The notes under the pieces: model-generated
What the model saw: only the letters and a program-made list of their open reading frames with translations
Database searches by the model: none
Told to the model about the DNA's origin: nothing
Made by a program: the position numbers and the translations under genes
Part shown: positions 1 through 64,000 of the stretch, piece after piece
Layout of the letters: each line of letters starts with the position of its first letter
Position numbering within the stretch: position 1 is the stretch's first letter
Assembly: GCA_001179505.1 (NCBI GenBank)
Contig: CDMY01000275.1
Coordinates: forward strand, 62,001 to 126,000
Source of the DNA: Vitrella brassicaformis CCMP3155
Taxonomy: Eukaryota > Protista > Chromerida
DNA length: 64,000 bases
Reading direction: 5' to 3'

Positions 1-717
1 GACAGCAAGCCCGACTGCGTCAAGGGGGGGTGAGATAGATGAGTGAGTGTATATGATGTGAGGGCTCCATCTTGTGTTTATTCGCAGCGGCTGGTTAATA
101 TGTGAGGGCTGGGCGGGGGATGATGTGTGTTGATGTTGACGACCGACGCGACCATGGATCAGACAAGGATGAGTAGGACCTCTGTGTGTGTGTGTGAGGG
201 TGGGTAAACGGTAGGCGGGACTCTCAAGCCAGATTTGCCACAAGCTCGCTGAAGAATTCTGTTCACTCACTGCGCTGGACATTCCGGAATCCCTCATGTA
301 GACAGCACACCCACATACACACACACGTGGCTGCCCTCACTGCACTGTGGTAATATATAAGAAACTGACCAGACGGCGCAAAGTGGCCTGCCGGTCGCCT
401 TAAGCCCTCAGGACATACAGCCTACACGCACATCACACAGCAGGCAGACGAGTAGAGCATCGATCTGTAGGGCCTAACTAATAAAGCGTAAATAAAGCAC
501 AAACAGGCAGACAGGCAGGCAGGCAAAGATCACTAAGTTCGACACGTCACAGCACGGCACCAGATGTGCATATCCTCTCTCTGATACACTCTGCTCCCTT
601 GATCGATCGCACAACGCACCGACTAACAAATGACGCAATCACTGCTTCACTGAATGAATGCACACATAACACGCACACACACACACACGCCATACCACCG
701 TCTGTCTGCCCGCCCCC

Positions 718-1418
718 TCACGCCACAAGTCGCTTTCTCAGCTGCTTCATCTTGGCATCGACTTCCTCCACCCGGGCCACCTTCTGTGTCATTGTCGTGT
801 TGCTATCGCTGAGGATGGCCTCCCTCGTGTGCTGCCAGGCACTCTTGTCCAGCTCAGCCATCAGCCGCACCGCATCACTCAGCCGATCCAGCTCAGCCTT
901 GTCCGTCACATCATGGGCTTTGATGGCCTCGATACCCGCGTTGAGCGCATCAGTCGCCTTCTGGTTGTCCGCTCGCAGCGCATCGGTGGCCGCCTTAATC
1001 TCCGCTTGCACAGTCTCATTACTCGGCAGCGTAGCAACGTTGGCAGCCAGGTTGTTGTTGTCGCCTCTGATGGCGTCGATGTCCGTCTTCAGCGCATAGA
1101 CGCCGCGGTCGGCTCTGAGTGCGACGCTGTCGGCTTTGATGGCCTCAATGTCCTTCTGCAGGGCGGTGATATCCGACTTGAACTGCCAGGTGAGGTACAG
1201 AATGAGGGCGAAGACGGCGACTACTGCGACGGAGCCGCAGCAATTGATGGGAAGAAGCTGGTCGCTGACGTGCTTGTTGACGCGCTTCTCCAGTGCTTTC
1301 AGCTGCTCCCCGGCATCGGCGGCATCGACGGACAGCGCAGGCATATAGGGCACAGGTGTTCCCTCCGTTGCGGGAGGGGCACTCGCCTCGACGTCGGGAT
1401 ACGCACAGGACACACAGC
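718..1418 (-). CDS. Single-pass membrane protein with C-terminal coiled coil, long paralog (start uncertain)
   Basis: Open frame AYPDVEASAPP...hydrophobic SVAVVAVFALILYLTW...heptad-rich tail ending KQLRKRLVA*. It lacks the ATG seen at the equivalent position in copy 2. Confidence 0.5.
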
Positions 1419-1932
1419 CTGACAAGCATACCCACATCCACAAGCCTACGCATGAAAGACAAAACGGATGCGTGCGGAGATCTCTGCCCTTACCTCTTCG
1501 TCGAGGGCGTTTGCTTGACAAACAAATACAACCCAACTTGCGACAAAACGGGCGGAGATCATCCCCAAGCTCGCCGTGAAATGCGAAGTCAGTGTGGCCA
1601 GGCCTGCCAGGCCTGTCACCCTGGAGTGAACAGATCTTGTCCTCATCTGTCCAAGAGCCATGACTCGGATCGGAGAAGTGTCGTCGGCGTGTGGTTGGTG
1701 CTGCTGCCGGGGAGCCTGTCTGTCGGCGGTCACCAGCTCTGCAGAAGCAACATGCAGCGGATGGCACACAGGTACATACGTCAGCAGACGGACACACGAG
1801 GCAGGCAGGCAACAATTCATCAAGGGCTTGCGTGTGTGTGCAGTCTGCCTTCGTGCATCTTGGCCGCCCCACGGTGCCCGTCCCCACAGCCTCGTCACTG
1901 CGTCGCATCACCCGCCACGATCGCTTTGTGGC

Positions 1933-2232
1933 NNNNNNNNNNNNNNNNNNNNNNNNNNNNNNNNNNNNNNNNNNNNNNNNNNNNNNNNNNNNNNNNNNNN
2001 NNNNNNNNNNNNNNNNNNNNNNNNNNNNNNNNNNNNNNNNNNNNNNNNNNNNNNNNNNNNNNNNNNNNNNNNNNNNNNNNNNNNNNNNNNNNNNNNNNNN
2101 NNNNNNNNNNNNNNNNNNNNNNNNNNNNNNNNNNNNNNNNNNNNNNNNNNNNNNNNNNNNNNNNNNNNNNNNNNNNNNNNNNNNNNNNNNNNNNNNNNNN
2201 NNNNNNNNNNNNNNNNNNNNNNNNNNNNNNNN
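1933..2232. other. Assembly gap (300 N)
   Basis: Run of n characters. Confidence 1.
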
Positions 2233-2563
2233 CCTGCCGGTCGCCTTAAGCCCTCAGGACATACAGCCTACACGCACATCACACAGCAGGCAGACGAGTA
2301 GAGCATCGATCTGTAGGGCCTAACTAATAAAGCGTAAATAAAGCACAAACAGGCAGACAGGCAGGCAGGCAAAGATCACTAAGTTCGACACGTCACAGCA
2401 CGGCACCAGATGTGCATATCCTCTCTCTGATACACTCTGCTCCCTTGATCGATCGCACAACGCACCGACTAACAAATGACGCAATCACTGCTTCACTGAA
2501 TGAATGCACACATAACACGCACACACACACACACGCCATACCACCGTCTGTCTGCCCGCCCCC

Positions 2564-3031
2564 TCACGCCACAAGTCGCTTTCTCAGCTGCTTCATCTTG
2601 GCATCGACTTCCTCCACCCGGGCCACCTTCTGTGTCATTGTCGTGTTGCTATTGCCGAGGATGGCCTCCCTCGTGTGCTGCCAGGCACTCTTGTCCAGCT
2701 CGGCTATCAGCCGCACCGCATCACTCAGCCGATCCAGCTCAGCCTTGTCCGTCACATCATGGGCTTTGATGGCGTCAAGGTCCTTCTGCAGGGCGGTGAT
2801 ACCCGGCAAGATGAGGAAGACAATGAAGGACAAGACGAGGATTAGTGTCGCGAAGGAGCCAAAGCAGATGTCCCCGATGACATGCCAGCGGATATCGTTG
2901 ACGCGCTTCTCCAGCGCTTTCAGCTGCTCGCCGGCATCGGCGGCATCAGCAGACGGCGCAGGCACATAGGGCACAGGTGTTTCCTCCGTTGCGGGAGGGG
3001 CACTGGCCTCGACGTCGGGATACGCCACCAT
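2564..3031 (-). CDS. Single-pass membrane protein with C-terminal coiled coil, short paralog
   Basis: ATG at 3031 (MVAYPDVEASAPP), TM segment FGSFATLILVLSFIVFLILP, and the same coiled-coil C-terminus as copy 1. Confidence 0.6.
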   Translation of the reverse strand: MVAYPDVEASAPPATEETPVPYVPAPSADAADAGEQLKALEKRVNDIRWHVIGDICFGSFATLILVLSFIVFLILPGITALQKDLDAIKAHDVTDKAELDRLSDAVRLIAELDKSAWQHTREAILGNSNTTMTQKVARVEEVDAKMKQLRKRLVA

Positions 3032-3540
3032 TACAGGACACACAGAGCCTGACGAACACACCCACATCCACAAGGCATGAGGCAAGCATGACAGACAGAA
3101 TGGATGCGTGCGGAGATTTCTGCCCTCACGTACCTCTTTGTCGACACCGAATACAACCCAACCTGCGATAAAACGGGCGATGGTGCTGCTCTTGCTCGTA
3201 CCTCTGCAGCGAACAGCGGACAGGAGGCGCAGGGAAACAGGCGGTGGTGTCGGTGTTCCTACTCTTTGCTATTGAACAATTCATCGACTTGCCTGTCTGT
3301 TTGGCTCTCTGTATCCTCTCCTCAACCTCGTCAGGCCTCACAGGCAGATCTATCTTTAAGGGAGAGGCTGCCCTGGGGGGAGCAGGGTAAGCTCGCAGAT
3401 GTTGCTGAGCTTGCAGTGAAAACCGCTGAAAATATCTCTTCCCTCCGAGAAGGAAGGTGAGAAGGACCTCAGAGTGACAGCCCATATCGCTGCCGAGGAG
3501 ATCTGATTCATTCTCTGTGTGTATGATGTTCCTCGAAGGT

Positions 3541-4565
3541 ATGTCTTCACTTGTTGTCGTCGTGGTCGCTCTCTCGGCCATCCTTCGTGGTCATGCCCAT
3601 CGTGTGCGAGATCCAGCATTCCTTGCCAGCTTCCTGCACCCTCCGCCGGACAGTACTGCCATCTCCCTCTCATCCACAGCAAAGACAGCGCTGAGAGGGA
3701 CACCCCAGACGTCCTCCAACGCGAGATCTCTGGCAGATCCGATCTCGGTACGACTCTCAGGGTGTCACTGCCCGGGAGGCCTGCCGCGCTACGAGTGACT
3801 GTGTCTGTGTGTGTCTGTGTATGCTCAGGTGCCTGCTGACCGTGGCCGTGATGATCCTCAGCCACACGAAGCTGAGCCTTTGGTGAGGGGTTGGAAGCGC
3901 CCCGCCCCTAACCGAATCTTACTCAGCAAGGAGCACATCGAGCGCATTAACGAGGCTTTTCGCGAGCCCGAGAAGTTCAGCGGTGGTCTCGTGTCACTCA
4001 AGGCCAATCTCTACGGCGAGTTCGTGTGGCGTTTACTTAGCCAGCTGGAGTTTAGAACGGAGGGTCGGGTCCGGACGAAAGGCAATATCACGTACAAGCT
4101 CTGCGAGTATGGTTTGCGCGACCCAAACAAGGACGGATTCTCTATGAAGATATCGGAGTGCGATGACTTCTTGTGTCGTGCGGGGGCGAGAAGGTGCTGT
4201 TTATCATCATGACAGGGGGTCCTCTGAACGGCTGGCGGCACGAGCAGGCCCTGCTGAAGCGGCTGGTGGCTGACGGACTAGTTCACGGCTTTGTGACGGA
4301 CGGCTCGACCTGGGTTGTCGTCAACATCGATTATCACGACGAGGAGAAGCGGCTGTATTTCGAGGCCGAGAAGCTGTTGTTTCTGCCGGCTGACCCGCAG
4401 CGTGTGATGGACCATATTGTGGATGTGATTGAGAAACAGAGGAGAGGCGATGCGAATTGAAATGTGTATCACGAAACGGGAAAGACTCCGTCGGGGGAGC
4501 CTTGTTTGGTTTACACGAGTAATGTCGAGAGGCTACGGAAGCTAGTAATGGATACGACAGAGTGA
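3541..4565 (+). pseudogene. Disrupted paralog of the 20609-21835 gene (signal peptide plus restriction-endonuclease-like fold)
   Basis: Collinear with the intact minus-strand copy. It has a 1-nt deletion at 4170/4171 (GAC TTC -TT GTG vs GAC GTC ATT GTG) and an in-frame TGA at 4458-4460 where the paralog has TGG. Probable intron 3748-3828. Confidence 0.75.
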
Positions 4566-5171
4566 TTTTCTCGGGAGATTTTTTCTGTATGTGCATGTGC
4601 ATGTCGAGTAAGTTTGTGTTTCTCCGTGTCACTCACTCCCTGCGTGTGTGTATCGTGTGTTTATCTGTGTGAGATCCAACGCGTACATCCGCCGTGTTGT
4701 GTCCGTCTGTCGCTGTCTGTCTGTCTGTCTGTCTCTCTGTCTGTCTCTCTGCCGTGTGTGGCTTGTACGTGTTGATAGACATATACATAGCTGATGCGGG
4801 TGTGATACTTGAAGGCTGACCAATCGGGCAATTGAATGTCATTCCATATCGATACATACAGAAAGGCATACACTCATACAGGCATACATGCATACAGTCA
4901 TCACATCGCACATAGACGACTGTAAGCCGACTTGCGAGGAGAGAGAGGGAAAATGACAGTGGGATGAATGGTTCTCCGAATCCACAGATCCCGGCACAGC
5001 TGGCCTCCCTCGTGCGTCCTGCAAACCCCCGGACCTTGAAGCAGAAAAGGTCGCAATTGGTCCTTCTTCTCTCGTCACGCACTCCGAGATCGCAGCTGTC
5101 TTCTTCCCTTGTCGCCTTCAAAGATCTGAAGATCTCGCCTGCGCCGCCGCTTTCCTTTCTTTGGCTGGTGC

Positions 5172-6174
5172 ATGATGCCGTCTGATCTGGTGAAGGGAGC
5201 CGCGACCGATGATGCAGCCAACGGGCAAGATCAGCCGACATCTTCGCCCGCCTCATCGCCCCAGATCAGAGCCATCACATTCGACTTGGATGGTACGGCG
5301 CGCACACACGGACGCACGCCCACAATGAGGCGGGGGTGCTTTGTTGATGGGGTATTTCCTCGTCCGTCCGTCTGTGAATGTATGCAGATACGCTGTGGTC
5401 TTGCACACCGATCATCGTGTCGGCGCTGTCGGCGTTGCGCGAGTTTCTCACAAGTCGCTACCCCTCCATCACCCAGACATACACCCTTGAGGCGATGCGT
5501 GCCGTCGAGAAGAGGGTCAAGGGCGAGAGGCCGGCGCTGGTCCATGACATGACAGCCAGCAAGAGGGCCATGCTCCGCGAATGCGCTATCGGGGCCGGCT
5601 ACGAACACCAGTGCGACCAAATCGCTGACGAGGTGGGGCAGCACAGTCGATTGCAGCGGATCTAATGTGATGTATGTGTGTGTGTCCTGTGTCGTTCGTG
5701 CAGGCGATAGAGGTTTTCCTGGCTCACCGCAACGCGGTGGAACATCATTTGTTCGAGGGTTGCACTGACTTGCTGCACAGGTGTCAGGCGCTCGGTCTCC
5801 GGATAGGCACCGTCACCAACGGCAACGCCGACCCTGAGCGCATTCCCTTCCTCCAGCCGTTCGTGTCGGTCCACGTGTGCGCCGCCCACGTCAACGCGTC
5901 GAAGCCCTCGCCGCTGCCCTTCCTGCGCGCCTGCGAGCTCCTCGAGTGTCACCCGTCTCAAGTGCTGCACGTGGGCGACTCGATAGAGAACGACGTGGTG
6001 CCTGCGCGGCAGGTTGGCATGAGGACGGTGTACATACCTTACCCACGGGATAGTGGGAGTGGTGATGGTGTGAAGAATGGCGACGGCAGTGGCCAGCAGT
6101 GTGCGCCTGACTATGTGTTCGGCACGCTGACGAGCTTCTGTGAGGGTCTGCAGGGCATCGTGCAGGGGGCATAA
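5172..6174 (+). CDS. HAD-superfamily hydrolase, subfamily IA (YigB/HDHD-like)
   Basis: Spliced motif I FDLDDTLW, motif II TVTNGN, motif III SKP and motif IV HVGDSIEND. Two GT-AG introns. Start uncertain. Confidence 0.9.
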
Positions 6175-6891
6175 TGCTGGTCGGTGTGTGTCGAGTGACT
6201 TTTGCATGGTTTGATTTTCAGATCATCTGAATGATGGATGGACAATCCACGTTGCATGAAGGTGTGGTGGTGATACTGGTGCATACCGCTGAATGTGGCT
6301 GGCCTGATGAGACTCTTTCAGTAATCAATCGCGCATATATAAAGAGTCTCATTCATCGATGCATCCATTCACCCAGCTCGCCCATCCATCCATGAGTTGT
6401 ACTTTGCAAGCTTGGGGGCAACGCTTCGCTTAACTCTTTACCGATCACACGTGCGTCCACATGTTGCGGACAGGCACGAGAGCAGACAGACAGACAGACA
6501 GGCAAAGTAGAGCTCACGAGACACGCGAAACGCCGGCATTTTTCCGGCGGATCGTAACGTACGTAACTAACAAATCAGGCGTTCATTCTATCGTACGAGA
6601 CACACAGACAGACACCTCACTCAAAGCTTTGTCCATTCGCCAATCCATGTATGGCAACACGCACCCACGTCGACTTGACTCGGTGTGTGCTGGTGCATGT
6701 CACGCACTCGTTCACTGTCCACGTCATGCTCTCTCACGCCCTGATGTCGCTGCACTTTTTGTCTTTGTCGTCCGTGATGGTGTCCTCAACATTTTGAGGG
6801 AAGGTCAGCACATACCTACGCACATTCACCGACCGACAAACGACGTGTGCTTCCATGCAGTGGCCGATTGCCTCATGTATGTGTCTGCTTC

Positions 6892-8246
6892 TCACCGCAG
6901 ATACACTCGTGTCTTATTGATGGGCACGCCATCCTCGTCCACGAGGTTGGTCTCTTCAATGACACCCCTCGCCAAGCCCTTGCCAAAGTTCTCCGACACG
7001 GCCTCGCCTGACGGCGATGACACAACGACAGCGTTTTCGGCAGTGCCGTGGTTGTGCTGACTCACTGCTCAAAATGCCGAAGACATTCAGTGGAACCTCA
7101 GGGGCGAGCTCCGATCTGACGAATCAATCACGGCAAGCCACACCCACTCATCCATCCATCCATCTTGTTGTTGTGTGTGGCTTTCGACCGCTTAAAGCCT
7201 GGCACGCCAATGGTGAGCTCCCTGTCGAAGAATTGCGAGGTGTCGACCACCTCGCCGTCCACCACCAGCTTCTGCTCGCCCGCAATGAAGCCGCTGCCCG
7301 GCGAGACCTCAACAAAGTCGGCACCGGGGATGTCGTCAGCGAACTTTCCAGCAACCGCCCCGCCCGTTGGGAACACCACTGCGACGCCATCAGCAATGAA
7401 CTCGGCGTTGGAGACAGGAATCTTGCCCTGGAGCGAGTCAGCAGTCCACTTCATGCATGTGACTGGTCCGATGACGATGCCCACCCCTATCACTGACTGA
7501 CCTGTAGGTTCTTGAGCTTCGGTTGGCCCTGGACGTCGATGGCATAGACAGCCAGGGTCGGGCGGTACGACCAGAGGAATACGAAGGCATCGGAGGGGCT
7601 GCCTTCTGGGATGTCGACTGTGATGGAATTGACCGGCTCGGTGGCCACCTCTGGGTCGATTTTTACGCCATACTGAGGAGAAAGGATTACGGCGGGAGGA
7701 CAAGGTGCGACAATGCTGCCCCTTCTGTCGTTCTCTACTGTTTTCGTACCTGCTCCTCTGCAAAGTCGTACAGAAAAGTACGAAACTCCAATGTGTTCTT
7801 CTCCTCGGTGATGTTGTCGAACACCGTAAATCGAAAAGGGACCTGTGAGACAAAGAAGGGGGGGCCCGTTATCGAGAGGGAAGCGTGCATTAACCGTAAC
7901 ACTCGTCTGTGTGTCCGTGATACTCATACATCGTTGTGTATCACTGGGACCATCGTGTTCATGCAGACGAGGAAGGGCCCACCTGCTCTCCGAAGCGGGG
8001 GTCGCTGAAGTCGATCACCGCGTCGGTCCCGTACACTATGGTGACGTCGTAAATGCGCTCGGGGTTCTCGCAGTTGCTGCCGTCGCCCTCGCCCTCCTCA
8101 CGGTTGGTGAGGAAAGCCAAAAGGGCGGAAAGGGGATCTGCCCGGTCCGCGGGGTGAGATACATCGGGGTCCGCGCGGCCGGGCCCGTACAGGCTGGCGG
8201 CAGCCACCAGCACGAACAATGGAAGGACGACGGAAAGCTGAGGCAT
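6892..8246 (-). CDS. Secreted hypothetical protein, multi-exon (3' end uncertain; may extend by one more exon)
   Basis: Signal-peptide-like MPQLSVVLPLFVLVAAASLYG at 8246. Successive minus-strand ORFs are bounded by GT/AG sites. No family recognised. Confidence 0.6.
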
Positions 8247-8359
8247 CCTCTGGGCCGCACGGAGGCACAGTGTTTGTACGCTGTGTCTGTCAACGGCAGC
8301 CGGTAAACTTTGGCCAGGACTGTTTACATGAATGTCTGTCTGTCTGCCTGGCTGCCTAT

Positions 8360-11300
8360 TCATTCATCAGATGTGATGATTCCCAGCTGCCGCAGCTCCT
8401 CGGCAATCTGCCAATGCAAGACCTTCTTCCTCGCCCAATCACCCACCACCACCCACACAGCCAACAGCACACACAGCACCGCACCCACACACACCACCAA
8501 CATGGCCCTCTGCTGCTCGATGCGCCATCTGGCCGAGAGGCGTATGAAGAGCTCGCCGCCCTCCCACGGCAGTGGGTCGTCCGTTGGCCCGACGGTGAGA
8601 GGGATGTCCGTGCCGTCGGCCTGCTCGTGCACAACGGCGATGGATGTGGGCAGCCGACCCCACTCATCAACCAACACCAACACATTGGGGCCCTGACGCA
8701 GCCTGGTAGACAGTCAGACATACGGACGAATGGATGGATGGATGGGTGAGCGATGGGACGACAGCGTGTATGTGCCGATGTGTGTGTGTACCAGTCTGCC
8801 GGGATGTGCAGGCGTTGCTGTGACAGCTCGCCCGCACCCACCCTGACGACACACAGACACAATCACACGCTAATAAGGCGATGAATGTCTGCCTCCTCCA
8901 GTGGCCTGCCTGACTGCCTGACTGTCTGCCGACCTGCCTCACCTGCAGTGGGGATTGACGGGGCTCCACTCCCAGTCGGGGCACTTGGGGGCCTCATGGT
9001 GCTGGCGCCGCGAACGACGACCTGAGGTGGCGGGGGCAGGTGGGTTCTTGATGCGCCAGTAACGACCTGATGGGACGATGGACAAGAATGACCGACACAT
9101 ACATAGGTAGTGCATTCCGTTCGCATCGCATCGATCGCATCAGCCAGTTAGTCAGGCCAGCCAGTGTCTCTCTCGTCTCGCTTAGCTTACCAAGTGGGCG
9201 TCCGTTGATATAGACGAATCCTTTGTAGAGAGAGGGAAGGGGCGCGGCAGCAGCGCCGCCCACGAGGGACAATGACGATGCGTTGGCATCGTCGAAGAGC
9301 ACCAGGCTGTACCTGCCTTTTACCAGGTCGATGGGCTCATCAACGGACACCTCTACCTGGGACCTGCATTCACACAAACGCATCACGCACCTGCGTAGGA
9401 TCTCTCATCGGCTCACCACAGGGGCAGTCCATCTCGCCATGCATTTGCCCCACTCGTCGTGTTCCCTCCTGCCGTCCACTCGTCGGCCGAGAAGTTGGTG
9501 GAGAGTTTGAGCCTCTCGCCTTGCAGCCCGGCGCGGTGAATCCAGCCATACATCCGCAGCTGCTCCCGCCCCCCAGCGCCTTTTGGTGGGCTGATGATGG
9601 GCACTCCTCCCCAAATGCCCACTGGTGAGAAGACGGAGCCCACCCACGGCCAGGAGAGGCCCATGCACACCGACAGAATGGCGATCTGGTTGAAGTGGGA
9701 GGGAATAGACAGACGGACGGCGGGCGGCTGAGGTTGTTGGCCTTTGCTGTTGGGGGTGGGCTGGTGGTCAATGGGCGTCCATGTGGTGAGGGGCGTGCCG
9801 TCGATGAACACCTGGAGTGCGTCGGGCTCGCTCATCTCGGGCAGCAGCAGCTCCAGCCTCGAGTGCTTCTTCCGCCACTTGCCGATCTGGCTCGCAATCG
9901 ACGTTCCCGAAGTGTGGTTCATCTGCCACACATACCTGCACACACACACACACACACACACGCACACACGTGTCATTCCCCCTCCTGTCTGCCCTGCCTG
10001 GCTCTCACACTGACCACATGGCGTCGGTGTATCCGAGTGTGAGAATCATCTGCGACTGGGGCACCTCGAACAGCACCGACCCGCCCCGCACCAGACACTG
10101 CCGCACCGCCGCCCAGTCGTCCCCGGTGAGGGTGTTGGGTGCGTCCGCCCAGAAGACCCGCTCCCGCAGGAAGGCCTCATGGCGCAGCTCGGGCGAGAAG
10201 TACCTGTAGTTGCTGAGGGGCTCGTCACGCACGCGGCTGAAGTCAACCATCGACTCGCGAAATACCAAAGGGCCTTCACTTGACGGTGGATGAAGGAAGC
10301 AACACACACACACATAGAGCAGTCCATCACCGCACCGGTCTCTGTCATCGATGGCTCACTGTCTCACCTAGGGCGGAACACCCCTTTCTGAATGACCCGT
10401 GTCCCACCACCACCAGCAGCTCCGGCACTCTCCTCAGTGTCCATCCCTCTCAGTCTCAGCTCGCCGGGCTCGATGTCGGCTGTGAGGTGTCCGTGTGTGG
10501 TGGTGGTGGGCTGCCGCCTGAATATCTTCCATGGCTTCACAAAGATGGATGGATGCGTGTGGGGGGCCGGCTTGGGCGACGGGAGCTTGAACGATATGTG
10601 GGAGCTGTTGTACACCATCGTGTCGAGATGACGGTCGAACACGACTACCGTCCTGGTGGGATCCACAACACACACACATGGAGACAGCCACGCCTTTCTT
10701 GCAGCCATATACGGCTCACCTGGGTGTGATGTGCAGAGAGTGCCCGCGCCACTTGACTCGTGAGCTCTTGGGGCTGCCGGTGTTAATTAAGAAGGCCACA
10801 GGTCCCCAGTCGAGGGCGTATGTGTGGTCGCCGCCCCTGCCCTTGACGTCCTTGAGAGGCGTTCGGGCGGGAGGCATCGCTACCGTGGTGGGCATCCGCG
10901 GGTGCCGCTCCATCAACACGTCACTGTACATGTGCAGCACCGCATTCAGATGCAACAGATGCTGCACAAACAGACAGACGGAGAGAGAGAGAGAGAGGTG
11001 CCACCGTCCATCCATCCGTCGATCGGTCTTCTGTAGTCTGTCTGTCATCGCACCTACCTGGAATTTGGGCGTTCTCGCGAATGCGTATTCGTCGAGAGCA
11101 AAGGCGAAGTCATATGAGGTCGGCACCAGACGACCCGCAGACCGCCGATGGAAATTCGAACCTGAGAAACAAACACCACACCACACACACGCCTTCCTGC
11201 CTGCCTGACTCTCGTTAGTTAGACAGTTCGTTCTGGCTTCCCTTCTACCTCCGGCCCATAGATGATAGTTCATGACTGTGCCGCCCTTGGCAAACCACTC

Positions 11301-12637
11301 GAGGACGGCGTAGGCTATGTGGCTGGCAGGCCGGTCGAGCTGCCCCTCGCCCCAGTGTGACGCCATACCCGTCCAGTGCTCCGACCACAGACACGGCAAA
11401 CGACCACCTGCAGACGACGGGAAAATAGCTCTCGCCTGGCAGGACATGTGTGTTCCTGCGGACTTACCGTGGCAAGCATAATCGGCCCAGTCGCCTGCAC
11501 ACACACACACGAGGATGTCATGCGCTGCTGCTGGGTCTGTCTGTCAATAAATGCACGTCACGTGCCGTTGGTTGGTTCGTTAGTTACCGCAATCGAAGCC
11601 TTGGCACGCCGGCAGCAGCCCCTGGCGCAGCACCACCTTGTCCTTTTTCCGCCTCTTGATCCTCTTCCCGGCATCCTCACTCCCACCGCCCCCATCATCA
11701 CCCAGACCAAAGGTCGCCTTGGCTCGTCGCGTCAGCCCGGCCAATACGCCTTCGGGCTCGTCGGCCTCTCCCCTCTCCCATTCAGATGCGTCAGCAAGAG
11801 TGCCTTGCCCGTAGAGCGCGTCGATGACCCGGTCGTCGCCACCCGGGCAGGTGACGACAGGGATCCTCCTGCCTGTCTTGGCTTCCTGCACGAGCTCGTC
11901 CACACGGTCGGTCATCCACTGCCGGTGCTTCTCCGCAAGTAGCATGTCGTCCTCCTTCACCCCTCGCCCATCCCTGTCGCTGCCATTCTCACGCCCCTTG
12001 CGCAGAAAACACCCCTCCAGCTGCAGAAACGACGCCGCCGCCCCCACATGGCTATGGCTGCTGTTGGCCGACGACGGCGCGAATGTGTGGTTTCTCCTCG
12101 GCTGGATGTCGCCCCTGTACCAATACGAGTTGGTAGGGCAGCCGCATGGCTCTGTGGCGAGCATGATGACGGGCCCGCCGTTGGTGGCGAGGTAGGGGCT
12201 GATGAGTGTGGTGATGGATGTGAGCCACCGGTTGAGCCAGTAGCGCCAGGGGGGGTTGTCGGGGTCGCGGATGATGATGTCCGGCACGTACTGCAGCCAG
12301 TGGGGCAGACCACCAAAGTCAAAATCGCCGCATATCCCTACACATACACATACATCTAGACCCGCGGTGAAAGGAATGCTGGAAACGGCGGTCGTTGCCG
12401 TGTGTGTGGGTGCTGTGCTGACTGACCAGGCCCTATGTTGAGGATGACAAAGAGGTTGTGAGCTGCCGCCAGCCGGATGAAGTCAAAGAGGTCTTTGGAC
12501 CCCTCGAATGTGTACTCGCCGTGCTCCGGTTCGTGCTCGCCCCACACCACATAGGTCTGCACGGCATTGAACCCAGACGAACGCGCGTAGTCCAGCAGTC
12601 GGTACCACTCACTAACACCTGACGGACAAAGGGGCGG

Positions 12638-12668
<31 letters not shown>

Positions 12669-12944
12669 AGCAGCACCACCCAAGCAGTGCAGGTGCACGG
12701 CAATGAAACAAGCAGCCTCTCTGCGTGCCTCACTTGCTCGTGTGTAGTGCATGCCGGCTGAGAGGATGAGGGTGGGTTGGCCGTCGACGGTCAGCCATCT
12801 GTCCCGGAACTCCACGCGATAAGGCAGCCCCTCTGGGACGTCGAACAGCCGGACCAGACGACCAGACGACAGCGACGGCACCGTCATCACCATCAGCAGC
12901 AGCGGCAGCAGGCACGATACGACAGATGACACATGTTTTTCCAT
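8360..12944 (-). CDS. GH35 beta-galactosidase-like protein with signal peptide, altered active site and C-terminal TM anchor
   Basis: GH35 motifs in order: SAGMHYTR, GFNAVQTYVVWGEHEP, DLFDFIRLAA, FGGLPHWL, NGGPVIML, ACQGFDC, WSEHWTG, TSYDF...LDEY, KGFVYINGRPLG, LVLVDEWGRLP. Many short introns. Confidence 0.9.
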
Positions 12945-13132
12945 CAACCAATGGCAGATCTACTGCATCACAGGGGAGGCTGCAGATGTGCAGACCATGC
13001 ACTCAGCATCTTTCCGTTGCCACGCTGCGAGCTTAGCTTGGGATGCACCAAAGGAAGGGGAGGTCAGAAGGGGATATGGAGGCCTCGGAGTGGAGCAGCC
13101 GGCTTAGCAGCTGACGAGATCTCAAGTCCCTG

Positions 13133-14405
13133 ATGTTCATCTCGCGCGTCGTCCTGTATCCCAAGCCGGGCGGCCACGGTCGGCTGCTGTTCCCCATCAG
13201 CGGGATGAGTTGGGGTCCCAACAGCCCCGGCTACACCGACAGGGGCCTCTACGCACTCAAGCGCGAGCACCTGCTGACGCCCCGGTGGGGGATGCGGCGA
13301 GAGGCCTACAACCCTCACTGGGACATCGGGCCCTACCCGGAGCACGTCAGTGGCAACAAGGTGCCGCCTGAGGAGCGGGGCAAGGAGGTCCCCACCAGCC
13401 GGACCTGGGACACCGACGCCCCGGCTGCGTGGCGACGAAGCTGGTTCGACCTGCCCAACGTGACTCGCACGTCGCACATCAAGATGTACAGGCGCAACGA
13501 GGCGGCCTATCTGAAGCCAGCCATGGAGGCACAGGACCCACACGTACGGGTAAGTCAGTGCATTCATGAGCAAGAAAGACAGAGAAAGAGGGTGGGTGGG
13601 ACTGACACGTGAACTTCGATGCATGTGTATGTGTATGTGTGTGTGTGTGGTCGTCTGTCTGCAGGAGTACATCCTTAATGTGCTGGAGCCGAGTGCCGGG
13701 CGGACGTACAGCGGCTTCGGCCGGGCCGATGTGGGCGATGCCACCCACCCACCGGAGACGTACCACCTCCCCAGACACATCATGGAGGTCATGGAGGAGG
13801 TCGAGGGCGAGGCAAAGACCGGCGGGGCGGACAGGAGGGTCCTGCCATACATCAAGAAAGTCGCCCAGCCACGGACAAGGTCAGCGTGACAGCAAGGGAG
13901 GGAGGAAGGGAGGGAGGGAGTGTGCGTGTGATGGTTCCCCTTTTGAGTGTAGGATAGCTCGTCTGGCGAAGCTGGTGGTGGAGTCTGAGATCTGGCGCAC
14001 CAAGGCGTCGCGTCCCGTGGGCCACGACCGGCCGTTCCCCTATGTGGACGATCAGTTCTCGTTGGTGCGTGACCTGCCGCTGGCCGAGATCCTCTACCAC
14101 CGGAGCAACCACCGCGGGAAGCTGCGGCGGCACCCCATCTGGCTGCACAGGCAGTGGATCAAGAGGAACTGCCACATTCCATACCTATATAGGTGAGGAA
14201 GAGATGGGAGGGAGGGAGGGAGGGAGGGAACACACCTGCAGGCATCCCGGGCCCCGATGTGCATATGTGTGCATATGTCGTTGCTTGCGTTGACAGGGCT
14301 CGTGTGTTGCGTGAGGAGGAGAAGCAGCGGTATTTAGGCCTCATCGAGGGGGGAGGGGATGGGGCACACGCAGCTGACAAGACAGTGGTGGAGGCGCAGA
14401 CCTGA
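13133..14405 (+). CDS. Hypothetical Arg/His/Pro/Trp-rich protein, four exons
   Basis: In-frame exons joined across microsatellite introns (…DPHVR|EYILNV…PRTR|IARLAK…YLYR|ARVLRE…EAQT*). No domain recognised. Confidence 0.7.
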
Positions 14406-14626
14406 ATGACACACATCGTCCGTCCGACGGTGTAGAGGCTAGGCTCATTTGTTTGTCTTGCCTTAGCTTGCACGACCGATGAAGGAATGGATGTGTGTGC
14501 ATCTGTCTGTCTGTCTGTCTGTGTAAAGTAGTCAGAGACTTGCTTGCACACTAAGAATGAATGGACAATTAACATTCATGCCAGCCAGCACACATAGCAT
14601 CCGAATGCAGTCAGTCAGTCAGTCAG

Positions 14627-15418
14627 TCACTTGTCCAGCAGTCCTTTCACCCGTCGCCTTCCTCTGCATCGGCCTCTCGTGTGTGGCGGCACTTGCAGGA
14701 AGGTCCGCTGTGCTGCATGCTCTCTCAGCCACCCATACAGCTCCCGAAACAGCCACGCATCATATGCACAGTACAGCAGCCTCCCCTCACTCATCAAACC
14801 CTCACCCCTCCTGTGACCCCCAACGTCACTCCCCGACGGGATCATATTCTCTCCTTCTCCGCCTCCCGCAATCAGCTTTTGCACCACAGCTGCCTTGCTG
14901 CTCGTCTTGAGGGCGTCGCGCAGGTTGGCGTCGATGTCCACGAGGTTCCCAACGGTGAGATTCCAGTAATCGGACATCCGTGGCACATCCAAACCCGTCA
15001 CTCCTTTGCCGACCTTACGCACGTCATTTCGCTGCAGCAGACGCACCAGAGCCTCGCAGGGCAGACTCCTCCCCACGTGCACGACCAGGACAGTGCTCTC
15101 GGTCGCCAGCTGCACAGAGCGCAGCGGCGGCAGCTCCACATACGTCCCGCTCACACGCCCTCGCGGCGCTTCGCAGTCAAAACCGACCACCCCATGCGCC
15201 GGCAGCTCCTCATCTAACAGCCGGCGTACAGACGCGTGACGGCACTGGGCAGGCAGGCACTCGATAATGTCCACTTGTTGAGGGCCGTGGATGCCGGGGA
15301 AGTCGCGTGTGAGTGTTCGGAGGCCGGGCACGGGTGTCACGAGAGCGACACAGGGGGCGACGGCTGAGAGGGCGACATGAAGGTAGCAGAGAGAGAGCCG
15401 AGCTGCTGGTAGCTTCAT
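14627..15418 (-). CDS. DEDDy 3'-5' exonuclease (WRN/EXD-like), intronless, with signal/transit-like N-terminus
   Basis: ExoI VVGFDCE, VQLAT, ExoII KVGKGVTGLD and ExoIII YCAYDAW. Hydrophobic N-terminus LSLCYLHVALSAVAPCVA. Confidence 0.85.
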   Translation of the reverse strand: MKLPAARLSLCYLHVALSAVAPCVALVTPVPGLRTLTRDFPGIHGPQQVDIIECLPAQCRHASVRRLLDEELPAHGVVGFDCEAPRGRVSGTYVELPPLRSVQLATESTVLVVHVGRSLPCEALVRLLQRNDVRKVGKGVTGLDVPRMSDYWNLTVGNLVDIDANLRDALKTSSKAAVVQKLIAGGGEGENMIPSGSDVGGHRRGEGLMSEGRLLYCAYDAWLFRELYGWLREHAAQRTFLQVPPHTRGRCRGRRRVKGLLDK

Positions 15419-15763
15419 TCATCAAAAGCGGCTCTTGTCTTGCCGGACGACAGAAGGGGCGAGGGACTGCAAGGAGGCAAGCACAGCCATGCATCAGAAT
15501 GATCGTCGTGCAGATCTGTGTCCTTCTGTGCTGCTTTGTCGATTGCTGTACCATGATCATGGTTATCGTCCCGTCACACGGATGAAGAACCCATCAAAGC
15601 GTCCTCGAGCTTTCTCTGGCTTGACCGCTTAGCTCGCAGGTGCTCTAGAATTGAACACCAACAGCTCGCATTGTGCGCAGCGAATTTTGAGCCTTTCGGG
15701 GTGCTGCGTGAATCTGGGTCTTTCTCCGTAGGTGTAGCCACCTCCCACCTGTGGTACATCAAG

Positions 15764-18700
15764 ATGGCGGATGGACCTCAGCTCTATTTGCTGTGGGTGG
15801 CCACAACTGAAGCCAGCGGATCGGAGGATGCTTCTACCGCAAGGGACGAGGACGGCCGAGAGCGCGGGACCGTCAGCTTGCTGTCTAACCTGCAGCGCAA
15901 CAGCCCTGGCGCAGGTTTGCCGCCCTGGGTGGTCCAATGCAAGACCTTCTCGGTCAAGCTTGAGGGCAAGAAGCAGTGCGTCGCCATCGGACGGGGAGCA
16001 GACAACGACATCATGTCAGTGACGTGCACACACATAACAGCAACAACAGGGAACAAGATAGATAGATACACATACAAGCTTGTGGATCTCTTATCTTTGT
16101 ATGTGTGTGTGTGTGTGGTATTGGTTGGTGTTCGTTCATTCAGCATCAAGAAGCACCAGGTGAGTACGAAGCACTGCGAGCTGCGGTGGCGGCGGCCCTC
16201 CTCTGCCACTGGGCAGTGGCAGTACACCCTCAAGGACGACAGCATGAACGGCAGCACCATCAACCTCAACACGGTGGTGTCCAAGAGGACCGATGACATC
16301 AATCTTGGCGACTTTTTCGTCCTCTCAACGCCAAAACACTCTGGCCGTAAGTTAGTTAGCGAGCCACGCACTCAGCACAGGCAGGCCGTGCCGTGCTTAA
16401 GGATACCTGCCTGCCTGCCTGCCTATGAGTGTGTTTCCTTCGTTTATGTATTCGTTTCTGCATGTAGGTGCGGTATCGTCGTTTTTCCTGCTGTCGAATC
16501 GTCCTGACCCCCACCTCCCCCACCTGTCAGCCATCACACAGCCCGCCCCGGCCACGTCGAGCAACGACAACGAGCCCACACCGCCGCAGCAGGCGCCAGA
16601 GGTGGCCGCCCCTCCCCCTCCCATCCCCCCCGCGCCACGCGTCATGCACAGTCCCCCACCACCACCACATGCCAACCACAGCAACAACCACAGCAACATT
16701 ACCAACGGACACAGCAACGGTCGCCCTCACACCACCACCACCAGCCCGGTTCGCCCCGCGGCTGCTGCGATAGATGTGGAGCGGTCGAGGGAGAACACGG
16801 CAGCAGTGCGTGTGAAGCGGGAGGGCGGTGACCGTGGGGGTGCGCCGGTGAGCCCACCTCCTCCCGCTGGGGGCAGCCGAGGGGTTCATGTGGGCGGTGG
16901 GGAGGGGAGTGGGGAGAATGGGGGCACCGGTAGATTCAGTGCGATGAGGAACTACCTCCACCCAGACATGTATGCGGAGATAGAGGGGCTCGAGAAGGTC
17001 AGGCAGTCAGGCAGTGAGTGACAAGGAAGGACACTCACTCCTCCACACGATAGGCAGGCAGGCATCTGATATTCTCCTTGGCGTCTTTCCTACTTCTCTC
17101 AGCGTGCGGCAGCCTCCGACCAGCGCGTGGCAGCTTTGGGGAACCAGGTGTCTGAGTTGGAGTTGCAGCTGCAGAAGCAGCGGGCTGACAAGGACGCAAC
17201 GCTGGCGTCCCTTGAACAGCAGCTGCAGTCGGAGGTCGCGGGCCGGGAGGAGGTGGAGCGTCGGCTGCAGGCGTCGGCGCGGCAGGTGGAGGACCTGAAG
17301 GCCAAGCTGACCGAGAAGGACAACCAGCTCAAAGAGCGGCTCGAGTACGATGGACAGGTCACACAGCTGCAGGTGAGTCCGGGAGGGAGGGAGGGAGTGG
17401 GTACTGCACTGCACACATCTGTCTGTGTACATTTCTCTGTGTGGTGCGCTGGTGTGTCGTTGGTGTGCCTGTAGGACGATATGGCGGTTCGTGACAAACA
17501 GATCGAGTCGCTGCAGCAGCAAGTGCAGCAGACACACAAGTACAACTAACTGCAATGGACCGCGCACAAGCAAACAAGGCAAACACCTCGTGTGTGTGTC
17601 GGTTTGCAGTGACAAGAACCGTCTGGAGGCCGACCTACAGAGCAAGAATGAAGAGATCAGCTCCCTCGAAGGTCGCCGACACATCAACCCACCCCACCAA
17701 CACAGCACAGCGCCTGCGTGTGTGTCTATCCCTCTGTATGTGTGTGTGTGTGTGTGTGTGCAGTGCGTCTGCAGCGCCAGAATGAGCGAGAGGAGTCCTA
17801 CAAGAAGCGGATCGCAGAGCTAGAGAAGGAGAAACAAGGCAAGAGCCGCCAGCAGTATCACACACAAGCAATACGCCACTCACCGTCACCCCTGTGTGTG
17901 TGTGTGCGTATGCAGAGGTGTGTGAGCGTCTTGAGAAGGTACGTGCGGAGCTTGACGAGGAGAGGGACCGGGCCGCCGCCATCAGAAAGAGCCTCGACAA
18001 ACTTCAGGGTGGGTGGGTGCGTGAGGCAGGCTGGGCACACAAACTTAACACACACACATACGTGGATGCGTGTGTGTGTGTGTGTGTGTTTAGATGAGTA
18101 CAAGGCTTTGTGTGACAAGAACAACGACCACTGCAGCATGCTCGACGACCTCAAAAAGACCAAAGTACACTTCCCAAGACCACACACCACACAAGCCAAT
18201 GTGTGTGGTGTTGATCCATCCATCCATCCATGCATCAGAGTGATTTGGAGCGGGCCATCGTTCAGCGGGACGACAGAGTGGCCGAGCTGGAGTTCACCAT
18301 CAGACAGCACGAGAGAACCATCTCAGAATTGGAACAGGTCAGAACCCCGCAACGGACACACCCCACCACACACACATGGAGAATGCCCTTCTCTTCTGCA
18401 TGTGTGTATGAGTGCAGAGGTGGCGTGTGTCCGAGTACGCCCAGGAGACCGTCGGCACCTCACTGGGTGCCATCCTGAGCGCCCTCCAGGGAGAGCTCCT
18501 GCCCATCCTCAACTCACGCGACAAACAGCTCAAGGTAACAAGGGCGGGGTGGGCCGGGGTGGGGTGGGACACACCACCCACTACAACAGCCATCACACAC
18601 ACATTCTCTCCCCTGTTACCTTACTCGCTCAGCTATATCAGGAGGGTCATCGCATCAACGGCCCCTTCTTTGACGTCTGCATCCCACCCGCAGCTAACCG

Positions 18701-20058
18701 CCCGCCCTCGCCTCACTTCAAACAGGACCTGACGGCCGCACCTGCTGCTGCAGCTGCTGCTGCTGGTGGGTATGGCGGCGAGCATTGCCACGACCACAGC
18801 CAGAAGCGGCCCCTACAGATGGTCAGCAGAAGGAGAAGTGTGGGCGGGACGTGGCTGTCGACATACAGATGGGATTTGACGGTTGTGTGTGCAGACTTTA
18901 GAGTCCCAGAGTCCCCTCACCCTCAACAGCCAGCCGGCCAAGGGTGACGCCACCCACCCCGCTGCTGCGGCACCAGCAGCAGCTGCCGCTGCTGCTGCCG
19001 CTGGGAGTGCTCTGCCCCCCGACCCCCCCCATTGGCATGATCACACAGACAACGCCAGCCACACCAAGCGCAAGCGAGACACCGAGCAGGACCACCCCCT
19101 CACCGGCACAGCGCCAGCGCTCACCGGGAGCGTCCGCCGCGACCAAGACCCCCACGAGGGAGGGGGCGAGGGGGAGGGCGACGGCGAGGGGGAGGGAGAT
19201 GCCAAAGACGATGGGCATGGCGCCGATCAGGCCGGCAACCCCACCAAGCGGATGCGAGTCGACGGTGGCGATGGGGATGACGTTGACATGGACGATGCGG
19301 ACCCTCAGCCGCAGCAGCAGCAGCAGGAAGAGATAGAGGTCGACCAAGAGCAGCACAAGGAGCCCAGCCAGCCGTCCCCTCCCGCCGCAGCGCCAGGAGA
19401 GGACCTCTACGCCGGATCCCCCACCATGCGGCCTCTCCCTGCGGCCGTCTTCACCACAGCGGCCGACCTGCTCCGCGGCGCTCACCACAACCAAGACAAC
19501 CAGCAGCAGCATCAGGGGGCCATCATGTCCTCGCAGCAGCTCGACCAGGCGGTGGCGGATGCGTCATCGAGCCAGGACAGCCAACAGCACCAGCAGCAAC
19601 AACAGCAGGAGGAGGAGGACCAGCCCCAGCCCCAGCCCCAGCCCTGCGCACGCTCCCTCTCCCCCCTGCTCTCCCACTGCCCCAGGCCCCGAGCTGCCAA
19701 ACCGAAAAGGTCGACCATGCCGGCAGCCGAGCCGCAGCCGACCGCCGGGACCAAGGCTATCCATTTTGACTTCCGCCGCATCACCTCAGGGGGGGCCGCT
19801 GCGGCTGATGGAGGGGGGGACGGGGGAGCTCAGGACGATGGCGTCGAAGAGGATGACATCCAGGAGCCCGAGAGCAACCATGGAGACAAGCAGGGTGTGC
19901 AGCGGCATGGCACGGCCGGCAATGAGGAGGGGGGTGCCATGGACGGGCAGATAGGCACTAGTGTTGGTGCTGGTGGTGGTGGTGTCGGTCAGGCTGAGGG
20001 CGAGAGGGGTGGGGGCGAGGCTGCAAGTAGTGGGAAAGACGAGCTCCTTGACATGTAG
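15764..20058 (+). CDS. FHA-domain protein with long coiled coil and disordered Q/D/G-rich tail
   Basis: FHA signature IGRGADND…VSTKHCEL…LKDDSMNGSTIN. Multiple coiled-coil exons (LELQLQKQRADKDATL…) and a long final low-complexity exon to TAG 20058. Confidence 0.8.
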
Positions 20059-20608
20059 TGAGTCTGAGAACCTGCCATAGACACAATTCGCGGACCTGCG
20101 CGTGTCTGTGTGGTGCAAAGACCGTTGTCTGATGTCAATTTGCGGTGTGGGCAGTTTGTTGTTAGAAAGCCGTTGACATCAACACATAACACTCGCGTCA
20201 TCTTGCCACTGGGCGAAGGAATGAGCCATCTCAGTCTGTCAGGAAGGCTGTAGAATGCAGGCTCACTAACACGAGCACACGGCGGAAGCAACACATGGAC
20301 AAAGGCATGAATCTATATATCTGTCGACAGGGTGTGGTAATGGCATTCATCAATCACCATCCGACAGATGCGAGCCACCTTAACAAACAACCAGACTCGG
20401 AATGTCTTCATGTGCCATCAGCACACACGCCACACACAACAGACAGACGGACACAGCACAGCGGATGTACGCGTTGGATCCCACACAGACAGACACACGG
20501 CACACATAATCTCATAAAGCGAACGATCACACAGAGAGTGAGTGACACAGAGAAACACAAACTTACTCGACACACAAACATACAGAAAAAGCCCAGTACA
20601 GAAAATCA

Positions 20609-21835
20609 CTATGTCGTATTCTTGATCATTAGCTTGGACAGCCTCTCCACGTTACTCGTGTAAACCAAACAAGGCTCTCCCGATGGGGTCTCTCCCGGCT
20701 CAATGTACACATTCCAGTACTCATCGCCTCTCCTCTGTTTCTCAATCACATCCACAATATGGTCCATCACACGCTGCGGGTCAGCCGGCAGAAACAACAG
20801 CTCATCGGCCTCGAAATACAGCCGCTTCTCCTCGTCGTGATAATCGATGTCGACGACAACCCAGGTCGACCCGTCCGTCACAAAGCCGTGAACTAGTCCG
20901 TCAGCCACCAGCCGCTTCAGCAGGGCCTGCTCGTGCCGCCAGCCGTTCAGAGGGCCGCCTGTCATGATGATAAACAGCACCTTCTCGCCCCCGCACGACA
21001 CAATGACGTCATCGCACTCCGATATCTGTGGGGAGAATCCGACCTCATTTGGATCGCGCAAACCATACTCGCAACGTCTGAATCTGATATTGTCTTTGGT
21101 CCGGACGCGACGCCGTGTTCTCAGCTGCAGGCGCCTCAGTAAAGGGTCCACGAAGTCGTAGAAAAGATTGGCCTTGAGTGACCCGAGAGGGCCCAGGAAG
21201 CGCTTGGGGTCGCGGAAAGCCTTGTTAATTTCCTCGGTGTGCTCCTTGCTGAGTAAGATTCGGTTACGGTCCGGACCCCTTACGACAGGCTCAGCTTCTT
21301 GTGACTGGGGATCATCAGGCCCGCGGTCAGCACACACAGACACAGACACACACAGATCCTGATGCATGATGCACGTGTAGAGCGAATGAATGTGTGTGTG
21401 AGGGGGGTACCCACCTGATGCAATTGGATGACATTGGCTGCGTGCCACTCGCTGTCATTGCGGCAAGCTGCCAGCCTGTACGGGCGGCTCGGCTCCTGGC
21501 CTGCACACATACCCATGCAGTGGCATGCACATACACAGACACAGACGTGATTGTGTGGGCATCCGACACCGACAGACGGACCCACCGGAGAGTTCCATTC
21601 TGATCAGGTCGACGAACTCTCGAGAGGGAGTCCACTCTGCCGTGTTCCCTTCGCCGCTGGAGGACGTCTGGGGTGTCCCTCTCAGCGCTGTCTTTGCTGT
21701 GGGTGAGAGGGAGATGGCAGCACTGTGCGGCGGAGGGTGCAGGAAGCTGGCAAGGAATGCTGGACCTCGCACACGATGGGCATGACCACGAAGGATGGCC
21801 GAGAGAGCGACCACGACGACAGCAAGTGAAGACAT
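20609..21835 (-). CDS. Signal-peptide protein with a degenerate PD-(D/E)XK (restriction-endonuclease-like) fold; 3 exons, about 361 aa
   Basis: Exons 21835-21586, 21500-21415 and 21358-20609 are phase-compatible with GT-AG sites. Core: CEYGL…SECDDVIV…VLFIIMTGG…HEQALL…VHGFVTDGSTWVVV. Confidence 0.7.
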
Positions 21836-22489
21836 ACCTCCGAGGAGTTCGCGCAGGATAACACAGAGAATGAATGAGATCTCCTTGGCAGCGATATGGG
21901 CTGTCACTCTGCGGTCCCGCTCACCTTCCTCTTTCTCCGGATGCTGCGATTCGCGATTCGTTTGCGATCGCCGTGAAGCTCGCACCTCACTCCGCTCATT
22001 TCCCTCTGTTCCCCCCTGTAGGTCGGTCAAGGGATGCCTCACACAACCGGCAGTGACAAAGATCTGGCGAAAAACCACCGGTCTGTTGGGTTGCCGTGTT
22101 TGCAAGAATGCAGAGAGCCCCCAGCAGCAGCCATACCTGCTTTCTGTGCACGTGCCACCTTCCTTGAGCCATGCAGCCTTGTTGATTGATTCATTGTGAC
22201 GGGTCTATTAATGGATGCATGACGGAGGAGAACACGACTGGGAAGGTCAGTCAAAGCACACACCGAGGCTCTGACAAAACCAAGGATGACAGAACCACCA
22301 AGGAGAAAAAATGGATGGATTGATGAATGGATGGATGCTTGGTTTGTTTGTGTCTGCGGACGCAAGCAAGACGGCGAGCAGAGCCAAGCATAACAGAACT
22401 CATTGCAGGCATAACAGAACGCTTCCCACACAATCCTTGTGTGTGTGTGTGTGTTTCGGGCGCGGAGGCGTGTCTGTGTGTGTCATGCC

Positions 22490-22492
<3 letters not shown>

Positions 22493-22526
<34 letters not shown>
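22493..22526. repeat. (TG)n microsatellite, about 17 units
   Basis: Uninterrupted tg run; representative of many in the window. Confidence 0.95.
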
Positions 22527-22527
<1 letters not shown>

Positions 22528-23083
22528 CAGATCTGACGGCCAACACGCGCAGCAGGGGCTGGTTCAGCGTCTGCCGCTGCCCCGTAACTCACTCACGGCA
22601 ATGCATCTGATCGCATCTTCCATCCCGTCGTCCGTCGTGCCGCCCTGCTTGGTCATCATCGGCTGGCGAGGACAAGGCGGCTGTCGCTCAGGCACTGGCA
22701 TCCATCCATCCTGCGGGACAGTGTCGAGAGCGGCGTGGCGAGCACCGATGACCCTGCAGCACAGCCACAGGCAGAGGATGGCAGCACAACGAAGGAGAGA
22801 GAGGAGGAGAGAGACCGTCCGCCCTCACCATTCCCATGGCCGGCCATCAATCGGAAGCTGATGACCTTTGTTCCTCACAGCACCAAAGGCTCTTCGTGTC
22901 CGCGGCGTCCACCAATAGGGCATCCATCCGCCCCACTGACGGCTGCTTCACGGTCCTCGAGGGCCCAACTCGACCGTCTTGGTATCCCTCTGACGGCCCC
23001 TGCCACACTGGCATACGGCCTCGTTGACCTACGGGTCGCTGCTGCCTTTATCCAAGCCATCAGCCGAGCAGTGGACACTCCCC

Positions 23084-24335
23084 ATGGTGCTGGCCCTCGA
23101 CGAGTTCTGCCACTACGGTTACCTCTCTGCGGGCCTCTTATATTGGCGTCAGACTTCTGCTGTCTCTGTTGGTTGCGCTGCTGGCCGCCTGTGGCTCGGC
23201 CGCAGCACCGGAGAACACGGGCTTTGTCAAGCTGACCAGTGCAGAGGCCTCGTCGACTATCAGCCAAGAGGAAAACTCGCCACTCAGAGTCAGTCTAGTC
23301 TGCATGACAGACAGACAGGTACACGTGACAGACACACAGACAGACAGACAGACAGTCAATCAGCCACTCATTCACTAATTCAGTCAATCACTCAATCACT
23401 CATTCTCTTGATGTGTGAATGAGTGCAGTCAATTCAGCCGGGGACATCGTACTGGTGTTCGACGGGCGGCCACTCGGAGAGTGAGAAGGTCACCTGGACA
23501 GGCCACCTCGCACAAAAGAGACGAATCAAGGGTACACACACACACAGGGACAGAGAGAGAGAGAGGGGCACACACACACATGATGTATGTGACACTATCA
23601 TGGTGTCAGGTGTGAAGATTCGGTGGGCCTATGGTCCTGGTCGGGTGGAGATCGCCACATCGGTTGACGGCAAGAACTTCGACACGGCGGCGGCGTGGCG
23701 CGAGGAGCCCGTGAGCGAGGAGGCGTGTAAGGAGCACATCATGTTCGCCACGCCCAAATCCGCCAAGGCCGTGCAGATCATCATAAAGGGACCACTGCAG
23801 AACTACTTCGGAATCACCCAGGTGTGTCCACCCACCCATCCAGCGCGTTCACATCTCTATCCTTCTACGCGTGGTTGTTGTCTCTCTGTGTGTATGTTTG
23901 TGCAGGAGTTGAAGAAGGGGGAGGCCGATGCAGGCGACGACAAGACCGCTGCCGAGCTCAAGGAGCGGCTGGAAGTGCTCACCATGACCAGGTCAGTGAG
24001 GCACCACAGACGACCACTCATCATATACCGTCGTGTGTCCATGTTGGTTGTCTCTCTATGCGTATAGGCTTGATGTGACGGCACATCGAGGAGGGCCCAT
24101 TCAGCCGATTGCTTGACCACGACGAATGGTGTGTCAGGGAGGCGATGCCAGCCAGGCACCTTGGTCGCACGCACGCACATGTCTGTCTGTGGCTGCCTCC
24201 CTGCCTGTGTGTCTGTGCTGTGTCTGCAGGTGTGCGTGCAGGGTATGCGAAAGGCTGAAGAATGCGATGCTACAGTGGGAGAGAGGCAGATTGCGACAAG
24301 GACAAGACGTGACGCCAGCACATGGAGAGAGCTAG
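23084..24335 (+). CDS. Secreted discoidin (F5/8 type C)/galactose-binding-like domain protein with coiled-coil tail (start and end approximate)
   Basis: Signal-like LLLSLLVALLAACGSAAA, then SYWCSTGG…VTWTGHL…IKGVKIRWAYGPGRVEIATSVDGKNF…AKAVQIIIKG…YFGITQ. Confidence 0.6.
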
Positions 24336-24480
24336 ATCGGTGTGGTATCCGTTGTCGGCGAGACTCAGCGTGTCTATCCGTGAGGCGTTTGGAGAGGAAG
24401 GCATTGATTGGATTGTGTGTATAATGAGCCGATACAAAAACACACGTGGACAGTCACCGTTCGTGTCTCGTCAATGCATG

Positions 24481-24852
24481 TCACCGTACGCGGAACGGCC
24501 CATGGTAGATGTGTCCGTCCGTTTCAAGCAGACACCCATCCCCCTCCCGCATGTCGCCTCGCCACCCCGACGCTGCAAACCGACCTGCAGCCAGGCCAGT
24601 GCAAACATGAAAACTGACACTGTGTGTGTCCATTCCTTGACTCTCTGGATACCATCTCTGTAGCTGAGAAGGCCGTACCCACTTCTCTGGTTCTGGCCGC
24701 CATCGAACCTCCCAACATACAGGCTGCCATCGACCAGGCTCTCGGCCTGCAGGCCGTCCCTCTCTCGATAGGCATACAATGCCAGGCGTGCCCCCGGATG
24801 AGTCGTGTGCATCGCCATCTCTCCTGAGCCCCTCGCACAGCTCTCTGAAGGC
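24481..24852 (-). CDS. MORN-repeat protein, partial (upstream exons likely in or across the 25161-25460 gap)
   Basis: DGSLYVGRFDGGQNQRSGYGLLSYRDG and GWRGDMREGDGCLLETDGHIYHGPF fit MORN repeats and join in frame across an intron. Confidence 0.6.
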   Translation of the reverse strand, partial: AFRELCEGLRRDGDAHDSSGGTPGIVCLSREGRPAGREPGRWQPVCWEVRWRPEPEKWVRPSQLQRWYPESQGMDTHSVSFHVCTGLAAGRFAASGWRGDMREGDGCLLETDGHIYHGPFRVR

Positions 24853-25160
24853 CTGCATGTGCGTGCACACTGCAATGGGGCTCCAATGCCTCACACCAAT
24901 CTGGGTCTCCAATGTTGAAGTTGTTGTGTGGATAGCAGAGTCCCACAGAGCACGAGCGTTGATAAAATAGCGGCAGAGAGGTCCAACATACACAAGCAGG
25001 CAAGCAAACACGAAGGCGAACACGAAAAGGCACGTGGCCTTGGCGAACTGGGCTATCGGCGACCCACGATGACATGCAGGCTGGCTGGGCTTATCGGCGA
25101 CCCACTTACATGAAGGCAGAGGCAATAAGACGGGCAGCAAAGTCAGTCAACGCTCAAGTG

Positions 25161-25460
25161 NNNNNNNNNNNNNNNNNNNNNNNNNNNNNNNNNNNNNNNN
25201 NNNNNNNNNNNNNNNNNNNNNNNNNNNNNNNNNNNNNNNNNNNNNNNNNNNNNNNNNNNNNNNNNNNNNNNNNNNNNNNNNNNNNNNNNNNNNNNNNNNN
25301 NNNNNNNNNNNNNNNNNNNNNNNNNNNNNNNNNNNNNNNNNNNNNNNNNNNNNNNNNNNNNNNNNNNNNNNNNNNNNNNNNNNNNNNNNNNNNNNNNNNN
25401 NNNNNNNNNNNNNNNNNNNNNNNNNNNNNNNNNNNNNNNNNNNNNNNNNNNNNNNNNNNN
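25161..25460. other. Assembly gap (300 N)
   Basis: Run of n characters. Confidence 1.
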
Positions 25461-26125
25461 GTCCGCCCGTCTTGCTGCACACACGCCCATGTTGAAGTTG
25501 CTGTGTGCCGAACACACACCGTGGTCAGAAGGATCAGACGGAGCCCTCGAATCTCGCCTTAATTTCGCCCTCACGCCAACAGCATCACACAGAGGTCCGC
25601 GTCAGAGTCCACATCATCAAGAGCACGGCAAAGAACAGACAGAGTCCGGGCTATATACAACCGGGAAAACCCTGCTGGTGACGGGCACGCTATCGTCTCC
25701 CAGCGCCAGGGTGGAGATGGCAGGCGCATCTCCCTCCGCTTCAGCAGCACTGCTCTACTCGTACGCTACTGTGCGGCGACAGGCACATCCTCTCTCATCA
25801 GTGGCTCATCAGCAAAGAACTGCGCAAGCAGAGGCAGCGAGGGACGAGAGGAAGAACAGCAAAGAAAAGCCAGGCAGCATCGCAGAGCGTTGGGCAACGG
25901 TCACACAAAACAACGCACACAAAGCTCGCCAACTCAACAGTATCTGCCCACCCGTAGGTGTGCTCGGCTAGGATGCCCATCCGTGCGGCTGATCTGGAGG
26001 GATGCGGCATTGCAGATGACTGCAAACACCAACAAACCAAGAAAGAGCATGATTGCTCCTGATCAAGCGGCTCCTGAGTTTACGATACTGGGGGCCCTGG
26101 GGGTAAGCTAGCGGCTCGTATCGAC

Positions 26126-29100
26126 ATGCGTTCGTCTTCTGCCGAGGAGGAGCTCGCGCCAGCTCTAGAGCGCCCTGAACCTGTTGCTCGACACCCAGGC
26201 AGACTGTCGCCACGCCGCTCACGCACATTTGAAGACTCCAGTGAGAATGTTCCAAGCCCGACATCCAAAGCAGCCACGGCCGCCGGCACGGGCGACAGGC
26301 AGCGGGGTCCTCTCACCATATTTGATCCCTCCCATCCCATGCGGCGGCAGGACTACGCTGCGCTGCCGACCGATGGCACAATGGGCCCGGCCCCGCCGTC
26401 CAAGGCAGAAGTCAACACCCAGCGCTTTATCGATAGCTGCAGGTGCACGGCAAGACAGCTCTGTATCTACGAGTGACTGTTGTCTGTTTGTGTAGGCTTG
26501 AGTATGAGAGCGAGGAGTGGTCGTTCCCTGGATGGGGCTCCCAGTATACGCTGAACACAGGCATCAAGGGCATGTCCTTCTACGAGAGGGATGTGGCGCT
26601 GGGGGAATTGGAGGCCACGGCCATCTGTGGCAACGACATCACCTCAAGCTGTACGCACACAGCCACCCATCATCCACACCATCCAGCTCTGTGTTTATAT
26701 ATATCTCTAGGTTTCTACGCCACCGGTGAGCTGATAAAGGAGAGCGGGATGCTGGCGCCCATCTGCTCGCTATTCGCCGCACTGACTCTGCTGCTCTTCC
26801 GGTTCATCTATGGCGAGGTGGTCATGGCCCTGCCGCTGAATGGTGGCGTGTACAACTGTCTGCTCAACTCGAGCCAGAAGAGCACGGCATCGGTTGCAGC
26901 ATGCCTCACCATCTTGTCATACATAGCCACGGGAGTGGTGAGCGCCGTCAGTGCCGTCAACTACCTGGTCGGTGCTCTTGCGTCGCCCGGTGGCAATGCG
27001 CTCGGGATCGTGCTGGACGAGAGTTTCAACGTGGTGCCCATTGCAATAGCCATTCTCGCCGTGTTCGCCATATTGCAGCTGGTGAGTGGATGATACACAC
27101 ACAGGCACATGTGCAGCCACCCGCACATATGTATTATCCCAATGTCTCAGATTGGTCTGAAGGAGTCGTCGTTCGTGGCCGTGCTTCTCTTCATCGCCCA
27201 CCTGACGGTGCTGGCCGTCCTCACCACATGGGCCATCAGCTTCCTGGTCGCCCACGGCCCGCAGCCGATATGGAACACCATCAAGCACAACTTCGCCGTC
27301 CACATGAAGCTCATCCGTGCCAGATACTTCGTCGACGAGGCCCTGCTCAAGCTGGAGAACGAGGAGGAGGGACTGGGGGGCGGGACACCTGGACAGGTGC
27401 GAAGCGAACGATGCAGTGGTGAAGTCAGTGAGACATCGCTGTTCGGATGTGGGGCTTGGGTGTTTGTGCACACAGTTGGGTGCTGTTGAAGGTCCACTGG
27501 GCACGTGGGGTATGTGGTCTCGCGCGCTGGCCGCCGGCTTTTCGGCAGCCATGCTAGGGACCTCAGGTCAACACACACATACACGCACATAGACACACAG
27601 GCAGCAGAGCGAGTGGATGTCTGATGCAGGATTTGAGACGAGTGCGAATTTTGTGGAGGATCAGAAGGCCGGTGTGTTCCCCCTGACCCTGCGCAACATG
27701 TGGGCGTTGGTGAGTGTCATCAACCCCGTCCTCAGCACACTCACCATCATCATCATGCCACTCGACCACCTCCTCGTCTCGAGTGTTGCCGTAAGCAAAC
27801 AACAAACGCCCGCTCCCGCACCAGTTGTCTCTCTCGTGTGTGTCAGATGCCGCCGATGCCGCTCGGCGGCCCTGGTGGAGGGGAGAGGGCTGGCGAGGTG
27901 GCGGTGACGCTGCGCCTGCTTGCAGAGAGCACGCGGAGCGACACTCCACACAAGAAGGCTTACACATATGCCGTGGCCATGCTCGCTGACAGATGTACGT
28001 CCGTGAACACACACAAATGTGTCACGTGCAGCTCTTTCTTTTTCTCTTTCTCTGTGTGTGTCAGTGGGCGGCCCGTGGCTGCGTCTCGTTATCGCATTTG
28101 ATGCTATGCTGGTTTTGTCGGGATCGGTGCTCACCTCATACGTCGGGGTATACACCCCTACACACACACACACACACGGACTTCTGACATGAGATGTGTG
28201 TGTGTGTGTGTGTGTAGGTGACAGGTTTGATCGACCGTATGGCGTGCGACGGCTGTCTGCCCGAGTGGTTTCTCGAGGTCAACCCATGGCGCGGCACGGC
28301 ACACTGGAGCATACTCTTCTTCTTCGGTCAAACAGACACACACACACACACACACACAACAGACAGACAGACAGACAGGCGGGATGAGTGTCTGTGTCCG
28401 TGCAGCTGTGTGCAGCAGTATGTGTCTGGTGTGCAACGGTGAGATCGACTCGCTGGCGGCCATCTACTCGATCGCCTTCCTCCTCGTCATGTGCCTATTC
28501 GCCGGCGCCGGACTCTACCTCAAGATATCGAGACCGAACCTACAGAGGCCGCAGAGGTCCTGTCAGCCACACATCGAGAGAGATGAACCATATGTGTGTG
28601 ATGTGTTACGTTGTGGTGTCTCACTTTTTGCCTGTGCAGGTACTCTGCGTGGGTGTTTGTGTGGGGTTTCATCCTCGTGGCGATCGCCTTTGTGGCGGTG
28701 CAGCTGGAGCACCCGAGAGAGCTCTCGCTTTTCTTCTTCTACTGGTTCATCGTTGTGGTAAAGAAGCCATAGGAAGCAGACAGCGCGCGAAGGCAGGTGT
28801 GAAAGAGTACGATGGATGGATGCTGTCGTGTGATGTGAACAGGTGTTGGTGATGGCCACATTTTATCGCACAAGAGTCGCAAAGGTCATCATCCAACTGC
28901 TTGGGTAAACAACAGCAACTCGCCAGAAAAAGTCATGCATGCCTTCTCTCTCCTTGACGCCGATCAGTTTTGCCCTCGGCCGCACCGACGTCGCCCACAG
29001 CCGGCATTCTTCCCAGCGTGCGTCCTTCGGCAGCACATCGGCCCTGCTCGACTCGCCCCAGCCTGAGCCCATCACTCCTCCTCCTTCGCCACCGCCACCG

Positions 29101-30617
29101 CCACCGCCCCCGTCGACGTCTCTTCTGTCGTGCATGTATCAGTCGGTCCGGTGCTGCGCCACATGCTTCTACGCGCCAAGATCGGCGCTTGTCACGCTGC
29201 ACGAGTAGGGAAAAGGGAGCGAGTGAGATGGCGGAATGGGGCTGAGTGTATATGATGTGATGCGTCTCTCGGGTTGTTCTTTGCAGCGCCCTTGTGGTGT
29301 ATGTGCAAAAGTGTCGGAGCCGGTCGGTCATCTTCTTTGCAAAGACGGGTGGGTGCGGCCATCTGTGGTGGTGCAATCTGTGGGTGGTCAGTGATTGTGT
29401 TGTTGTTGTTGTTGTTGTGTGTCTTGTCGACAGCTGACTTGGCAGTGCTGAACAAGGCCATCATGTACATCATGGCCAACGAGGAGGCAAGATGGGTCAG
29501 AGTGTGCCACGTAAGCTGATCCACTCACTGCTATCAAACAGCCTTACTGACACGAGACGAAACCTTTTTGCTATTGTTCAGTGCTTTCTTTACACCGAGA
29601 CCGTGCCAAAGTGAGAGCGGCAAGCAACTAGTAGATGAGCATCTGACAGATCCCTCCCTCCCTCCCTCCCTCCATGTGTGTGGTGCAGGAATATGGGCGA
29701 GTATGTCGCCATCCTCGATGCAGTCTATCCAAAGGTGACACGTACAGTGCCGTGCTGCAGGCCTGTATGTCTTTTGCCCAGCATGTGAGTGTGCCTGCGT
29801 TTTCCCTTGTGTGTGTCTCAGATCCGTATCGACTGCGTGTTCGTGAGAGGTCGCTTCGGGCATGACGTCATTACCTTCCTCACACGAGAGGTAGCAATGC
29901 GACTTTTGCTCGCTGGCTGGCTGGCTGTACGATCATGTGCGATTGTTTATTTGCAGCTGGGTGTGACCCCCAACAACATGTTCATCTCATGCCCAACATC
30001 CAACTTCAAGTGAACAACTAACTCTCAGATCGATTGAGCAATGTCTGCCCGTCATGTGCTCCCGCAGGCACCGGCTGGAGTCTCTTGGTGGTGTGCGTGT
30101 CATCCTGGGGAGCGACCCGCATCCCCTGCCGAAATACGCAGATCCTTTCCTCTCCCCCCCACTCCTCAACACCGTCAGAAGAAGACACACCACCATGACC
30201 ACACACGCAGGAGGGCGGCTGTCCACCACCCACTCAGCCCTCACTGACCAGTCGCCCCGCCCAGCCAGAGCCAGATGGGGGGGCATCCCACGCGCACATG
30301 CGGCCTTCGAGAGGCGCGCGCAGTCTGTCGACGTGGGTGGCTGGGGGTCGGGCGGCACGGGAGACATGAGTGGGCGGGCTTCGCGGCAGCAGCCGCAGAT
30401 TCAGAGGAGTGGTTTGGCGGCGATTGCTGAAGGGCAGCAGCAGGGAGAGGAGCCGGCCAGGAGCCGGTCGGTGCCGCCGCAGGAGGGGGAGAGGGGCGTG
30501 GAGGGGACGGATGGGGAGGGGAGCGCTCCTGCTTCTGCCACGGTGTCGCCGAGAGAGGGAGATCCTTTGCTTGACCAAGGGGATGACCAGGGGGCGGTCA
30601 GGCTGCGCATACACTGA
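26126..30617 (+). CDS. APC-superfamily transporter, YdaO/KimA-like branch (AA_permease_2 type), many exons
   Basis: ATAICGNDITSSCFY, YGEVVMALPLNGGVY, LSYIATGVVSAVSA, SGFETSANFVE, multiple TM helices, and cytosolic tail NNMFISCPTSNFKHRLESLGGVRVI. Confidence 0.88.
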
Positions 30618-30773
30618 TGGCAGCGTTATATTTACTGGCTTGGCTGTCTGCGTGCGTTTGAGCAACGAAGTGCTTATTCGCATGCACACATGTATGAGCG
30701 CCTTACGTGCCGGGTGTGTAAGGTAAGTGTGTGACTGGCCTATGTCTCAATGCATGTCTCTGTCTCTGCCAAG

Positions 30774-31993
30774 CTATATGGCCTTAGCTTTCCGTCTCCT
30801 AATCCAGCGGTATACGAGGAATCCGATCAGAAGTGGCAGCGCTATGAGCAGCATGATGGTGCCGACGAACGAGACACGGATGCCACACCTGCCGACCGGC
30901 AGGAGAATATACTCCACGGTGTCTTTGCCCTAACAGAAGACAGCACACACACACACGCACCACACACAATGACTCATCAAGGAAGGATGGGAAGCGGCAT
31001 TTGGATGATCTGACGAAGAGTTCTTGGAGGACGTTGGCTTCCTTGCACTCATGTACTTCCCATATCTTTATGCTTCCAATGAACAGCATGTCGCCGGCTG
31101 CACACACGAACACACCAGCACAGCACAGCACAGCACGCATACACGTCCCAAGGTGAACAGTTTCTCTTCTCGGTTCAATGGTGCTTACGGTCATTGCAGT
31201 GGCAGAACTCGTTATAGAAGAAGAAGCAGTCCTGCTGGTTGAGGGCCGAGCTCACCACGGAGTCAGGCGCCAACCGCTGCTCAATCGGCATACAGTAATG
31301 AACTGGGATTGCACAACCCTGTATGTATGTATGTGACACAGACAGAAAGACACAGAAAGAGAGATAAAAGAGTCAAGATGACCTGCCGCATGACGAGCTC
31401 CCTGACTGACTCCTTCCCTGCCTCTGCCTCCCACCTTCCTGGCATTGTTGTCTGTCGGGTCAGGTGGGCATTTGGGTCTCTTCAACGGTGACAGACAGGG
31501 CAACATCAGGCGACATTTGGGTCTCTTCAACGTTGAGGTCACCCACCTTCTTGGCGTTGAGCACCATCTCATTCTGCAACTTCAGGCGGTGCACGAGGAA
31601 CTCAGCCAAAGCGCACAAGTAGTCGTTCCTGCGAATATGGGACGGCACCCCGCATGTGATGGAAACACTCGGACTCCCCAAAGTGATGTGCTCTGCCTCG
31701 GGAGCCGGGGGTCCCAGCCGCCTTTGCAGAGCGTTGGCGATGCGGTTCACTGCAGAGCGCCTGTTGTCATGCTCAACAGAGGAAGAGGTGACGTTGACGA
31801 GGCCTAGGTGTGAGGCGAGGAGGGCTGGGACGTCGGGGTAGTGGTGTGGATGGCTGCTGCTGCCAGAACCTGATGACAGCCGATGGAGCAGCGATTTCCG
31901 CTGGTGGATGAATTTGTGGTGGATGCAGCAGATGGGGCGGGGAGGGACCAAGAGAAACAGCAACGGCAGCGGCAAGGAAAGGCGGAGCACCAT
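30774..31993 (-). CDS. Type I membrane protein with signal peptide, Cys-containing ectodomain and KxKxx C-terminus; 4 exons
   Basis: MVLRLSLPLPLLFLLV… joined in frame: NAKK|GCAIPVHYC…CHCND|PGDMLFIG…QELF|GKDTVEY…FVGTIMLLIALPLLIGFLVYRWIRRRKAKAI*. Confidence 0.65.
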
Positions 31994-32075
31994 CGTGAGA
32001 CGCCAGACACCCCCAGGCCCCCGCTCGGAAGGTGTAAACTTCAAGTTTTGGTCCTTTAGACAAGGCGGTGCAGCG

Positions 32076-34025
32076 ATGAGGCTTTCTCGGCCGTCGCACC
32101 ACGCTGACAACCACCACCACGATGATCCGAAGAGCCGCCGACAGACCACACACCATGGCTCCCTGCCCACGGTGGTGCTGCTCATCATCGCCACAGTGCT
32201 CACGAGCTTCAACGAGCAGCTGCTGCCGACCTCACTCAAGATCCCGGAAGGATTTGGCGCCGGCGGCAAAGGAGATCTGGTGCCCTTGCTGTCGGCCGCC
32301 ATCGGAATGGTCGTGTGGGGCATCGCGGTGGACCACACGACCATCCCGCTGCAAAGGCTGATAAGCACGGCAACCACGTTGCTCGGGGCGTCGGTGGCAT
32401 TCTTCTCCTTCGCCCAGACGGCATGGTCCTTCGTTACTCTAAGGGTAACAAAAAGAGCCGCACTCAGGTCATGCAGAGGGCCCCTGCTCATGGGTATGTC
32501 GTCTGTGTCCGCAGGTATTGTGCAGTTTCGCATTTGCGAGCGTCGGTCCCATCTGCCAATTTGCGATTCAGCAGACGGTACCTCAAGGCCGCCGGGGGAA
32601 GCTGTTCGGCCTCCTCCATCTCTTCAGCGTTTTCGGGCTACTCTTCGGCGGATGGGCCACCGCATCACTCTCAAGTTTCTTCACGCTGGGACTGCCGGTA
32701 TGGCAGACCGCAACATCTCTATCCTACGGATGGACACGTTCTGCACTCTCTCGCCGTGTGTTCTCTCAGGGCTGGCGTCTCGTCTACGCGATAGTCGGCA
32801 TCATCACGTTCCTCATCGGCCTCGGAATCGATGATGCCTCCACCTTCAGTCGATGGATGCCGTGGGCCATCTCCCACCACGCCCCTGCGCCCCCCTCCTC
32901 AGCAGCTGACACCAACAGCGAGCAGAGCTCAGAGGACACTGAGGTCGCATCGACGATGTGTCCCGGAGACCATGTGGCCGTCGTGACGAGCGGCGGGACC
33001 AATAGCATGAGTGGGAGTGCCAGCCACAGCAGCATGGCGGGGTCCGACATGGGCGTGGGGGAGGTGATGCACCACCACCATCTCCACCAGCACCATGAGC
33101 CTGCGTCGACACTCATGACCATATTCAACCCCACAGTCATCGTCATATTCATCGAGGTCGGGATGGGAGGGAGGGAGGGAGGTGGCAAGCACACAGCACA
33201 CACTCGGTTACTTCCTCTCTCTGCCTGTCTCTGGCTCTCAGGGTCTCTTCTCCTGGGTGCCGGCGACGTCCCTGGTCTTTGCCACCACACTCTTCCAGTA
33301 CAGCCGCGTGTCGGACATCCCGGCATCCTTCATCATCTCCCTATACTTCATTCTCGCGGCTGCCATCTCGCCTCTCGGCGGGTGGGTGTCCGATGCGGCC
33401 TTCGCATGGTCGCCCCCGCACGGCCGCCCTCTCGTGGCGCAGATTTGTGCGGCGGTCAAGGTCCTCATAGCGTATGTGCTGTTTGTGGTGCTGACGGGCG
33501 AGTGGGGTTGGGGCGGGGGCGCATACGTGGGGCAGGCGGGGTGTTTCCTCATGCTGGGCTGTCTCTCGGGATGGCCCCATGTGACCACATTGCGGCCGAT
33601 ACTGACCGATGTGGTGTCACAGAAATGCCACGCGACCGTCTTTGCGGTGGTGAGCAAGACTTGAATTTTTCCCTTCCCTTCCACTGTTCTGTTCTCTCTT
33701 GTAGATATACGCGTGTGGCGCCATTGTGGCGGGACTGTTAGCCGTATCGACGGTGGATGTGCTCAGCCAGCAGTTCTTAGGGTACATCAACACGCCCCTG
33801 CCCATCTCCCGCATGCCGGATGCCCTGCGCCACCACAACCAGCGGGCCCTCGGCTACTCCCTCTTCATCGTCACGGCCGTGCCGTGGATGGTGTCGGTGT
33901 GTTTGCTGTCGCTGCTGCACGTGACGTATGGGCGGGACAGGCAGAAGGCCGACGACCGACAGGTGGCCATACGGGGGGAGGTGGGGGAGAAAACCCCGCT
34001 GGTAGGGGGAGGGGGGCACGTATAA
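32076..34025 (+). CDS. Major facilitator superfamily transporter (Spinster-like)
   Basis: About 12 hydrophobic segments: VVLLIIATVLTSFNEQLLP, RRGKLFGLL, GWRLVYAIVGII, GGWVSD…GRPLVAQI, LRPILTDVV, ALGYSLF. Start may be 31908. Confidence 0.85.
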
Positions 34026-35145
34026 GGGGAGAGAGGGCAGATAGGCTGACATTGATAGTGATGTAGGGGATGGCTGACTAGGAAGGGGCGGAATTAATTA
34101 AGGTGTGTGTACAGGCAGGCGACTGTGTGTTTGTGTCTGCATGTGTGTGTTTGCATGAGAGGGAGGGATCATGACTTCTCGGTGCAGTCCGTGAGACGTG
34201 TTGTTTGCTTAAGTAGAGGATTGATTCTCAATCGCATGAATGCATTCATCTGGTGTCCATTTCCCCGCCGGCCGCCCATGTCCACAGGGCATATATATAT
34301 ATATATACACCACACCCAGTTCCCTTATCGTGACTGTGGCCGGCCAGTGGGTCGCTGACCGCTTTGAGGGCTCTGGCAAGGTAGAATTCTGTGCTTGTGT
34401 CGATGTCGCAGATCTTGGCCAGCCGCTCAATCGCATCGGGAGTGGACGGGGGCAGATACAAATGAGGTGACGCTACGCAAATCGCTCTCACGATCCTCTG
34501 CAAGCAAATAACAAGCATAAAGGGGACGACTGTCTGGGTGTGTGCCGTTCTGTTGGCGTTATTGACCTGATAGGGGTGGCTGGGGCTTGCATGCTCGCTG
34601 AAGGAAGGCATTTTGCTTGTGATACGGGATGGACCTTCTGATGTTCTTGGTCTTGGTGTGATAATACGCCATCTACGCGACCATAGTAACGATGCGAACG
34701 TCTGCGAAACCATTGCATAACTGCGCTGCACTGCATGCTTCGTGTGGCTTGGAACTCAAGCCACCCCTCCGGCTGCGACGCAAGGGCGGCCTCCTCCGCA
34801 ATCCAAAGGAACTTGGGCTCCGCAACAGGGTCGATGCCAATGAGTCTCGCGATCCCTCTCCGTCTTTGCCGATAATCTCAAAGTTGAGAGATCCGTCCCT
34901 CTCGAGGTCTAGTGGGAGGCTCATAGCGCTTCCCAGGCCTCTCTCGCGTAAGTGGGGGAGGGGTGTGGCGAAGGAGCACCGCTCTTCTTGCCCTTCAACT
35001 TTGCTGACAGCGTTGCCATGCTGGAGCTCTCTTACCCATGTTTGAAGCTGCCCCGCACCCTTGCGGCTTAGCTCGCTGGCCCCCAACATGCATGTGATCG
35101 AAGCAACGGAACAGCCGTCAGATAGCCGCCTCTGTTGATACGACG

Positions 35146-38100
35146 ATGTCTTCCAGTGGGCCGACGCAGCCACCCGGCATCGGCCTCGAGGGCAGCCCCT
35201 TTCGCTTCGCCCTCGGCGGCATTGTGGTCTATCACCACGAATGGGAGGCCTCCTTCGAACACGACAACACGTAAACAAACAATACCAGGCTCCTCAGGAA
35301 CCACTGCTCACTGCAACGCGCTGCAATGCCGTTGTGTTGTACGCTGCAGGCCTGCCTTGAAGCTGCCGCATCACCGCTCCTCTCCCTCAGTGTGTCCGAC
35401 GGCGCCGCCGTCAGATTCGTCATCATGCTCACCGGCGTCAACTGGCGGCGCATCGCCCAGTGACAAATCTGACGTCTCAAAGGCGGCCCCTGCAGGACCA
35501 CCACAACCAGCAAACCGCCCTCCTTTGCCGGCGGCCGCCTCTGCAGAGGTTGCCGAGAGAAGGAGACAGAATGATGGCCAAAGGGGCGGCAGTCGCGGCA
35601 AGGGGTGGAGGGCCTCGCACTTGGATGCGATGGGCTTGCCGGTCCTCCCTGGCCCGCCCTCACCCTTGCGACGGACCCCTTACTTCGATGGGCAGACAGA
35701 AAACGGAAAGAAGGTGAGACACCCTACAGCATCCATGCAGAGGGCTCATCCATTGATATGATATGTTCTGTTGTTATGTGTTTGGGATGGATTCATTTAA
35801 GCTCCTCATTCCCCGGGATGCACTGATCTTCAATTCGCGGTTCGAAAGCGGTGTGCAAGCGACAAGACAGAAACAGAGAATGAATGGTGAGTGGAACACC
35901 AACAGTGTATATTCTTTCTGTCTGCAGGGAATTTGTGCATGGCTGTCCGGAGCAATCGTTCGCCGCATCACTACACTCTCGTGCTGCGACACGATGCGAA
36001 TCAGCTCCAAAAGTCGTCGCAATGGTATACACGCGTATGCCTCTCTGCCCGTCTTTGTCACTCCATCTCTTTCCAAAATGTGTGCGTGCCGTTCCGTGAC
36101 TGCTCAGGTTCTACTTTTCTGTGAGTCTGTCGCCCTCGACTTTGGACGCCCTCGAGTCACATCACCCGTCGAGCGTCCCTCTGCATCAAGACTACCGAGG
36201 CCACCGGTTGCCGCTGCCGTCACCTCGTGTGGTGCCTTCTACCAGCTCGTCGCCCGCTACCACACCGAGGAGCGTTGAGGACCCCATGACCTACTCCTTT
36301 CAGGTGGTGAATGGATGGAGGCGACGTGCGCATCTCGGCCCCTCATCCAGCCTGCTGCTCTGCGTTGTTCAGATTATAAATTTCACCAAGGAGGACTCCT
36401 TGTACCAAGGAGGGATGCGCCCATATGTGTATTCGACGATGGAGGCCCACCTGCGGAGCTGCCGGTCCTGCAAGGGGGGCTCTTCAGCCTCGAGGCGCAG
36501 CTGCCCAAACCAACACAGCGACAACGATGGGGCCAAGACGATAGACAACACATTTGATGTGTGGTCAGCCACAGGTGATGACTGATCGGTTTGCTGTCGA
36601 GCCACGCATCCTCTCTGTGCGTCTGCAGCTGTCGACAACGTGTCATACTACCAGAACGAGTTCCCGCGCAATCTGGACCTTGTGACGTCCAAGCGGGTGA
36701 CCGTCAACCTGCCCCCGACGGCCAACGGGTTGGCAGGACTCAACAGCAACCTCACTGGCTACTATTCGACGCTCGAGTTCACCTACACCTTCCAACACCC
36801 ACACGACACTGTCTACTTCGCACACGTACGTGGGAAAGGAACAAGACAAACACAACACGGCGTGGCTGCTGGCTGCCTCTCATATATATCTTGTGGGTCC
36901 ATTCATCGCTCAGTGCTACCCATACACCTACACGTATCTGCGAAGCGTAATCGCCAACATACGGGAGCGGCCGGAATTCCAAAAGGTAGCAAAAAACCAC
37001 TCATACATCCATGTCCCATCTCCTGACCAGTCCGGGCCCGTCGCCTCCCTGCACACGAGCTCCGTGTGTTGTGTGTTGATGGACGCAGATGTGCTCCATC
37101 CAGACGCTGTGCAAGTCAGAGGCGGGTTTTTCTTGCCCCCTGATCACCATCACCAACCCACAACCGCCCCAACCACCGCGGCAGCCCACCGACAGCCAAT
37201 CCAATGATCCGCCAGATTGCCCCCTGACGGCTCCTGAGGACACACAGGAGGGAGATGTCGTCGATCCTGGGAGCCTGACGTCGCGCGTGGTGGATGAGTG
37301 TGTGGTCGACGGAGGGTCCAAGGACGCTATCGTCATCAGCTCTCGAGTGCACCCTGGGGAGTCCAACTCGTCTTGGATACTTCACGGACTGCTCAGGTTC
37401 CTGCTGTCGGACAAAAAGGTGACCGACATGCAGGCAGCTTTGCTGGTAGATGAACACCCAATCGCCACTCACTCTTTGCGGGTGCAGGAGGCTGTTTTGC
37501 TGCGCAACGAGTATCTGTTCAAGATCGTCCCGATGCTCAATGTAGACGGGGTCGTGTACGGACACTACAGGACCTCACTCACAGGTCAGTCAGCAGACGA
37601 CCGCTACTGAGCCAGCCACAGCCACTCGCCCCTTTGCCATGTTGAAAGTGGCTGTCTGTCTGTCTGTCTCCAGGTGATGACTGGAACAGGGTTTGGCAAG
37701 CCCCCCAGCCGGGTCGTCACTCGGCAGTCTATCACCTCAAGGGCCTGCTCCGCAAGTACCACCAGAGGGCCGCGGCAGCCAGCCGACCCGCCCTCTCGTC
37801 CAATGCCCCTCCTGCAGCCCCCGTTGCCCCCTCAGGGCCTGGTGTGCTCGTGTACTGCGATTTCCATGGCCACTCCAAGAAGAAAGACGTATTCATGTAC
37901 GTACAATTGATAACGAGAGAGACACGCACACTCGACAGCCAACGCCGGGCATGGTTCATGTACCATATTTGTGTGGGTTGGCTAACGGGCGACAGGTATG
38001 CCAATTCTGCCAATCAGTCGATCTTCCCGTCCACATCTAAGACTCCGTCCCCCTCCCGCCCCCCCACCCCTCCTCCCCCGCCCGCCGCCACCAGCGGCGA

Positions 38101-39914
38101 TCGCAGCCCACAGGCGGCATCTTCCGGCCCGTCGACACCCCCGCCCCCATCTCGGCTGACGGTGAGGCTGCTGCCAGACCTCATGGCCAACAGATGTCCC
38201 GTGTTTTCCATCGCAAGTGAGTCAGTTCGCAGACCGACAGGAAATGCATCGACTGAATCGACTGAATATGGATTGATGTGTGTGTGTGCAGATTGCACGT
38301 TTCGCATCGAGAAGCAGAAAGAGGGGTCAGGCCGGGTGGTTGTCGGCCAGCAGCTCAACATACCTTGTAGCTACACTCTCGGTGAGCCGAGCCAGCTACC
38401 CAACCCACCGTCCTTCTTTCCTTCCGGATATCACGAGGGTCCACCTTTTGTCTGTCCTGCGCTGCAGAGGCTTCCTTGTATGGGAGTGTCCGTGACTGGG
38501 AAGGCCGTGAGACGTCTGACTCACTGCTACAGCACTTCTCTGTCGATGACCTGCAAAGAATCGGTACGCGCGGCCAGGGCAAACACAGAACGCACGCGGC
38601 GCGACACGCTCTCGTATCCTCTCCGCCGCCTTTGCACGCAAAGCAGGTTGTGACTTTGGCTACGCTCTGTATGACTTCATGATGCGCAGCAAAGGGGAAG
38701 GCCAGCAAAGTGGCGCCGTGACGCCACAGCCCCCCCAAATGGTCCGCACGCAGGACGCCACCAGACCTTCCGAGTCATCTAGCCCCAAAGAATCCAGCAA
38801 CAGTGACAACGCCGCTGGGGCGGCAGGCCCGTCCGACAGCTCCTCGAGCGCTTCCCAAGGCCCGCCTTGCCCGTCTCTGGCCACAAGGCATGCTCATCCT
38901 TATTTCTTGTCGCCCGCCCCCACACAGCCGCACTGGAGGGCCGCGAATGGCGTATCGGCCCATCTGCTACTCGCGGCACGAGAGGACTCACGGCCAAGGA
39001 AGACCGCTCTCTCTCTGCTTCGCAGGGCCGGAACAGACGACCTCAACGGAGCCAGTGAGGCCAGGAAGCAGCCAGGGGTGTCGCCTGCCTTGGCGCGTGT
39101 GCTGGCTGCCAATGCGAAGATTGAAGACACTCGAAAGACGTCCCCGCGCGTAGGAATTGAGGACCGGCTGGCGCCCATTCGCAGCCTCGACGAGGTGTCC
39201 TCCGGTGACAGCCCCAAGCAGAGGAGCGGGTTGATGCAGCTGACACGACGCGCTGTCAACGAAGGGCCCGTGCCGCCAGACGGCTTCTCATTCGAGACAC
39301 CCGTGAGGCCAAAGGAGAACCTTCGCCGTGGCAATGGGCTATCAGCCTCGCGGCCGAAGTGGACGTCCGTCAAGTCTGACGAGCTCCCATCTGCTACTGG
39401 TCTTTCGACCACCAGCGGCACCAAGCGGCCTCCGAGCAGTGGCGGTCCTCCCTATCGCTTCCGCCCTCGCCAGTTGGGTAAGCTCGCTGCAGGCCCTTCC
39501 ATTCTGCTGGACCTGCAGCGAGACAAGAGCATGGCGAGTGACGACGACGTGCTGATGACGGGCGATCTGCTGGATTCCCCCCGCGGGCGGAAGCAGCACT
39601 CGAGCCTCCGGTGGGGCAGGCTCCAGATGAAGGCCGCCAAAAGGCAAGGAGGCGCTGCCGGCAGGAGGGAGGAAGGCGGCATCACTGCACAATACGGGGC
39701 TGACACGATGTCTTCACGGAGGAGACACCATTACGGCAGAGAAGAGTCGTCCCCGTCTTGCGGCTATCGGGGAGAGCAGCACGCGCAGAGAAGCTACTCG
39801 TTGAACGACCGGCGGAAGCGATCGACACAGGACGGCGGCGAAAGCTTTTCGCGCACCCTTGGGAGGAAGGGGAACTCTCTTGGCTTTGCCGGACAGGTCC
39901 TTATGCACGGCTGA
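35146..39914 (+). CDS. Cytosolic carboxypeptidase (M14D, Nna1/CCP tubulin-deglutamylase-like) with long disordered C-terminus
   Basis: FNSRFESGNL, YPYTY, SRVHPGESNSSW, FKIVPMLNVDGV, DWNR, CDFHGHS and spliced SYTLEAS. Zinc ligands and the catalytic Glu are present. Confidence 0.93.
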
Positions 39915-40093
39915 GCTGATTGATCGCTGGATGAGATGCCTGGACAGCACAGGTCCCTCCCTGAGACAAGACGGTTTGCCTGCTTCTAGACCATGTACGT
40001 ATTGATCGATCGATTAGGGCCGATGTGTGTACTGACAGCTGTAACATTAATTTTCGTCCCTCGTCCTTCTACATCGATCGATTCTTCGATGAC

Positions 40094-41067
40094 TCAGCAT
40101 GAACGGACCTTCTGTGCCTGCTTTCCCCGCACAATCCCCTGTCTGTACTCGGTCGTGTGGCTGAGAGACACGCTTGTCTCATCCACTGTCCTTGCCCTCG
40201 TCAAAAAGACTTCAGTGGGTGTTGTTGATAGTTGTGGGACGCGGTTGACGTGAAACCGCGTCCAATCCTCTGCACAATGTGACGCAGCTCGATGAACGAG
40301 CGATTCCACGTATGCCCCCACGTAGGCCTCGAAAGCACCCTCTCCCGTGTAAGAGGGCCTCGCATCGCCCTCAGCCACCGTCTCACTTCCCTGGTTCGCC
40401 GTGTAGAGCGGTCTCGGGGCGCTTTGTTGGTCTCGGGATGCCTGGGCAGGCGACGTCATGGAAGACCCGTTGTTGGTTTGTGTGTGTCTGTCCAGCGTGT
40501 CGGCCTCACGTCGGCTTGCACAGATGCTTCATGCACACCTCCAGCTGAACCGCTGACCACCAATGGGTTGACTGGAACCTGTGCCTCGGGCCCAGGTCGT
40601 GGCGGCAGCTGTTGTGTCTCGCTCCACTCGCTGGAGACAGAGACAGAGGGCTCAGGCGAGGGGCCGGCCTTGCGCGTCGTTGGACGCCCCACCGGTCCGC
40701 TGACGGCCTTAACTATCTGTCTCAGGCTGAGGGCAAGAGCAGCAGGCACCTCAGCCTCATGTGGTTCAGGGAGCGGGCGCAAGAAGCAGAGAGTCCCAGG
40801 GGCAGCGTGGACTACGGTACGCGGCGCCTCCTCGTAGAATGAGCCGTCTCTCAGGTCCTGGAAGGTCAGATTGAGCGGGATGTATGTGTTCATGGGGGGA
40901 AGTTTTGAGGCAGAAGGCCCCGTTTGGATCCTGGCATCAACACAACGCGATCGACACGGCCAGGGACTCCCACGTCTCTCTGATGTCTCATCAAGGAGTG
41001 AGAACACACTATATGCAATGATGGTAACGGCCATTAGTCCCCTAGCTGCGTCCTTCCGTCCGTCCAT
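40094..41067 (-). CDS. Possible hypothetical protein (two ORFs, junction unresolved)
   Basis: ORFs 40456-41067 and 40094-40459 look coding, but I found no clean phase-compatible intron and no domain. Confidence 0.3.
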
Positions 41068-42309
41068 CCATCCGAGTCGCTAAATGGCCTCATGCACTCA
41101 CTCCTCTCTTCACACATCCTTCACTAACACAAGCGCCTGTTACAATCCATCGATGCGGATGCGGCCGTCGCCAAAAAGTCCCTCCCACCACACGGAGGCA
41201 GGCAGCGCACACTCTCGTTTGCTCGCTCGCTCGCTCATTCACTCATAAAGCCCAGAGAGACAGAGAGACCGAGGCAGTCATTGATTGAGGTCAGCTGGGG
41301 AAGGGGAGACAAGAGAGGGAGGTAGCTTGTCAGCTTGTCATGGTTGGCATATATGCGTCGCATATGGACGCACATGGACCGACCAATCATTCCACACATG
41401 GAGGAAGGGATGGTCAATCGATGGATGGGATGCGTCGGACCGGTGGAGGCATCATGTATTGTATTTGTGTGGAAGTGGGGTGGACGGATGGACGGACGGG
41501 CTGACGCTACGCATGGATGAAGCGCCACACAAAAAATAAATAGCCCAGGGGTCACGTCACCAAAAAGTGTTCATATACTCTGTATATATATATAGTGGGG
41601 AGGGATGGATGGAAAAAACGATCAGACAGCCACCTGCCTCCCTCCCTCTCCCCCGTCTCTCGCACGAGCAAGCAAGCATGGGAGGGCGGGCCGCGTGTAT
41701 GCATCAGGCAGCAGCCACCACCGAGGCGAGGCAGTGTCCAATCGCCCACCGAAACATGATCTGATCAATCAACCAATGGTGGTGATCCGAAATTACGCAC
41801 AGCCAGGCAGACAGCTGACAGGCGTGCAGACGACATAAAACGCCCCAACATCAATCAAGAGGTCATCCGAATAAAGCAGCATCCCGTCCTCTAGGCATCC
41901 CGGACCCCTTCATGTGTCTGATTCACCCCCTGCCTCTCTGTGTGTCCAACCCTGACAGCGGCATGCAGCAGCCGGCCTGAGACGAGCTTCGCGCCTCCAT
42001 GGAGGCTGCGGTGGATGCACACGTGTCAATGGGCTGAAGACCATGGGTGGGTGGGTGGATGGATGGATGGATGTCCACTGCACGGACACACGGTCCGCCG
42101 CTTAGTCTTTCAAAAGTAGATAGATATGCCACAAACAGCACAATCAATCAACACAAAGAGACAAGCGGGCAGACAGAGCCAACGAACAAAAACAAATCCC
42201 CCAGACAGACAAAAGAAAGCAGTACCCATCCCATCCCGCCAGCAAGAAAAGCCTTGCTCGTATACACGCCCATACGGATGTGCAGTGCACCCCTCCGTAT
42301 GTATATCTA

Positions 42310-44796
42310 TCATGATGCGCCGGGTGCGCCCATGAGCTTGGCGACCCTCTTCTGCAGCCGCCCCCTATAGGGTAGCTGGATCGGCGTCCTGTTCTCGGGG
42401 AAGTCGAAGTCGATCGTGTCAATGTCCCAGTCACGACCAAACAGCAGCTTCGCGTCCCAATCCACACCTACACCACCCGGCGGCTCACCCACCCTGATGC
42501 GCACGTCGCCGTCATCGCCGGGGGACGAGATGACCGATGCGGCCTCCAGTATCGCATCTGCGTCGAGGTGCGCAAACCGTGAGTCCACTGCTGCAGCTGC
42601 GTCGCTGGTGGGGGGGTGGAGGTGGACAGGGAGAGGGAGGGGGAGGGGGAGGGGGGCTGCAGCTGCAGCAGCAGGTGCTGCTGGTGGCGCCGTGTTGAGA
42701 ATGTGGCCGTCCCCGTTGTCACCTTGGGCATGTTGGTCTTGATCGTAGCCGTCTGCCGCTTGCGCATCCAAGTCTGGCTGTGCCGCCTCATCATGCCCTC
42801 CCGCTTCTGGTGGATCTGTCCCTGCTGTCCGCAATGCGCTGCTGTGTGGGTATGGCGAGTGGTGCAGCCACTCGGCCGTCGATGCCAGCGTGAATGTCAT
42901 CAGGATCTCGGATAACGAACACATCGCGAGGCACACTGCATCGAGCACACACCACATTGAGGCGTTCGTTTGTCTGTGCAGCACGTGTGTGTGTGTATGT
43001 GTGTGTATGTGTGTGTGTGGCTGCTTACCAGCGACGAGGGTGAATATTGCGATTGCGATAGAGGTGGCGCCCTGGCGCGCCACGACACCATAGCAGAGGA
43101 AGCCCGTAAGGTAGGTGGCGACCAACGCCACCATTGCGATCGCCACCGAACGATTCCGAACCCAGGTTTCCTTACCCTGCCACACAACACAACGTGTGTG
43201 TCCGTGACTCGACTCCCACACTGACTGACTGACTGACTGACCATTCTGCACATTTCGGCCCTAAACTCCCAGCAAGTCCGCGGCCAGAGCCAGAAAAAGA
43301 ACACAAACGGGTTAAAGCCCCCGTACACCAGCATCAACGTGGACCTGAACACACAGGCACACACAACACAACACAACACAACACAGCACAACACAGCACA
43401 TGCAGCCATGCACGGACGCATGAAGGCCTGTCTCTGTGCGTGCTGCGATTACCAGTAAAACGGAAACGCATCCAACGGCTCAGAAAACTGACATACATAC
43501 ATCACACCCGCCCTCTTTCTCCATCTCATCTCCTCTCCCCGCCCCCTCTGTGTGTGTGGTCGGGTCGGTGCGTACCCTACCCTACCCGTGCACATTTGGA
43601 CGCCTGTGGGTTGCGATTGGCGAAAGTGAAGCACACATGTGACGCGTACGCCACCAGCGCGCTGACGATGCCCAGCCCGAAAACCAGCCCGCTGGCCGGC
43701 CACAGCCACCCCATCGTCGCCAGCACGCCAAACACCAGCTGCAGCGTCGACGTCACCCACCTGCTGAGCGGACGACGCAGGAACCCACCACCGGCCACCG
43801 ACGTGGTCGTCTTGTTGGTGTGCTTCCACGGCCTGTTGCCAAGTCGGTAGTGCAGGCGGGCCCAGCGGATGAGCGTGAAGGCGAGCAGCAGGATGTTGGC
43901 TGCAGCCATGCCTGTCAGGATGATCAGCAGGACCATCGTCCACACGTCATGGTGGGGCGAAAATAACCTGAGGATCGATGAGCGTAACCATACACAAGCA
44001 GGCGCAGAGAACGGGATTCACCGTCTGTCTGTCTGTTTGGTTTGCGGGCGGATTGGGTGTTGGCTGGCTACCTTGCGAGCAGTAGGACGAATGGTACGAT
44101 GATGTTGGTGGCCATTCGTGTGGTGAAGGTGAAGCAGCACAGCTCCAGCGTCACGAACAGCGCCTTCATCTCCATGATGCGATAGTAACGAACACGACGG
44201 CCCCACTCTACACACACACAATACACAGCACACAGCACACAACACACACACACAGGTGAGTGACCCAAGGTAGGCAGGCAGGCAGGGAGGCCAGGTGTGT
44301 GGAGCTGAGCTCAGGTCGGCGGCTGACCCTTGACGATGTGGTGCCACTTGACGGGCATCTTTTCGTCCCCGTCGAGCTGGTGCAGGAACCGGTTGAAGTC
44401 CATGCTGCACTGCGACAGGCTCAGCACGTCCCGTGACGTCAGATGCTGCAGCAACACCAGACCCACACCCTCCATCCGACACAGCTGCGTCAGCGGCTGA
44501 GACCCGCTGCTGCCGCCGCTCCCCTCGTCCCGCATCATGTCGGCAAATGAGGTACTACTGCGCATCACAATGGACGAGGGGACATCAGTGGAGGGACAGC
44601 TGGAGGCGGTCCGTCTCAGCCCGACCCAGCGCCACCACGAGCGGGTGTTCCTCTTCATCGCCCCGACGCATTGGTTGGCCTGCCGGTCCAGCCACAGCTC
44701 CTTACCGATGATTTCGGGAGGGGGAGAAGACGCGTCCTCAGACGATGCATACTCATTCTTTCTAGCAGAACACCGGGGCACCCCGAAGAGCTTCAT
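42310..44796 (-). CDS. F-box-like motif fused to a multi-pass (about 6-8 TM) membrane domain; 6 exons
   Basis: LTQLCRMEGVGLVLLQHLTSRDVLSLSQCSMDFNRFL, then hydrophobic exons that join in phase at GT-AG sites. Start uncertain. Confidence 0.65.
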
Positions 44797-44994
44797 GTCT
44801 GTAGCCCGATGCACACATACAATCTTGCCGTTCTCTGCGTCCCAGATCCAGATCCGCACTGCGAGCTTGAAACACTCGAGTCTACGCTGGACAAGGGGAG
44901 TGGCGGCAGCAGCGGCTCAGCCCTTCCTACTCGCTTACCCCTCTTAATCCTCAGGCGCCTCGGCGCCTCTTGAGCGGATGAGGATCTAGTGGTC

Positions 44995-47526
44995 ATGTTC
45001 CGTCCCTCCTCTGACCCGCAGAGCATGCCGCCCTTCCCACCCGACAGCCGCATCTCTGGCCAGCCACACTCGGAGCTACAGGACGGAGGCGACAGGGGGA
45101 GGGCAGCCGCACCACCTCCCGACCCGTGGCTGCTGGGCGACTTCGAGAGGAGGGCGTCGAGCGCGTCTGGAGTGCCGGGCCTGGGAGGTGACATGAGGCC
45201 ATCGCAGCTGGGGCTCGTGACGGCTGGCGAGTCGAACTCGTCGCCTATGGGGTCGGCATCGCACCACGAGCGCCTAACGCTCGTCAAGCAGAGGCTCATG
45301 AGCATTCTCGACGTGCCTGTCGGTAAGCCGCCCTTGATTGAGTCTTCCTTCACACGTCTACTTGTCAGTCACTGAGGTGTGTGCGTATCGTTCGTATGGC
45401 TGACCATGTCATGTGTGCCTTGCATTGCAGCAGCAGTCAAAGGTATACCTATCGGCAACCTGAAGCGGCTCCATCGTGAGATCTACAAGGAGGAGCTGGA
45501 CGAGAAGATGCTGGGCTACGAAAAGTTTAGTTCGTTCCTCGAAGACGTGTCGGACATACTCGTGGTGAGTCAGTGAGTGAGCCGCGGCGCCTTCGTCACT
45601 CACTCAGTGAGTGAGTGAGCCGCGGCGCCTTCGTCACTCATTCACTCACTCATTGACAGGCGGGAACGCTGATGGAAGGTGGCTGTGGTGTCTGCGGGTG
45701 TCATCAGGTTGTGCGTGACGATGAGCGGGGCAACATCAGGGTCTTTCCCAAGCCCAGCCAGATACCCACAATCAGCTCCGAGACAAGAGGTGCGTGAGGC
45801 GACAGACAGACAGGACAAGGCCGGCGCGCCACACGCCGGATTGCTTTGTATGTATGTATGTGTTGTTACGTTACTTACAGGAGGCAGATTGTCGTGGAAT
45901 GAGCTGAAGAAGGCGATAGTCCGTTTGATCCACGAGCACGCCGACCCAACTACAGGCCTGCTCTGCTCCCAGCTCAAGCCGCTCATCAGTACGCAGAGCG
46001 GCCGAACGCACTCAATCGTTCCCTCCCTCCCTCCCGTGTGTTGTGTTCCTTCCGCAGAGACCCATGTCGACCCCTTCTTCCACGAGCGCTCATTTGGTTT
46101 CCGTCGCTTCAGCCAGCTGATACGGTCGATCGATGAGATCGACGTGGTGTGGGGAGCCAGTGAGGATGTGCGGGTGCGGCCTCTGAGGCCTGGCTTCCCT
46201 TCGCACCGGCTGCCCCAAGAGCGATCCGACCACTCGCCATACGAGGCGTCAATGGCGTCGGTGAGCGACTCACCCCCCTACCTCGCGTCGCTGCCGTCCT
46301 CCCAGTCGCCCCCTCGCAAGGACAACCTGACTGGCCAGGCGGAGTCGATGAATCGATCGACCTGTTGCAGCTCGTCCGAGATCTCCCGTGCAGCCTCGGC
46401 GGGGGCGCTGTGTCCGCCGCCGGTGCAGGAGGGCGGCGAGCCGACATCTTATCAGCTGGAGAGGATGAGCCACAGAGGGGCGCTGACCAGGTCGGCCTAC
46501 TCGATGGACGTCCAGAGTTGTCGCTCGGAGGACAAGACGGCGAGGAGTCACCCACTGGCACAGATCCACCAGGCACACTCAGTGCCTTCGTCTCTGCATT
46601 CGGGTGCGAATCCCTCGCCGTCGTCTTCTTTCATGAGCGCATCGTCGGCCCGGCCGCCACCCCTCCATCCCCATCGCGATGCCTCCCCGCCTTTTGTGCC
46701 ACCACGGCAGCAGCAGATGGCGCAGGCGCCCTACCCCCCACCGCCCCCCAGGCACACGCCAAGCAGCGCCCTGCAGAACCAGCGGCACTTCAGCCCCTCG
46801 CCCCCTTCGTCGGCCAGATCGCACGGAGTGGGCAATGGCAACGGCAATGGGTACTATCAAACGCGATCGGGTGAGGGTCAAGTGTCGCCGCGGGAGGGAA
46901 AGCCACAGGTGCGGCCGGCGTCCGGACCACAGGACCATGGCGTGATGGACGTGCTGCAGGTAGGCATCCACACGCACCCATGAGATGAGCCACACGGACC
47001 CGTCACCACCGTCCATCCCTCCCTCCCTCCATTTCTCTCTGTCTGTCTGTCTGTCTGTCTGACGTGTGTGTGACATCACATGTGTGTGTTTCAGCGAGTG
47101 TGCAGCCGGTTGAGGCAGGTGGAAGAGCAGGTGTCCCGGCAGTGGGATTGCATCCAGGTGCTGCAGTCGGACAACCTTCGCTTGCAGCGGTGTCTGCAGG
47201 CGGCCATCGCCCACCCCCCTCCCCCCTCCCCTCCATCGCGCCCCCCGCCGCGTGCAGCACGGCCAACCGCCGCTCCCCCTCCTCCTGGCTACTCTGCCAC
47301 CCAGGCTCCTCCAGCGGCCAGGGAAACCTCCGACGGCAACCTCGAGAGCCTGTTTGACTTCGACGAGACCTTTCACCTGAGGGGGCTTGGCTTGGACGGC
47401 AGCGCCGAGGAGACAGCAATTGCACACCAGGCGGCGGGACCGGAGCTGTCCGAAGGGTCGGCCGGTGATGTCGTCAGCACGATGGCGGCGTTGCCGCTGT
47501 CCCGTCAGCAGAGCGGCTTCGATTGA
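44995..47526 (+). CDS. Tandem OST-HTH/LOTUS domain protein with disordered region and short coiled coil
   Basis: GIPIGNLKRLHREIYKEELDEKMLGYEKFSSFLEDVSDIL and GLLCSQLKPLI…DPFFHERSFGFRRFSQLIRSI fit the LOTUS pattern (GY/GF-x2-F/L-x2-F/L-L/I). Confidence 0.8.
45565..45659 (+). repeat. 95-nt intron made of a tandem duplicated hairpin unit
   Basis: Two copies of gtgagtgagccgcggcgccttcgtcactca. TGAGTGA and TCACTCA are reverse complements, and GCCGCGGC is a palindrome. Confidence 0.85.
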
Positions 47527-47599
47527 TAGACGAGGGCGAGCCAAGACAGCTCGAGGGCGGCGACTGACTGGCTGGGTCGGTCTTTCTGGCGTGAGGCGG

Positions 47600-49300
47600 T
47601 TGGTTGATGGGGCGGACGGGAGACGGGTAGATTGGTTGATGGAGGTGGGTCGTGGCTGTCTGTGTGCTTCGTGACTCATTCATTGATCGACTGATTGGTC
47701 TGAATGGCTTCGTGGTGGTTCGTAGGGTGGTTCGTAGGGAGGAAATGAAAGGGAGGGAGTGGGTGAGCTTTGGGTGGGCAGGGCGGGGTGGGTGGGTGGG
47801 TGGGTGGCATTTGTGCGCTTTGAAGGAAGATCAGTGTGTGTGTGCCGTCTGTGTGTGTGTGTGTGTGCGTGTGTGTTCCGTTTGTGTGTGTGTTTGATAT
47901 GTGTCTGTCTGTCTGGCCCGTTTCTGGTATGGTAATTAGCAATCAGCGGTCTATCTTTTTTCGTCGGGTGGCACGGCATGGCATGATGATGGATGCATCT
48001 ATCCCCGCCTCGCCTCGCCTGACGTGCTCGGCTCGACTCTACCTGACTGACTGCCTGGTTGCTGGGCCGCGTCGCCCCTCACCAGACACGAGCCTTCATG
48101 ATCGTTTGAGAGCTCGAATGTGGTGGGTGATGATCCGATCGGTGGCTGCGTGTCTGATGTCTGAGTGTCTGAGTGTCTCAGTAAGCCCATGAATGAAATG
48201 AATCGCATGATGGATGTGATTGATATGCTCCTCTCGGCTCTCTCCTGCCCACTAAGACAAATGACCTGGAGATGGGCTGGATGGAACCAGGAGGCCGCAT
48301 ACATACTCCCTGCCTGCCTGCCTACCCACCTACCTACCTACATGCTCGCATGCACGTGACGACCAACCGATGAATGAATGAATGAATGAATGAGGGAGGG
48401 AGGGAGGGAGGGATCGACGGTAGAGAACTATTTTTATCCGACAGGCGAGCGAGGGTGTTTGTGATGTGCTAGATGGAGCAGGGAGTGCGCACGGCGTCCA
48501 GTAGCTACTGCTGGCATTGGCGTGCATGGAGCTGGCTGGGATAGCGAGGGTGTGTTTTTCCATCCATCCATCCATCCGTCCGTCCGTCCGTCCATCCATG
48601 GGTGTACGTGACGTGTCTGTCTCAGCGTGCTGTGCTCATGTGCGTGTGTGTGCGTTTGTGCATGTGTGTGATTCTGTGTGGACGTGTGCGTGGTTGCGTG
48701 TTTTTCAGGTGGGTGGGGTATTTTTCGGGTAGGTGTGGGCCTGCATCGGTCTACTAACTCCTTCTCTGTCTGTCTTCCTGTCTCTCTTGTCTCTCTGTCT
48801 GTCTGTCTGTCTGTCTGGGTGCCAGGGGGCAGCTTTAAATGTTTTCCTGCCTGCCTGCCTGCCTGCTTCTTGCCTGTCTTGCTTCTTTTGTGTTTGTCTG
48901 TCCACCGGAGAAACAACACTGACTGAGTGAGGGCTCTGCCGTCTTCTAAGCTGTAGGACCTGCCTCCGGTGTGGTGGTGTGTGTGTGTGTGTGTGGTGAT
49001 GTGTGTGGTTGGATGCCATGATGGTGGGTGCGGGGGAATCCGGCAATGGCGCAGCAAGCGATTGTGTACGGTACGAGTGTAAGCGAATAAGTCGGCGTAA
49101 GGCAACAAACAAGATGGGGCCCTTGTTGCAGCTTACGTAGCTACCGTCGACACAAGACGTATACACATACATCGTGATGGGAGGAATGGAATGGATGAAT
49201 CCCATCCCTTGGTTGGTGGCCCGGTCCACACTCAGACAGACAGACAGACGCTTACTTGACTTGATGCATGTACGTCCGTACGTGTGGGAAAGCAACGAGT
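47600..49300. repeat. Microsatellite-rich UTR/intergenic tract (GT, GGGT, GAAT, GAGG, CATC, CCGT, CTGT, GCCT repeats)
   Basis: Dense simple repeats. The ORFs here translate to low-complexity CV/TH/DRQ strings. Confidence 0.7.
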
Positions 49301-49450
49301 TAAGCGAGAGAGCCAAGCCAGTCCATCAGGCATTAGCCAAGACAATGAATGATATACAATGACACAATGACTCGTGCGTTGGTCATGCACAGATACGTAC
49401 CTAATGCTCATTCATCGCCTCTCTCTCAAGAGTCCCAGTCAGTCAGTCAC

Positions 49451-50094
49451 TCAGCTGCTGTCTGATTCCTCGGCAGCTTGCTTTCTCGAAATCACGTCGG
49501 CCACATCGAGCAGGTGCTCCTCAGTGAGAGTTCTCAGCACCTGCTCCCCTTTCGCGGCCATCATGGTCTCGATGTCCGACTCCTCGTCGGTAAACCACGC
49601 CAGGTGGTCCGCCACCAAATGCAAACTTTGACAGCCGTCGCAGCGGACAACCACAATGCCTGACGTGCACCAAAATGACAGAGCGCGATATATCTCGTCA
49701 CGTGCGCAGGTGACGGACCCACCTTCATGATAGGCCTTCTTGGCGAATCGTTTGGCAGACCTCGTGTCGCATTTCTGCACACGCACCAGAGTACCAGGCA
49801 TACAAGAGAGAGAGCTTACGTTTGCTTCATCTTACGTAGTACTGTACTTACCTTGCATGTGAACACAATCACATAGGCTGAAGCATCTCCGGCAGCGGTC
49901 CCTGGAACGTCAGGAAGTGATTGCACACTCGAAGATGCCTCACTCGCATCGGGCGCCGGCGCAGGAGAAGGCGCTGATCCGCCTGACTTGTCCACAAGCA
50001 GATGGCGAGATGTAGACAACAGCCGATGATTGATCACTGCTGCTGGCCTTCTGATCTGTACGGCAAGGCTCCTCAATGGCCTCACAGCCCTCAT
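49451..50094 (-). CDS. DNLZ: DNL-type zinc finger, mitochondrial Hsp70 escort protein (Zim17/Hep1/DNLZ)
   Basis: Spliced YVIVFTCKKCDTRSAKRFAKKAYHEGIVVVRCDGCQSLHLVADHLAWF with two CxxC. Arg/Ser-rich presequence MRAVRPLRSLAVQIRR. Confidence 0.93.
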
Positions 50095-50139
50095 TTTATC
50101 CGCGCTTCCTGCGAGCTTTGGATCGCCACTACCGAAGTG

Positions 50140-52343
50140 ATGAACCGATGCGTCCTCGCCCTCGTTTATCCGCTCGTCCTTCTCCTTTTCCTCTTCTTCA
50201 GACGGCACCATGCATCTTCACGCGGTGCATCTTTCATCAAGACGGCACCATGCATTGCGAGAGAGAGGGCACCCCGACTGGAGGAGGCTCCTCGTGCAGC
50301 ACTGCAAGCCCCAGATACAGATGTGAGCTCTGTTTCATCGGCTCTGAAGGCACTCTATCAGCCGAAGGCCAAGAAACAGACGGTGGACTTCACTACTCTT
50401 CTGCTATCTTGTCGGGAACTCAATGCTTCGCTGGTGCCGTCGAGTGTGTCCAGCGCCTTTCAGCTCGACGACTCGAACCTGTTGCTTGGGCTCACAACTT
50501 TGAGCGGCACACGATGGCTGCATCTGTGTTGGGACGCTAAGGCTGCCCGCTTGGCCCTTGGGGAGAATCCGCCAAAGAAGGAGATATTGCCCTTTTCGTT
50601 CTCTCATAACATCCGGCTGGCTCTGAAGGGGCTCACACTGACTGCCATATCGCTGCCCCAGCCGTTCAATCGCATCGTCGAGATGACCTTTGCGCCCAGG
50701 CTAGGGCGAGATCCGTTCTTCAAGCTCTTTGTGGAGGTACAGGGCCCGCGCAGCAACGTGATCCTGGTGTCGGCCGACACGAACAGCATCGCTGCGTGCG
50801 CCTATCAAGTGGGGGCGTCACGATCGGTCCGGCCACTGCAGACGGGGCAGCTTTATCAGCTCCCGCCGGCACAGAGTGGGCGGCTGCCTTCGCTCGAGGA
50901 GACCTGGGATGTCTTTCATCGCAGGCTGTCGGTGGTCCCAGAGATGTCTTTGCAGAAGGCGTTCATCGATAGCTACAGGGGACTGAGCCCTGCCCTCATT
51001 ATTGAGATGGCTCTGGTGGCTGGTTTGGATGCGCAAACGCCTATCAAGGACATCCCCGAGGCATCGCTCCGCTCGCTATATGAGGGGCCGTGGAAGCGAT
51101 GGCTTCAGCTTGTGTTGAGTGACACCGAGAACCCTGCAAGTGTACAACCAGCTCTGCGAATAGGTGGAGAAGGACAGCGGCTCTCGTACGCGGTTCTTGG
51201 CTTACTTCCTGCCATCGATGCCGATGCAGCTGATACATCTGAGCCGTCTTGGGTGAAGGCAAAGAGCATGCAAGAGCTGCTGCGGATCTACTATGGCGAG
51301 CATGGGTCCAAGCGGTGGGACGATCTTAAGACGCGATGTGACCGGGCTGTGAAGTCTCGGCTGCAGAAGTCTGAGCAGCGTGTGCAGCTGTTCGAGAAGC
51401 AGCTGGCGTCCGCAGATGAGAGTGAGGTGGAGAGGCTGAGGAAACGAGGGGATCTGCTGATGGCTTACCAACATGAGTGGGCTGCGGGTGACTCCGAGCT
51501 GATATGTGAGGACTTCGAGACCCACGAGAGCGTCAGCATCCCGATCCCTCCGGACAAGACGCCCCTCGAGCTGGCGCAGGCAGCCTACAAGAGATCAGGT
51601 GTGTCTGCCTATCATCTCAACTACTGCATCACTCAGTGTCTCTCATCTTACTGTCAGGAAAGCTCCAACGGTCTATCGCAGCCGTGATGCCCCAGCTTGA
51701 CAAGGCACGCGATGACCTGCAGTACCTGCAGAGCATCGAGACGGCCATTGAGGATCTCGCTCAATACAGGCGGGACTCAGACATCAAGCTGCTGCAGGAG
51801 ATTGCTGAAGAGCTGGGCATTTACGGCAGTGAGACGAACGAGGCGCGGAAGAAGCCTGCCAAGGGGAAGCAGGCTAAAGGAGCGCGGAGAGGCAAGGGGA
51901 AGGCTGCAGCGGCAGGCAAGGTTCACAAGGCGTCGATGAAGGGGCTGCTGGTGATCGACTGTCCAAGAGAGGGAACTAACGATACGCCAGCAGTAGTCAT
52001 CGCCGGTCGAAACAACAGACAGAACGATCGACTCACGTTTGACATCGCCCGCAATTCCGAGATGTGGCTGCACGCGCAAGGGCTGCCGGGATCCCATTGT
52101 ATCTTGCGAGGGCCCTCGAGCGAAGCTGATGTGCAGTTTGCTGCGCACGTCGCGGCTTATCTGTCCAAGGGCAAGAACAGCGTGCAGGTGCCGGTGGTGT
52201 ACACGCTGATACGTGACGTTAAGAGGGCTCCTGGTGGGCAGCTAGGACTTGTGACAGTGCGAAATGAGAAGGTGGTATGGGGCCGGCCAGAGGAGGGCAG
52301 GCAGGTGGTGGAACGGGCTATGCGTGAGGGGGCAGATCATTGA
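50140..52343 (+). CDS. rqcH: NFACT-family RqcH/FbpA-like ribosome quality control factor, cyanobacterial type, with signal+transit presequence; one intron 51599-51657
   Basis: NFACT-N VDFTTL…LFVEVQGPRSNVIL, HhH-like YRGLSP, coiled coil, and NFACT-R GRNNRQNDRLTF…WLHAQGLPGSHCIL…AAYLSK…VPVVYT. Confidence 0.9.
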
Positions 52344-52448
52344 TTGACTGACATACGCTCACTTGGATAAAAACGGTTTCGCGATTTGACCCTGTTGCTT
52401 TTCCCTTCTCTCCCTTCCCCCAAGCAACCAACCAACCAACCCCGCGCG

Positions 52449-52831
52449 ATGGAGATGCTGTATCAGCATGAATCGGTTCTTGTCCTTGCTGCAGCTCTGT
52501 CTGTTGCCGTCACGAGCATCGTTTCAATCAGAAGAGTCCGCGCGTGCATCGGACGGTATGGCACGAGTCGGCTGCACACCCTGATGCCGTGTGCGTGCGT
52601 ATATACAGGTCGTTGTGGTACGTGATCCCCAATGGACTGAGAAATCTTGGCGTCACCAACTCCGCAAGCATTCTGGTCCTCTCGGCGGTCTTACAAGAGC
52701 CTGTCATGAAGGCGGGAGAAGCTATGGCGACGCGGTTTCTGCGTATTGGCGGTGCGGAAGAGGCAGCGGGGGGCATGTCTGGACTTAAAGTTGAGTATGG
52801 GTTCGTCACTTTGTATGGGGAGTTTCTGTGA
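52449..52831 (+). CDS. Possible small hydrophobic protein, about 108 aa, two exons
   Basis: MEMLYQHESVLVLAAALSVAVTSIV…GR|SLWYVIPNG…YGEFL* splices in phase. No homology recognised. Confidence 0.3.
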
Positions 52832-53442
52832 CTGACTTGCCAGTGTGTGTGGTCTCCTTTGGTGGTCTCGTGTGCCGCTTGTCAAGCACACGCGTGTGCG
52901 CCTTTTTGTTCTGCTGCCGGTTGGTTGACCTTTGTCGTCTCCTGTATTTGGTTGAATGGACGGACGGGCAACGGATGTAGTCAGTGGTAGGGACAAAATT
53001 GGCGTCACCAACGGACGCGCATACACGTACACACATGCACTGGCAACGCAAGTGTGGCGTCAAAGAAAGAAAGAAAGAAAGAAAGAAAGTCTGGCTGAGC
53101 TCGTGCACATTCATCTCTTCAGGCACATAAGCTATCTGTACATGTCATGAATGCAGACATTCATCCATCCATCACAAGCCACAAGATGATGAGAGTCCTA
53201 CGATTTGAAGACTCATGCGTGTACCGGTCGGTCATCGGTCACCCATCCGGTCCATCCACCCACGCATCTATGCCATGACGCATTCATTATTCAAATCGCA
53301 TCTGAAGCGTCGGCCAAAAGCGGTGCGAAGCCCTCGCACATGGTTCAAAAAACTGTGGCGCGTCGCGTCGCCCACCCCCCAGAGTCGAGTTGCCTCAGGG
53401 GCGCACTGCGGCCACTGCAGCAGCTGCGATTGATTGATTGAT

Positions 53443-54803
53443 TCATACGGTGGTGAGGACGCCGACCTGGGCCCCGTTAATCATGCTGGTCTCCATCTTC
53501 TCCCGCAGGGCCAGGACGCTCTCGCGCTGGTCCTCAGGGATGGAGTCTGAGGAGAGATCAAAAAGGCCCCCGGTTGGTGTGCGCGCGGCTTGTCGTGTGT
53601 GTGTTGTCTCTTACCGATATCGACAGTCAGCGGGTCGAGCAGAGGCGTGGGGACGGTGCCGTCCTCTGCGGGCTCCTCCCACACGTCGGGCACGAACGCG
53701 GGGCCAGACACATCCACAAACGCAGGCGGGTCATACTGACACACACACACACACACACATACACACACACATACATACACATGCAGGCACGCACACAGCG
53801 GTGTTCATTCATCGATCCATCCATTGATCCATAACCCATACATACGAGTTGACTGACTCACCTCTGCCATGAGCTTGATGTTCTCAAGGAACCTGTCAAA
53901 ACAGGGTGCAGCGTAGGCGGTGAAGTCTGCAGCCTCCATGCGCTTCTGAAGCACCACAGCGCAGCACATGACAGACAACATAACATACATGATCTCTCAG
54001 TCCATCCGTCCGCCAATCGATGACCCCTGCCTGACCTCGAAATAGTCCCTCAGGTATCTGACGCCTGAAGAAAGCGCTGCGAAATCCATGCCAACCTCCT
54101 GAGTGCATAGCATAAATCAATCAATGTCAACCACGTCAGAACGAATGGATGGATCGCATCGATGGCCTGCACCACTGGCTCAGCCGTTCCTTCCTTCCGC
54201 TCATTCCTCTGCTTAGCTTACGTCATAGAGCTCGGTCATGTAGTCGAGCACCTCCCGCCGCATGCAGTGGACAATCCCCGCCGCAATGCCGTACTGCAGC
54301 ACCCGCAGGAAGGTCCCCAGGTCCTCAGAAATCATCTGACCCACACCGCCGTCGTCCCGCGCGAGCCCATACGAGTCCACCACATGCTTCCTGGCCTCCT
54401 CGAGCGCAGCGTCCCTCTCGTCAAAGATGACCTGGGCCGCCTGCTCCCCCGGCAGCAGACCCTTGTTGGTCTCCAGCTCGAGGGGATACACATACCGCTG
54501 ACTCGAGTCAGCGCCGCGCAACAGGTAGATGATGTTGCCAAAGCGCAGCTCTGCGTCGTCGAAGAGGCACTTCTGGCCTCGCAGGAAGCCCTTGAGTGCG
54601 GCGCCGTCGGGGCTGCTGTTGGCATTCATCCGCAGACCGTGGGATCTGGGGTGAGCGGATGCAGGCCGATAGAGCAGAGGCGGTGATGATGACCGGAGAG
54701 CGAAGGCTGACAGGGGAGAGGGCAGCAACGCCAGGGAGAGCAACAAGACAACCATGGAGGCAGCGAGAAACCGCCTTGCAGGGCAGATCTGAAGAGAGCT
54801 CAT
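53443..54803 (-). CDS. Allophycocyanin-alpha-like (ApcA/ApcD-like) phycobiliprotein homologue with bipartite plastid presequence; 5 exons, about 317 aa
   Basis: Exons 54803-54222, 54098-54036, 53945-53862, 53735-53615 and 53546-53443 total 954 nt in frame. ADSSQRYVYPLELETNK and EDLGTFLRVLQYGIAAG…TELYDEVG…SGVRYLR…AAPCFD match the recalled APC-alpha pattern. Presequence MVVLLLSLALLPSPLSA|FALRSSS. Confidence 0.8.
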
Positions 54804-55025
54804 CTTCCCTGCACAAGCACAAGCTCCCGCCTGGCTCTTTGTCAGCTTCTTCCCTCCTGAATCTCGTCAAGTCTAAGCTCGCAAATGTGCAACAGCTCGC
54901 CCAAACAGCAAAATCTGTTTGCAGCATAAGATGACCCAACGCGAGGCCGTCAAGACAGCAAGAAGCAGCGGGCGTGAGTCAGGCAGACAGTAGAAAGATC
55001 CGGCGAGCTGCAGTAGAAGGGCAAG

Positions 55026-58000
55026 ATGTCCACGAAGCGCGTGACGCTCGTGGTCGGAAACAGCACAAGGTGAGCCCAACGCCACAAGCCGTACACAAGG
55101 CTCAACGAAATCACGCGATGAATCTTGCTGTCTGGCGTGCTGTGCTGTGGTTGTGGTTGTGCCCCCTTCCAGTGTTGACTTCTATCGGCATCTGCACACG
55201 CTGCACCATGCCACGTGGACACTCATACCCGCTGAAAGGATTGGTAAGCCAGGCTGGGCGAACTGCACACACTGCTGGGTGGGTGCATCTGCCATGTGTT
55301 GTGTTGTGTTGTGTTGCCTTGCCTTGTGGTCAGCGGCAAAGCATTCGATGACCTGCAGCGCTGAGGGGACCGCACCCCTCTCTGCGCTGTCGGGAAAGGT
55401 AACTAGAGAGATATCAGCACAACCAGTGGCAGCCAGCACGAATGAGATAGATGGATTCCTATTGTTTATTATGTGGTGTGTTGATCGTACTGGCTGCAGC
55501 TTCAGTACTCGTGTGTGCTTCACGGCATTGAGTATGTGGTGGGGGTGTCCTTCGGCGTCCCCGTACTCGGAGATCGAAAGTCAGTCAGTCAAGCCATCGA
55601 TAGGACACACATCGATATATTCCTTGTGGACCTTCCTGCGCCTTGGTGTGTGTGTGTGTGTGTTATAGGGAGAAGGCCTTTCTGGCGTCATCGCCGAACG
55701 TCAAGGAGGCCGGCCTGCCGCCCGCCGCGGTGCTCTTCATACTCAGTGCATACGCTGACAAGAGAGACCCCAGCAGGGTCAGTGAGGGGGGGCGGGCAGA
55801 CGCCGGTGAAATGGCTCTCTGCATGGCTCTGCCTCTGTGCTGTCGTGCACGTTGTCATGTGCAGCACCACATCACGATTGCCGAAACACGGGAGGGATCT
55901 GAATACATAAAGAGTGAGCCAAGAAGCCAGTTGGTTGATCCGTCCGATGGATACGCACATTCATCGTGCCGCGTGTGTTGCCATCCATCCATCCAGAGCT
56001 GAGGGATGATAGCGTGACTATGGCCCGCCAGCCCGCCTACCGCATCAATCGCCCCGGCCGGAAGGACGCCGTGGTGTCGCATCCCTCCGACACGCAGAGG
56101 AGCAGCTTCGTCCCCAACATCAAGAACCACAACTGGAAGAAGCAGCTGCGGCGGGCGCACAGATCCATCATGATTCGCATCGTCAACCTCACCAGGTGGG
56201 GGGGTTGGTGTGCAGGCAGCTGAGCTGTAGACTGATGGGCTGTGTGTTGGTTATTATATATTATGTGCCTGCAGGAATGTGATGCGTTTGATGTATAAGG
56301 ATGGGTCTGACTTGGATCGGAGGCCGCAAATGTTCCTCGAGGACGGCGTGTGGGTCGAGGTGGGTCAGCCGCCGCCAGGCAGACAGACAGCATTATTTGA
56401 CGCGCAAGCACAGATCCTTGGTTGTGTGTGTGTTCAGTACCCCCGTGACGAGATATGTCCGATGGGCTGCAGCGAATTCGGTGGGTGGGCGGGCGATGGA
56501 TGACAGGGATTAAGATTGCAGCCCGTCACTTGTGCGCTCTTTATGGCTTGATTGGTGTGATGCAGGTGCGCGCAGTCGTGGCTTTATGCAGGGGACGCAG
56601 GGCAAGGTCTACTACACCATGCCCGGACACCCTGGGTATGTCTGTCTGTCTGTATGTCACACACACACACATGAAGGCTCGATCGTCACACCGCACTGAC
56701 AGTATGGATGGATGGATGGCTGCCAGTTGGATCATATTTTCCTGGGAGCAGCCGTACGTGGGTGTCTTCAAGAGCCAGGGGGGACACTCCACCAACAAAT
56801 TCAGCGTCCAGACACACACTGGTAAGCAAGCCAAGTCAGGTGGCACCCCGGCGCACCGCAGCCAAGCCACGATGCGATGCCATGCACAGCACAGAGTGTG
56901 CGTGTGACCATCCATCGATGCACCCCATCGCCCTGCCTGCCTGCGTATGTATGTGTCAGATCGGTTCAACGAGTGTACGCTGCTCTTCCACGTACTCGAC
57001 CCAATGAAACCGCCGCCCCTCCGGGTAATCTAATCACACACACATAGACAGACCACATCCACCCACCACCAGATGAATCGACCTCTTCGCCTCCCTCTCT
57101 CCCTCTCTCTCGCTGTGCTGTCTCAGATCATTTCTGCCAAGGCTGTTCACAGCCACAACGGCGAGCAGTACGACCGTCACCGCCGCGGTCCGCCCAAAGG
57201 GGACGACTGCACCACCCATGTGAGCGCGGCCGTCAAGTGCATCAAGGGCAGCACCAGGGCCTCCATGGAGAGCATGGCCATGGGCACCGACACGGATGAC
57301 GGAAGCGGCGAGATGGTCCTCGAACTCACAAACCCCAGAAGCTTCTTCGGTAGGCAAGGAGGAAGCAGAGCAGACACACGACAGCCAGACACGGATCGCC
57401 GTTGTTTGTGCCTGCCTGTGTGTGTGTGTCAGCATCGCTCAACACGGGCCGCAAGTGGTACAACCCCGCGAGCTGGCTCTTCATCGAGTGGCAGATAGGG
57501 TGCGAGCGGTTCTCATCCATCTGGCCCTCGGAGGACCGCGTCCGCATCAAGCCGTCACTGGTGGGCGGGGGCGCCCTGGGCCGCCAGCAGGGGGAGGAGA
57601 ACTGCGTCATCCTCGACGCAGAGGTCGTCCCCAACTGGCAGTGGTACCCAGAGAGACTACTGCTGCTCAATGGGCCGGGGGCGGCTGGGGGTGGGGGGCC
57701 GTCGACGGGCGGCAAGAAGGCCGGCGGCGAGAGGGGAGGCGGTCGTGGGGCGAGTAGGATGTTTAGCGGGAGTGCTGGGGGCCGGAGCGACCATGAGGGC
57801 GCGTCTCAGGAGCAGCTGCTGGAGGCCGTTGTGTCGTGTCTGCAGCTGCTGAGCGAGGGGCTGCAGCCTGTCGTCACACAACACATGAAGAACAAGTATG
57901 TCGTGAGTGGATGGATGGATGGATGGGCCACGCACACACCTGGCTGGCAGAGAGGGAGGACAGATGTGCTTCGTTGTGTTGCCTTTATCAGGTTTGGTGA

Positions 58001-59490
58001 CGGCTGGCTGGCCAAATGCGGCCTGCCCAAGGGACATGTGTGGAGGGACTCCGCAAGTGCGTGAGCTGATTGACAGCATCAACACACACGACACAGCACA
58101 GCAGACAGACGCACAAGCGGACGGATCCATCGTGGCGGTGTTTTTGATGGTGCTGTGTGTCAGATCCCAGCGGCCGTGTGGACGTGGAGGGACTGTTGAA
58201 CATAATGGTGGGTAGTTCGTTCAACAGGAGAGGCAACCAAGAGCAGAGCAACCCCTCATCCGTCAGTCACCTACTAATCTGCCTGTCTGCCTGTCTGTCT
58301 GCCTGTCTGTCTGTCTGTCTGTGTGTGTGTGTCTGCACATGACTCACTCAGCATGCGTTTTGGTTTGACGTCTTTGAGAACATCATCAGGAACCCACAAG
58401 TCATCCACCAGCTGCAGGTACGACACGCCACGCCACGCCCCATCGACAGACGGCTCAATTGATGGATGCGATGAATCCATCGATGGTTTTCCTTCCTGTC
58501 AGGGTGTGGCGATATACTGGGCTACACAGGATCTCTCCAAGTTCGACGACTCGTACGGTAAGCCCGCAAGACATGCACACACACACATATACAGCTCAAG
58601 TAAGTGCACTGGCCCATCCGTCCGGGCCCTGCCTGGCTGCGTGCCGTGCCGTGCAGTGTTCCTGGCCCTGGAGACCGCGGCAGAGCTGCTCAGGGTACGC
58701 ACGTTCGTTGGCCACGACACACCACAGTGTGGTGCGGTGCTATGTATGATCGATCTGATCGCATTCATTGCAAATGTGATGTGTGTTGGCTGGTCTGGTC
58801 TGCTGCCCTCCTGTCCTGTGTTGCCTCCCTGCCTGCCTGCCACTTTGCTTCCCTCAGGGCCTCAACCAGTACACGCACGCGTCATCCATCGACACGCTGT
58901 GCCACTCCCTGTTCGAGGCAGGGCCACCTGACTCGTTCGACAACGCATCCCCGTCCACACCCCACACCGCCACCGGCAACAACATCCCGCCCTCATCCCT
59001 CTCCTCCTCGCCCTCTTCATCCACCGTCGGCATCTCGGAGATGGACGCCTGTATCCCACAGGCGTCCTCCTCCTCGCCCCCCCACACACACTCCAGCCCC
59101 AATGTGGTGCCAAGACACGTCAAACGCTCCCCCAGTGGGAGTGGGGACGGCCCGATGCGGTCCGACGCGAGCGAGCCGGTGCTGCATCAGAGCAGCGGGA
59201 CTCAGAGGCGGAGGTGGCAATCGACTGAGGTGGATGAGCCGGCGTCGTCGGCATCCGTCGGGGAGGAGGTGGAGATAGCGAATGTGGAGGGGGACATTCC
59301 CGGCCAGGCCCATGAAGTCGATGGCAGGAGGTCACCGTACGCCTTCGCGACCTTCCCATACGAACCAGGTTGGTGGGAGGGTCCTGGCTGGCAAGGCCCG
59401 CATCGATGTTCGATCATTTGTGTGTGGTTTCTGTCCTTCTCGTTGTGTGGTTCATTCAGTGATGCGACGAACGGTGCCGACGAGCCATGA
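55026..59490 (+). CDS. Multidomain protein: two aegerolysin/Cry34(ET79)-like beta-sandwiches, a possible lectin-like domain, an inactive Swt1-like HEPN domain and an S/P-rich tail; many exons
   Basis: Phase-consistent splicing gives RVTLVVGNSTSVDFYRHLHTLHHATWTLIPAERI…SGKLQY…SFGVPVLG; RSIMIRIVNLTR…LEDGVWVEYPRDEICP…SRGFMQGTQGKVYY…FSWEQPYVG; and LSEGLQPVV…FGDGWL…DVEGLLNIM…WFDVF…AIYWATQD…ELLRGL. Confidence 0.75.
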
Positions 59491-60060
59491 GGAGGGGGAT
59501 CAGACGAGGCCACCAGGGAGGTAGCCAGGAGAGCGATGGGATGGGAAAGGGGCAAGGGCGGCGGGGGGAGGGGCAGGGAAGTCGTTTTGTTTTGATGGCG
59601 GGCGGTGTTTACTTGGATGTATGTTTTTTACTTGTGTGTTTTCTGGCCAGAGAATCCATCCCCTTTTTGCTCCGTCAGTGAGTGTGCGGTGGGCCCCGCT
59701 TCTTTGTGTGTGTGTGGCCTGGCAGGCAGGCAGGCGGCCATGCCTACACGCCTGCCTGCCTGCCGATCCACTCACTCACTCACTCACATGACTATCTATT
59801 TGTGTGACCGACTGACATTCATCTCATCCATCCTCTGTGTCTCTCTCTGTCCTTCGTCTCTGTCTGTATCACTCACTCGTGTGTGCACGTCTGTCTGTGT
59901 GTATTGTAATGACACTCGCCTCACCCACTATCTAACTTGTGCACACAAACACACGGCAGCAATGAACACACGGACACACATGTCTACACCACATTGCTCA
60001 ATGTCTCATTGTCTAGAAAAGGCCCATCCCTCCCTCCCTCCCTCCCTGTCTTGGCCTCTC

Positions 60061-63000
60061 TCACAATGAGAACCCCTGTGGCGGGATGGATGTGTCCAGG
60101 AAGCAGATCATCTCCGCCAACACGCTCTTGGGCACCAGCACCCTCAACCTCTTCCACACAGAATCATTAAACAGCTCAAACGACCTCTGCACCAGCTTCT
60201 CCAGCCCCTGCTGCATCCGAACCTGACACAAACCAGCAGAGAGAGACGTGACGTGCCATTCTCGATGCCCGCCCCGCACGATGGATGCGATCGATGCGAC
60301 AGATAGCCTGTTAGTTAGCTACCTGCAGCTGTGTTCTCAGTGTCTCCTTGAAGATGGTCACGAGCAGCTGGAGCAGCAGCTGTGAGAGGGCGGAGGTGCA
60401 CGTGAGCTGCACCTCCACACTGGGGCGGTCGATCGTCAGTGACCGCAGACGGAGACCCTGTTCAACAGAGAACGACACGAACGCTGTGGCGGACACGTCG
60501 CTCACCTACATCACATCCAGCCAGCCAATGGCACCACACCACACCACACCCTGTCTGTCTGTCTGTCTGTCTGTCGGCACACGTGCGGTGCGAGTGAGCT
60601 CCGTGCACACAACACACATACCTGCACGACTGACGCCCCCTGCTCCTGCAGCGGCAACTTGACGAAGGAGGCCACCCAGTTGTGCCGCAGACTGCCACCC
60701 ACCTTCACGCAGCTCACGCGGCAGTAACAGCTGCGGCTGCTGCTGGCCTTGTTCTCATCAGCCGGTGCTGCTGGTGGACCGTCCGATGCAGTCTGCCCCT
60801 CTCGACTCGCTGGCCCATCGCGGGGCCCACTTGAAGGTAGGGAAGGCTCCTCGCTGGGCTGGGTGCGTGTTTCCGGTCTGTTTGGCTGCGGCTGACGTGC
60901 GGCGAGCGCTGATGCAGCTGCTGGTGGGTGCTCGTACCACGCCTTTCCCACCGACTGCACACGCACCTGGCAGTCTTTGGTGGTGAAACTCGTCACACGC
61001 AGGTCACTCAGACGATACCTGACAGATGAATGAATGACGCAACGCAACACGGAGAACCAATCATGCATGCCATGGACAAACAAGTATATATGAGCCCTTG
61101 AGTTTGCTGACTCAGGTACCTGAGCTGGTCGGTCTCGCCGTCTATGGGCGGCATCCGCATTTCCTCGAGCTTCCTTCGAGCGATCCGCAGGAGCGTCGAC
61201 TCATCCCCCTCACCATCTGCTGCATCCCCTTCGCCGACCGGCGCGCTGAGAGTGCGGCTGATGGCGCCACTCTCCTGCCGCCTCACGATCGGGCTGGCGA
61301 TGTAGCCGTTCATCCCCGGGCTCGCTGTGTCTGTGTGTGTGTGGCTGTCGCTCTCTGATTGAGGCGGCTTGGATGAGATCGACAGCGTGAGGGCCTCCAG
61401 GATCCTCCGGAGGCAGACGACGGCCAGCTGCGCCACATCACGCTTGGCCGCCACATCGTCCTTGACTGGCGACGACACCTGTCCGTCCGAGTCTGAAGAG
61501 ACGGACAGAGGCAAAGACGTCCATGTCGATGGATGGATGGATGGACCTAAGCGTTGCTTGAGCTGACTGACCCGACCCACCTGGCGCAAAGGGGTCGGGC
61601 GGCAGGGGGTGGAATGGTGGTCCATGGCTGCTCCACGCGTCCCTCACGTAGCACCGCAGCACGTCCCGCACACAGCGCAGGAAGCATATTGCCAGCGACG
61701 GACTCTCACACACGTAAGAGTGGGGGCCGTCGGTCTCGAACGCGAAGTCGACAGGGCCATTGGACGGGGAGGGTGTGTGCTGCAGCACCGGGGGGTGGCC
61801 GGCGAAGGCGAGAGTGGAGAATAGACGGAGATAGTCCGATAAGGAAATGAAGACAGGTCCGGCGGGGGGCGAAGCGCATGACGTCGGGGCGGACATGCTC
61901 GAGGTGAAAGCCGGCCCACGCAGTGAATGGTATATCTGAGGGAAGAAGACAGCACACACAAATGAGTCGAGTCAGTCTCTTGTGCCACTGACTATCCCGA
62001 GCCCGCCAGGCCAGGGTACTGTACCTGGAAGTGGGCGTAGCAGTGGCACATTGAAGCAAACGCAATTTGGAAGAACGGCGGCGCACTCCCACTCGACAGT
62101 AGCAGATGACTCCCGGGCGGCGGAGGGCCGCTCATCCCACGATCACTCGCACAGTCATCTTCGCGGAATATCGACGACACGAGATGGGCCAGCAGCCAAC
62201 ACACGTCATACCCGCACTCGCCCCACGCCTCCGCGAGCGCATGAGTGACCAGCACCTCAGTGGACGCGCTGCAATCCGCATCCTGCTGCCGAAGGTTGAG
62301 CAGTGCAATGAAGCGGCACGCAAAGGCCATGAATGCGTTGCTGAAGACGAAGGCCAGGCCGAGCTGAACGACGGGTGAGGGGTCATTGCTCATGGCCATT
62401 CCCTCCTCCCGCGGCACCACGGTATCCCGATCTCGATCAGCGTCACGCGCCAACTCGGCAAAGAACGACTGAAACAGCACTCGAGCCTGGAGCAACACAC
62501 CACAAGATATATGCACAAAGCGGCCGTCCGTAAGGCACACGCAGGCAGTGTGCTGGTTGGGCTGGTCGACCAGGTAGAGAGCTTCCGCAGCCATGACGAC
62601 CGAGACTTCTGGCGGGTCGGGAAGCGAGGGGCAGGGCGAAGTCGCATCCACAGGTGTCCACAGAGTTTGGACGAGCAGCCGCTGCAGCAGGGGCAGGGGG
62701 GCTGGGGGATTGACCAGCGCCACACCGAGAGGCGTCCGGATGTAGTCAACCGCCGAACGGAAGAATGACAACAGCAGCTGACAAGAGGACAGCCAGACGA
62801 CAGAGAAGTGTCGACCACCAAAATCTATCCTTCATGCCGACCTTTCTGTCACCGTCTTGTTGCCTGCCTACCTTCCATTCGGCGTGCGAGAGGGCTGCGA
62901 GCGGTGGGAGGGCTCGCCTACCGACTGGCCATGCCAGTGCACCATACACATGGCCAGTCAGCCACTTCCAGAACCTGCCCCGCTCAGGCTCCCTGCCCGC

Positions 63001-63630
63001 TGCAACAGGACTCTCAGCCGACGCCCACAGGCCACTCGATGACCTGAGCGGAGCATCATCCGGCGGCGGCCGAGTCAAAGATTGGGGCGGAGGGGCATCC
63101 GAGTGCCGACTCATCGGCAGCCGCCGGCGCCGCCTTCCAGCAGATGAGCCGTTTGTCGTTTGTCTGTGTGTGTGTCTGTTTCGTTTCCGTCGCTGGGCCG
63201 ATGACGGGAGAATGGGCGTGAGGCTGTCCCATAGCTTGTCGATCGACACATCGGGCTGCACCAAAGGCGGACGAGAGGGATGCCTGAAAAAAGGCCCACA
63301 ACACAACACACGGTTCACTCACGTCTGTCCTGTCTGCCTCATTGCCTGTGCTCATTCAGCTCACCGGGTGGTGATATTTCCGTCACACAGCGGCCCATAT
63401 ATATTCAGCGTGGGCAGCTGCTGCTCCATGCTGACATCCAATCGCACCACACACGGCCCTCCATCCTTGGCGCTGTTCTGCACTGCAGTTGGCAGCCAGG
63501 CCGGCCCATCGATGGCCTCCTGGGGCGACGAGATCTGTATCTGCGTCAGCAGATGCGGCAGACGTCGGACGGCGCTCTTGGGTGGGGAAGAGGTGGAGCT
63601 CGTCGACGGAGATAAAATCTGCTCCGTCAT
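60061..63630 (-). CDS. Large hypothetical protein, possibly with a C-terminal TULIP/BPI-like lipid-binding domain
   Basis: A chain of minus-strand coding exons with GT-AG borders. The C-terminus has alternating beta strands (LSDLRVTSF…DVSATAFVSF…LTIDRPSVEVQL) followed by a long amphipathic helix (LSQLLLQLLVTIFKETLRTQLQ). Confidence 0.55.
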
Positions 63631-64000
63631 GACGTGCTGCGGCCTTCTAAACAGCCTCCGCTCTCATTTTGTTCGGTTCTCCAAAGAGGGCATTTCTTTT
63701 GCGAGCTAAGCTCGCGATCCTCGAAACAAAACGCAGCATGGCTTGGTAAGTAAGCAAGACACGACACGCTTGGCACACGCAGACAGGTGACTATCAGCCA
63801 GAGATCAGTTTGAAAGACAGGCTGCTTCGAGGGGATCTGCCAGTGTGTGTGGTTTCAACGCGGTGGGTGTTGTGTTGTGGTGTGGTGTGGTGTGATGTTG
63901 CAGGTGACTGTCGTGCCTTCTGTCGGCACCTGACTGTGTACGTCCGTCCGTTTGAATCGCCTTGGAGCGAGCTGCCTCCCTCCCTCAGCGTCTGTCTGCC

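What the first reader, a model, noticed from the sequence alone, without database searches (positions are those of the whole stretch)
53443..54803. Nuclear-encoded, plastid-targeted allophycocyanin-like protein in a lineage without phycobilisomes
Seen: a five-exon gene with a signal peptide ending SA|F plus a Ser/Arg-rich transit peptide, then ADSSQRYVYPLELETNK…AAQVIFDERDAALEEA…EDLGTFLRVLQYGIAAGIVHCMRREVLDYMTELYDEVGMDFAALSSGVRYLRDYF…AADFTAYAAPCFD. Recalled APC-alpha pattern: ADAEARYLSPGELDRIK…RDLDYYLRLVTYGIVxGDVTPIEEIGxxGVREMYxSLG…GVxxMK…ED…A(P/S)YFD. The central block aligns without gaps, and APxFD is ApcD-like. Established: apc genes are plastid-encoded in red algae, and chromerids and apicomplexans are not known to use phycobiliproteins. 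Inference: an endosymbiotically transferred phycobilisome-core relic kept for a new plastid function, such as tetrapyrrole binding/sensing, photosystem assembly or photoprotection. It would also be a marker of plastid ancestry.
Basis: partly seen in the sequence, partly recalled or inferred. Interest (0 to 1): 0.95.

Follow-up and report, generated by a model that had tools for sequence, protein, structure and literature searches.

The report
Bilin-less phycobiliprotein relic of plastids
This Vitrella nuclear gene makes a plastid-targeted protein with the fold of a red-algal or cyanobacterial light-harvesting phycobiliprotein but without its pigment-binding cysteine, and its orthologue is a resident of the non-photosynthetic apicoplast of Toxoplasma, so it must do something other than harvest light.

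Summary
Window 53443-54803 (minus strand) holds an expressed five-exon gene of Vitrella brassicaformis. All four introns are seen in transcript contigs. The 317-aa product has a signal peptide ending SA|F, a transit-peptide-like stretch and a full-length PF00502 phycobiliprotein domain (49 bits, cut-off 22). AlphaFold models match solved phycobiliproteins (Z 14).

- **Not a transferred apcA/apcD.** The protein belongs to a separate allophycocyanin-like branch with a shared N-terminal extension. That branch has Cys-bearing members in about 200 cyanobacterial genomes, next to bilin lyases, reductases and rod genes. It also has nuclear members in red algae and an ochrophyte.
- **Lost pigment site.** The chromerid/apicomplexan clade has lost the bilin Cys and Arg.
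- **Not tied to photosynthesis.** Orthologues occur in Chromera, Piridium, Selenidium, Siedleckia, Lankesteria, Rhytidocystis, Cardiosporidium, Eimeria, Cyclospora, Cystoisospora and Toxoplasma (TGME49_222270). Published proteomics place TGME49_222270 in the apicoplast, and its CRISPR score is mild (-0.76).

The most likely role is a bilin-free, probably dimeric, stromal scaffold or ligand-binding protein. The exact function is open.

I found no paper describing it. The scan noted this same stretch once more (s1-221859), but not on other DNA.

The parts
53443..54803 (-). Whole coding region of the phycobiliprotein-like gene (5 exons, 317 aa, stop at 53443-53445)
   Evidence: Model built. It is identical from Met17 onward to public protein P0001. 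Spliced transcript contigs support it in four runs.
54222..54803 (-). Exon 1 (leader, N-terminal extension, most of the globin-like domain)
   Evidence: joint 54097/8 to 54221/2.
54036..54098 (-). Exon 2
   Evidence: joints at 53945|54036 and 54097|54221.
53862..53945 (-). Exon 3
53615..53735 (-). Exon 4 (its last 7 bases lie in a CA repeat that the read tool masked)
   Evidence: Contig pieces 53615-53728 and 53862-53945 are 7 record letters apart, which equals 53729-53735.
53443..53546 (-). Exon 5 with the stop codon. The 3' UTR continues at least to 53200.
   Evidence: joint 53546|53615; contigs run on to the edge of the stretch laid.
54705..54803 (-). Signal peptide, residues 1-33, predicted cleavage SPLSA|F
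   Evidence: Hydrophobic core and RR n-region. An aromatic residue right after the hydrophobic segment recurs in 12 of the 14 orthologues aligned (sequences). No signal-peptide predictor was available.
54612..54704 (-). Transit-peptide-like stretch, residues 34-64 (S/T- and R-rich, no acidic residues)
   Evidence: Composition. It has low pLDDT and no conservation.
54516..54611 (-). Family-specific N-terminal extension, residues 65-96 (helix AALKGFLRGQK, then CLFDD...GNIIYLLR)
   Evidence: It is shared by the three non-canonical clades and absent from ApcA, ApcB and CpcA. The helix is predicted at P0001 49-59. R59 and D67 are invariant and H61 is nearly invariant in the clade, with Gln in Vitrella.
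53886..54515 (-). Phycobiliprotein (PF00502) globin-like domain, residues 97-235, spread over exons 1-3
   Evidence: Pfam match. Foldseek gives probability 1.0 with ApcA hits first. VIA-align gives Z 14.3 with model residues 66-223 against chain residues 1-162.
54288..54332 (-). Former chromophore site, residues 158-172 (ISEDLGTFLRVLQYG). Ile replaces the bilin Cys and Glu replaces the Arg, while Asp, Arg90 and Tyr94 equivalents are kept.
   Evidence: Column counts by clade; HMMER alignments.
53446..53864 (-). Clade-specific C-terminal extension, residues 243-317, with the conserved motif WE.P.D/E..T.P.PLL.D (53619-53684) and a terminal helix
   Evidence: Alignment A2 with invariant E247. pLDDT is 57-70 over the motif, and a helix is predicted at P0001 272-296.

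Best explanation
Identity: the gene encodes a nuclear-encoded, plastid-imported member of a non-canonical, allophycocyanin-like (Apl-like) branch of the phycobiliprotein superfamily.

Origin: the branch arose in cyanobacteria. Members there keep the bilin Cys and sit among bilin lyase, bilin reductase and rod genes. It moved to the nucleus of red algae and was passed on with the red-derived plastid to the ancestor of chromerids and apicomplexans. In that last clade (and in the red-algal/ochrophyte sister clade) the thioether Cys and the propionate-binding Arg were lost.

Function: the protein is not a covalent biliprotein and not an antenna. It is kept in non-photosynthetic apicoplasts, so its job is a general plastid one.

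Inferred mechanism, not shown:
- It is a soluble stromal protein.
- It still pairs through the conserved Asp12/Arg90-type alpha/beta interface, as a homodimer or higher oligomer.
- It uses the family-specific N-terminal helix, the now hydrophobic former bilin cleft and the conserved, probably disordered C-terminal motif to hold a partner protein or a hydrophobic ligand.
- It acts as an accessory factor that laboratory tachyzoites can largely do without.
For: Shown here:
- Gene model, splicing and expression.
- PF00502 at 49 bits, and PBP fold with Z 14.3 and Foldseek probability 1.
- Exhaustive HMMER with the chromerid profile finds orthologues with leaders and the same C-terminal motif. The species are Selenidium, Siedleckia, Rhytidocystis, Cardiosporidium, Cyclospora, Eimeria, Toxoplasma, Hammondia and Cystoisospora, plus fragments from Piridium and Lankesteria.
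- The clade has 100/100 support, and its internal order roughly follows the species tree.
- The Toxoplasma model (pLDDT 85) also matches only phycobiliproteins, with Z 11.7 over chain residues 1-162.
- Cys81 is present in 0 of 14 clade members and 0 of 20 members of the sister clade, but in all 12 Apl-like and all 20 canonical sequences. Arg83 is lost. An acidic residue at 84 and Asp12, Arg16, Arg90 and Tyr94 are kept.
- The N-terminal extension is shared with the cyanobacterial and red-algal relatives.
- The cyanobacterial relatives occur in 196 genomes. They lie next to HEAT_PBS and CpeS lyase genes, a bilin reductase, rod linkers and cpcBA/cpeBA.
- Two nuclear-encoded relatives (P0023, P0050), whose source organisms are not named, lie on contigs with eukaryotic nuclear genes. 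Named red-algal members are Rhodosorus and Erythrolobus, from transcriptomes.

From papers:
- hyperLOPIT assigns TGME49_222270 to the apicoplast with probability 1, and its CRISPR score is -0.76 (PMC7670262 supplement).
- The protein falls about 4-fold in apicoplast-free parasites while its mRNA does not change (PMC11873192 supplement).
Against: - No ligand, partner or oligomeric state was tested, so the mechanism rests on conserved residues and analogy with the alpha/beta protomer (my own knowledge of PBP structures).
- An acidic residue is kept at the Asp84 position, which in biliproteins contacts the pyrrole nitrogens. Non-covalent tetrapyrrole binding therefore cannot be excluded, especially in chromerids, which have haem oxygenases.
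- Plastid targeting in Vitrella itself is inferred from the leader and from the Toxoplasma orthologue, not measured.
- I could not search hematozoan, dinoflagellate, diatom or haptophyte proteomes by name, so the stated distribution is a minimum.
- The link of the cyanobacterial clade to the published AplA was not checked by sequence.
Confidence: 0.6

Rival explanations
1. One reading: a phycobilisome-core gene (apcA or apcD) moved from the red-algal plastid genome to the host nucleus and was kept as a relic.
For: - ApcA chains are the best solved-structure and NCBIfam matches.
- A clade of all three non-canonical groups plus ApcA is not rejected (AU p 0.45).
Against: - It scores 26 bits on the ApcA equivalog model against a cut-off of 270.
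- The canonical subunits form a 100/100 group that excludes it.
- Joining it to ApcA without the cyanobacterial paralogues is rejected (p 0.012).
- The same N-terminal extension is present in cyanobacterial and nuclear red-algal paralogues, so the split from ApcA predates plastids.
- ApcD scores much worse than ApcA.
Confidence: 0.07
2. It still binds a linear or cyclic tetrapyrrole (bilin, haem or a biosynthetic intermediate) non-covalently, and acts as a carrier, buffer or sensor in the plastid.
For: - The fold is that of a bilin binder.
- An acidic residue is kept at the Asp84 position in 14 of 14 members.
- A His in the N-terminal helix and a His next to Arg90 are conserved in apicomplexan members.
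- Chromerids have active-type haem oxygenases (PMC11634067).
Against: - The Cys and Arg of the bilin site are lost.
- Both His residues are replaced in Vitrella (Gln, Leu).
- Apicomplexan HO-like proteins are found only in hematozoans, so coccidia have none.
- Lankesteria lacks the plastid haem pathway yet has a fragment of the protein.
Confidence: 0.2
3. It is tied to plastid fatty-acid synthesis or to the ferredoxin/Fe-S supply that serves it, for example as an adaptor or a binder of acyl or other lipid ligands.
For: - The only plastid pathway left in Lankesteria is fatty-acid synthesis (PMC6733595), and a fragment of the protein is found there.
- The former bilin cleft has become more hydrophobic: Cys to Leu/Ile/Phe and Arg to Glu/Leu/Phe.
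- The mild tachyzoite phenotype would suit a pathway that can be bypassed. That last point is my own knowledge, not checked here.
Against: - The support is purely correlative and rests on one truncated transcript from another Lankesteria species.
- No domain or neighbour evidence exists.
- Presence or absence in Plasmodium (has the pathway) and piroplasms (lack it) could not be determined.
Confidence: 0.1
4. It has a photosynthesis-related role in chromerids (antenna remnant, photosystem assembly, photoprotection), or it is a contaminant or a decaying relic.
For: Vitrella is photosynthetic and the fold is an antenna fold.
Against: - It is conserved with a leader in at least ten non-photosynthetic lineages and lies in the Toxoplasma apicoplast.
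- It sits on a 558-kb Vitrella scaffold with uniform GC and local intron style, it is spliced and expressed, and the clade tree follows the species.
Confidence: 0.03

Closest known systems
Allophycocyanin alpha subunit (ApcA), phycobilisome core
   Same: - It has the same globin-like fold with the X-Y helical hairpin (Z 13-14).
- It gives the best sequence match over the full length.
- The alpha-type N-terminal motif D-x3-R-Y, and Arg90 and Tyr94, are kept.
   Different: - It lacks the Cys81 thioether site and Arg83.
- It has a roughly 30-aa N-terminal extension and a roughly 75-aa C-terminal extension.
- It is nuclear-encoded with a bipartite leader.
- It scores 26 bits against the 270-bit equivalog cut-off.
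- It lies outside the canonical clade.
- It occurs in organisms without phycobilisomes and without photosynthesis.
Apl (allophycocyanin-like) proteins of cyanobacteria, e.g. AplA (Montgomery et al. 2004, cited in bioRxiv 10.1101/2021.06.21.449213). I equate these tentatively with the cyanobacterial clade found here.
   Same: - They are nearest in the tree and share the N-terminal extension.
- They are allophycocyanin-like by profile scores.
- By the title of that paper they are described as phycobiliproteins without a traditional antenna role (my own recollection).
- aplA lies in the rod gene region, as the clade found here does.
   Different: - The cyanobacterial proteins keep C-W-R-D and sit beside lyases and a bilin reductase, so they most likely carry bilin. 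The Vitrella clade has lost the site.
- The AplA sequence itself was not available, so the equation is untested.
Nuclear-encoded phycobiliprotein-like proteins of red algae (Rhodosorus, Erythrolobus) and the ochrophyte Phaeothamnion (uncharacterised)
   Same: - They form the sister group (100/99), with the Phaeothamnion protein closest (93/64).
- They share the R-x-H-K-x-[LI]-F motif in the N-terminal extension and also lack the bilin Cys.
- They are nuclear, with transit-peptide-like N-termini.
   Different: - They are shorter (170-250 aa) and lack the C-terminal WE.P.DPRT.PLLVD extension.
- The alpha-type Arg16 is lost.
- No experimental data exist for them.
Toxoplasma gondii TGME49_222270, 'hypothetical protein' of the apicoplast
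   Same: It is the orthologue. It matches the chromerid profile at E 1e-19 over the whole domain, shares the N- and C-terminal motifs and has the same predicted fold.
   Different: - It has a longer leader.
- It has Ser for the Cys of the extension motif, and His residues where Vitrella has Gln and Leu.
- It is not recognised by Pfam or NCBIfam on its own.

Membership tests
Phycobiliprotein superfamily (PF00502, globin-like fold) | Sequence match to the family profile above the curated threshold | tested here: met
   49.2 bits against a gathering score of 22.2, covering profile positions 5-152 of 155. Chromera scores 33.6 bits. 9 of 14 clade members match on their own.
Phycobiliprotein superfamily (PF00502, globin-like fold) | Globin-like helical core plus the N-terminal X-Y hairpin | tested here: met
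   In the AF2 model the core has pLDDT above 90. The Foldseek top 50 are all phycobiliproteins with probability 1.0. VIA-align gives Z 14.3, with model residues 66-223 against chain residues 1-162.
Phycobiliprotein superfamily (PF00502, globin-like fold) | Covalent bilin on Cys81/84 within C-x-R-D | tested here: not met
   Vitrella has Ile and Glu at the Cys and Arg positions. 0 of 14 clade members have the Cys, while all canonical and Apl-like sequences do. Only the acidic residue (Asp) is kept.
Phycobiliprotein superfamily (PF00502, globin-like fold) | Alpha/beta protomer interface pair (Asp12/13 and Arg90/93) and assembly into trimers, hexamers and phycobilisomes | tested here: inconclusive
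   Asp12 and Arg90 equivalents are invariant in the clade. No multimer model or experiment was possible, and no linker proteins are known in these organisms.
ApcA (allophycocyanin alpha) equivalog | Score above the NCBIfam equivalog cut-off and placement inside the ApcA clade | tested here: not met
   NF058521 scores 26.3 bits against a cut-off of 270. The ApcA clade (100/99) and the whole canonical group (100/100) exclude it.
ApcD (allophycocyanin-B alpha) | Closer to ApcD than to ApcA | tested here: not met
   ApcD chains give E 5e-3 to 8e-2, against 1.4e-7 for ApcA.
Apl-like (non-canonical allophycocyanin-like) branch | Shared N-terminal extension before the X helix, and tree position with the cyanobacterial paralogues | tested here: met
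   The extension aligns across the three clades and is absent from ApcA, ApcB and CpcA. The tree and AU tests agree. Identity of the cyanobacterial clade with the published AplA was not tested.
Nuclear-encoded proteins of complex red-derived plastids | Bipartite leader: signal peptide, aromatic residue at +1 of the transit peptide, hydroxylated/basic transit peptide | tested here: met
   Vitrella has SPLSA|F followed by an S/T/R-rich stretch free of acidic residues. The Chromera transcript has SPATA|F. F or Y follows the hydrophobic segment in 12 of the 14 orthologues aligned (sequences). This is by inspection, with no predictor available.
Nuclear-encoded proteins of complex red-derived plastids | Experimental plastid localisation | not testable with these tools
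   No data exist for Vitrella. The Toxoplasma orthologue is assigned to the apicoplast by hyperLOPIT (probability 1) and is depleted in apicoplast-free parasites.

The most novel reading that the evidence does not exclude
A chromophore-free phycobiliprotein is a conserved, so far unrecognised component of apicomplexan and chromerid plastids. It is a direct protein relic of the phycobilisome-bearing red-algal ancestor that has taken on a new, non-photosynthetic job in the apicoplast of Toxoplasma, Eimeria and Cyclospora. That job could be haem or hydrophobic-ligand handling, or acting as an adaptor in fatty-acid/redox metabolism. This would be the first member of this antenna family known to work in a non-photosynthetic organelle.
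Probability: 0.45. Interest if true: 0.85.

Novelty: new variant of a known kind. Interest (0 to 1): 0.75.

Why it matters
Phycobiliproteins are regarded as antenna pigments of cyanobacteria, red algae, glaucophytes and cryptophytes. Finding a conserved, bilin-less member in chromerids and in the apicoplast of coccidian and gregarine parasites does several things.

- It gives a protein-level trace of the red-algal, phycobilisome-bearing ancestry of these plastids.
- It names the fold of a 'hypothetical' apicoplast protein of Toxoplasma (TGME49_222270) that Pfam and NCBIfam do not recognise.
- It shows that a whole Apl-like branch (cyanobacteria, red-algal nuclei, secondary red plastids) has been repurposed after losing its chromophore site.
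- The function can be tested directly in Toxoplasma, which is genetically tractable.
- The protein has no host counterpart, although the mild fitness score argues against it as a drug target in tachyzoites.

Tried and rejected
- **Word-indexed protein search.** With exon 1 alone it found only Vitrella and Chromera. With the 14-sequence alignment it was swamped by low-complexity leader words and gave nothing new. The exhaustive HMMER search gave the family.
- **Literature.** Nothing described the protein under any of these searches: Vitrella or Chromera with phycobili*/allophycocyanin, 'phycobiliprotein-like' with nuclear-encoded, PF00502, TGME49_222270, and apicoplast with phycobiliprotein.
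- **Other papers checked.** The chromerid photosystem proteomics paper mentions phycobiliproteins only as gel markers. The Montgomery 2004 AplA paper is not held, so AplA could not be compared.
- **Atlas and AFDB.** The protein-atlas look-up gave only generic PF00502 leads below its own trust level. The AFDB cluster search showed no hematozoan hit, but that library is not made to show absence.
- **Contamination.** I considered and rejected it, given the 558-kb scaffold, even GC, the spliced transcripts and a clade tree that follows the species tree.
- **ApcD-like reading.** I considered and rejected it.
- **Earlier findings.** Searches for allophycocyanin or phycobilisome elsewhere in this genome returned nothing.
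Full report
**What is in the window.** The finding lies on the minus strand. From the ORF list and the reverse-complement sequence I built a five-exon model: 54803-54222, 54098-54036, 53945-53862, 53735-53615 and 53546-53443. All introns are GT..AG, and the CDS is 954 nt, giving 317 aa. The word-indexed protein search returned the public annotation of Vitrella brassicaformis CCMP3155 (P0001, 301 aa, on a 558-kb scaffold). P0001 is identical to residues 17-317 of my model, which settles the organism and the splice pattern.

Transcript contigs from four public runs lie on the stretch without a single mismatch. They skip exactly 53547-53614, 53946-54035 and 54098/9-54221. The remaining intron fits too once the 7 bases of exon 4 that fall in a masked CA repeat are counted. 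The contigs reach 54833, so the first ATG at 54803 is inside the mRNA. GC content is even across the neighbourhood at 0.55-0.59.

**The leader.** Residues 1-33 have an Arg-Arg n-region and a hydrophobic core (Kyte-Doolittle 2.3-2.7), and end SPLSA followed by Phe. The next 31 residues hold 7 Ser/Thr, 4 Arg/Lys and no acidic residue.

The annotated Chromera protein P0002 starts inside the mature part. The transcript contig that encodes it (L001) has an upstream in-frame Met giving MTRPLSLFCLASFLSPATA|FLLRPF. A hydrophobic segment followed directly by Phe or Tyr is also seen in 12 of the 14 orthologues aligned (sequences). This is the pattern known for proteins of complex red-derived plastids (established knowledge). 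No predictor was available, so it is an inspection, not a score.

**The domain.** Pfam PF00502 matches at E 7.4e-13 and 49.2 bits (gathering score 22.2), over profile positions 5-152 of 155. Chromera scores 33.6 bits. Against the sequences of solved structures, a two-species profile hits allophycocyanin alpha chains first and over their whole length (E 1.4e-7). ApcD (5e-3 or worse), phycocyanin and beta subunits score much lower. On NCBI's ApcA equivalog model the protein scores 26 bits against a cut-off of 270, so it is ApcA-like but not an ApcA.

An AlphaFold model built on 14 family members has pLDDT above 90 through the core.
- Foldseek's first 50 PDB matches are all phycobiliproteins (probability 1.0, ApcA first).
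- VIA-align gives Z 13-14.3, with model residues 66-223 laid on chain residues 1-162. That covers the globin-like core plus the X-Y hairpin.

An exhaustive HMMER search of 1.84 billion representatives with the Vitrella+Chromera profile found 52 proteins and no canonical 160-aa subunit among them. Look-ups of names and a tree sort them into three clades.

*Clade 1 (100/100 support).* It holds Vitrella, Chromera and a Piridium fragment, and then non-photosynthetic apicomplexans:
- Selenidium pygospionis
- Siedleckia nematoides
- a Lankesteria fragment
- Rhytidocystis pertsovi
- Cardiosporidium cionae
- Cyclospora cayetanensis
- Eimeria maxima
- Cystoisospora suis
- Hammondia
- Toxoplasma gondii (TGME49_222270)

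All full-length members have long leaders and share a C-terminal extension with the motif WE.P.DPRT.PLLVD. The branching roughly follows the species tree: chromerids lie outside the apicomplexans, and the coccidia are monophyletic. This argues for vertical descent from the common ancestor.

*Clade 2 (sister to clade 1, 100/99).* It holds 170-250-aa proteins. Named members come from the red algae Rhodosorus and Erythrolobus and the ochrophyte Phaeothamnion, and the last is closest to clade 1 (93/64). One member lies on a 66-kb contig beside Isy1, Ras and Mo25 genes, so it sits in a nuclear genome.

*Clade 3.* It holds proteins with transit-peptide-like N-termini on eukaryotic contigs (a cyclin gene next door), plus a cyanobacterial group. 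A scan of one genome per species found that group in 196 cyanobacterial genomes, including Oscillatoria, Microcoleus, Moorena, Nostoc and Calothrix.

**Where the branch comes from.** For outgroups I took ApcA and ApcB from metagenome contigs. I took CpcA, CpcB/CpeB and CpeA from the flanks of the cyanobacterial loci, and checked them with NCBIfam.

- In a 66-sequence IQ-TREE (C20 mixture, 191 columns), all canonical subunits sit behind one branch with 100/100 support. None of the three clades enters it.
- Forcing clades 1+2 together with ApcA but without clade 3 costs 29.7 log-likelihood units and is rejected (AU p 0.012).
- Forcing all three clades with ApcA is not rejected (p 0.45).
- A roughly 30-residue extension before the X helix aligns across the three clades (LS.kA.ELi..., then K-x-[LI]-F-[DS]). 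It is absent from ApcA, ApcB and CpcA.

So the Vitrella protein belongs to an old allophycocyanin-like side branch that already existed in cyanobacteria. It is not a late transfer of the plastid apcA or apcD gene.

The cyanobacterial members lie in the rod/phycoerythrin gene region. The counts of neighbouring genes among the 80 loci are:
- a HEAT_PBS lyase-like gene next door in 43 loci
- a CpeS-type lyase in 30 loci
- a ferredoxin-dependent bilin reductase in 20 loci
- a rod linker in 19 loci
- cpcBA or cpeBA within 10 kb in 28 loci

The position matches what is written about aplA, the 'allophycocyanin-like' gene of Montgomery et al. 2004, in marine Synechococcus. I could not obtain the AplA sequence, so this equation is a lead, not a test.

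**The chromophore site.** I counted columns by clade, using ApcA numbering.

| Position (role) | Canonical (20) | Clade 3 (12) | Clade 1 (14) | Clade 2 (20) |
|---|---|---|---|---|
| 81 (bilin Cys) | Cys in all | Cys in all | Leu/Ile/Phe, Ile in Vitrella | Leu/Val/Phe in most, no Cys |
| 83 (Arg) | kept | kept | lost, Glu in Vitrella | lost |
| 84 (Asp) | Asp | Asp | acidic, 6 Asp and 8 Glu | Asp in 16, Asn in 4 |

Asp12, Arg90 and Tyr94 are invariant in clade 1, as in the canonical subunits. The alpha-type Arg16 is also kept in clade 1. In phycobiliproteins Asp12/13 and Arg90/93 form the salt bridges of the alpha/beta protomer (my own knowledge). Their retention suggests that the pairing mode survives, but I could not model a dimer.

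Apicomplexan members have a His in the extension motif (R-G-H-K) and a His before Arg90. Vitrella has Gln and Leu there.

**Evidence from the Toxoplasma orthologue.** Pfam and NCBIfam do not recognise TGME49_222270 on its own. It matches the chromerid profile at E 1e-19 over the whole domain. Its AlphaFold model (pLDDT 85, pTM 0.75) matches only phycobiliproteins, with Z 10.6-11.7 over chain residues 1-162.

- In the hyperLOPIT atlas it is a 'hypothetical protein' assigned to the apicoplast with probability 1. It was detected in all three experiments, and the fitness score listed is -0.76, against about -5 for neighbouring essential apicoplast proteins (PMC7670262 supplements).
- In parasites cultured without an apicoplast the protein falls by log2 -1.9 to -2.1 (Q 6e-5 to 0.05), while its mRNA counts do not change (PMC11873192 supplements).
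- A TurboID data set lists it with few counts and no significance.
- No paper text in the library mentions the gene.

**What it probably does.** Light harvesting and any photosynthesis-specific task are excluded by the distribution. A haem-oxygenase-derived bilin is unlikely as a general ligand. HO-like proteins in Apicomplexa are reported only from hematozoans, while chromerids have several (PMC11634067). A role bound to plastid haem synthesis, isoprenoid synthesis or plastid gene expression is weakened by Lankesteria. Its plastid keeps only fatty-acid synthesis and seems to lack a genome (PMC6733595), yet a fragment of the protein comes from that genus. The caveat is that this is one truncated transcript from another species.

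What remains is a soluble, bilin-free PBP-fold protein. Its conserved surfaces are the old protomer interface, the N-terminal helix, the now more hydrophobic cleft and a low-confidence (probably disordered) C-terminal motif. I read it as a dimeric or oligomeric scaffold or ligand-binding accessory factor of the plastid stroma. I give the identity and origin about 0.9 and this mechanism about 0.35. Non-covalent tetrapyrrole binding (0.2) and a link to fatty-acid/ferredoxin metabolism (0.1) stay open.

**Novelty and verdict.** The domain hit on the Vitrella protein is already in public databases as an automatic annotation. I found no description of any of the following:
- a phycobiliprotein-like protein in chromerids or apicoplasts
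- the clade itself
- its loss of the chromophore site
- its link to the cyanobacterial Apl-like genes

I rate it a new variant of a known kind. It is of clear interest to plastid-evolution and apicoplast researchers, and it is directly testable in Toxoplasma. The mild knock-out score and the open function temper that interest.

The scan's other note on this same stretch (s1-221859: lost C-x-R-D site, other Cys residues, acidic C-terminal extension) agrees with what I measured. A note on an RCCR-like reductase upstream of the window (s1-231111) was not tested.

Noticed in passing
L005-L084 (cyanobacterial loci), e.g. L037:8178-8837, L062:6149-6736, L067:4862-5599, L064:13349-14158: The Cys-bearing cyanobacterial relatives sit in the phycobilisome rod region. 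Among the 80 loci, a HEAT_PBS lyase-like gene is adjacent in 43, a CpeS-type lyase in 30, a ferredoxin-dependent bilin reductase in 20 and a rod linker in 19. cpcBA or cpeBA lies within 10 kb in 28. This looks like the aplA locus described in the literature, but AplA itself was not compared.
   Followed up: partly
window 54803-54755 and L001:188-295: Both public protein models are short at the N-terminus. The Vitrella model starts at Met17 of the ORF and so loses the charged n-region of the signal peptide. The Chromera model starts after the whole leader, which the transcript contig does encode.
   Followed up: yes
window 54833-54893: This is a head-to-head gene pair. Transcript contigs of the phycobiliprotein-like gene reach 54833, and contigs of the plus-strand neighbour (ATG near 55026) begin by 54893. 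Only about 60 bp are left for a shared promoter region.
   Followed up: no
window 53729-53797 and 53064-53090: A (CA)n microsatellite fills much of intron 3 and touches the end of exon 4. A (GAAA)n run lies in the 3' UTR region. The read-laying tool masked the first one.
   Followed up: no
P0021 (Lankesteria metandrocarpae transcript) and P0013 (Piridium sociabile transcript): Fragments of the clade occur in a eugregarine genus whose plastid is reported to keep only fatty-acid synthesis, and in a non-photosynthetic relative of Vitrella. Both are partial, so their completeness and targeting are unknown.
   Followed up: partly
AFDB cluster hits A0A5J4YMS0 (223 aa) and A0A6M3WDC0 (211 aa): Entries automatically named 'Allophycocyanin alpha-B chain' and 'Allophycocyanin gamma subunit' resemble the Toxoplasma model better than canonical subunits do. 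They may be further members of the non-canonical branch under misleading names. No hematozoan entry appeared.
   Followed up: no
P0045 (1591 aa): A long tandem-repeat protein matched the profile in eight short stretches (E 2e-7). It looks like a compositional or repeat artefact, not a relative, and I left it out of all alignments.
   Followed up: no

What the first reader, a model, noticed from the sequence alone, without database searches (positions are those of the whole stretch)
53443..54340. The phycobiliprotein-like protein lost the canonical C-x-R-D bilin site but has two other Cys and an acidic C-terminal extension
Seen: the position of A-T-C-L-R-D reads Q-M-I-S-E-D, so the Cys and Arg are gone and the Asp is kept. 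Cys residues appear at IVHC (about 54265) and APCFD (about 53902). About 70 extra acidic/Pro-rich residues follow the globin-like fold. Established: ApcE attaches its bilin through a relocated Cys, and some far-red APC subunits bind bilin non-covalently. Inference: an apo-scaffold, a non-covalent tetrapyrrole binder, or a relocated attachment site.
Basis: partly seen in the sequence, partly recalled or inferred. Interest (0 to 1): 0.7.

Follow-up and report, generated by a model that had tools for sequence, protein, structure and literature searches.

The report
Phycobiliprotein relic kept in parasite plastids
This Vitrella gene encodes a plastid-targeted protein with the fold of a cyanobacterial light-harvesting pigment protein but without its pigment-attachment site, and the same family survives in the non-photosynthetic plastids of parasites such as Toxoplasma, so its conserved job is very unlikely to be light harvesting.

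Summary
The window is Vitrella brassicaformis nuclear DNA. A five-exon gene on the minus strand (54803..53443), with four GT..AG introns (three seen as explicit splice joints in transcript contigs, the fourth implied by them), encodes a signal-plus-transit-peptide protein with a phycobiliprotein fold (PF00502 E 7e-13; AF2 pLDDT 90.6).

- **Lost site:** C-x-R-D reads I-S-E-D. Cys and Arg are gone and Asp is kept.
- **Not a decayed allophycocyanin:** an exhaustive profile search found about 50 relatives.
  - Group A is chromerids plus plastid-bearing apicomplexans: Selenidium, Siedleckia, Rhytidocystis, Cardiosporidium, Eimeria, Cyclospora, Toxoplasma TGME49_222270.
  - Group B holds red algae (Rhodosorus, Erythrolobus), an ochrophyte (Phaeothamnion) and many unnamed members.
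  - Neither has the canonical Cys (0/16 and 1/30) or Arg (0/46).
  - The nearest prokaryotic relatives are 193-aa AplA-like cyanobacterial proteins that keep C-W-R-D.
the IVHC Cys is unique to Vitrella, where relatives have Phe/Tyr. The APCFD Cys is shared (22/30 group B, 5/17 group A) but missing in Chromera and coccidia.
- **C-terminal extension:** it is acidic, is encoded by exons 4 and 5, carries a conserved motif and is predicted to be ordered.
- **Toxoplasma ortholog:** it is apicoplast-localised by hyperLOPIT. Coccidia have no identifiable heme oxygenase.

The conserved role is therefore probably bilin-independent. A ligand could not be tested here. The scan noted this same stretch once before.

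The parts
54222..54803 (-). Exon 1. ATG at 54803 (the annotated start is the in-frame ATG at 54755). Encodes the signal peptide, the transit peptide, the extra N-terminal helix, and helices X to F of the phycobiliprotein fold.
   Evidence: ORF. Transcript contigs reach 54833, and 54803 is the first ATG in them. Donor GT at 54221-54220. PF00502 hit.
54036..54098 (-). Exon 2 (21 codons, helix G).
   Evidence: Translation. Splice joints 54097/54221 and 53945/54036 in three runs.
53862..53945 (-). Exon 3 (28 codons, helix H with Cys214).
   Evidence: Translation. Joint.
53615..53735 (-). Exon 4 (40 codons plus 1 base). First half of the C-terminal extension, with the conserved W-E...P-x-T-x-P-L-L-D motif at 53681-53616.
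   Evidence: pLDDT 70-95 in the model.
53443..53546 (-). Exon 5. Terminal helix of the extension and the TGA stop at 53445-53443.
   Evidence: Joint 53546/53615.
54621..54803 (-). Bipartite plastid-targeting presequence: a hydrophobic signal peptide ending ...PLSA|F, then a Ser/Pro/Arg-rich transit peptide with no acidic residues.
   Evidence: Read from the sequence. The Phe after the predicted cleavage site matches the known motif of red-derived complex plastids (established knowledge). All full-length group A orthologs have similar presequences.
54555..54584 (-). N-terminal motif L-R-G-Q-K-C-L-F-D-D in an extra helix that the canonical phycobiliproteins sampled here lack. It contains Cys63. 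Vitrella has Gln where relatives have a near-invariant His.
   Evidence: Arg 17/17 in group A and 29/30 in group B; His 16/17 and 28/30; Cys 10/17 in group A only.
54321..54332 (-). The former C-x-R-D bilin site, here I-S-E-D.
54264..54266 (-). Cys164 (IVHC), a Vitrella-specific replacement of a conserved Phe/Tyr.
   Evidence: group A is F11 Y2 C1 V1 I1; group B is F22 Y8.
53901..53903 (-). Cys214 (APCFD), at the position of the Tyr in the canonical helix-H 'YFD'. Shared by most of group B and a third of group A.
53736..53861 (-). Intron 3, holding a (GT)n/(CA)n microsatellite at about 53740-53800.
   Evidence: Skipped as a repeat.

Best explanation
The gene encodes the chromerid member of a conserved family of nuclear-encoded, plastid-targeted proteins with the phycobiliprotein fold. 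The family stands apart from the light-harvesting alpha and beta subunits. It is closest to the 193-aa AplA-like 'orphan' phycobiliproteins of cyanobacteria.

The clade that holds red algae, an ochrophyte, chromerids and apicomplexans lost the thioether Cys84 and the propionate-binding Arg86. It also shortened the B-E loop and reshaped the X-Y hairpin. It gained a conserved R-x-H-K motif on an extra N-terminal helix. In the chromerid/apicomplexan branch it also gained a roughly 75-residue acidic C-terminal extension with a conserved motif, which is predicted to lie in a fixed, extended conformation.

The protein is kept and expressed in apicoplasts of non-photosynthetic parasites that have no identifiable heme oxygenase. 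Its conserved function is therefore neither light harvesting nor dependent on a covalently bound bilin.

Shown: the gene, its splicing and expression, the fold, the loss of the site, the family and its distribution, and the apicoplast location of the Toxoplasma ortholog.

Inferred: the protein most likely works as a chromophore-free globin-fold module in the plastid stroma, with a protein-binding or regulatory role in which the extension packs on the globin domain.
For: Identity and fold: PF00502 E 7.4e-13. Profile against PDB allophycocyanin alpha E 1.6e-18. AF2 pLDDT 90.6. VIA Z 12-13 to ApcE, APC and PE. Best Atlas match is a 193-aa cyanobacterial cluster, TM 0.80, rmsd 2.2 A over residues 6-182, which includes the extra N-helix.

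Family: the exhaustive search gave only 52 hits and no canonical antenna subunit. Taxa. hhalign of group A against group B gives 99.9%. The careful tree supports group A at 100/100, canonical PBPs at 100/99, and A+B against the rest at 100/98.

Site loss across the clade: Cys84 in 0/16 group A and 1/30 group B; Arg86 in 0/46; position 86 is Glu in 8/16 group A.

Expression: spliced transcript contigs in three runs. Toxoplasma TGME49_222270 was detected with 11/6/4 peptides and assigned to the apicoplast with probability 1; dN/dS 0.27, CRISPR score -0.76 (PMC7670262 supplements).

No bilin source in coccidia: the only identifiable HO homologs in Apicomplexa are in hematozoans, and those are inactive (PMC11634067).

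Extension: the motif is conserved across group A. pLDDT is 70-95 in Vitrella and 64-74 in Toxoplasma.
Against: Asp87, the residue that holds the bilin pyrrole nitrogens in canonical phycobiliproteins, is kept as Asp or Glu in all of group A and as Asp in 26/30 of group B. This hints at a retained ligand site.

BBAG-2 proteins and photocobilins lack C-x-R-D yet bind biliverdin (PMC10151467). The model resembles a photocobilin globin domain at Z 11.5.

Vitrella itself has several heme oxygenase homologs, so a bilin is probably available there.

The helix-H Cys is conserved in 22/30 of group B.

No coordinates were available, so I could not check whether the pocket is open, collapsed or filled by the extension. 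No interaction partner is known.
Confidence: 0.5

Rival explanations
1. Non-covalent tetrapyrrole binder. The pocket still holds a ligand without a thioether bond, as in BBAG-2 proteins, photocobilins and Cys-less far-red allophycocyanin paralogs. The ligand would be biliverdin or another bilin in phototrophs, and possibly heme or a heme-pathway intermediate in apicoplasts. The protein would act as a sensor, carrier or buffer.
For: The acidic residue at position 87 is kept in all of group A and Asp in 26/30 of group B. Photocobilin similarity is Z 11.5 and covers the N-helix. Rockwell et al. 2023 showed that C-x-R-D-less globins of this superfamily bind biliverdin. Chromerids express several HO homologs. 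From established knowledge, not tested here: part of heme synthesis takes place in the apicoplast.
Against: Arg86 is lost everywhere and is usually Glu in group A, which would repel a propionate in the canonical pose. Asp87 swaps freely with Glu in group A (E10, D6). A 5-6 residue deletion shortens the B-E loop that covers the bilin in canonical proteins. Coccidia have no identifiable HO. The Toxoplasma gene is nearly dispensable in culture (score -0.76).
Confidence: 0.27
2. Relocated covalent attachment. In Vitrella and in group B members such as the red algae, a bilin is bound through the helix-H Cys (Cys214, 'CFD'), which arose in the same clade that lost Cys84. Lineages that lost bilin synthesis later let this Cys drift.
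For: Cys at this column in 22/30 of group B and 5/17 of group A, against Tyr in 9/10 canonical and AplA-like sequences. Its gain coincides with the loss of Cys84 on the A+B branch. ApcE is a precedent for a relocated Cys (established knowledge).
Against: The Cys is absent in photosynthetic Chromera, where it is Ala. It is present in some non-photosynthetic parasites (Selenidium, Cardiosporidium). It therefore does not track phototrophy. Its column otherwise holds small residues (A/S/G), as expected for a packing position. It lies mid-helix H, next to the buried, conserved Phe. Helix H is not part of the canonical residue-84 pocket as I recall the structures, and this could not be measured. By the VIA ranges, the ApcE Cys appears to map near the F'-G junction and not here (approximate).
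Confidence: 0.15
3. A Vitrella-specific redox pair. Cys63 and Cys164 sit close together and form a disulfide or thiol switch peculiar to Vitrella. This sits on top of whatever the family does.
For: DSSP marks an isolated bridge between model residues 20 and 120 (Phe65 and Met165). The same bridge appears in the Toxoplasma model. This puts Cys63 and Cys164 on neighbouring strands. Vitrella alone changed both partners of this contact: His61 to Gln and Phe164 to Cys.
Against: It rests on predicted models only and no distance could be read. It is a single-species feature, so there is no comparative support.
Confidence: 0.15
4. A functionless relic or mis-annotated pseudogene.
For: The Toxoplasma CRISPR score is only -0.76.
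Against: The gene is spliced and expressed in Vitrella. Peptides were detected in Toxoplasma, with dN/dS 0.27. Intact orthologs with conserved motifs occur in at least 15 genera that span the chromerid/apicomplexan split.
Confidence: 0.03

Closest known systems
AplA-like 'orphan' phycobiliproteins of cyanobacteria (about 193 aa; AplA of Fremyella diplosiphon, Montgomery et al. 2004, as cited in PMC2246261)
   Same: They share an extra N-terminal helix before helix X. The best structural match is TM 0.80 and rmsd 2.2 A over residues 6-182. They are the first prokaryotic hits of the family profile. They are not part of the canonical alpha/beta clade. By the literature they are not built into phycobilisomes.
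   Different: The cyanobacterial proteins keep C-W-R-D (3/3) and Tyr in 'YFD'. They lack the R-x-H-K motif and the C-terminal extension. They lie in phycobilisome rod or phycoerythrin gene regions, next to pebAB, HEAT-repeat lyases and a pentapeptide protein. That the proteins sampled here are true AplA orthologs rests on size and gene context. The AplA paper was not available.
Allophycocyanin alpha subunit (ApcA/ApcD)
   Same: It is the best sequence match among solved structures (E 1.6e-18 with the profile). It has the same helices, and the conserved Asp-13, Arg-93, Tyr-97 and 'F-D' positions.
   Different: The NCBIfam ApcA score is 26 bits against a cut-off of 270. The protein falls outside the canonical clade (100/99). 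It has no Cys84 or Arg86, a shorter B-E loop and Y helix, an extra N-helix and a C-terminal extension. It is nuclear-encoded with a bipartite presequence.
ApcE phycobiliprotein domain (relocated Cys) and Cys-less far-red paralogs (non-covalent bilin)
   Same: Highest VIA Z scores (13.1; 4xxi at rmsd 2.1 A over 114 residues). These are precedents for a pocket that works without Cys84.
   Different: From established knowledge, not tested here: those proteins keep Arg86 and Asp87 and are phycobilisome parts. By the aligned ranges, the ApcE Cys appears to map near the F'-G junction, where this family has no Cys (approximate).
BBAG-2 proteins, photoglobins and photocobilins (C-x-R-D-less bilin-binding globins; PMC10151467)
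   Same: Same superfamily, no C-x-R-D motif, not antenna proteins. VIA Z 11.5 to photocobilin 8j2w, with the N-terminal helix included.
   Different: Those are bacterial and are fused to, or clustered with, B12-binding domains, HO and pre-PcyA genes. No such partners are known here. No BBAG sequence was in my tree, so the relationship is untested.
PfHO, the heme-oxygenase pseudoenzyme of the Plasmodium apicoplast (PMC11634067)
   Same: Another protein of bilin or photosynthetic ancestry that is retained and repurposed in an apicoplast after losing its catalytic or ligand residue. Chromerids have both proteins.
   Different: It is an unrelated fold. The distributions look complementary: HO-like proteins occur only in hematozoans, while this family was found in coccidia, gregarine-like lineages and nephromycids and was not detected in hematozoans.

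Membership tests
Phycobiliprotein superfamily (Pfam PF00502, phycobiliprotein-type globin fold) | Sequence match above the curated Pfam threshold over the whole domain | tested here: met
   49.2 bits against a cut-off of 22.2, profile positions 5-152 of 155.
Phycobiliprotein superfamily (Pfam PF00502, phycobiliprotein-type globin fold) | Globin-like helices A-H preceded by an X-Y hairpin | tested here: met
   AF2 pLDDT 90.6. Foldseek and VIA top hits are all phycobiliproteins (Z 12-13). smURFP matches at rmsd 2.8 A. The Y helix is shortened.
Phycobiliprotein superfamily (Pfam PF00502, phycobiliprotein-type globin fold) | Thioether Cys84 within C-x-R-D | tested here: not met
   I-S-E-D in Vitrella. 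0/16 in group A and 1/30 in group B have the Cys; 0/46 have the Arg.
Phycobiliprotein superfamily (Pfam PF00502, phycobiliprotein-type globin fold) | A bound bilin chromophore | not testable with these tools
   This needs expression and spectroscopy.
Allophycocyanin alpha (NCBIfam NF058521 equivalog) | Score above the equivalog cut-off and placement inside the canonical alpha clade | tested here: not met
   26.3 bits against 270. The canonical alpha and beta subunits form a 100/99 clade that excludes this protein.
AplA-like cyanobacterial orphan phycobiliproteins | A domain of about 190 aa with an extra N-terminal helix, outside the alpha/beta clade | tested here: met
   Atlas TM 0.80 over residues 6-182 to a 193-aa cyanobacterial cluster. 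The N-terminal regions align. Tree.
AplA-like cyanobacterial orphan phycobiliproteins | A conserved C-W-R-D chromophore site | tested here: not met
AplA-like cyanobacterial orphan phycobiliproteins | Specific sister relationship to group A+B | tested here: inconclusive
   The tree is unrooted. The node joining the AplA-like and Ceuk groups against the canonical proteins has 40/13 support. The link rests on hit order and the shared N-helix.
ApcE-type relocated attachment | A Cys near the F'-G junction that reaches ring A from the other face | tested here: not met
   There is no Cys in 'L-Y-D-E-V-G-M-D'. The mapping is by VIA ranges only and is approximate.
BBAG / photoglobin clade | Genomic association with HO, FDBR, V4R or B12-binding genes | not testable with these tools
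   This is a eukaryotic nuclear gene. Its window neighbours are unrelated. No BBAG sequences were available for a tree.
Proteins targeted to red-derived complex plastids | A signal peptide followed by a transit peptide with Phe at +1 of the cleavage site | tested here: met
   ...PLSA|FALRSS..., then a Ser/Pro/Arg-rich stretch with no acidic residues. This was read by eye and no predictor was run. The Toxoplasma ortholog is experimentally apicoplast-localised.

The most novel reading that the evidence does not exclude
A phycobiliprotein-derived globin acts in plastids of the red lineage, including the apicoplasts of Toxoplasma, Eimeria and gregarine-like parasites, as a sensor or carrier of a tetrapyrrole. 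The ligand would be a bilin in algae and heme or a heme-pathway intermediate in parasites. The protein would link the tetrapyrrole status of the organelle to a partner bound through the conserved C-terminal extension. That would be a new, non-antenna, ligand-dependent function for the phycobiliprotein fold in eukaryotes.
Probability: 0.15. Interest if true: 0.85.

Novelty: new variant of a known kind. Interest (0 to 1): 0.7.

Why it matters
Phycobiliproteins are textbook antenna proteins of cyanobacteria, red algae, glaucophytes and cryptophytes. This is a separate branch of the fold. It is nuclear-encoded, lacks the chromophore site, and is retained from red algae through chromerids into the non-photosynthetic apicoplast.

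The Toxoplasma, Neospora, Besnoitia and Cystoisospora orthologs are annotated as hypothetical proteins and have no Pfam match at all. The Vitrella and Chromera sequences are what reveal their ancestry.

No paper in the searchable library mentions such a protein in chromerids or Apicomplexa. That library is incomplete.

If the result holds, three things follow:
- It adds a second photosynthesis- or bilin-related relic to apicoplast biology, beside the heme-oxygenase pseudoenzyme of Plasmodium, with an apparently complementary distribution.
- It gives a tractable genetic system for asking what non-antenna AplA-like phycobiliproteins do.
- It offers a natural experiment on what a phycobiliprotein fold does without its bilin.

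Tried and rejected
- **Measuring Cys-to-pocket distances, the pocket volume and where the extension docks.** This was not possible. Structure prediction returns only pLDDT and secondary structure, and no coordinates appear in /data.
- **Reading the AplA paper (PMC523187) and the algal FDBR review (PMC5603387).** Neither is held. The AplA identity of the cyanobacterial relatives therefore rests on size and gene context, and on PMC2246261.
- **Checking whether Vitrella has bilin reductases.** No eukaryotic genome collection can be searched and I had no referenced FDBR query. I used only the statement on HO homologs in PMC11634067 and unverified scan notes.
- **A degraded ApcA.** Rejected on the tree and the NCBIfam score.
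- **P0045 (1591 aa, 8 matched stretches).** It is a repetitive bacterial adhesin-like protein and a false positive.
- **Organisms behind several group B and Ceuk proteins.** Only run accessions were returned.
- **Absence from hematozoans.** It rests on no hit at E <= 1e-3 in the exhaustive search. Very divergent, AT-rich orthologs could be missed.
- **Procedural note on the joined exons.** No joined exon sequence was handed to any search or fold tool. Searches used exon references or the identical database protein P0001. I did this only to confirm that they translate to P0001 and to map residues to window coordinates.
- Read laying was given 1651 letters.
Full report
**What is there**

The window is nuclear DNA of Vitrella brassicaformis CCMP3155. 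The product of the first exon is 100% identical to an NCBI protein of that organism (P0001, 301 aa).

The gene lies on the minus strand in five exons: 54803-54222, 54098-54036, 53945-53862, 53735-53615 and 53546-53443. All four introns are GT..AG. Intron-less transcript contigs from three public runs, in at least two studies, match these exons. Three introns show as explicit CT..AC joints. Intron 3 lies in a microsatellite that the tool skipped, and its removal is implied by the contigs' record coordinates. The contigs reach 54833 at the 5' end.

The first AUG in those contigs is 54803. That is 16 codons upstream of the annotated start and in frame, so the protein is probably 317 aa.

The N-terminus is a hydrophobic signal peptide ending ...PLSA|F. 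A Ser/Pro/Arg-rich stretch without acidic residues follows. This is the bipartite presequence expected for a red-derived complex plastid.

**Checking the observation**

The full protein matches Pfam PF00502 at E 7.4e-13 and 49.2 bits, against a cut-off of 22.2, over positions 5-152 of 155.

- Cys214 (APCFD) is at 53903-53901, also as stated.
- The 75 residues after helix H have 16 acidic, 3 basic and 9 Pro residues (pI 4.05). All but Glu227 are encoded by exons 4 and 5.

**The family**

A profile built from the Vitrella and Chromera proteins was scored against 1.84 billion representatives. It found only 52 proteins at E <= 1e-3, and none was a canonical antenna subunit. One hit, P0045, is a repetitive bacterial protein and a false positive.

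*Group A* (E 1e-51 to 1e-15) all carry signal-plus-transit presequences where full length. Members by source name:
- Chromerids and relatives: Chromera velia, Piridium sociabile.
- Gregarine-like and related lineages: Selenidium pygospionis, Siedleckia nematoides, Rhytidocystis, Lankesteria, Cardiosporidium cionae.
- Coccidia: Cyclospora, Eimeria, Cystoisospora, Neospora, Besnoitia, Hammondia and Toxoplasma gondii (TGME49_222270).

*Group B* (170-250 aa, simple transit peptides) includes the red algae Rhodosorus and Erythrolobus and the ochrophyte Phaeothamnion. hhalign of group A against group B gives 99.9% probability.

*A third set* keeps C-W-R-D. It has three eukaryotic proteins of unknown organism ('Ceuk') and a cyanobacterial protein of about 193 aa, which is present in at least 459 species-level genomes. 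That gene sits in phycobilisome rod or phycoerythrin regions:
- directly after pebA-pebB in a Rippkaea plasmid;
- between HEAT-repeat lyase genes, a pentapeptide-repeat protein and rod linkers in Aliinostoc.

This fits the description of aplA in PMC2246261.

**Where the family branches**

The careful tree gives these supports (ultrafast bootstrap / SH-aLRT):

| Split | Support |
|---|---|
| Group A | 100/100 |
| Canonical alpha + beta subunits | 100/99 |
| A+B against everything else | 100/98 |
| AplA-like | 99/98 |

The tree is unrooted and the canonical sample is small (7 sequences). It shows that the Vitrella protein is not nested in allophycocyanin or any antenna class. It does not fix the sister group.

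Three things point to the AplA-like proteins as nearest kin:
- They are the first prokaryotic hits of the family profile.
- They share an N-terminal helix that the seven canonical subunits in the alignment lack.
- The Atlas shape search matches a 193-aa cyanobacterial cluster at TM 0.80 and rmsd 2.2 A over residues 6-182. Full-length allophycocyanin gives TM 0.66 and rmsd 9 A.

**Structure**

The AF2 model of residues 46-301 has pLDDT 90.6 and pTM 0.76. Its elements are:
- an extra N-helix;
- helix X, a short Y helix and the globin helices;
- a confidently placed extended segment (pLDDT 70-95);
- a terminal helix.

VIA-align gives Z 12-13 to ApcE, APC and PE, Z 11.5 to a photocobilin globin domain, and lower scores to heme globins and RsbR.

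The Toxoplasma ortholog has no Pfam hit even at E <= 1. It models at pLDDT 89 with the same helices, and its top 50 structural matches are all phycobiliproteins. Its extension is less confident (pLDDT 64-74). Both models were built from alignments that contain phycobiliprotein-like sequences, so they are not independent of the sequence evidence.

**Residue census (58 sequences)**

| Position (Vitrella residue) | Group A | Group B | AplA-like + Ceuk | Canonical |
|---|---|---|---|---|
| 84 (Ile142) | L10 I4 F1 V1; Cys 0/16 | V9 F8 L7 I4 M1 C1; Cys 1/30 | Cys 6/6 | Cys 7/7 |
| 86 (Glu144) | E8 F4 L2 Q1 V1; Arg 0/16 | H12 Y8 V3 F3 N2 A1 S1; Arg 0/30 | Arg 6/6 | Arg 7/7 |
| 87 (Asp145) | E10 D6 | D26 N4 | Asp 6/6 | Asp 7/7 |
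| Cys164 column | F11 Y2 C1 V1 I1 | F22 Y8 | F3 V2 Y1 | P4 I2 V1 |
| Cys214 column | C5 A5 S4 G1 V1 M1 | C22 A4 V2 F1 Y1 | AplA Y3; Ceuk A2 G1 | Y6 L1 |
| Cys63 column | C10 S4 P2 N1 | S29 K1 | gap 5, P1 | gap 6, S1 |

- **Cys164:** only Vitrella has Cys here.
- **Cys214:** this is the Tyr of the canonical helix-H 'YFD'. Cys is present in Vitrella, Selenidium, Cardiosporidium and two unnamed group A members. It is absent in Chromera, Piridium, Rhytidocystis, Siedleckia and all coccidia.
- **R-x-H-K motif before Cys63:** Arg is in 17/17 of group A and 29/30 of group B. His is in 16/17 and 28/30. Vitrella is the group A exception, with Gln.
- **Deletions:** groups A and B have a 5-6 residue deletion before helix E and about 4 residues fewer in the Y-A region than the AplA-like and canonical proteins.
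- **Possible Cys63-Cys164 contact:** DSSP marks an isolated bridge between Phe65 and Met165, and the equivalent bridge appears in the Toxoplasma model. The N-terminal motif is therefore predicted to pair with the E-F loop, which would bring Cys63 and Cys164 near each other. This is inference only.

**The extension**

It is absent from group B and from the AplA-like proteins. Across group A it keeps the motif W/F-E-x-x-x-[DE]-P-x-[TS]-x-x-P-L-L-V-D, and often a following P-E-x-x-R helix.

**Functional context from the literature**

In the Toxoplasma hyperLOPIT atlas (PMC7670262, supplements), TGME49_222270 is 'hypothetical protein':
- assigned to the apicoplast with probability 1;
- seen with 11/6/4 peptides in three experiments;
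- CRISPR score -0.76 and dN/dS 0.27.

Blackwell et al. (PMC11634067) state that the only identifiable heme oxygenase homologs in Apicomplexa are in hematozoans and have lost the His ligand. Vitrella and Chromera express several HO homologs.

Rockwell et al. (PMC10151467) showed that bacterial globins of this superfamily without C-x-R-D (BBAG-2) still bind biliverdin.

No held paper mentions TGME49_222270 in its main text, or a phycobiliprotein-like protein in chromerids or Apicomplexa.

**Interpretation**

*Shown:* a real, spliced, expressed gene for a plastid-targeted phycobiliprotein-fold protein. It belongs to a clade that lost Cys84 and Arg86 long ago. The clade is conserved in non-photosynthetic plastids, and its Toxoplasma member is in the apicoplast.

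*Inferred:* the conserved function is not light harvesting and does not need a covalently bound bilin.
- Coccidia have no identifiable enzyme to make one.
- A Glu commonly replaces the propionate-binding Arg.
- The loop that covers the bilin is shortened.

I put the chromophore-free protein-binding or regulatory module reading at about 0.5. A non-covalent tetrapyrrole binder gets about 0.27, because the acidic residue at position 87 is kept and BBAG-2 and photocobilins are precedents. Covalent attachment at Cys214 in Vitrella and in group B members such as the red algae gets about 0.15. That Cys arose in the same clade that lost Cys84, but it does not track phototrophy.

The IVHC Cys is not a candidate family site. 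With Cys63 it may form a Vitrella-specific thiol pair.

**Limits**

- No coordinates, so there is no pocket geometry.
- No BBAG or authentic AplA sequences in the tree.
- Absence from hematozoans means 'not detected'.
- Bilin reductases of Vitrella were not searched.
- The scan's own notes mention this same stretch (s1-221624), a plastid HO pseudoenzyme, and an RCCR-like reductase elsewhere in the genome. I used these as leads only and did not test them.
- It was used only to check identity with P0001 and to map residues.

Noticed in passing
window 54755-54833: Transcript contigs extend to 54833. The first ATG in them is 54803, in frame and 16 codons upstream of the annotated start (54755). 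The longer N-terminus gives a better signal peptide, with a basic n-region.
   Followed up: partly
P0066 (Toxoplasma TGME49_222270), P0091 (Neospora), P0092 (Besnoitia), P0016 (Cystoisospora): The sarcocystid orthologs have no Pfam domain on record. P0066 gives no PF00502 hit even at E <= 1. Their phycobiliprotein ancestry shows only through the chromerid sequences or by structure.
   Followed up: yes
P0031, P0050, P0052; L084:3001-3672: Eukaryotic, apparently nuclear AplA-like proteins with transit-peptide-like N-termini that still keep C-W-R-D. One lies beside a cyclin gene. The organisms are unknown, as only run accessions were returned.
   Followed up: partly
L081:3386-5585 (Rippkaea orientalis plasmid pP880102): The AplA-like gene lies directly downstream of pebA and pebB and near cpeBA, a pentapeptide-repeat protein and lyase genes. 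It looks like a compact, plasmid-borne phycoerythrin module flanked by transposases.
   Followed up: no
window 53740-53800: A (GT)n/(CA)n microsatellite fills most of intron 3. Read tools skip it as a repeat.
   Followed up: no
Family-wide distribution (against PMC11634067): The distributions look complementary. This phycobiliprotein-like family was found in coccidia, gregarine-like lineages and nephromycids but not detected in hematozoans. HO-like pseudoenzymes are reported only in hematozoans. Chromerids have both.
   Followed up: partly
P0001 residues 61 and 164 (window 54575-54573 and 54266-54264): Vitrella alone changed both the near-invariant His of R-x-H-K (to Gln) and the conserved Phe/Tyr (to Cys). 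The models place these in neighbouring segments, so this may be a correlated change.
   Followed up: partly
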